A stretch of 6,769 nt of DNA from the IMG/VR virus record IMGVR_UViG_2617270964_000002; one strand, given 5' to 3'. Under the pieces are notes generated by a model. That model was not told where the DNA came from and ran no database searches. It saw nothing but the letters and a program-made list of their open reading frames with translations. Numbering within the stretch: the first letter of the stretch is position 1; every line of letters starts with the position of its first letter. Positions 1 through 6,769 of this stretch are shown one piece after another. Made by a program: the position numbers and the translations under genes. Source of the stretch: a virus. Taxonomy: Duplodnaviria > Heunggongvirae > Uroviricota > Caudoviricetes.

Positions 1-1098
1 ATGCTGAAGCAGTTCCGTACTGACCTTTCCGGATTTAACGCGCAGTGCCATGGCGGCAGTGCTGCAGTTATACCGTGGATTTGTGGCGACACGACGTATT
101 ACTGGAAAAACACATACGGCACACAGTATGACTCCGTCTACGGCGCGTACAAAAACAGGGAGAGCGACAACGTTTTCTTTGTGCCGTTCATGACCGACGG
201 TAACGGCAACAACACGCCCACCAACTTACCGGCAGAAGACCCGGATATTGCTGATGCAGGTTATTACGGCGCGCAATCCCGTAGTAATGGTAATTGGGTA
301 TCGTCAAATCGTCCGACACATTTCAGTTCATGGGCGCGCAGGGGCATTATTTCGGATCGCCTGGCAACCGCTATTCTGAACGCAGTTGGTCGAACCAGCG
401 CCTTCATCAGCGGTACCGCACCGGAGATTAAACCCTCGCCCGGCGGCGACACGCCATCGGGGCCGTCTGATGGTGACACATCCGTTCGTACAGTCTCCCT
501 GCTGCCGACAGCCGGAGAGGCTGCTGCGCAGGGCTGGACCATCACCGGCGGCAGTGTTGCGCTGGAAGATGGTGTGTTTAAGGTTACCAAGCAGAGCAAT
601 AAAACCTGGTCCCTGATGCATCCGGTGGATGACGCAGTCTCCCTGCTGACACGGGGTGGCAGACTGAGCTGTAAGTTTCGACTGTCAGGCGCACTGACCA
701 ACAACCAGTTCGGTCTGGGAATTTATCTGTATACCGATGTAGCGTTACCTGACGTCGTGGTGATGACCGGGACTGGTAACCCGTTCCTGATGTCGTTCTT
801 CACCCAGACCACAGACGGCAAACTGAATCTGATGCATCACAAGAAAGCCGGAAACACAAAGTTGGGCGAGTTCGGGAATTACAGTAACGACTGGCAGACG
901 CTGGAGCTGGTGTTCACCGCCGGCAGTGCCACGGTTACTCCGAAACTGAATGGAGTGGCTGGCCCGGCATTCCAGGTCATAAAAGACAGTCTGACACTGG
1001 GGCTGAATGCGCTGACGTTAACTGATATCACTAAAAATGCCACGTACGGCGTCGATATCGGCAGCCTGGTGCTGGAAATCAATAATCCCGCAGCATAA
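1..1098 (+). CDS. Hypothetical protein, unassigned; possible accessory (moron) gene. N-terminal Tyr/Gly/Asn-rich region, a Pro/Gly/Ser/Asp linker (approx. aa 140-165, SGTAPEIKPSPGGDTPSGPSDGDTS), and a C-terminal region of about 190 aa that looks beta-rich. True start may lie upstream of the window.
   Basis: Uninterrupted 365-codon ORF ending TAA at 1096-1098, only 23 bp before the R start, so co-oriented and probably co-transcribed. Codon usage and GC resemble neighbouring genes. I recognise no family; the ORF begins exactly at base 1, so the N-terminus is uncertain. Confidence 0.55.
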   Translation: MLKQFRTDLSGFNAQCHGGSAAVIPWICGDTTYYWKNTYGTQYDSVYGAYKNRESDNVFFVPFMTDGNGNNTPTNLPAEDPDIADAGYYGAQSRSNGNWVSSNRPTHFSSWARRGIISDRLATAILNAVGRTSAFISGTAPEIKPSPGGDTPSGPSDGDTSVRTVSLLPTAGEAAAQGWTITGGSVALEDGVFKVTKQSNKTWSLMHPVDDAVSLLTRGGRLSCKFRLSGALTNNQFGLGIYLYTDVALPDVVVMTGTGNPFLMSFFTQTTDGKLNLMHHKKAGNTKLGEFGNYSNDWQTLELVFTAGSATVTPKLNGVAGPAFQVIKDSLTLGLNALTLTDITKNATYGVDIGSLVLEINNPAA

Positions 1099-1121
1099 GG
1101 AAGAGCAGGAGAGCAAAACAG

Positions 1122-1589
1122 ATGCTTAAGACAAACAGTCTGCGAGAGTCCATGCTTCATGGGTGTCGGTGGTGCCAGGCTAATCCCGAGAAATTCACCA
1201 TTTTCGTGGAGAGCGGCAACATTGAAACGACCGGGGAAGCGCCCTCGTTTGTTTACCGCTATCAGATGGTGATGTTTGTCATGGATTACGCCGGAGAGCT
1301 GGACGACCTCACGCTGCCGCTGCTGGCGTGGTTATCCGAAAATCAGCCACAGTTGTTGCTCAACCCTGAGCGTAATCAGGACATCAAATTCTCCGCCGTT
1401 ATCAATGACGATGACAGCGCCGATCTCCTGTTTACGCTCCCCCTGCGGGAACGCGTTCGCGTCACGCGCAGCAGTCAGGGCACACCGCAGGCAGAACACC
1501 TGCCGGAGCCAAAACCCCGCCTGCCATCTTCCGAAGGCGACTGGTCGCATATATTCCAGGATGTGACGTGGGGTGAAAGCGATGGATAA
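1122..1589 (+). CDS. R: Tail completion protein, P2 gpR-like
   Basis: 155-aa ORF; ATG at 1122 preceded by AGGAGAG (1107-1113). Translation (MLKTNSLRE...PLLAWLSENQPQLL...) resembles remembered P2 gpR in length and motifs, and it sits directly upstream of the S homologue. Confidence 0.8.
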   Translation: MLKTNSLRESMLHGCRWCQANPEKFTIFVESGNIETTGEAPSFVYRYQMVMFVMDYAGELDDLTLPLLAWLSENQPQLLLNPERNQDIKFSAVINDDDSADLLFTLPLRERVRVTRSSQGTPQAEHLPEPKPRLPSSEGDWSHIFQDVTWGESDG

Positions 1590-2217
1590 GGCATTCACCC
1601 GCGTGGATGAAACCTTTGAGACCATCCGCGACAGCCTGAATCAGCAGGCCATCAATAACATCGCCAGAAAGCTGGCACAGGATTTACGTCGCGCCCAGCA
1701 GGCACGTATCCGGTCACAGAAAGCGCCGGACGGGACCGCATGGACACCACGCAGACGCCGCGTAACCCGGATACAGGAGCGCATTCGCTTTATCTGGAAT
1801 AACGAAGCACGCACGCTGAAAAACTGGCATCACGACACGGGGAAATACGGGCGAACCATTACCGGGTGGGATGAGGATAAAAACAGCATCCGCACGTTTT
1901 ACCGGGATGACATCGACCGTTTTCTGGAAATACGCACCCGGCGCATCAACCAGGACAGCACAAAGCGCGTCCCCATGTTCGTAAAACTGCGCACCGCCCG
2001 CTACCTGAAAGCCCGTGCAGATGCCTCCGGTGTGACGGTGGGTTACAGCGGCGTGGCCGCACGTATTGCACGCGTTCATCAGTTCGGTGAGCGCGATCAG
2101 GTTGCGCCGGGCATTTTCACCGATTACCCGGTACGTGAGCTGCTGGGTATCAGCCAGGCAGATGAGCGCCTGATTTATAACACGGTGCTGGGCCGGATTG
2201 CGGAGGCTGTACGGTGA
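1582..2217 (+). CDS. S: Tail completion / virion morphogenesis protein, P2 gpS-like
   Basis: ORF in frame from GTG 1573; I prefer ATG 1582 (MDKAFTRVDE...), which overlaps the R stop (1587-1589). Translation has motifs I recall from gpS-family proteins (PRRRRV, KLRTARYL, ARIARVHQFG). Start codon choice is uncertain by 9 nt. Confidence 0.8.
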   Translation: MDKAFTRVDETFETIRDSLNQQAINNIARKLAQDLRRAQQARIRSQKAPDGTAWTPRRRRVTRIQERIRFIWNNEARTLKNWHHDTGKYGRTITGWDEDKNSIRTFYRDDIDRFLEIRTRRINQDSTKRVPMFVKLRTARYLKARADASGVTVGYSGVAARIARVHQFGERDQVAPGIFTDYPVRELLGISQADERLIYNTVLGRIAEAVR

Positions 2218-2795
2218 GCGCAGAACTCATGCGACTGCTGAGCAACATCATCCGCACCGGGATCATCTCTGAAGTTGATGAGAAGTCCTGGCGCGTGCGC
2301 GTTCGCAGCGGCGAACTGGAAACAGGCTGGTTGCGCTGGAACACCACGCGCGCGGGAGCCTTCAATGTGTGGCTGCCGCCATCACCAGGCGAACAGGTGG
2401 TAATTGTCTGCATTGGCGGCAACCCGGAAACCGCCATGATAATTGGCAGCCTGTGGAGTGATGCCAGTCCGGCCCCCGGCAAAAGCCTGAAAGAAATCGT
2501 GGTCAGCGCGCCGGATGGCGCGGTGTTCCGCTACGACGCAGACGCTGGCGCACTGAGCGCCAGCGGCATGAAAACAGCCACCCTGCAGGCATCCGTCAGC
2601 GTGACACTGGATACGCCCGTCGTGGAATGCACAAACCTTCTGAGAACAGCGACGCTTGACGTCACAAAAGGGGGAAAGATGAGCGGCAATATCACGCACA
2701 GCGGCGGCAATTTCACCTCAAACGGTATCACAGTGCATACGCATAAACACGGTGGCGTTAAAGGTGGCAGCGATTCGACAGGAGGCCCGCAGTGA
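2214..2795 (+). CDS. V: Baseplate assembly protein V (central spike), P2 gpV-like
   Basis: GTG start at 2214 overlaps the S stop TGA (2215-2217) as GTGA; GGAGG lies 8 nt upstream. Translation (IIRTGIISEVD..., GEQVVIVCIGG..., VECTNLL..., VHTHKHGG) parallels remembered P2 gpV, including the C-terminal His-x-His-x-His motif. Confidence 0.88.
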   Translation: MSAELMRLLSNIIRTGIISEVDEKSWRVRVRSGELETGWLRWNTTRAGAFNVWLPPSPGEQVVIVCIGGNPETAMIIGSLWSDASPAPGKSLKEIVVSAPDGAVFRYDADAGALSASGMKTATLQASVSVTLDTPVVECTNLLRTATLDVTKGGKMSGNITHSGGNFTSNGITVHTHKHGGVKGGSDSTGGPQ

Positions 2796-3142
2796 CAACC
2801 CGCTACACAGGAATGAATCCGGACGGGACGGGAAACCTGAACGATACGGAGCACCTGAAACAGTCAGTCAGGGACATCCTGACCACCCCGCTGGCCAGCC
2901 GGGTTATGCGACGGGAATATGGCAGCCTTGTACCTGATTTGATTGACGAACCCATGAATAACACCACGCGTCTGCAATGCATGAGTGCTGCCGTGATTGC
3001 GCTGACACGATGGGAACCCCGCATTGCCCTGGACGCCATCGACGTTGTCTGGAAGGCAGGAGGCCGCGCCGGGGTGACGCTGTCGGGCACTGTCATGCAG
3101 ACCATGCAGAATGTTGAGTTAACCATCACGCTGAGGGAGTAA
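2792..3142 (+). CDS. W: Baseplate wedge protein W (GPW/gp25 family, related to T4 gp25 and T6SS TssE)
   Basis: GTG start at 2792 overlaps the V stop (2793-2795); AGGAGG at 2779-2784. N-terminus MTTRYTGMN... closely matches my memory of P2 gpW (MTARYLGMN...); internal RVMRREYGS motif; 116 aa. Confidence 0.9.
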   Translation: MTTRYTGMNPDGTGNLNDTEHLKQSVRDILTTPLASRVMRREYGSLVPDLIDEPMNNTTRLQCMSAAVIALTRWEPRIALDAIDVVWKAGGRAGVTLSGTVMQTMQNVELTITLRE

Positions 3143-3145
3143 ATC

Positions 3146-4042
3146 ATGCCTGCTGTTGACCTTTCCCAGTTACCGGAACCCGCCATCATCGCGGAGCCTG
3201 ATTTTGAGGCAATTCTGGCTGACACAAAGGCCATGATGATTGCGTCCTATCCTGCCGAACAGCGTGAAGCCGTCTCCGCCGCGCTGGAGCTGGAATCGGA
3301 ACCCCTGAACGTTATCGCTCAAACCATGTCTTTTCGTGAAATGCTGTTACGCCAGCGGGTTAACGAGGGCGCACGCGCCTGCATGTTAAGCCACGGTTCA
3401 GGGACAAATCTGGACAACCTCGCGGGCAATATGAACACAAAGCGCCTGGTTATCACTCCGGCAACGGATACCACCGACGCGGTGATGGAGAGCGACACCT
3501 CGCTGAGATTGCGGGCGCAGCGGGCGTACGACGGCCTGAGTGTTGCTGGCCCGTCAGGTGCATACGAGTATTTTGCCCGCAGCGCCAGCGGTCTGGTGCG
3601 CGATGCGCGGGCTATCAGTCCGTCTCCGGCCTGTGTGACGGTTTCCATCCTGTCCACTGAAGGAGACGGCACAGCAACGGAGGCGTTGCTTAATACCGTT
3701 CGCGCCGTTCTGAATGCAGAGGATACCCGCCCGGTGGCCGACCGCCTTACTGTACAGAGCGCCAGAATCGTGACATGGCGGCTGAATGCAAAACTGTACT
3801 TTTACCCCGGCCCGGAATCCGAACCTATTCTGGCCGCGGCGGAATCGTCATTCAGGAAGTGGCTGGCTGAACAGGGGCTTATCGGTCAGGACGTGGCGTT
3901 GTCCGCCATTGCTGCCGCACTTCATGTGCACGGCGTGCAACGCGTGGAGATAATCGAACCCACACAGAATATGGCCATCAGCGACATACAGGCGGCGCGC
4001 TGTGAGTCATTTACCATCAGCGAAGGTGGGCGCAATGAGTAA
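3146..4042 (+). CDS. J: Baseplate assembly protein J (T4 gp6 / TssF-like)
   Basis: ATG 3146 with GGGAG 7 nt upstream; 298 aa. Translation (MPAVDLSQLPEP..., ESEPL..., RPVADRLTVQSA..., HVHGVQRVE) tracks remembered P2 gpJ along its length. Confidence 0.9.
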   Translation: MPAVDLSQLPEPAIIAEPDFEAILADTKAMMIASYPAEQREAVSAALELESEPLNVIAQTMSFREMLLRQRVNEGARACMLSHGSGTNLDNLAGNMNTKRLVITPATDTTDAVMESDTSLRLRAQRAYDGLSVAGPSGAYEYFARSASGLVRDARAISPSPACVTVSILSTEGDGTATEALLNTVRAVLNAEDTRPVADRLTVQSARIVTWRLNAKLYFYPGPESEPILAAAESSFRKWLAEQGLIGQDVALSAIAAALHVHGVQRVEIIEPTQNMAISDIQAARCESFTISEGGRNE

Positions 4043-4643
4043 TTCACTGTTACCGCCATCAGCCAGCAGTTTCATGCGTTGTGCCGAAGCCGTCGGAACA
4101 CGCATTACAGACATTCCGGTAGACCTCAATACGCTGTGGTCGCCGGATACCTGCCCGGTGCATCTGCTGCCTTATCTCGCCTGGGCGTTTTCCGTTGACC
4201 GCTGGGATCGCAACTGGCCGGAAGAGACAAAGCGACAGGTAATTCGTGATGCATGGCTGATACACCGACACAAAGGGACCATCAGCGCACTGCGAAGAGC
4301 CGTGGAGCCTCTCGGCTACCTGATTGAAGTAAAGGAGTGGTGGCAACTCAACGAGGAGCCAGGAACATTTCGCATTGTTGTCGGAGTACTTGATCAGGGC
4401 ATCACCGATGAAATGTATCAGGAACTTGAGCGCCTTGTTGCGGATGCAAAACCAGTAAGTCGCCATCTGACGGGGCTGGCGATCAGCCTGAGTGTGAACG
4501 GAAAGATTTTCGTTGGTACGGGATGCTATCACGGCGATGCCCTGACGGTTTATCCCTACACCCCGGAGTCCATTATTGTCGAAGGGGATTATTTCCCTGC
4601 CCCGGCCATTCATTTAATTGATAATCTGAGAGTAAACGCATGA
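4035..4643 (+). CDS. I: Baseplate/tail protein I (TssG-like)
   Basis: ORF opens at 4002 but the likely start is ATG 4035 (MSNSLLP...), overlapping the J stop at 4040-4042. The motif LLPYLAWAFSVDRWD and HRHKGTISALRR match the gpI family as I remember it. Confidence 0.88.
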   Translation: MSNSLLPPSASSFMRCAEAVGTRITDIPVDLNTLWSPDTCPVHLLPYLAWAFSVDRWDRNWPEETKRQVIRDAWLIHRHKGTISALRRAVEPLGYLIEVKEWWQLNEEPGTFRIVVGVLDQGITDEMYQELERLVADAKPVSRHLTGLAISLSVNGKIFVGTGCYHGDALTVYPYTPESIIVEGDYFPAPAIHLIDNLRVNA

Positions 4644-6238
4644 CAGTGAAATACTACGCCATTCTGACTAATCAGGGCGCAGCACGACTGGCTAACGCGA
4701 CGATGCTCGGCAGTAAGCTGAATCTGACGCAAATGGCCGTTGGTGATGCAAATGGTGTGTTACCAACACCAGACCCTGCACAAACAAAACTGATTAACCA
4801 GAAACGCATTGCACCGCTGAATCTTCTGAGTGTTGACCCTAACAATCAGAGCCAGATTATTGCGGAGCAAATCATCCCTGAAAACGAGGGAGGATTCTGG
4901 ATCCGTGAGATTGGTCTTTATGATGATGAAGGTGTACTCATTGCGGTGGCAAACTGCCCGGAAACGTACAAACCGCAGTTGCAGGAAGGCAGTGGACGCA
5001 CCCAGACTATCCGCATGATTCTGGTTGTCACGAACACCGAAGCCATCACGCTGAAAATCGACCCGTCTGTGGTTCTGGCAACCCGCAAATATGTGGATGA
5101 TAAAATCTCAGAGCACGAACAGTCACGACGTCACCCGGACGCCTCGCTGACCGCAAAAGGTTTTACTCAGTTAAGCAGTGCAATTAACAGTGAATCAGAA
5201 ACACTGGCCGCAACACCGAAAGCAGTTAAGGCTGCATATGACCTGGCTGACGGGAAATATACCGCCCAGAACGCCACCACAACACAAAAAGGGATTGTTC
5301 AGCTCAGTAGCGCCACGAACAGCACGTCTGAAACGCTGGCAGCGACACCAAAAGCTGTTAAGGCGGTAATGGATGAAACGAGCAAGAAAGCACCATTAAA
5401 CAGCCCGGCACTGACCGGAACGCCAACAACACCAACAGCGCCACAGGGGACTAATAGTACCCAGATCGCAAGCACGGCTTTCGTTATGGCCGCGATTGCC
5501 GCACTTGTAGATTCGTCACCTGATGCACTGAACACGCTGAACGAACTGGCTGCGGCGCTGGGCAATGACCCGAATTTTGCGACCACCATGACTAACGCGC
5601 TTGCGGGTAAGCAACCGAAGGATGCCACCCTGACGGCGCTGGCGGAGCTTGCTACATCAGCAGATAAACTCCCATATTTTACAGGAGCAGATCGTGCCGC
5701 GTTAACCGCGTTGACAAGTGTTGGACGTGCCATTCTTGGTAAAACCAGCACTCAGGGAGTTCTTGATTACCTTCATTTGGAAGAAACGGTAAAACAGGCC
5801 GCTGGAGCGATGCAGAAAAGTGCAAACGGTGGTGATATTCAGAATGTGGCCGCTTTCAGAAATGCCCTTCAGCTTGGTACGGCGGCACTGGCCTCTATGG
5901 GAGTGGGAAAAAATCAGGTATTGAGTGCATCAGATTTCTCTTTCTTCGCCGGTGGAAATGGCTATTTGTATATTCCTTGTCTTGCAACCACAGATAATCC
6001 GGTAAAGATAATGCTGCAGTGGGGAACCATACGGACACGCGGCGGAGAGAATAATATCTACAACCTGCCCTATGCATTTCCAACCGCAGGTCTGTGGGCT
6101 ATGGGATGCAGAGCAGCGAATGGCTACAGCCAGTCAATGAATGTCAGTATAGAAAATCGGTCTCAAATCAGGATCCAAAACTGGGCGCCAGCAGGGGCGG
6201 TAGAAGATTGCTGTTTCTTCGCTGTGGGGTATTTATGA
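4640..6238 (+). CDS. H: Tail fiber protein H: conserved P2 gpH-like N-terminal shaft (approx. aa 1-375) fused to a shorter, AT-richer C-terminal distal domain
   Basis: ATG 4640 overlaps the I stop as ATGA. 532 aa. N-terminus (MTVKYYAILTNQGAARLA...MAVGD...GGFWIREIGLYDDEGVLIAVAN...) and the repeated LSSA(T/I)NS(T/E)SETLAATPKAVKA motif are hallmarks of P2 H / Mu S-type tail fibers. The C-terminal part of roughly 150 aa has no resemblance I recognise, as expected for a receptor-binding tip. Confidence 0.9.
   Translation: MTVKYYAILTNQGAARLANATMLGSKLNLTQMAVGDANGVLPTPDPAQTKLINQKRIAPLNLLSVDPNNQSQIIAEQIIPENEGGFWIREIGLYDDEGVLIAVANCPETYKPQLQEGSGRTQTIRMILVVTNTEAITLKIDPSVVLATRKYVDDKISEHEQSRRHPDASLTAKGFTQLSSAINSESETLAATPKAVKAAYDLADGKYTAQNATTTQKGIVQLSSATNSTSETLAATPKAVKAVMDETSKKAPLNSPALTGTPTTPTAPQGTNSTQIASTAFVMAAIAALVDSSPDALNTLNELAAALGNDPNFATTMTNALAGKQPKDATLTALAELATSADKLPYFTGADRAALTALTSVGRAILGKTSTQGVLDYLHLEETVKQAAGAMQKSANGGDIQNVAAFRNALQLGTAALASMGVGKNQVLSASDFSFFAGGNGYLYIPCLATTDNPVKIMLQWGTIRTRGGENNIYNLPYAFPTAGLWAMGCRAANGYSQSMNVSIENRSQIRIQNWAPAGAVEDCCFFAVGYL
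5156..5368 (+). repeat. Tandem intragenic repeat inside H: two 27-aa cores (KGFTQLSSAINSESETLAATPKAVKAA and KGIVQLSSATNSTSETLAATPKAVKAV) spaced 132 bp apart
   Basis: Read directly from sequence: cores at 5156-5236 and 5288-5368, 22/27 aa identical, with many synonymous codon differences (e.g. tta agc agt vs ctc agt agc for LSS). Confidence 0.85.
5760..5785. other. Candidate Hin/Gin/Cin/Pin-type invertase crossover site (26 bp imperfect dyad TTCTTGATTACC-TT-CATTTGGAAGAA); speculative
   Basis: TTCTT-N16-AAGAA dyad of the same length and outer sequence as the hix/gix consensus (TTCTTGAAAACC-AA-GGTTTTTGATAA as I recall it). It lies at the point in H where the conserved shaft ends and composition drops. 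The partner site would lie outside the window, so it cannot be confirmed here. Confidence 0.25.
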
Positions 6239-6651
6239 ATAAATTTTATCAGGGTGTTTTTTATCCGGAAGCACTTAAAGATGCCTATGTTTCTGCCGGA
6301 ACGTGGCCGGAACATGCTGCCGATGTGAGTGATGAGGCAATGGCTGTTTATAGCCAGTACCCACCGGAAGGGAAAATGCTGGGAACGGATAATAATGGTT
6401 ATCCTGTGTGGGTTGACATCCCCTCCCTGTCGCCTGAAGAACGAGTTGCCCGGGCTGAGCAAACACGACGTGATTTACGTACGCGGGCGGATTCTGAAAT
6501 AGCCTGGCGACAGGATGCTGTTGACGCGGATATCGCGACGGATGAGGAAACCGCCGCGTTGTCTGAGTGGAAGAAGTACCGGGTACTGTTAATGCGGGTT
6601 GATACAGCAAAACCCGTATGGCCTACACCTCCGGGGGAACAGGCCAGTTAA
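6235..6651 (+). CDS. tfa: Tail fiber assembly protein (Tfa; P2 gpG / Mu U-like chaperone)
   Basis: ATG 6235 overlaps the H stop (6236-6238) as ATGA; 138 aa. C-terminus carries the Tfa signature (DEETAALSEWKKYRVLLMRVDTAKPVWPTPP), comparable to the ...W..Y.VL..RVD...P.WP ending of remembered gpG. The listed ORF start at 6094 is an out-of-frame overlap with H and is not used. Confidence 0.8.
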   Translation: MNKFYQGVFYPEALKDAYVSAGTWPEHAADVSDEAMAVYSQYPPEGKMLGTDNNGYPVWVDIPSLSPEERVARAEQTRRDLRTRADSEIAWRQDAVDADIATDEETAALSEWKKYRVLLMRVDTAKPVWPTPPGEQAS

Positions 6652-6769
6652 TATGCTCAGGGTTGGTTGTCACATCAACCGCCTTAACTTCATTCTTATA
6701 CGCCAGCCATGCCGACAGTTTAGCTCTGTTGGTGTCGCTGATTTCATCCAGCATTAGTTCCGTTCGCCA
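6623..6769 (-). CDS. Partial CDS (C-terminal 48 aa plus stop) of a second, inverted tail fiber assembly protein (tfa'); N-terminus lies beyond the right edge
   Basis: Only one - strand frame is open across 6769..6626, stop TAG at 6625-6623. Translation ...LMLDEISDTNRAKLSAWLAYKNEVKAVDVTTNPEHINWPVPPEV* has the same Tfa C-terminal signature (DE..., L.AW..YK, VD, WP.PP) as the + strand tfa. The two genes converge and overlap by 29 bp (6623-6651). Confidence 0.6.
   Translation of the reverse strand, partial: WRTELMLDEISDTNRAKLSAWLAYKNEVKAVDVTTNPEHINWPVPPEV

Follow-up and report, generated by a model that had tools for sequence, protein, structure and literature searches.

The question raised by this locus is the identity of a long open reading frame which lies just upstream of gene R in a P2-like late operon. 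The window, which is the whole stretch of 6,769 nt that we have analyzed, begins with a stop-free frame on the + strand. It runs from base 1 to a TAA codon at 1096–1098 and comprises 365 codons. The probability that a frame of this length stays open by chance is about (61/64)^365, roughly 2e-8, and strong homologues are found besides. Both this frame and the 23-bp gap which separates it from R, as reported in a preliminary description of the window, are confirmed in the sequence. The tail-completion gene R (1122–1589) is a homologue of P2 gpR (Pfam P2_Phage_GpR, PF06891, 133 bits), and it is followed in the window by S, V, W, J, I, H and a tail-fibre assembly gene. A scan of positions 1–2300 for promoters and terminators gave counts which are not above those of shuffled sequence. 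The starts of two downstream genes are ambiguous from the sequence alone: a mechanical ORF list places V at a GTG at 2214 (called at 2229) and I at a GTG at 4002 (called at 4035).

In the preliminary description the frame was presented as an unassigned ORF of 365 amino acids in the slot used by the distal lysis genes of P2. Our main conclusion is that positions 1–1098 are the 3' part of a prophage nanS-p gene, which is a cargo insertion in the late operon of a P2-like prophage (Peduoviridae). We give this reading a probability of about 90%. The features of this region are collected in Table 1.

Table 1. Coordinates of the nanS-p-type fragment, its parts and the spacer which follows it in the window.
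Feature	Position	Strand	Remarks
3' 58% of nanS-p-type gene, codons 262–626 and stop	1..1098	+	5' side cut by contig edge
C-terminal third of SASA/SGNH esterase, window aa 1–127	1..381	+	phmmer: 3pt5 chain residues 210–332 of 337, E 7.1e-30
SGNH block with putative catalytic His, RPTH	310..321	+	His is window aa 107 and full-length His368; aligns with NanS RSSH
Interdomain linker, window aa 128–169, core SGTAPEIKPSPGGDTPSGPSDGDTS, Pro/Gly/Ser/Asp-rich	382..507	+	between two PDB-matched stretches
Lectin-like jelly-roll, window aa 170–362	508..1086	+	6yp6 E 8.4e-31; PF20350 (DUF6645) 70.1 bits, cut-off 27
Spacer to gene R	1099..1121	+	23 bp, Shine-Dalgarno-like AGGAG at 1107–1111

An exact-sequence match identifies the window as an entire draft contig (GCA_000601135.1, JHDG01000044.1, range 1–6769), so the frame is cut by the contig edge. 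When the first 1,300 bases are compared by megablast with complete E. coli genomes, identities of up to 99.7% are found, and all the matches fall inside a 1,881-bp CDS annotated as "DUF6645 domain-containing protein". The best DNA match (99.7%) is with positions 12001–13300 of prophage L001, within the CDS at 11218–13098. The frame corresponds to codons 262–626 of this 626-aa gene, with three amino acid differences across the overlap. The PHROGs family phrog_143 is aligned to the 365 residues at profile positions 262–631 of 634. The ATG at base 1 is an internal codon, Met262, which aligns with a Met in NanS. In other words, the frame belongs to a longer gene, well characterised and found in near-identical prophages, of which it forms the 3' end. 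The draft assembly is broken inside this gene, which produces the apparent 365-aa ORF: A contig-edge fragment with a chance in-frame ATG had mimicked a novel gene, and this false lead may now be removed.

A probable explanation may be given for the break. The left-hand contig of this prophage comes to an end, in other draft assemblies, at about amino acid 96 of the gene, which is where the multi-copy esterase region begins, and the genomes carrying the sequence have a median of 2–3 copies. Equivalent breaks in other drafts, together with this copy number, make a repeat-induced assembly break the simplest cause, and the multiple copies of the esterase region among prophages are the probable reason for the interruption. 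The first 783 nt of the gene lie outside the window, and we infer from its relatives that they are intact in the source genome.

The full-length protein of the relatives has three Pfam domains, all of them above the cut-offs: DUF1737 (residues 4–53), SASA (75–271) and DUF6645 (477–587). The DUF1737 match (PF08410), in a segment outside the window, scores 30.5 bits with a cut-off of 24, and the SASA match (PF03629) scores 49.3 bits with a cut-off of 24.8. Residues 69–388 match E. coli NanS, also known as YjhS (PDB 3pt5), with an E value of 1.9e-123, while residues 431–623 match the NanS-p structure 6yp6, the C-terminal domain of vb_24B_21 from phage phi24B, with an E value of 3.9e-30. The portion contained in the window can hardly be called unassigned, since it is matched by Pfam DUF6645 (70 bits), phrog_143 and two PDB entries. 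The three-part layout which had been proposed for it is correct in that it contains the last 127 amino acids of the esterase, a linker and a beta-sandwich. Its N-terminal region, which had been described as rich in aromatic residues, Gly and Asn, does not constitute a separate domain: It is the tail end of the esterase fold. An NCBIfam search gave nothing meaningful, and PADLOC found no defence family for the full-length protein at E <= 0.01. We have found no signal peptide-like or transmembrane segment, the highest Kyte-Doolittle mean over 19 residues being 1.27.

Three sequence motifs are conserved in the esterase domain. The GQSN block (G80-Q81-S82-N83) of the full-length relatives is nearly invariant in our alignment A3. 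It lies upstream of the contig edge, and its presence in the source genome is probable, judging from these relatives. The second motif is WMQGEFD, at residues 240–246: W240, M241, Q242, G243 and D246 are invariant in A3, and E244 is nearly so. Its QGE core (242–244) is located 18 codons upstream of window base 1, hence outside the window. The third, RPTH-FSS, corresponds to window amino acids 104–110 (RPTH is 365–368 in the full-length protein); it aligns with RSSH-FSS of 3pt5, and its His is invariant in A3. Of these three motifs, the His block alone is found within the window. The RPTH/RSSH/RASH block has been described for NanS-p (PMC10462455), and the (H)QGE block III builds an inverted oxyanion hole in SASA/CE6 esterases (PMC9487903). 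By homology, the Ser of GQSN would be the nucleophile, its Gln would form the oxyanion hole together with QGE, and the His of RPTH would act as the base. A catalytic acid has not been identified in NanS.

The preliminary description also suggested that the last 190 amino acids or so form a lectin-like or ConA-like beta-sandwich, and the structural models agree with it. An AlphaFold model of window amino acids 160–365 has a pLDDT of 94.7, and its top Foldseek match is 6yp6, with a TM score of 0.90 and 35% identity. After it come the lectin domain of V. cholerae sialidase, which binds sialic acid (2w68), L-type lectins (VIP36, ERGIC-53, legume) and the binding domains of clostridial neurotoxins. 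A carbohydrate site formed by Y510, Y515, Y540 and F611 has been proposed for vb_24B_21. In window numbering these correspond to F237, Y242, F267 and L333: An aromatic residue is present at three of the positions and Leu at the last, so the protein may have a different ligand specificity. The AlphaFold model of the full-length protein (P0008, 17 sequences) has a mean pLDDT of 62.9, with values below 50 in the N-terminal and esterase parts and in residues 393–421 of the linker region, and it was set aside. The esterase assignment is based on the sequence matches to 3pt5, not on this model.

The lectin domain is also found in a different context. The 556-aa protein P0057, annotated as a "terminase large subunit", combines PF05876 with the DUF6645 lectin domain and is 83% identical to the window protein over 58% of its length. 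A deletion in a lambdoid prophage may have fused the two parts, or else the protein is an artefact of annotation or assembly.

The genomic setting was studied in relatives with a complete gene. In L001, L002 and vB_EcoM-705R2 (Peduoviridae), the gene order is X, holin, M15 endolysin, DUF2570 (LysB-like), LysC, the 626-aa gene, R and S. The 626-aa gene and lysC share bases, the start codon of the former overlapping the stop codon of the latter. In P2, lysC overlaps R, with no gene between them, and the same overlap is found in the sister prophage L007, which has the same lysis genes and an empty site. From this overlap it follows that the 626-aa gene is an insertion. When filled and empty sites are aligned, the left joint is found approximately 56 nt before the lysC stop and the right joint at the start of R. 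According to these sequence comparisons, a 1.9-kb gene has been inserted between lysC and R, and neither P2 nor sister prophages have it. The earlier suggestion of a moron-type extra gene with respect to P2, co-oriented with the late genes and tightly packed against them, is upheld by the comparison with P2 and L007.

The insertion also modifies the neighboring gene: It replaces the last 18–24 codons, approximately, of lysC (L001 11165–11221 versus L007 2633–2698). The C-terminal tail of the o-spanin is ...AELDKRIAELTHQTGVTQ when the gene is present and ...ELLEQRRLQRLNNEDNNHAEN when it is not.

The junction between lysC and the P2-type DUF1737 is found in 376 of 5,426 complete E. coli genomes; about 660 further genomes match only the lysC part of the junction query. 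The O104:H4 outbreak genomes carry the P2-borne allele, and five loci homologous to SASA are present in C227-11. Some genomes contain damaged copies. P0122, P0123 and P0124 are proteins of 108–112 amino acids, in which a P2-type DUF1737 comes first and the reading frame is then lost across the GQSN region: These copies of the gene are frameshifted, through either pseudogenisation or sequencing errors.

Previous work on related enzymes allows a function to be proposed. NanS and the NanS-p alleles of EDL933 and O104:H4 have been reported as active esterases on Neu5,9Ac2 (PMC8065619, PMC10017367), and the NanS-p proteins of these two strains are described as freeing acetyl groups from mucin glycans and as allowing growth on Neu5,9Ac2 (PMC8065619, PMC5923452). 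By homology with them, the intact enzyme would strip O-acetyl groups from 9-O-acetylated sialic acids (Neu5,9Ac2), either free or on mucin glycans, and the lectin-like C-terminal domain might target it to carbohydrate. "Host-interaction protein", one of the labels suggested for the frame, is a fair one for a sialate O-acetylesterase. The position of the gene suggests that the protein would be made together with the P2 late genes and released when the cell lyses, either in free form or bound to the virion; the predicted late expression and the absence of a signal peptide or membrane segment point to the same route. Since lysogens do not express P2-type late genes, a benefit to the lysogen is not obvious.

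Several other explanations have to be weighed. A lysis accessory or spanin replacement at the lysB/lysC position, as the preliminary description had considered, has practically no probability. Its location beside the lysis cassette is all that speaks for it, and in relatives the slot is already occupied, with LysB-like and LysC-like genes immediately upstream. In fact, the lysis cassette of these relatives is complete, with holin, M15 endolysin, the LysB-like DUF2570 protein and a LysC which carries the lipobox LTGC, so the gene does not replace a spanin. The full-length N-terminus shows neither a transmembrane segment nor a lipobox, the protein has strong homology to esterase and lectin domains, and neither Pfam nor PHROG gave a match to a lysis protein for the frame. 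These domain assignments and the intact cassette rule out a lysis or spanin identity. The gene is a sialic-acid O-acetylesterase gene of NanS-p type, a cargo which has already been described, and not a lysis or tail gene. It is also quite improbable that the gene is truly 5'-truncated in the source genome, by an IS or a deletion, and that a stand-alone lectin-like product of 365 amino acids starts at Met262. Disrupted copies do exist: Proteins of 342–380 amino acids have been called on megabase contigs (P0028, P0034), IS-disrupted nanS-p alleles have been reported (PMC10462455), H50 is another example, and there are also the frameshifted P2-type N-terminal fragments mentioned above. Nevertheless, the match between the contig and nanS-p begins at base 1 and leaves zero foreign bases, which argues, not decisively, against an IS insertion. 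Furthermore, no Shine-Dalgarno-like sequence precedes Met262 in the relative L001, the fragment would begin in the middle of a fold, at residue 210 of the 337 in the NanS chain (3pt5), and matching contig breaks are found in other draft assemblies. A 365-aa fragment of this kind, which does not include the nucleophile, would be catalytically dead. If the gene is intact, as we think, its enzyme might still act on bacterial rather than host glycans, removing O-acetyl groups from O-antigen or polysialic-acid capsule and thus aiding phage adsorption or release. This has been raised as a possibility for NanS-p (PMC8065619), the lectin-like domain resembles sialic-acid-binding modules (2w68), and the gene would be expressed with the virion genes, judging from its position. 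On the other hand, the substrates demonstrated for the family are Neu5,9Ac2 and mucin glycans, and the gene is dispensable, since sister prophages which have the same tail genes do without it. We consider a role on bacterial glycans unlikely.

A more serious alternative is that the esterase is not a nutrient-releasing moron: It would be a virion component, placed on the hexons of the P2-type capsid through DUF1737, where it would aid the binding or penetration of sialylated mucus, or would be self-cleaved and shed. There is a precedent in phi24B gp84, a NanS-p protein which is reported to decorate the capsid, to be anchored by DUF1737 and to be self-processed at both linkers (bioRxiv 10.64898/2026.04.10.717836). 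The gene is located inside the structural and late operon, and its esterase and lectin domains are shared with the lambdoid allele P0001, while DUF1737 is divergent (about 33% identity). We have compared the anchor (NanS-p residues 31–54) in seven phages covering four families of major capsid protein, or MCP (L012, L013 and L015–L018 are among the loci), and this segment of DUF1737 sorts with the head module, not with the remaining protein. For example, phage 1717, which has the HK97-type MCP of Pankowvirus, is 96% identical to the Traversvirus F451 in SASA and 99.5% in the lectin domain, and 29% in the anchor. When the same phage is compared with YYZ-2008, the anchor is 87.5% identical and the MCP 99%, with 71% and 34.5% for the enzyme. 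The motif "..AGYGAEFIQ.." is common to all three Traversvirus-type phages; P27 and PhiR12_3 have a Phage_capsid_3 MCP according to Pfam, and F451 was assigned by taxonomy. The P2-like allele has an anchor type of its own. This sample comprises seven phages only, and phage 434, with a lambda E-type MCP, has the anchor type of Pankowvirus, so anchor and head do not track each other strictly. Moreover, in phi24B binding occurs only at the flat hexon in the centre of a T=9 facet. To our knowledge, the T=7 capsid of P2 has no flat central hexon of this type, which counts against capsid display. The DUF1737 part of the gene also lies outside our window. On balance, virion display in place of nutrient release is a real possibility, at less than even odds.

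The tracking of the anchor subtype with the head module, rather than with the enzyme, is suggestive (n = 7), and the lineage-specific N-terminal domain of the P2-borne protein hints at capsid display. A more general proposal may be made, very tentatively, as it is in our opinion doubtful: P2-like virions may carry the esterase and its lectin domain on their capsids, as has been reported for the podovirus phi24B, with DUF1737 acting as an exchangeable anchoring adaptor whose loop co-varies with head type, and with an enzyme cassette which could move between unrelated lineages. If DUF1737 is a capsid anchor, virion-displayed enzymes which modify sialic acid would be more widespread than currently described.

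The other end of the contig deserves a comment. Its last bases (window 6623–6769, - strand) are inside an inverted fragment of the tail-fibre assembly gene (Caudo_TAP). The related prophage L001 has a 229-nt inverted repeat (17883–18111 and 19277–19505, 96% complementary) which flanks the distal tail-fibre genes, and a recombinase (19569–20168) adjoins this segment. The repeat and the recombinase point to an invertible tail-fibre segment, which probably explains the 3' break of the contig. The crossover core of Din-type invertases (AAACCNNGGTTT) is found in the window at chance level. In the tail fibre gene H (4640–6238), homology to the closest complete genomes ends at about 5780–5818. The nearest relatives have other versions of its distal, receptor-binding part (approximately 5780–6238, with a weak Gp53-like_C match) and of the assembly gene: This is a typical host-range cassette exchange.

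We may now compare this locus with known systems. The late operon of P2 (lysA-lysB-lysC-R-S) is the closest reference for its surroundings, and the flanking genes R, S, V, W, J, I, H and G are found in P2 order. Unlike P2, the lineage described here uses an M15 peptidase as endolysin. For the protein itself the comparison is with the chromosomal NanS of E. coli (YjhS, 3pt5), which shares the SASA/CE6 SGNH fold and the GQSN, QGE and His blocks. NanS differs in that it has a single domain, with 337 residues in the crystallised chain, and lacks both DUF1737 and the lectin module. The literature assigns its gene to the nanCMS operon, and not to a phage.

The laboratory phage 434 also has a full gene of this type (L012 1322–3172; OL657226.1 43456–45306), annotated as "SASA family carbohydrate esterase" and located just upstream of the holin gene. 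It sits inside a region annotated as 434B non-homology.

A literature search of limited reach brought up no paper which deals with DUF6645 or describes nanS-p from P2-like phages. When the 71-aa DUF1737 of P2 type was used as the query of a word-indexed protein search, all the matches were near-identical fragments. The closest counterparts are the NanS-p proteins of lambdoid phages, both Stx and non-Stx, such as those of 933W (L0105/z1466), phi24B (vb_24B_21/gp84), H-19B and 434 (CPT_434_71), which have the same architecture of DUF1737, SASA esterase, linker and lectin-like jelly-roll. At the DNA level, the yjhS/nanS-p genes of Stx1a-converting phages, H-19B, YYZ-2008 and phage 434 are approximately 86% identical to the P2-borne gene from nt 207 onward. 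In the lambdoid allele P0001, identity is 92.7–100% over both segments of the esterase and over the linker; the lectin domain is 97.4% identical, and DUF1737 only about 33%. The DUF1737 of the P2-borne protein belongs to a subtype of its own, in which the anchor loop is longer than in the lambdoid one. The C-terminal domain is only about 38% identical to the crystallised domain of phi24B. Both lambdoid and P2-borne nanS-p genes are found in the late region, beside the lysis cassette, although their placement differs: The P2-borne gene, carried by a myovirus prophage, comes after the lysis genes, between lysC and R, while the lambdoid one is upstream of S, between stx/Q and the holin gene. In summary, nanS-p is best known from Shiga-toxin lambdoid phages, but it is also a common cargo of P2-like prophages, including those of the O104:H4 outbreak lineage, where it has a precise insertion site between lysC and R and an N-terminal domain specific to the lineage.

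Follow-up and report, generated by a model that had tools for sequence, protein, structure and literature searches.

Gene content of the window

The window, a stretch of 6,769 nucleotides, covers the tail-completion, baseplate and tail-fibre genes of the late operon in an E. coli prophage of the P88-like kind (Peduoviridae, P2-like). A previous sequence-only reading had named its genes R, S, V, W, J, I, H and tfa, and these names were borne out by Pfam. The coordinates it gave for the R/S, S/V, V/W, W/J, J/I, I/H and H/tfa junctions were all exact when checked against the sequence, and the R coordinates are identical in the RefSeq and PGAP annotation of relatives. The features are as follows.

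1–1098, plus strand: gene with DUF1737, SASA-esterase and DUF6645, 3' 365 of 626 codons, NanS-p-like moron (Pfam DUF6645; TAA 1096–1098)
1099–1121, plus strand: 23-nt spacer upstream of R, holding the SD AGGAG at 1107–1111 (from the sequence; SD dG −7.4)
1122–1589, plus strand: R, tail completion protein, 155 aa (Pfam P2_Phage_GpR, 7e-39; TAA 1587–1589)
1582–1589, plus strand: R/S overlap of 8 nt, ATGGATAA, with the S ATG at 1582
1582–2217, plus strand: S, virion morphogenesis/tail completion protein, 211 aa (Pfam Phage_tail_S)
2202–2217, plus strand: S/V junction, SD GGAGG 2202–2206, 7-nt spacer and GTGA 2214–2217 (V start and S stop TGA 2215–2217; dG −9.6)
2214–2795, plus strand: V, baseplate spike, 193 aa, GTG start (Pfam Phage_base_V, Phage_spike and Apex; homologue N-termini)
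2781–2795, plus strand: V/W junction, SD GGAGG 2781–2785, 6-nt spacer and GTGA 2792–2795 (V stop TGA 2793–2795; dG −10.3)
2792–3142, plus strand: W, gp25-like baseplate wedge protein, 116 aa, GTG start (Pfam GPW_gp25)
3140–3146, plus strand: W/J junction, W TAA 3140–3142 and J ATG 3146, 3-nt gap
3146–4042, plus strand: J, baseplate wedge protein, 298 aa (Pfam Baseplate_J)
4035–4042, plus strand: J/I overlap of 8 nt, ATGAGTAA (J TAA 4040–4042, I ATG 4035)
4035–4643, plus strand: I, baseplate/tail protein, 202 aa (Pfam Tail_P2_I, 3e-53, aligned from residue 6)
4640–4643, plus strand: I/H overlap ATGA (I TGA 4641–4643, H ATG 4640)
4640–6238, plus strand: H, tail fibre, 532 aa (Pfam Phage_tail_fib 1–150, Phage_fiber_2, Gp53-like_C)
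5761–5786, unstranded: putative Hin/Gin/Cin-type invertase crossover site in H (~codon 378), TTCTTGATTACC TT CATTTGGAAGAA
6235–6238, plus strand: H/tfa overlap ATGA (H TGA 6236–6238, tfa ATG 6235)
6235–6651, plus strand: tfa, tail-fibre assembly protein, 138 aa (Pfam Caudo_TAP, aligned from residue 7)
6623–6769, minus strand: tfa', a second tail-fibre assembly gene in inverted orientation, 3' end only, as it runs off the window (Pfam Caudo_TAP, profile positions 86–131)

Positions 1–1098 had been taken for a complete unassigned ORF. Comparison with E. coli TOE17, in which the gene is full-length (L003 8218–10098) and contains DUF1737, SASA and DUF6645, indicated instead that they are the last 365 codons of a 626-codon, 1,881-nt esterase-like gene, a predicted NanS-like esterase of 626 aa that is cut by the window edge. 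In nucleotide sequence, this gene shares 85% identity with the yjhS/SASA esterase genes found in Stx/lambdoid phages.

Geometry of the gene junctions

Each start in the chain from R to tfa lies at most 8 nt from the preceding stop, and its SD is located within the 3' end of the upstream gene. The junction between the esterase-like ORF and R is the sole one in the block beyond the range of −8 to +6, and at the other end tfa and tfa' overlap convergently by 29 nt. The mean anti-SD duplex energy of the eight proposed starts was −7.9 kcal/mol, versus −4.0 for all 320 plus-strand NTG triplets (resampling P ~1e-4). Seven of the eight starts have an SD dG of −6.1 to −10.7, and H has the weakest SD of the block (−3.2 kcal/mol).

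Junctions within −8 to +6 account for 24% of the pairs in the E. coli genome (707/2,987; PMC10666635), and seven consecutive ones are unlikely at this rate (~5e-5). In P88, 22 of the 42 co-directional pairs (52%) fall within this range, early genes of unrelated function included, and the figure for seven in a row becomes ~0.01 at this base rate. Judged by the frequency in the phage itself, the tight run is nothing unusual, and such spacing is normal for the lineage. In TOE17 the tight chain also extends upstream (L/X −1, X/holin +2, holin/endolysin −4, endolysin/lysB −4, lysC/esterase −4). The chain of stop/start overlaps is the ordinary, long-annotated packing of genes in the tail operon of P2-like prophages.

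The GTG starts of V and W

V and W had been read as starting from GTG at 2214 and 2792, and this was supported by their SDs, by the N-termini of homologues and by ATG codons in relatives. GGAGG lies 7 nt ahead of the V GTG and 6 nt ahead of the W GTG, and RefSeq phage records annotate GTG starts for both genes. The position equivalent to 2214 is ATG in a Salmonella relative (L006) and in one viral contig, where the resulting ATGA at S/V arises via CGG>CGA, which is synonymous in S. The position equivalent to 2792 is ATG in P2 and two other relatives (L009 and L092), and the W N-terminus, (M)T-x-RY-x-GMN, is conserved with that of P2 W.

If V and/or W started at the downstream in-frame ATGs (2229 and 2813), both GTGA overlaps would vanish and the chain would be broken. 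ATG generally outperforms GTG as a start codon, the PGAP annotation of TOE17 places V at the 2229-equivalent ATG (L003 11229–11795), and a GGTGA ahead of ATG 2229 gave −7.8 kcal/mol. However, this GGTGA sits 12 nt from ATG 2229 and contains the GTG itself. The Met-2229 residue is not conserved, being Leu, Leu, Ile and Ala in L008, L009, L092 and P2, and L008, a 58%-identical relative, retains S-A-E-L between 2214 and 2229 with three codon changes, all of them synonymous. ATG 2813 of W is essentially without an SD (dG −0.5 to −3.7, versus −10.3 for GTG 2792), and P2 W begins at the 2792-equivalent position. Checking the downstream ATGs thus failed to remove the overlaps, and we regard them as highly improbable starts. 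Because relatives carry ATG at the 2214-equivalent position, Met-2229 is unconserved and the intervening codons change synonymously, the PGAP placement of the V start in this one genome is probably wrong.

Comparison with P2 and P88-like phages

The late operons of P2 are pO (O N M L X Y K lysA lysB lysC R S) and pV (V W J I H G). R, S, V, W, J, I, H and G/tfa come in the same order in P2 and the window and belong to the same Pfam families, and an Ogr-type activator is present in P2 and in the lineage of the window. Comparison with P2 annotations showed the same overlap class for R/S (−8), V/W (−4) and J/I (−8), and W/J is nearly the same (+4 in P2, +3 in the window). In contrast, S and V are 940 nt apart in P2, with a terminator, orf30 and the pV activator site between them, whereas they overlap by GTGA in the window; S/V is the real difference between the lineage and P2. 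V and W start with ATG in P2 rather than GTG, and I/H (+10) and H/G (+3) are both −4 in the window. P2 S has only 150 aa versus 211 aa, but the two align end to end, the window protein having ~59 extra residues. P2 has neither an esterase gene between lysC and R nor an invertible fibre cassette.

P88 (Xuanwuvirus), 500465-2 (Gemsvirus) and matching E. coli prophages share 93–97% nucleotide identity with the window from 1164 to ~5100–5680. Their R/S, S/V, V/W, W/J and J/I junctions are identical to those of the window, V and W have GTG starts in RefSeq, and an invertase cassette likewise lies downstream. They lack the esterase-like gene (in P88 lysC overlaps R directly by 14 nt), the variable parts of H and the tfa genes are unlike those of the window, and I/H is +2 in P88 versus −4 in the window.

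Among close relatives, R/S was −8 in 64/64, S/V −4 in 65/68 (GTG in 64, ATG in 1), V/W −4 in 74/75, W/J +3 in 80/80 and J/I −8 in 79/79. In diverged relatives W/J spans −14 to +4, and the J/I overlap of −8 is retained in 9 of the 11 lineages listed. V/W, W/J and J/I stay within −14 to +5 in phages of Ralstonia, Klebsiella, Yersinia, Pseudomonas and Mannheimia (43–54% J identity). The geometry of R/S, V/W and J/I is common to P2 and phages down to ~45% J identity, and the overlap class (−8, −4 and −8) is retained across lineages whose proteins are 26–55% identical. S/V spacing lies between −4 and +4 among close lineages and amounts to 0.8–3.9 kb elsewhere, and I/H is +2, −4 or +10 among near-identical relatives. 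The I/H and S/V links are evolutionarily loose, which was counted against the coupling explanation discussed below.

Transcription of the block

The sequence-only reading reported no internal terminator or Ogr-type promoter, and our searches agreed. Terminator-like sites were not in excess in the window (6 versus 6.9 expected from shuffles), and exact TGT-N12-ACA did not occur in it. The lineage encodes an Ogr/Delta zinc-finger protein (Pfam PF04606, 5e-14). Exact copies of its late-promoter dyad, GTTGT-N12-AGAAC, lie in the P/O and sheath/D intergenic regions of both TOE17 and P88; this lineage-specific probe picks up late promoters where they are expected in the rest of the prophage, and it has no exact copy anywhere in the window, S/V included. 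Because S/V has only GTGA, without a late-promoter dyad, terminator, moron or pV, the O and V operons of P2 appear to be fused in this lineage.

Internal promoters could instead divide the block into several transcription units and drive sub-operons, as pV does in P2; a separate promoter region precedes V in P2 and in all non-P88-like relatives examined. The candidates are a weak sigma-70-like site ahead of R (1058–1086, 9/12 match) and a one-mismatch copy of the lineage dyad inside I (4078–4099). Another one-mismatch copy lies at 6558, and intragenic dyads do exist in the lineage, as a third exact copy is found inside the tape-measure gene. However, promoter-like matches are no commoner than in shuffles (6 versus 4.0 ± 2.0), chance alone would give ~0.4 one-mismatch dyads by our own estimate, and S/V has no non-coding space. 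We consider several transcription units unlikely.

The tight chain had also been used to argue that the ORF at 1–1098 belongs to the same transcription unit. This argument does not carry across the 23-nt gap to R, since coupling by termination-reinitiation in E. coli is almost abolished at ~20 nt spacing (PMC10666635). The esterase-like gene and R can be co-transcribed, and the ATGA overlap between lysC and the 5' end of the full-length gene in TOE17 is better support for this.

Translational coupling along the chain

The explanation that we favour, and consider reasonably likely, is a P88-like late operon with fused O and V parts and GTG starts, read as a single transcript with coupled reinitiation or SD-aided initiation. 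One long Ogr-activated late transcript would originate several kb before the window, at a pO-equivalent promoter. Ribosomes ending one cistron would reinitiate at the next, or the SD would recruit new 30S subunits, and the outputs of neighbouring genes would thereby be kept proportional. We infer both the single transcript and the dependence of downstream on upstream translation. Coupling along the chain is plausible from its geometry and from published E. coli reporter work; the subunits of heteromeric complexes show an enrichment of short overlaps (PMC6728339, PMC10666635). The characterised termination-reinitiation (TeRe) pairs of E. coli (Huber et al. 2019, 2023; PMC6728339, PMC10666635) are co-directional with −4, −1 or −8 spacing, have the SD inside the upstream gene, as in the window, and often encode subunits of one complex. 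Those pairs are isolated and were studied experimentally, whereas the window has seven or more such junctions in succession, read from its sequence.

The genes could also be co-transcribed with each cistron initiated independently at its own SD. The overlaps would then follow from genome compaction and from the easy origin of NTGA and NTGNNTRR by stop/start drift, rather than a device for proportional expression. Since seven of the eight starts have a good SD of their own (−6 to −11 kcal/mol), independent initiation could suffice. Junction RNAs were no more structured than shuffles (z −0.9 to +1.5), with unusual structure at no junction, so coupling in which the upstream ribosome opens an occluded RBS is without support. 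The differing I/H and S/V spacing of close relatives, with no apparent consequence, and the frequency of the same spacing among functionally unrelated P88 genes also fit independent initiation. However, the constant overlap class of R/S, V/W and J/I in such diverged proteins exceeds what compaction alone requires, and H is a major structural protein despite its weak SD. Furthermore, strict coupling was found for 13 of 14 native overlapping pairs (5 from E. coli, 9 from H. volcanii; PMC6728339). We regard purely independent initiation as the less likely reading, and prefer coupled reinitiation or SD-aided initiation.

The overlaps had been attributed to stoichiometric baseplate assembly, which goes too far: just four of the proteins (V, W, J and I) belong to the baseplate, while R and S serve in tail completion, H is the fibre and tfa its chaperone. 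The virion copy numbers of these tail proteins are unequal in P2 tails, so coupling alone cannot set the stoichiometry. P2 expresses S and V from different operons, and the S/V link therefore cannot be required for assembly. The variable I/H junction of near-identical relatives also speaks against so specific a role.

A putative invertible tail-fibre cassette

At the putative crossover site in H (5761–5786), the left half of which resembles hixL, the window switches from TOE17-like to ET846-like sequence (alignment A1). Similarity to many relatives stops at 5780–5785, and the inverted partner of the site and a recombinase gene are present in relatives. All sequence 3' of the site, including the H/tfa junction, would lie in a putative invertase-switchable cassette. 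The window resembles Mu (G/Gin), P1 (C/Cin), e14 (P/Pin) and Salmonella Hin in having a 26-bp imperfect dyad crossover site in the fibre gene and a variable fibre C-terminus with tfa, followed by inverted tfa'; a serine-recombinase gene adjoins the cassette in its relatives. Unlike these systems, it takes in just the left site and one half of the cassette, whose inversion is predicted. The cassette is in the opposite state in an unrelated prophage of ET846, and the tfa/inverted tfa' arrangement is likewise annotated in relatives. In ET846, PGAP annotates the same 417-nt tfa gene with the same 4-nt overlap with H.

The tail gene block and its junctions

All start and stop coordinates of the sequence-only reading were reproduced exactly from the ORF table and the sequence, and the P2 gene names that it had used were confirmed by Pfam.

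Table. Genes of the tail block: strand and position, Pfam match and free energy of the anti-Shine-Dalgarno duplex (dG).
R: + strand, 1122-1589, start ATG 1122 (ORF table and sequence); GpR; dG -7.4 kcal/mol
S: + strand, start ATG 1582, to 2217, 8-nt overlap with R (ATGGATAA); Phage_tail_S; dG -10.7 kcal/mol
V: + strand, start GTG 2214, within GTGA 2214-2217; Phage_base_V, spike and Apex; dG -9.6 kcal/mol
W: + strand, start GTG 2792, within GTGA 2792-2795; GPW_gp25; dG -10.3 kcal/mol
J: + strand, start ATG 3146, 3 nt past the W stop; Baseplate_J; dG -8.0 kcal/mol
I: + strand, start ATG 4035, within ATGAGTAA 4035-4042; Tail_P2_I; dG -7.8 kcal/mol
H: + strand, start ATG 4640, within ATGA; tail-collar fibre; dG -3.2 kcal/mol, the weakest
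tfa: + strand, start ATG 6235, within ATGA; Caudo_TAP; dG -6.1 kcal/mol

All eight genes match Pfam families in the P2 order on one strand (E-values 1e-13 to 1e-62). From about 1164 to 5100-5680 the DNA is 93-97% identical to phages 500465-2 (Gemsvirus) and P88 (Xuanwuvirus), and many E. coli prophages match the same interval. The closest chromosomal match was E. coli TOE17 (99.1% identity over 1-5818), and J is 54% identical to that of P2-group phages. By family, gene order and similarity, the block is a P2-like (Peduoviridae) tail-completion, baseplate and fibre module, R-S-V-W-J-I-H-G. In RefSeq, 500465-2 is annotated with exactly these starts and overlaps. S has 211 amino acids against 150 in P2; BLASTP aligns both ends and needs about 59 gap positions, which points to internal insertions in the S of the P88 lineage. 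An Rfam gathering scan of the window returned no matches.

The junctions from R to tfa measure -8, -4, -4, +3, -8, -4 and -4 nt between stop and next start (negative values are overlaps), and all seven are co-directional and within about -8 to +6 nt. The overlap chain is confirmed, and its earlier interpretation is partly supported. Published overlap work names -4, -1 and -8 as the three enriched spacings. Spacings of -8 to +6 occur in 24% of the co-directional pairs of E. coli (707/2,987; PMC10666635), and at this rate seven such junctions in succession have a chance of about 5e-5. In P88, 22 of the 42 co-directional pairs fall in the same range, and given this rate the tight chain is normal for the genome type. 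Overlaps in phage morphogenetic operons, including R/S, V/W and J/I of P2, have long been annotated. Such a chain is already known and usual in this phage family, and its importance is mostly at the level of annotation. Useful at that level are the start of V, the recognition of a truncated esterase gene, the apparent fusion of the O and V operons in P88-like phages and the boundary of the predicted invertible cassette.

Start codons of V and W

The mean duplex energy of the eight starts was -7.9 kcal/mol, compared with -4.0 for all 320 NTG triplets of the + strand (resampling P about 1e-4). The overlaps at V and W rely on GTG starts, and the in-frame ATGs at 2229 and 2813 had been named as alternatives that would remove them. 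Both alternatives fail on their Shine-Dalgarno (SD) sequences and on homologues, and the GTG starts hold.

V has GGAGG at 2202-2206, 7 nt upstream of GTG 2214. The score of -7.8 at ATG 2229 stems from GGTGA 12 nt away, which includes the GTG itself. In a Salmonella sequence (L006) and one viral contig an ATG stands at the equivalent of 2214; the G>A exchange does not alter the S residue (CGG>CGA, synonymous). V of a Kluyvera sequence (L008) begins with ATG followed by agt-gcc-gaa-ctg (S-A-E-L), compared with agc-gca-gaa-ctc in the window; these three synonymous changes without any replacement indicate that the V codons between 2214 and 2229 are translated. At the equivalent of 2229, L008 and Trabulsiella (L009) have Leu, Klebsiella Kp4879-3 (L092) has Ile and P2 has Ala. 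W has GGAGG at 2781-2785, 6 nt upstream of GTG 2792, and ATG 2813 is essentially without an SD. In P2, L009 and L092, W starts with ATG at the homologous codon and the N-terminus MT-x-RY-x-GMN is conserved. For S, I, H and tfa, Pfam or BLASTP alignments extend to the first few residues, and P2 shares the R/S and J/I overlaps. The starts given by the sequence-only reading are thus upheld.

The PGAP annotation of TOE17 matches the window starts everywhere but at V, which is called five codons short (11229-11795 of the TOE17 sequence L003, equal to window 2229-2795). This start is disfavoured by the comparative evidence, and RefSeq phage records use GTG. Because the SD position and the homologue N-termini support GTG 2214, the PGAP call is most likely an error. 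The annotation conflict, present in at least one genome, is settled for GTG 2214. Similarly, the P88 RefSeq record places the start of gene I 39 nt past the conserved ATG of the -8 overlap.

Conservation of the junctions

In the junction script, homologues were assigned by tblastn and starts were picked by homology and SD strength. A J scan of viral contigs gave 80 loci, all 98-100% identical, and a scan of genome contigs gave only 6; both were used for within-lineage stability only. Diverged relatives were picked by tblastn spread over annotated phages. The H/G distances from the script were unreliable and not used, since tfa genes are too diverse for tblastn mapping.

Among the near-identical contigs, R/S was -8 in 64/64, W/J was +3 in 80/80 and J/I was -8 in 79/79. 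S/V was -4 in 65 of 68 (GTG in 64, ATG in 1), and V/W was -4 with GTG in 74 of 75. I/H was variable, with +2 (39 contigs), -4 (24) and +10 (11). P2 has R/S -8, V/W -4, W/J +4 and J/I -8. V/W, W/J and J/I stay within -14 to +5 in five diverged Peduoviridae with 43-54% J identity (Ralstonia RS-AB1, Klebsiella ST437-OXA245phi4.1, Yersinia YenM_42.18, Pseudomonas Dobby and Mannheimia PHL101), and the J/I octamer ATG-A-R-T-R-R occurs in 9 of the 11 lineages listed. This comparison across relatives indicates that the links R/S, V/W and J/I are old and conserved, and that I/H and H/tfa are labile.

The I/H version of the window (4618-4655, tgagagtaaacgcATGacagtgaaatac) closely resembles that of Yersinia phage vB_YenM_42.18 (L095), despite only 52% identity in J. 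This likeness, together with the polymorphism, points to a mosaic boundary where I ends and H begins. A 226-kb contig with a Firmicute label, 'Vagococcus sp. WN89Y' (L007, NZ_JBQPOM010000071.1), carries the enterobacterial prophage module with J 96% identical, and looks like assembly contamination or mislabelling.

The S/V link and late promoters

P2 has four late promoters with the shared consensus TGT-N12-ACA, and its late operons are PQ, ONMLKRS, VWJIHG and FI-FII-EE'TUD (PMC3931495). In P2, 940 nt with the pO terminator, orf30 and the pV activator site lie between S and V, whereas the two genes overlap by 4 nt in the window. All non-P88-like relatives examined have 0.8-3.9 kb between S and V, often with a reverse-strand moron. 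Joined S and V genes (-4, -1, +4) were confined, among those examined, to P88-like phages and to L008, L009 and L092, which are more closely related to them (61-69% J identity). The S/V link is the real difference from P2, and at the annotation level P88-like phages appear to have joined the O and V operons of P2. The layout of P2 sensu stricto, with separate pO and pV operons, was rejected for the window, which has no S/V gap, no terminator above chance and no exact promoter dyad.

Neither terminator-like sites nor promoter-like matches overall exceeded shuffles in the window. No exact TGT-N12-ACA was found there, but this probe also misses the pP/pO intergenic region of a related prophage, and the annotated sites of P2 itself are imperfect; since its positive control failed, the negative result is uninformative. 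The probe was replaced by GTTGT-N12-AGAAC, a lineage dyad taken from the two regions of TOE17 where late promoters are expected. TOE17 has three exact copies of the dyad, two of them intergenic (P/O and sheath/D) and one within the tape-measure gene, and P88 carries it in the same three places; according to our own estimate, chance would give about 0.05-0.07 exact copies.

Exact copies of GTTGT-N12-AGAAC
TOE17 (L003): 3314-3335, 23071-23092, 18641-18662
P88 (L005, NC_026014.1): 14214, 33253, 28823

The copy within the tape-measure gene is conserved between TOE17 and P88, and both divergent late-promoter regions also carry the dyad. The exact dyad is absent from the window, which contains two one-mismatch copies (4078 and 6558), where chance would give about 0.4. 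Within the limits of sequence evidence, the shuffle test and the lineage dyad support the earlier statement that the block has no internal promoter or terminator. The block would most simply be read from a pO-equivalent promoter several kb upstream. A sigma-70-like match, TCGGCA-17-AATAAT (9/12), at 1058-1086 falls within the last part of the esterase gene, 36 nt upstream of R.

Outside the window, P88 has an unannotated 86-aa ORF directly after gene D (L005 34476-34733, + strand). It matches PF04606 (Ogr/Delta zinc finger) at 5e-14 and carries CPLC-N22-CNNLEC, which gives the lineage an Ogr-type protein. No Ogr match came up in Pfam scans of 13 small ORFs annotated in P88, the gene itself being unannotated. 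This ORF is probably the late activator, absent from the RefSeq annotation.

The upstream esterase gene

Window 1-1098 holds the last 365 codons (3' 58%) of a 626-codon gene (TOE17 L003 8218-10098), with its stop at 1096-1098. The full esterase-like protein contains DUF1737, SASA sialate-O-acetylesterase and DUF6645 domains, and the gene is 85% identical in nucleotides to nanS-p/yjhS-type genes of Stx and lambdoid phages. Only some of the P88-like prophages have it, placed between lysC and R; in lambdoid phages, too, it follows the lysis genes. In TOE17 its 5' end overlaps lysC by ATGA, whereas in P88 lysC overlaps R by 14 nt. Compared with P88, the 3' end of lysC is remodelled, and the first 14 codons of R have diverged in DNA and are conserved in protein; these two segments were exchanged together with the esterase insertion.

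The esterase/R junction is +23 nt, outside the spacing of coupled pairs (about -8 to +6); all other junctions from L to tfa fall inside that range. According to PMC10666635, coupling is almost abolished by a spacing of about 20 nt. Coupling of the esterase gene with R is implausible, because the gap lies in the range where reinitiation fails. Co-transcription is plausible, since no terminator was found and R has its own SD. The earlier placement of this then unassigned ORF in the transcription unit of R would thus be plausible as co-transcription; the ORF is a truncated NanS-like esterase moron.

Translational coupling along the block

Coupling at overlapping stop/start junctions is textbook knowledge. 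The geometry and SDs of the block are compatible with a polycistronic late mRNA on which translation starts by termination-reinitiation, by SD-assisted initiation or by both. Reporter work found strict coupling in 13 of 14 overlapping pairs (5 from E. coli, 9 from H. volcanii; PMC6728339), and subunits of heteromeric complexes are enriched in short overlaps, according to PMC6728339 and PMC10666635. Junction folding was used to probe for coupling through an occluded RBS. The junction RNAs were not unusually structured, as none of the eight 80-nt segments was more stable than its shuffles (z -0.9 to +1.5). A local hairpin at 1566-1604 (ACGUGGGGUGAA...UUCACCCGCGU) pairs the SD of S with S codons 5-8, and the 80-nt segment holding it is no more stable than shuffles (z -0.75). 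With the weakest SD of the block, H would be the best candidate for obligatory reinitiation.

The purpose of the coupling had been given as stoichiometric baseplate assembly. This is too specific, because P2 makes S and V from different operons and the copy numbers of tail proteins differ in the P2 virion. R and S serve in tail completion, H is a fibre and tfa its chaperone.

Tentatively, and with the balance tilted slightly against it, we propose that P88-like Peduoviridae have lost the S-V separator of P2 (terminator, moron and pV promoter). The genes from L through tfa, 16-17 cistrons over about 9 kb that cover head completion, lysis, tail completion, baseplate and fibre, would then form one message, as part of a longer late transcript of the pO type, with at least 13 consecutive reinitiation-competent junctions, broken in the prophage of the window only by the 23-nt gap from the esterase insertion. 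The last coupled pair, fibre tip and tfa, would be swappable by DNA inversion, and H, almost without an SD, would depend strictly on reinitiation from I. If this is true, the L-to-tfa message is a natural test bed for the reach of ribosome hand-over along an operon.

The predicted invertible fibre cassette

Similarity to many relatives stops at 5780-5785. The window follows the constant H of TOE17 up to ...GATTACCTT, and then the cassette of E. coli ET846 from TTCATTTGGAAGAA (alignment A1). The homology partner switches exactly at the central TT of an imperfect dyad, which is the constant/variable boundary of H.

5761-5786, in H at about codon 378: putative Hin/Gin/Cin/Pin-type crossover site, 26-bp imperfect dyad TTCTTGATTACC TT CATTTGGAAGAA
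6623-6769, - strand: tfa', an inverted Caudo_TAP fragment (Pfam)

The inverted-repeat arms of TOE17 lie at 14769-14785 and 16711-16727 and are followed by a recombinase gene (16792-17391); 500465-2 and P88 have a DNA invertase gene. The second inverted site and the recombinase would fall beyond the window end; their counterparts are present in relatives, where full alternative sets of fibre tip and tfa are annotated in opposite orientation. From these sequence features, fibre tip, tfa and the inverted tfa' are predicted to be an invertible cassette.

Window 5786-6769 is 99.9% identical to the cassette in ET846. In that strain an unrelated prophage, whose baseplate is of the gp47/DUF2612 type, carries the cassette beside an invertase and in the opposite state; fibre tip and tfa overlap there by 4 nt, as they do in the window. 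The presence of the cassette in an unrelated prophage suggests that the H/tfa link belongs to a portable, switchable module. tfa and tfa' overlap convergently by 29 nt (6623-6651), and the same overlap is annotated in 500465-2, TOE17 and ET846.

Follow-up and report, generated by a model that had tools for sequence, protein, structure and literature searches.

The window analysed here is the whole 6,769-bp contig JHDG01000044.1 of GCA_000601135.1, and the right-hand flank of the locus lies outside it. As the window is a complete contig, its interpretation rests on comparison with other loci and not on the source genome. The genes are arranged in the order R, S, V, W, J, I, H, as in P88-like relatives; H, the tail fibre gene, is followed by two convergent genes of tail fibre assembly chaperones, tfa and tfa', and the contig ends inside the latter. 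The features are as follows.

4640-5773, + strand: constant N-terminal part of H (codons 1-378, ending ...VLDYL), outside the invertible segment proposed below
5760-5785, + strand: left 26-bp crossover site, TTCTTGATTACC-TT-CATTTGGAAGAA, with the 2-bp core TT at 5772-5773
5774-6238, + strand: Hv, the expressed variable C-terminal tip of H (154 aa and stop), inside the proposed segment
6235-6651, + strand: tfa, tail fibre assembly chaperone of the tip Hv, with Caudo_TAP, phrog_188 and Mu TfaU matches
6623-6769 (147 bp), - strand: 3' end of tfa', chaperone of the silent alternative tip, comprising the last 48 codons and the stop, cut by the contig end
6623-6651, both strands: 29-bp tail-to-tail overlap of tfa and tfa', a quasi-palindrome TGGCCT...AGGCCA coding for W-P-x-P-P on each strand

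Fibre gene and the two chaperone genes

H is a continuous ORF of 532 aa on the + strand (4640-6238) that runs across the crossover site. Residues 1-150 match the Pfam domain Phage_tail_fib (E 1.5e-62), two Phage_fiber_2 repeats are also found, and residues 457-531 match Gp53-like_C (E 1.3e-6). The start ATG of tfa overlaps the stop of H (ATGA, 6235-6238), and its product, read from the ORF, has 138 aa, MNKFYQ...VWPTPPGEQAS*. It matches the full Caudo_TAP profile (PF02413; Pfam, 112 bits, E 2.8e-32) and phrog_188, tail fiber assembly protein (E 2.8e-42), while the C-terminal half is similar to the tail fibre assembly protein U of Mu, whose structure is solved (TfaU, 5YVQ_B; E 7.8e-10).

The fragment of tfa' ends with ...NWPVPPEV* and the stop TAG at 6623-6625. 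Its 48 aa align with positions 86-131 of the 131 positions of Caudo_TAP at 37.7 bits (E 2.7e-9), the curated Pfam cut-off being 22.1 bits, and the 140-aa tfa' of E. coli ET846 has the same end (100%); tfa and the full-length tfa' partner are 41% identical. A preliminary description of this DNA had proposed a convergent pair of tfa genes with a 29-bp overlap and a common C-terminal signature. Both genes indeed belong to Caudo_TAP, and each ends in a W-P-x-P-P motif. Judged by sequence, the - strand ORF at 6623-6769 is not a chance ORF, because annotated tail fibre assembly genes of ET846 share 99.9% identity with positions 5772-6769. The identical 29-bp overlap is annotated in ET846 as well as in phage 500465-2, E. 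coli TOE17 and E. coli 06-00048. The fold of the overlap is modest (z = -2.16) and no terminator-like site was found in it; a regulatory hairpin was considered at this place and rejected, the modest fold being explained by the two W-P-x-P-P coding ends.

H is also seen here to have a constant 5' part joined in frame, across 5760-5785, to a variable 3' part, with the crossover core lying in the last codon of the constant part, CTT. The codon position of the site is the same as that of the sites in P88, 500465-2 and TOE17; the P88 site reads TTATCGAATACC-TC-GGTTTACAGGAA. When scored against the Gin/Hin-type half-site consensus, the site is weak, with 12 of 20 scored positions matching, compared to 11 in background windows, and the inner half-site CATTTGGAAGAA deviates from the usual GGTTTGGGAGAA. 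The consensus score was thus rejected as proof of the site, being too weak, and the breakpoint evidence was used instead. In 10 other loci, seven different outer halves are attached to the cassette with the inner half-site, the joint lying exactly at the TT core, and in every case similarity of the window to the other copies starts exactly at this core. The earlier suggestion of a crossover site at 5760-5785 is therefore upheld on comparative support, that is, by the breakpoints at the TT core and by the position matching that of other phages' sites.

The same segment and related backbones in other genomes

We read ten genomic contexts of the identical Tfa (L006-L015), the exact Tfa protein being indexed in 154 public-collection blocks. 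Window positions 5774-6769 are 99.9% identical to a 1,803-bp segment of other E. coli prophages, and the tip corresponding to Hv, silent or expressed, has 99.9% identity to it in ET846 and in these ten loci. In ET846 the stretch corresponding to 5772-6769 is inverted, lies opposite an expressed fibre gene, and adjoins a recombinase of 182 aa with the Resolvase and HTH_7 domains. For one locus, L007, the 99.9% identity over the aligned stretch, which includes the tfa' fragment, extends to the last base of the window.

In the nine complete copies the full 140-aa tfa' is followed by an inverted promoterless alternative tip, Hv' (called as an ORF of 189 aa), that has no start codon of its own inside the segment and shares only 31% identity with Hv. 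The core-to-core distance equals 1,803 bp in nine loci, and the second 26-bp site is inverted relative to the first one. This partner site reads TTTTC(T/A)TAAACG-TT-GGTTTGGGAGAA, or carries the outer half from the constant part of H if the segment is flipped; on the + strand the core of the right site in these loci is AA. In eight of the ten contexts, tfa' and Hv' are found together with a full-length invertase of 182-197 aa; over all complete copies the size of this serine recombinase, which has Resolvase and HTH_7 domains, is given as 182-199 aa. In one further locus the invertase ORF has only 119 aa (L008), and another is a deletion remnant (L010), where a 2.8-kb deletion starting 239 bp into tfa' has removed Hv', the invertase and the sheath gene. 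The backbones carrying the segment include P2-like and Mu-like ones and a fourth myovirus type.

Related P2-like prophages, as distinct from the source strain, show the identical segment in both orientations: L007 is opposite to L006, and L012 to L011, with a stretch of 1,810 bp inverted at 99.95% identity and with collinear flanks that are 94-98% identical within these pairs. The preliminary description had interpreted the locus as an invertible tail-fibre cassette, and this interpretation is supported by the comparison, the identical segment being complete and present in both orientations in other prophages.

The part of the window to the left of the segment has different relatives. Positions 1-5771 are 99.3% identical to the prophage of E. 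coli TOE17, after which identity falls to about 77%, and another backbone relative, 266917_2, shows 98.5% identity. From 1164 to about 5100-5680 the window is 97.3% identical to 500465-2 and about 93-94% identical to P88 and its relatives. On these similarities we place the prophage among P88-like Peduoviridae (relatives of Xuanwuvirus/Gemsvirus), the single module present in the window, that of tail completion, baseplate and fibre, allowing for assignment above the genus level. In all five closest backbones examined (TOE17, 266917_2, 06-00048, P88 and 500465-2) the fibre cassettes are followed by an invertase at the predicted place and then by tail genes. The TOE17 invertase matches the Mu Gin structures 3UJ3 and 4M6F (about E 1e-91) and phrog_125, DNA invertase (1.3e-99). 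As these P88-like relatives already carry the switch, the earlier suggestion that a P2-type prophage had acquired one is supported as regards the presence of the switch, but does not hold as regards its gain.

Among 5,426 complete E. coli genomes, the stretch from tfa' onward is present in one, and none of them spans the junction between the constant part of H and Hv. A query for the predicted flipped junction was composed of window positions 5274-5773 and the partner tip of L007, and nothing spans it in the same set. The cassette of the tip and chaperone found in the window is carried by just 1 of the 5,426 complete genomes and is absent from the sequenced phages of the collection, and GTDB representatives (one genome per species) contain only diverged relatives, several of them on tiny contigs. 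Since the stretch at which the contig breaks inside tfa' occurs in just one of the complete genomes, a common repeat was rejected as the cause of the break, which could mark a rearrangement.

A proposed invertible segment and its alternatives

Taken together, these observations make it very probable that the window contains the left 996 bp (55%) of a 1,803-bp invertible segment of the Gin/Cin/Pin type in a P88-like prophage, most likely of E. coli. In the proposed mechanism, H would be transcribed from the late baseplate/fibre operon, its codons 1-378 being fixed outside the segment, and the reading frame would enter the segment at 5760-5785 and continue into one of two tips, each with its own chaperone gene. 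In the sequenced orientation Hv (5774-6238) and tfa (6235-6651) would be expressed, while the pair of tfa' and Hv', facing the opposite way, with no promoter and no start codon, would be silent. A serine invertase encoded just past the segment would flip the segment by cutting each of the 26-bp sites at its 2-bp core, thereby fusing Hv' to the constant part of H. Given such fusion, the lysogen population would probably release particles with two receptor specificities, provided that, as we expect, the two tips bind different receptors. The right site is predicted to read TTCTCCCAAACC-AA-CGTTTAAGAAAA on the + strand, or a close variant, and to lie some 808 bp beyond the end of the window, a gene for a serine recombinase of 188-199 aa being expected to begin roughly 65 bp after it; the flipped junctions would consist of the constant part of H (to 5773) followed by GGTTTGGGAGAAGCGG... 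and of the invertase-side flank followed by CATTTGGAAGAAACGG... By analogy with the complete copies, the source genome probably retains intact the missing approximately 0.8 kb of the segment and an invertase gene of about 0.6 kb, and flipping presumably takes place in it.

An unlikely alternative is that the segment was once invertible and is now fixed, either because it was rearranged from a point within tfa' just past 6769 (by deletion or insertion sequence, for example) or because the invertase is inactive or missing, so that Hv and tfa are permanently expressed. Such decay does happen among the copies: the piece of tfa' left in the deletion remnant described above is 239 bp long and exceeds the 147 bp of the window, and the 119-aa invertase ORF would also fit. 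The contig ends inside tfa' where no common repeat is known, and this end might be the junction of an insertion or rearrangement. On the other hand, full-length invertases prevail, both among the contexts of the identical Tfa (eight of ten) and among the closest backbones (five of five), the 99.9% identity to the intact segment continues through the last base of the window, where foreign sequence is absent, and the left crossover site is intact.

It is far less probable still that the arrangement is a fixed two-fibre one, with tfa' being a second, independently expressed chaperone gene that never rearranged, or that the - strand ORF is spurious: only 48 codons of tfa' are visible and there are no promoter or terminator signals between tfa and tfa', but the fragment scores well above the Caudo_TAP cut-off and shows no difference from the 3' end of a 140-aa tfa' annotated elsewhere, copies of the identical segment lie in either orientation, their breakpoints falling at the site cores, and the partner tip lacks its own start codon in the segment.

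Under the preferred reading of an invertible segment, the annotation of H in the source prophage should present it as one of two alternative forms, and short contigs are to be expected around such loci. It is also possible, though we hold this only tentatively, that the source prophage is a rare recent chimera, in which a P88-like backbone took the complete 1.8-kb cassette precisely at the crossover core. This suggestion is based on the exact 532-aa H fusion being on record solely for the source contig, and on the combination of this backbone and this segment, in either orientation, being found in none of the 5,426 complete E. coli genomes. If true, it would be a natural case of invertase sites serving as portable junctions that swap host-range modules between unrelated phages. 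The locus in any case adds a further clean example of tail-fibre cassettes common to unrelated backbones, with edges exactly at the crossover core.

Comparison with known inversion systems

The type of the switch has long been known: its mechanism and family are established, and so is its occurrence in E. coli P2-like prophages. The arrangement resembles the G segment of Mu (Gin; S/U and S'/U'), with the constant part of the fibre outside, two alternative C-terminal tips inside, two convergent chaperone genes at the centre, flanking 26-bp sites that each have a 2-bp core, and an adjacent Gin-type serine invertase, which is known here from the relatives. The P88 sites are close to the Mu gix sequence, and a Mu-like E. 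coli prophage (L014) carries the identical segment. The differences are that the segment is shorter (1.8 kb, compared to about 3 kb in Mu G), the backbone is of the P2 family and not of Mu, each tip is a short C-terminal domain of the gp53-like kind, and the usual inner half-site is less degenerate than CATTTGGAAGAA.

Cassettes of this kind were reportedly found in 1992 by Sandmeier, Iida and Arber and by Haggard-Ljungquist et al. to be common to unrelated phages, with boundaries at crossover sites. In P1 C (Cin), e14 P (Pin) and p15B Min, invertases of the Din family swap fibre tips and tfa genes at short crossover sites. The invertase logic of these three systems, compared here in organization, is shared by the locus, while the evidence in the window is for two cassettes only; L026, one of the relatives, carries several silent tips and in this resembles Min.

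P2 itself has the same operon order, V W J I H followed by the chaperone gene, and the same protein families. It differs in that its H-G pair is single and fixed, with a terminator and then fun(Z) coming after it; the preliminary description was correct on the single fixed pair, P2 having no tfa', silent tip or invertase.

Other close systems belong to the same phage family. In the fibre loci of P2-like prophages of EPEC E2348/69, inversion within clonal cultures has been demonstrated (Goldberg et al., 2014, PMC4272514), and tail-fibre inverting segments of P2-like prophages of E. coli have been systematically catalogued (PMC9881135). P88 (NC_026014) and 500465-2 (NC_049343) belong to this family too and have the gene order I, H, tfa, tfa', silent tip, invertase. 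Over the baseplate genes and the H constant part they are 93-97% identical to the window at the nucleotide level, while the tip and chaperone cassette of the window is another allele.

Chaperone pair and left crossover site

The window appears to carry one part of an invertible tail-fibre segment, an interpretation supported by strong comparative evidence from sequence. Its locus has the design of Mu G, P1 C and e14 P, and the feature is an already known kind of switch. The stretch comprises all 6,769 bp of contig JHDG01000044.1 (assembly GCA_000601135.1), with readable sequence ending at 6769, and contains the following features:

1-1098, + strand: 3' part of the DUF6645 gene (C-terminal 365 aa; the contig start cuts the gene)
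within the window: R, S, V, W, J and I, P2-family tail-completion and baseplate genes
4640-6238: H, tail fibre gene, 532 aa
6235-6651, + strand: tfa, tail fibre assembly gene, 138 aa, Caudo_TAP
6623-6769, strand opposite to tfa: last 48 codons of tfa', Caudo_TAP

The preliminary description of a convergent tfa/tfa' pair overlapping by 29 bp (6623-6651) holds as stated. In profile matching tfa covers the full Pfam Caudo_TAP profile (E 2.8e-32), and the tfa' fragment, profile positions 86-131 (E 2.7e-9); the C-terminal half of tfa also has a match in the solved structure of Mu chaperone U (5YVQ_B). The identical 29-bp overlap is annotated in four further loci. The two reading frames end in VWPTPPGEQAS and NWPVPPEV, and since W-P-x-P-P is encoded on both strands, the overlap forms a quasi-palindrome TGGCCT...AGGCCA. 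Compared with shuffled sequence, the region 6596-6680 has a modestly more stable fold (z = –2.16); scanned for terminators, it has neither a T-run nor a terminator-like site. Late transcription probably continues in antisense direction into the silent cassette. With 41% identity between the chaperones and only 31% between the alternative fibre tips, the cassettes are truly different.

The left crossover site was located by comparison. Identity to the prophage of E. coli TOE17 is 99.3% over window positions 1-5771 and falls to about 77% afterwards, while 5772-6769 is 99.9% identical to a region of E. coli ET846 lying inside a quite different prophage. The change occurs in the middle of TTCTTGATTACC-TT-CATTTGGAAGAA (5760-5785). 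Three other sites share its codon position (...YL|GL...):

P88: TTATCGAATACC-TC-GGTTTACAGGAA
500465-2: TTCTCGCATACC-TT-GGTTTGGGAGAA
TOE17: TTCTTGATTACC-TT-GGTTTGGGAGAA

The consensus score of the window site, 12/20, is barely higher than the background of 11/20, so that the evidence for this site is comparative. In ten other loci TT-CATTTGGAAGAA-ACGG... is linked to outer halves of seven kinds, the junction always falling exactly at the TT core; four of these halves come from constant parts of fibre genes (three variants of P2-like H and one Mu-like S) and two adjoin an invertase gene. The inner half-site CATTTGGAAGAA is degenerate, which is slightly unusual.

The complete segment and its orientations

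In the public collection 154 blocks are indexed with exactly this Tfa protein, and ten of these contexts were read. Eight contain, in order, a tip, tfa, a 140-aa tfa', a silent tip (called, in its silent state, as an ORF of 189 aa) and a recombinase of full length (182-197 aa) with Resolvase and HTH_7 domains. The remaining two contain the segment in decayed form: in L008 the invertase ORF (7620-7979) has only 119 aa, and in L010 a 2.8-kb deletion starting 239 bp into tfa' has taken out the sheath gene along with the silent tip and the invertase. The L010 deletion (6627/6622 junction) extends to the tube gene region.

In nine loci the two cores lie 1,803 bp apart, the partner site on the minus strand being TTTTC(T/A)TAAACG-TT-GGTTTGGGAGAA; given this spacing, 996 of the 1,803 bp fall within the window. 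The second core should then lie about 808 bp past the window end, and the invertase gene would start about 65 bp further. In each of L001/L009, L006-L008 and L011-L014 the boundaries of the segment coincide exactly with the crossover cores. Four unrelated myovirus backbones carry it: the P88-like one of the window (996 bp seen), P2-like ones, a Mu-like one (the E. coli prophage L014 next to dusA), and the ET846 prophage, which has DUF2612 and baseplate J genes. The identical cassette and neighboring recombinase genes are already annotated in RefSeq. The cassette is absent from all sequenced phages searched. Slightly unusual are the rarity of this cassette allele in E. coli and its occurrence in four different backbones with junctions exactly at the core.

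Other genomes show the identical segment in both orientations. In two pairs of related P2-like prophages (L007 and L006, L012 and L011) the flanks are collinear with 94-98% identity, and the 1,810 bp enclosed by the sites lie in inverse orientation with 99.95% identity; hence the segment, including half-site CATTTGGAAGAA, has recombined at these sites in nature. Inversion of fibre segments within clonal cultures has been demonstrated for P2-like prophages of E. coli E2348/69 (PMC4272514), and the gene families enriched at programmed inversions across bacteria include those for tail fibres, their assembly and tail protein I (PMC9881135).

State of the segment in the source strain

The contig ends at 6769 in the middle of tfa', matching the intact segment to its last base. 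Among 5,426 complete E. coli genomes a single one contains the sequence at the contig end and the remainder of the segment, so the break is not accounted for by a common repeat. It could stem from low coverage, from another, partial copy within the genome, or from an insertion or a deletion. The window backbone joined to the segment was found in none of the 5,426 genomes in either orientation. Related tfa genes of Citrobacter draft assemblies (L018, L021, L023) lie on tiny contigs of 1.3-2.1 kb, which fits a tendency of inverting, mosaic loci to fragment short-read assemblies.

A fixed remnant of the segment in the source strain is unlikely, although the L010 remnant retains more of tfa' than the window does. 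An intact switch is quite probable; we infer that the strain has the missing half and the invertase, that flipping is ongoing, and that the tips differ in receptor specificity. In the proposed mechanism, transcription of the late operon passes through the constant 378 codons of H, crosses the site and enters Hv, the tip expressed in the window orientation, and tfa. The oppositely oriented tfa'-Hv' pair, having neither promoter nor start codon, is silent. Cleavage of both sites by the invertase at the 2-bp core would invert the 1.8-kb segment, fusing the alternative tip Hv' in frame (CTT|GGT TTG GGA GAA) with tfa' downstream, and a lysogen culture would release two particle types. In the Gin/Hin family inversion is aided by Fis and an enhancer within the invertase gene.

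Backbone and related prophages

From 1164 to approximately 5100-5680, identity of the window is 97.3% with Escherichia phage 500465-2 (Gemsvirus, Peduoviridae) and about 93-94% with P88 and its relatives (Xuanwuvirus, Peduoviridae). In all five related backbones opened (P88, 500465-2, TOE17, strains 266917_2 and 06-00048) the fibre/chaperone cassettes precede a gene for a DNA invertase of about 196-199 aa, beyond which lie tail genes of the other strand. At this place P2 has nothing beyond H, G, a terminator and fun(Z), in agreement with the single fixed H-G pair ascribed to it; the suggestion that a P2-type prophage newly acquired the switch fails, as the lineage generally carries one. The invertase of the nearest backbone relative is Gin-like, matching Mu Gin structures 3UJ3 and 4M6F (E about 1e-91) and the phrog_125 DNA invertase (1.3e-99).

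In strain 266917_2, a 98.5% backbone relative, H is followed by one minus-strand tfa, four successive minus-strand tail-fibre fragments and the invertase (L026, 9140-14000), which looks like a multi-cassette shufflon instead of a two-state switch. In TOE17, the closest complete-genome relative, the annotation splits H into two pieces, a fragment marked as a pseudogene and a gp53-like ORF of its own (L005, 11640-13241), suggesting a frameshift or a sequencing error in the record.

The protein encoded at 1-1098 belongs to DUF6645/phrog_143, a family without an assigned function. The full gene (626 aa in TOE17 and 266917_2) lies between lysC and the tail-completion gene R; as it is missing from this position in P88, 500465-2 and 06-00048, it looks like a moron-type insertion. 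Stx1a-converting phages have a gene about 85% identical in DNA to that of the window.

Follow-up and report, generated by a model that had tools for sequence, protein, structure and literature searches.

A probable serine-invertase crossover site at the shaft-tip junction of the tail-fibre gene H in a P2-like Escherichia coli prophage

Genes and cassettes at the H locus

The window, i.e., the whole stretch of DNA analysed here (6769 bp), is a complete contig of assembly GCA_000601135.1 and stops inside a convergent gene, tfaB (tfa'). The features of its tail-fibre locus are collected in Table 1. Domain and identity calls were made using Pfam and a PDB sequence search; NCBIfam gave no match above the cut-off for the recombinases, H or Tfa.

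Table 1. Features of the H locus, in window coordinates
Feature	Position	Strand	Description or basis
H ORF	4640-6238	+	532 aa, tail fibre
H constant part	4640..5773	+	Residues 1-378 (collar domain, fibre repeats, shaft); Pfam Phage_tail_fib, Phage_fiber_2
Probable crossover site, Din-family (Gin/Pin/Cin/Min-type)	5760..5785	+	TTCTTGATTACC-TT-CATTTGGAAGAA; position-weight matrix and homology switch at centre
Outer (constant, shaft-side) half-site	5760..5771	+	TTCTTGATTACC; identity with relatives and with p15B mixQ''R'
Core dinucleotide	5772..5773	+	TT (AA on opposite strand); presumed point of staggered cleavage and strand exchange
Inner (variable, tip-side) half-site	5774..5785	+	CATTTGGAAGAA; divergent, 3 changes versus the usual GGTTTGGGAGAA
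Tip A	5774..6238	+	H C-terminal 154 residues (HLEETVKQ…AVGYL), stop included; Gp53-like_C domain
tfaA	6235..6651	+	138 aa, assembly chaperone cognate to tip A; Pfam Caudo_TAP, E=2.8e-32
tfaB 3' part	6623..6769	-	Last 48 codons and stop, cut at contig end; Caudo_TAP, E=2.7e-9

Two convergent cassettes meet at the end of the contig: tip A with tfaA (5774-6651, plus strand) and the end of tfaB (6623-6769, minus strand). Both chaperones are Caudo_TAP proteins, and tip B falls past the contig end. Tip A is the version currently expressed, the window showing the 'tip A on' state, and tfaB serves tip B, the silent alternative, as chaperone. The exact tfaA protein was found in 154 blocks of a public assembly collection, in the same module every time. 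The 3' end of tfaB (translation …NWPVPPEV, then stop) overlaps that of tfaA by 29 bp, and the fragment has exactly the C-terminal sequence of the 140-aa tfaB in the complete module.

Since the contig stops inside tfaB, about 800 bp short of the expected partner site, the prophage's own partner site and invertase lie outside the view. Switches of this kind are given as a reason why short-read assemblies break up in such loci. Inversion heterogeneity is an unlikely cause of the present break, because the break at 6769 falls in mid-segment, away from the crossover sites; a repeat common to the tfa of another prophage is the more likely cause.

The 26-bp motif and its score

The first-pass annotation proposed that an imperfect dyad inside H was an invertase crossover site. 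The motif is present where it was placed: the 26-mer TTCTTGATTACCTTCATTTGGAAGAA occupies window positions 5760-5785, in frame with H (…VLDYL/HLEE…), and the TT core forms bases 2-3 of the H codon Leu378. The layout, with a 2-bp core between two 12-bp half-sites of imperfect symmetry, agrees with PMC3241671 Table 3, and an AA core is common to hix, cix, pix and mix sites (PMC3241671).

A position-weight matrix was made from 19 distinct half-sites of the published hix/gix/cix/pix/mix/bix sites (PMC3241671 Table 3). The 26-mer scored 19.6 bits, the window maximum, the runner-up position reaching 4.3 bits; 0 of 300 shuffles attained 19.6 bits, with 17.1 bits as the highest. This bears out the proposal of a Din-type site, and the outer half is that of p15B mixQ''R'. 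Proven sites score between 16.8 and 32.0 bits with the same matrix, which places the window 26-mer near the bottom, close to hixR. When mixQ''R', which has the same outer half, was left out of the matrix, the score was 15.5 bits, still the top of the window. It is the inner half that is weak. The outer half TTCTTGATTACC scored 11.8 bits and the inner half CATTTGGAAGAA 7.8 bits, against 15.1 bits for the usual inner half GGTTTGGGAGAA, and the TG adjoining the core is absent from every published site in the set of PMC3241671 Table 3. The inner bases had been described as matching the consensus only moderately, and this was an accurate reading. The half-sites beat chance when compared with the family consensus (TTC/TTA…AAAC), weak as the inner one is, and the loose dyad TTCT-N18-AGAA occurs once in the window against 0.04 expected. 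The G+C content is about 0.55-0.57 ahead of the site and drops to about 0.47-0.49 beyond it, in keeping with the earlier remark that the tip is AT-richer.

The moderate inner half, together with a leave-one-out score that was equalled in 2 of 200 shuffles, could be taken to mean that the dyad is a coincidental imperfect palindrome in coding sequence. However, the motif is the single outstanding match in the window, it lies exactly where two independent homology relationships switch (see below), and experiments in EPEC mapped an inversion end to the same position. Coincidence can hardly be entertained, and the comparative data have effectively refuted it.

Neither the 26-mer nor its inner half recurs in inverted orientation within the window, as expected, because the partner would be past the contig end. 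A scan of a viral contig collection with the 23-bp junction TTGATTACCTTCATTTGGAAGAA (the 26-mer minus its first three bases) gave 0 matches. In inverted orientation, the expected counterpart to the window 26-mer would be TTCTCCCAAACCAACGTTTAAGAAAA, and the pattern for a partner-type site would be TTCTCCCAAACCAACGTTTA[AT]GAAAA.

The first-pass annotation also singled out TTCTTGGTAAAACC at 5733-5746 as a second half-site-like element. The sequence is there, but the assignment failed: it scored about -10 bits when taken as a full site and at best 2.4 bits when taken as a half-site, it is 14 nt rather than 12 nt long, and it is without a dyad partner. The element is coding sequence (AILGKT) that is kept in all relatives, with no homology break, and it therefore lies outside the switch system.

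Homology on the two sides of the core

To the left of the core, seven syntenic P2-like prophages (L003-L005 and L007-L010) agree with the window at 94-100% identity per 100-bp block over window 1200-5699. The closest is TOE17, with 99-100% identity over window 1100-5699 except for six blocks (94-98%). In the block holding the site, the identity to these prophages drops to 92-93%, the identity to TOE17 being unbroken through 5773; the H constant part is 99-100% identical to the TOE17/ES4 prophages as far as the core.

These relatives carry complete switches. The outer half TTCTTGATTACC is the H half-site in L003-L010 and in the EPEC locus L025, and TTCTTGATTACC-TT-GGTTTGGGAGAA stands at the same H position in 7/7 syntenic relatives. 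The gene order, again in 7/7, is H, tfa, convergent tfa', an orphan tip, the partner site and a 199-aa recombinase. Their partner site, TTCTCCCAAACC-AA-CGTTTAAGAAAA, is inverted, lies 1.8-1.9 kb away and is one base off e14 pixR, and a protein of 182-199 aa with Resolvase and HTH_7 domains begins about 55 bp past it. The 199-aa recombinase of TOE17, with the same domains, aligns to Mu Gin (PDB 4m6f) over residues 1-187 with E=1e-91. When the O157:H7 strains BB24-1 and FRIK944 (L005 and L007) were compared, the flanks showed 0 mismatches and the 1910-bp core-to-core segment was an exact reverse complement. The two O157:H7 copies are exact inversion isomers with the breakpoint at the TTCTTGATTACC half-site.

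On the right, the window matches a tip module found in other loci. From the core to the contig end, 995 of 996 positions are identical to the module (99.9%), including the convergent tfaB 3' end, and the match to ET846 (99.9%) begins at 5772. The homology breaks exactly at the central TT (99-100% on the left, 99.9% on the right), in agreement with the earlier placing of the site at the shaft/tip junction. The alignment of H relatives, which had been proposed as a check, gave a TOE17/ES4-type match left of TT and the other tip module right of TT. In loci with the same cassette, the module measures 1803 bp between cores, which upholds the projected segment of about 1.8 kb, similar in size to e14 P.

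The module was found in at least five phage backbones, among them three P2-like lineages, a Mu-like phage and an ET846-type myovirus, in active and silent orientations and with the junction always at TT. Tip A shares 99.9% identity with the module as carried by L013-L022. The active state of the window's inner half and tip was seen in L014, L015, L020, L021 and L022; the silent state, with tip A as an orphan ORF beside the recombinase, was seen in L013, L018, ET846 and Apirhabdus. L014/L020 and L013/L018 are natural isomers with respect to the inner half. Between L014 and L013, the segment is identical at 1803/1803 positions in opposite orientation, the H-side flanks being 99.6% identical. A simulated inversion of the window with the identical module gave an in-frame H of 553 aa, followed by tfaB, in place of the present 532 aa. 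A scan of genome representatives with the cassette start returned one match, Apirhabdus, in the silent state; a metagenome scan returned a single contig of 1.35 kb, which has yet another outer half, TTCTATCAAAGG, and shows no recombinase within its length.

A search with the full H through a collection of 5.8 billion proteins found no other protein that joins the window's shaft to tip A. The best full-H match, P0001, has an identical shaft with an extra repeat and the common GLGE-type tip. Judged from these searches, the window appears to hold a unique shaft/tip combination with a divergent inner half-site, the exact combination being without a second example.

Tail-fibre genes are well-known mosaics, and the junction might have been formed by homologous or illegitimate recombination between fibre genes, with the YLGLGE-coding stretch as a favoured mosaic boundary and the likeness to a site incidental. 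Homologous exchange might make use of the upstream stretch (…KLPYFTG…GR.ILGK…), which is conserved as protein in P2, Mu-like and ET846-type fibres. In addition, the recombinase-side boundary can be placed only to about 20 bp, because the backbone flanks there are 60-79% identical. However, the boundary on the fibre side coincides with the 2-bp core: the same inner half is abutted exactly at TT by nine different outer halves that have nothing but scattered bases in common. This is the position at which a serine invertase cuts, the shared homology is too short for RecA-dependent exchange, and reciprocal products of core exchange were found. An origin by general recombination is thus quite improbable. 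The junction is better read as a probable product of exchange at the core, since its shaft half-site is from one prophage lineage and its inner half from a circulating module.

The module is 99.9-100% identical in all backbones, in contrast to the flanks, where identity is at most 70% towards the fibre gene and 60-79% towards the recombinase, and the collapse of flank identity begins at or near the cores. An identical module in unrelated backbones, bounded by sites, supports the docking of new tips beside flip-flop switching. A tentative suggestion is that the module (tip A, tfaA, tfaB and tip B) may be a mobile cassette passed among unrelated prophages by invertase-catalysed exchange at two cores. 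If this is true, the cassette traffic is a natural recombinase-mediated cassette exchange and the window's unique H a recent product of it. Work by Arber, Sandmeier and Iida on Cin and Min reportedly regarded the sites as docking points for tip acquisition.

It could also be that the junction is a frozen relic, left over from an earlier acquisition of a tip by invertase action or recombination, in which a functional partner site or invertase has since been lost, tip A is fixed and the motif merely encodes VLDYLHLEE. Phage P2 carries in its H a 21.1-bit gix-like site at the same codons, with a single tip and no invertase. In L017, the tip A cassette is fused to, and fixed in, a P2-like H, and the rest of the switch is deleted (tfaB, tip B and the recombinase are missing, as are the sheath and tube genes). 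The low score of the window's inner half-site fits a relic as well, and the contig stops before any partner site could show. However, the complete module has the convergent tfaB as its next gene, and the window, unlike P2, keeps this gene at 99.9% identity. The vestigial arrangement of the P2 H type, in which a single tip and a single tfa are followed by unrelated genes, was not found here, as the second, convergent tfa comes directly after tfaA. A partner site and an invertase were present in 7/7 of the syntenic relatives examined and also in EPEC, and Pin-family enzymes from other resident prophages can invert such segments in trans, according to PMC12529663. A relic is therefore unlikely, and it is a less likely reading than a working switch.

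Proposed mechanism and known systems

Taken together, the 26-mer at 5760-5785 is very probably the H crossover site of a Din-family serine-invertase switch in a P2-like E. coli prophage. The evidence supports the identity and position of the site, the homology switch at TT, complete switches in close relatives, and inversion at both half-sites, natural as well as experimental. Recombination at the core was seen for each half-site separately: for the outer one in the O157:H7 isomers and EPEC, and for the inner one in L014/L020 versus L013/L018. It is this comparative evidence that decides the case for a genuine site. By analogy with the relatives, the present prophage probably retains a partner site and an invertase, and its combination of half-sites is presumably active.

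The steps of the mechanism follow the established biochemistry of Hin and Gin. An invertase dimer would sit on the two 12-bp half-sites, and the site would pair with an inverted second site some 1.8 kb downstream and immediately ahead of the invertase gene (in the relatives' version, TTCTCCCAAACC-AA-CGTTTAAGAAAA). The Fis-dependent recombinational enhancer of such systems acts in cis and usually lies in the 5' part of the gene for the invertase, which would place it outside the window. Both sites would be cut at the central TT/AA with a 2-nt stagger, after which one half-site pair would rotate by 180 degrees and be religated. The inversion would exchange H residues 379-532 (tip A) and tfaA for tip B and tfaB, and such a tip exchange is expected to switch the receptor specificity.

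The analysis fixes the cut and rejoin point of this prophage's tail fibre to the base pair and predicts a second receptor-binding tip of 175 aa that starts with GLGEAAK…. For annotation, it means that, at loci of this kind, orphan ORFs labelled 'phage tail protein' and broken copies of H are parts of a switch rather than junk, which is also of use in host-range prediction. PMC12529663 describes the e14 segment being inverted by the Pin enzyme of another prophage, giving a fibre chimera that blocks T2 adsorption; such switches may therefore also bear on the phage resistance of the host. The mechanism is well known, with experimental proof from a sister prophage, so the finding holds but is an ordinary one.

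This sister is the P2-like prophage of EPEC O127:H6 E2348/69, in which an invertible tail-fibre locus was described as a three-site shufflon at NC_011601.1 1891695-1893703 (Goldberg et al. 2014, PMC4272514). The inversion was confirmed by sequencing and PCR (PMC4272514 Table S1), and the core of the EPEC H site, 1891695-6, is the reported inversion start. The two prophages are of the same lineage: the shaft is identical to the window at 1093/1102 positions (99.2%), and EPEC shares its gpI and gpU protein accessions with the syntenic relatives of the window. Both have the outer half TTCTTGATTACC and the TT core at one and the same H codon, and downstream EPEC has a Gin-like recombinase of 199 aa. 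EPEC differs in its inner half (GGTTTGGGGGAA, versus CATTTGGAAGAA in the window), in its tips and in having three sites (four variants); the window's tip module was found nowhere else on such a backbone.

The e14 P switch of E. coli K-12 (pixL/pixR, PinE) resembles the present one in its 26-bp sites with an AA core and in its segment of about 1.8 kb, where two tfa genes converge and stf has alternative C-termini; PMC12529663 gives the length as 1797 bp. The recombinase-proximal site of the relatives is one base off pixR, the L021 site is pixR itself, and the outer half at the Mu-like locus L022 is that of pixL, CTCTCGAAAACC. However, e14 is a lambdoid cryptic element and not P2-like, its shaft and tips are different, and the inner half of the window is non-canonical. 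Mu G (gix/Gin) and P1 C (cix/Cin) likewise combine a constant fibre part with alternative variable parts and their cognate chaperones (S/U versus S'/U'), with one site in the fibre ORF and the second just upstream of the invertase gene, and the recombinase of the relatives is close to the Gin of Mu (E=1e-91). Mu G differs by the GA core of gix, by perfect long repeats and by a segment of about 3 kb, as opposed to an AA/TT core, two non-identical inner halves and a 1.8-kb segment in the present system.

In p15B Min, mixQ''R' (TTCCCCCAAACC-AA-GGTAATCAAGAA) holds the exact outer half of the window and is one base off the H site of the relatives, and poorly matched halves are still functional. That system is a plasmid prophage with six sites and many cassettes, whereas two sites are expected here. 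The relic in phage P2 H lies at the same codon position (…EYLGLQE…) of a homologous shaft, as the 26-bp dyad TTATCGAATATC-TC-GGTTTACAGGAA, of which the inner half is identical to that of gix. P2 has one tip and one tfa (G), followed by a terminator, and no invertase (H-G-terminator-fun(Z)), whereas the window has a second, convergent tfa and belongs to a lineage with invertases.

The 26-mer in the H gene

A 26-bp candidate invertase crossover site had been proposed at 5760-5785, and the sequence TTCTTGATTACC-TT-CATTTGGAAGAA is present there. In the H frame it is read as (V)LDYLHLEE, with the central TT (5772-5773) within codon Leu378, and the G+C content drops across it from about 0.55-0.57 to about 0.47-0.49. 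The loose dyad TTCT-N18-AGAA is seen once in the window, against 0.04 expected. A matrix was derived from published hix, gix, cix, pix, mix and bix sites, which supply 19 distinct half-sites (PMC3241671, Table 3). On it the 26-mer scores 19.6 bits, against 4.3 for the window's runner-up and 17.1 for the top of 300 shuffles; proven sites reach 16.8-32.0 bits. The outer (shaft-side) half, TTCTTGATTACC, is identical to that of p15B mixQ''R'. With mixQ''R' left out of the matrix, the 26-mer scores 15.5 bits and is still the window's first, a value reached by 2 of 200 shuffles. At 7.8 bits, the inner (tip-side) half, CATTTGGAAGAA, is where the site is weak. The second half-site-like element that the first-pass annotation placed upstream at 5733-5746 is no site, as it scores about -10 bits. 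All the Din-family features that can be assessed in the contig were found; a partner site, an adjacent invertase and the enhancer would lie outside it.

The window is the complete 6769-bp contig JHDG01000044.1 (assembly GCA_000601135.1), and its genes are the late tail and baseplate set of a P2-like prophage. The overlap of tfaA and tfaB is tail to tail and spans 29 bp (6623-6651). Because the contig end at 6769 falls in the middle of tfaB, away from any crossover site, a repeat common to this and another prophage is a more probable cause of the break than inversion heterogeneity. The window has an intact H, a gene that several complete genomes list as a broken pseudogene. Across the H genes compared (window 5150-5420, P0001 and the syntenic L003, L005 and L008-L010), the Phage_fiber_2 shaft repeats vary in number; P0001, the best protein match to H, has one additional 45-aa repeat copy in an otherwise identical shaft.

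Features of the window and of the loci compared with it
Feature	Location	Remarks
DUF6645 ORF, 365 aa	window 1-1098	runs from contig start
P2 R, S, V, W, J, I homologues	window, between DUF6645 ORF and H	
H	window 4640-6238	
tfaA, tail-fibre assembly gene, 138 aa	window 6235-6651	
tfaB, second assembly gene, last 48 codons	window 6623-6769	minus strand, convergent; ends …NWPVPPEV*; cut by contig end
Module: tip A, tfaA, convergent tfaB, tip B	L013-L022 (loci with the exact TfaA) 4540-6342; window 5774-6769	
Tip A end with canonical inner half	L019 4526-4551	
Tip A cassette of metagenome contig OGYT01019791.1	L011 1-271	
Tip A/tfaA cassette fused to P2-like H	L017 5418-6045	
gix-like site in phage P2 H	L023 558-583; NC_001895.1 13857-13882	
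EPEC E2348/69 invertible locus	L025 2184-4209	

Relatives on the two sides of the core

When window 5000-5800 (801 bp) was compared with complete E. coli genomes, 138 matched at least 80% of the query. Identity is 97.5-99.6% in the 40 of these that were listed, where the match stops within about 15 bp past the 26-mer. Seven of them were examined (ES4, CEC08123, O157:H7 BB24-1, FRIK944, Z885, RM19259 and TOE17), and their prophages are syntenic with the window gene for gene. All seven carry TTCTTGATTACC-TT-GGTTTGGGAGAA at the corresponding place in H, followed by tfa, a convergent tfa', an orphan tip ORF, a second site (TTCTCCCAAACC-AA-CGTTTAAGAAAA, one base off e14 pixR) and, starting about 55 bp beyond it, a 199-aa recombinase. 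This protein has Resolvase and HTH_7 domains, and its residues 1-187 align with Mu Gin (PDB 4m6f, E=1e-91). Per 100-bp block of window 1100-5699, TOE17 is 99-100% identical except in six blocks (94-98%), and the block holding the site is 92% identical. TOE17 is also the only syntenic relative with the same DUF6645 gene, which replaces the holin, M15 endolysin, DUF2570 and LysC genes of most of the others.

Inversion at the outer half-site is seen between BB24-1 and FRIK944, where the flanks show 0 mismatches and the 1910-bp core-to-core segment is an exact reverse complement, likewise with 0 mismatches. EPEC E2348/69 has a prophage of this lineage, whose shaft is identical to the window's at 1093 of 1102 positions. 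Paired-end sequencing detected an inversion there, which PCR confirmed (Goldberg et al., PMC4272514, Table S1); the reported start coordinate is the core of the H site (1891695-1891696). The three top matrix matches in this locus, with cores at 1891695, 1892134 and 1893695, coincide with the reported end points of both overlapping inversions in the P2 shufflon (PMC4272514, Table S1). The middle site, AGCATGAAAACG-TT-GGTTTGGGGGAA, is in use although its outer half is very poor.

Beginning at 5772 and up to its last base, the window shows 99.9% identity to part of the E. coli ET846 genome. In ET846 the matching segment sits in a different myovirus backbone and starts at the TT of TTATAAAAAAGG-TT-CATTTGGAAGAA, about 60 bp upstream of a 182-aa serine recombinase. 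When the public assembly collection was searched for the exact TfaA sequence, 154 blocks were returned, out of which ten loci were read. The two best matrix matches are the ends of one segment, with 1803 bp between cores, in nine of the ten; the exception, L017, has lost the recombinase-side end. In the expressed position, CATTTGGAAGAA and tip A are fused to fibre genes with the outer halves TTCTCACATACC, TTCTCGCATACC and TTCTCAAATACC or, in the case of a Mu-like phage, with the outer half of e14 pixL, CTCTCGAAAACC. In the silent position they lie beside the recombinase with the outer half TTTTCTTAAACG, and the reciprocal combination is found at the segment's other end. The segments of L014 (active) and L013 (silent) are identical at 1803/1803 positions in opposite orientation, with H-side flanks 99.6% identical. 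The TT-CATTTGGAAGAA junction recurs with further outer halves in Apirhabdus apintestini and one metagenome contig. In total, nine different outer halves join the CATTTGGAAGAA inner half exactly at the TT; serine invertases make a 2-nt staggered cut at the core position, as established for Hin and Gin.

One locus, L019, carries the canonical inner half GGTTTGGGAGAA instead of CATTTGGAAGAA in a module otherwise 99.4% identical, so the inner half-site is polymorphic within one module type. On the metagenome contig L011, TTCTATCAAAGG-TT and short ORFs, instead of a recombinase or a long fibre gene, stand in front of the tip A cassette, and the C-terminus of its tfa differs; the cassette may belong to an array of several.

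A hybrid junction and its probable capacity to invert

The window's junction is a hybrid, with the outer half and core from a TOE17/EPEC-type shaft and the inner half from the circulating tip module. No second example of this shaft/tip combination was found in the searched sequence collections. Natural isomers validate each half-site individually, and for the outer half there is experimental validation as well. Since each half-site binds one recombinase subunit, the combination should work. When inversion was simulated with the missing 807 bp supplied from the identical module, an in-frame 553-aa H was obtained, with a new tip of 175 aa that starts GLGEAAKSRVLQ…. After it comes a 140-aa TfaB, and window 6626-6769 on the minus strand encodes the last 48 of its residues.

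The alternative is that the site is a frozen relic, remaining in a prophage whose switch is no longer complete. Such relics do exist: the H gene of phage P2 has the gix-like TTATCGAATATC-TC-GGTTTACAGGAA (21.1 bits) at the equivalent codons VIEYLGLQE, with an inner half identical to gix, and yet P2 has a single tip and no invertase. L017 is likewise a frozen version, with the rest of the switch deleted; this locus is without tfaB, tip B, recombinase, sheath and tube genes. Any partner site and invertase of the window's own genome would lie beyond the contig end. However, a convergent tfaB is still present in the window, the switch is complete in every close relative examined, and Pin-type enzymes of other prophages can act in trans (PMC12529663). 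A relic is therefore considered unlikely, and the 26-mer is very probably a crossover site of the Din type whose switch is still complete.

Possible cassette exchange and known systems

At least five backbones (three P2-like lineages, a Mu-like phage and an ET846-type myovirus) share the 1803-bp module at 99.9-100% identity, whereas identity between their flanks is at most 70% next to the fibre gene and 60-79% next to the recombinase. A near-identical module between divergent flanks suggests that whole cassettes may be exchanged, bounded by the crossover sites. For Cin, rare use of secondary crossover sites was described by Arber's group (PMC4270481).

The window's inner half-site is divergent compared with the described examples, with three changes, including a TG beside the core that occurs in none of the published sites. 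This divergent half-site and the shaft/tip combination are what is new in the window; the kind of system is already known. Its mode of working is like that of Mu G/Gin, P1 C/Cin, e14 P/Pin and p15B Min, and among described systems the invertible locus in the EPEC P2-like prophage is the closest to it.
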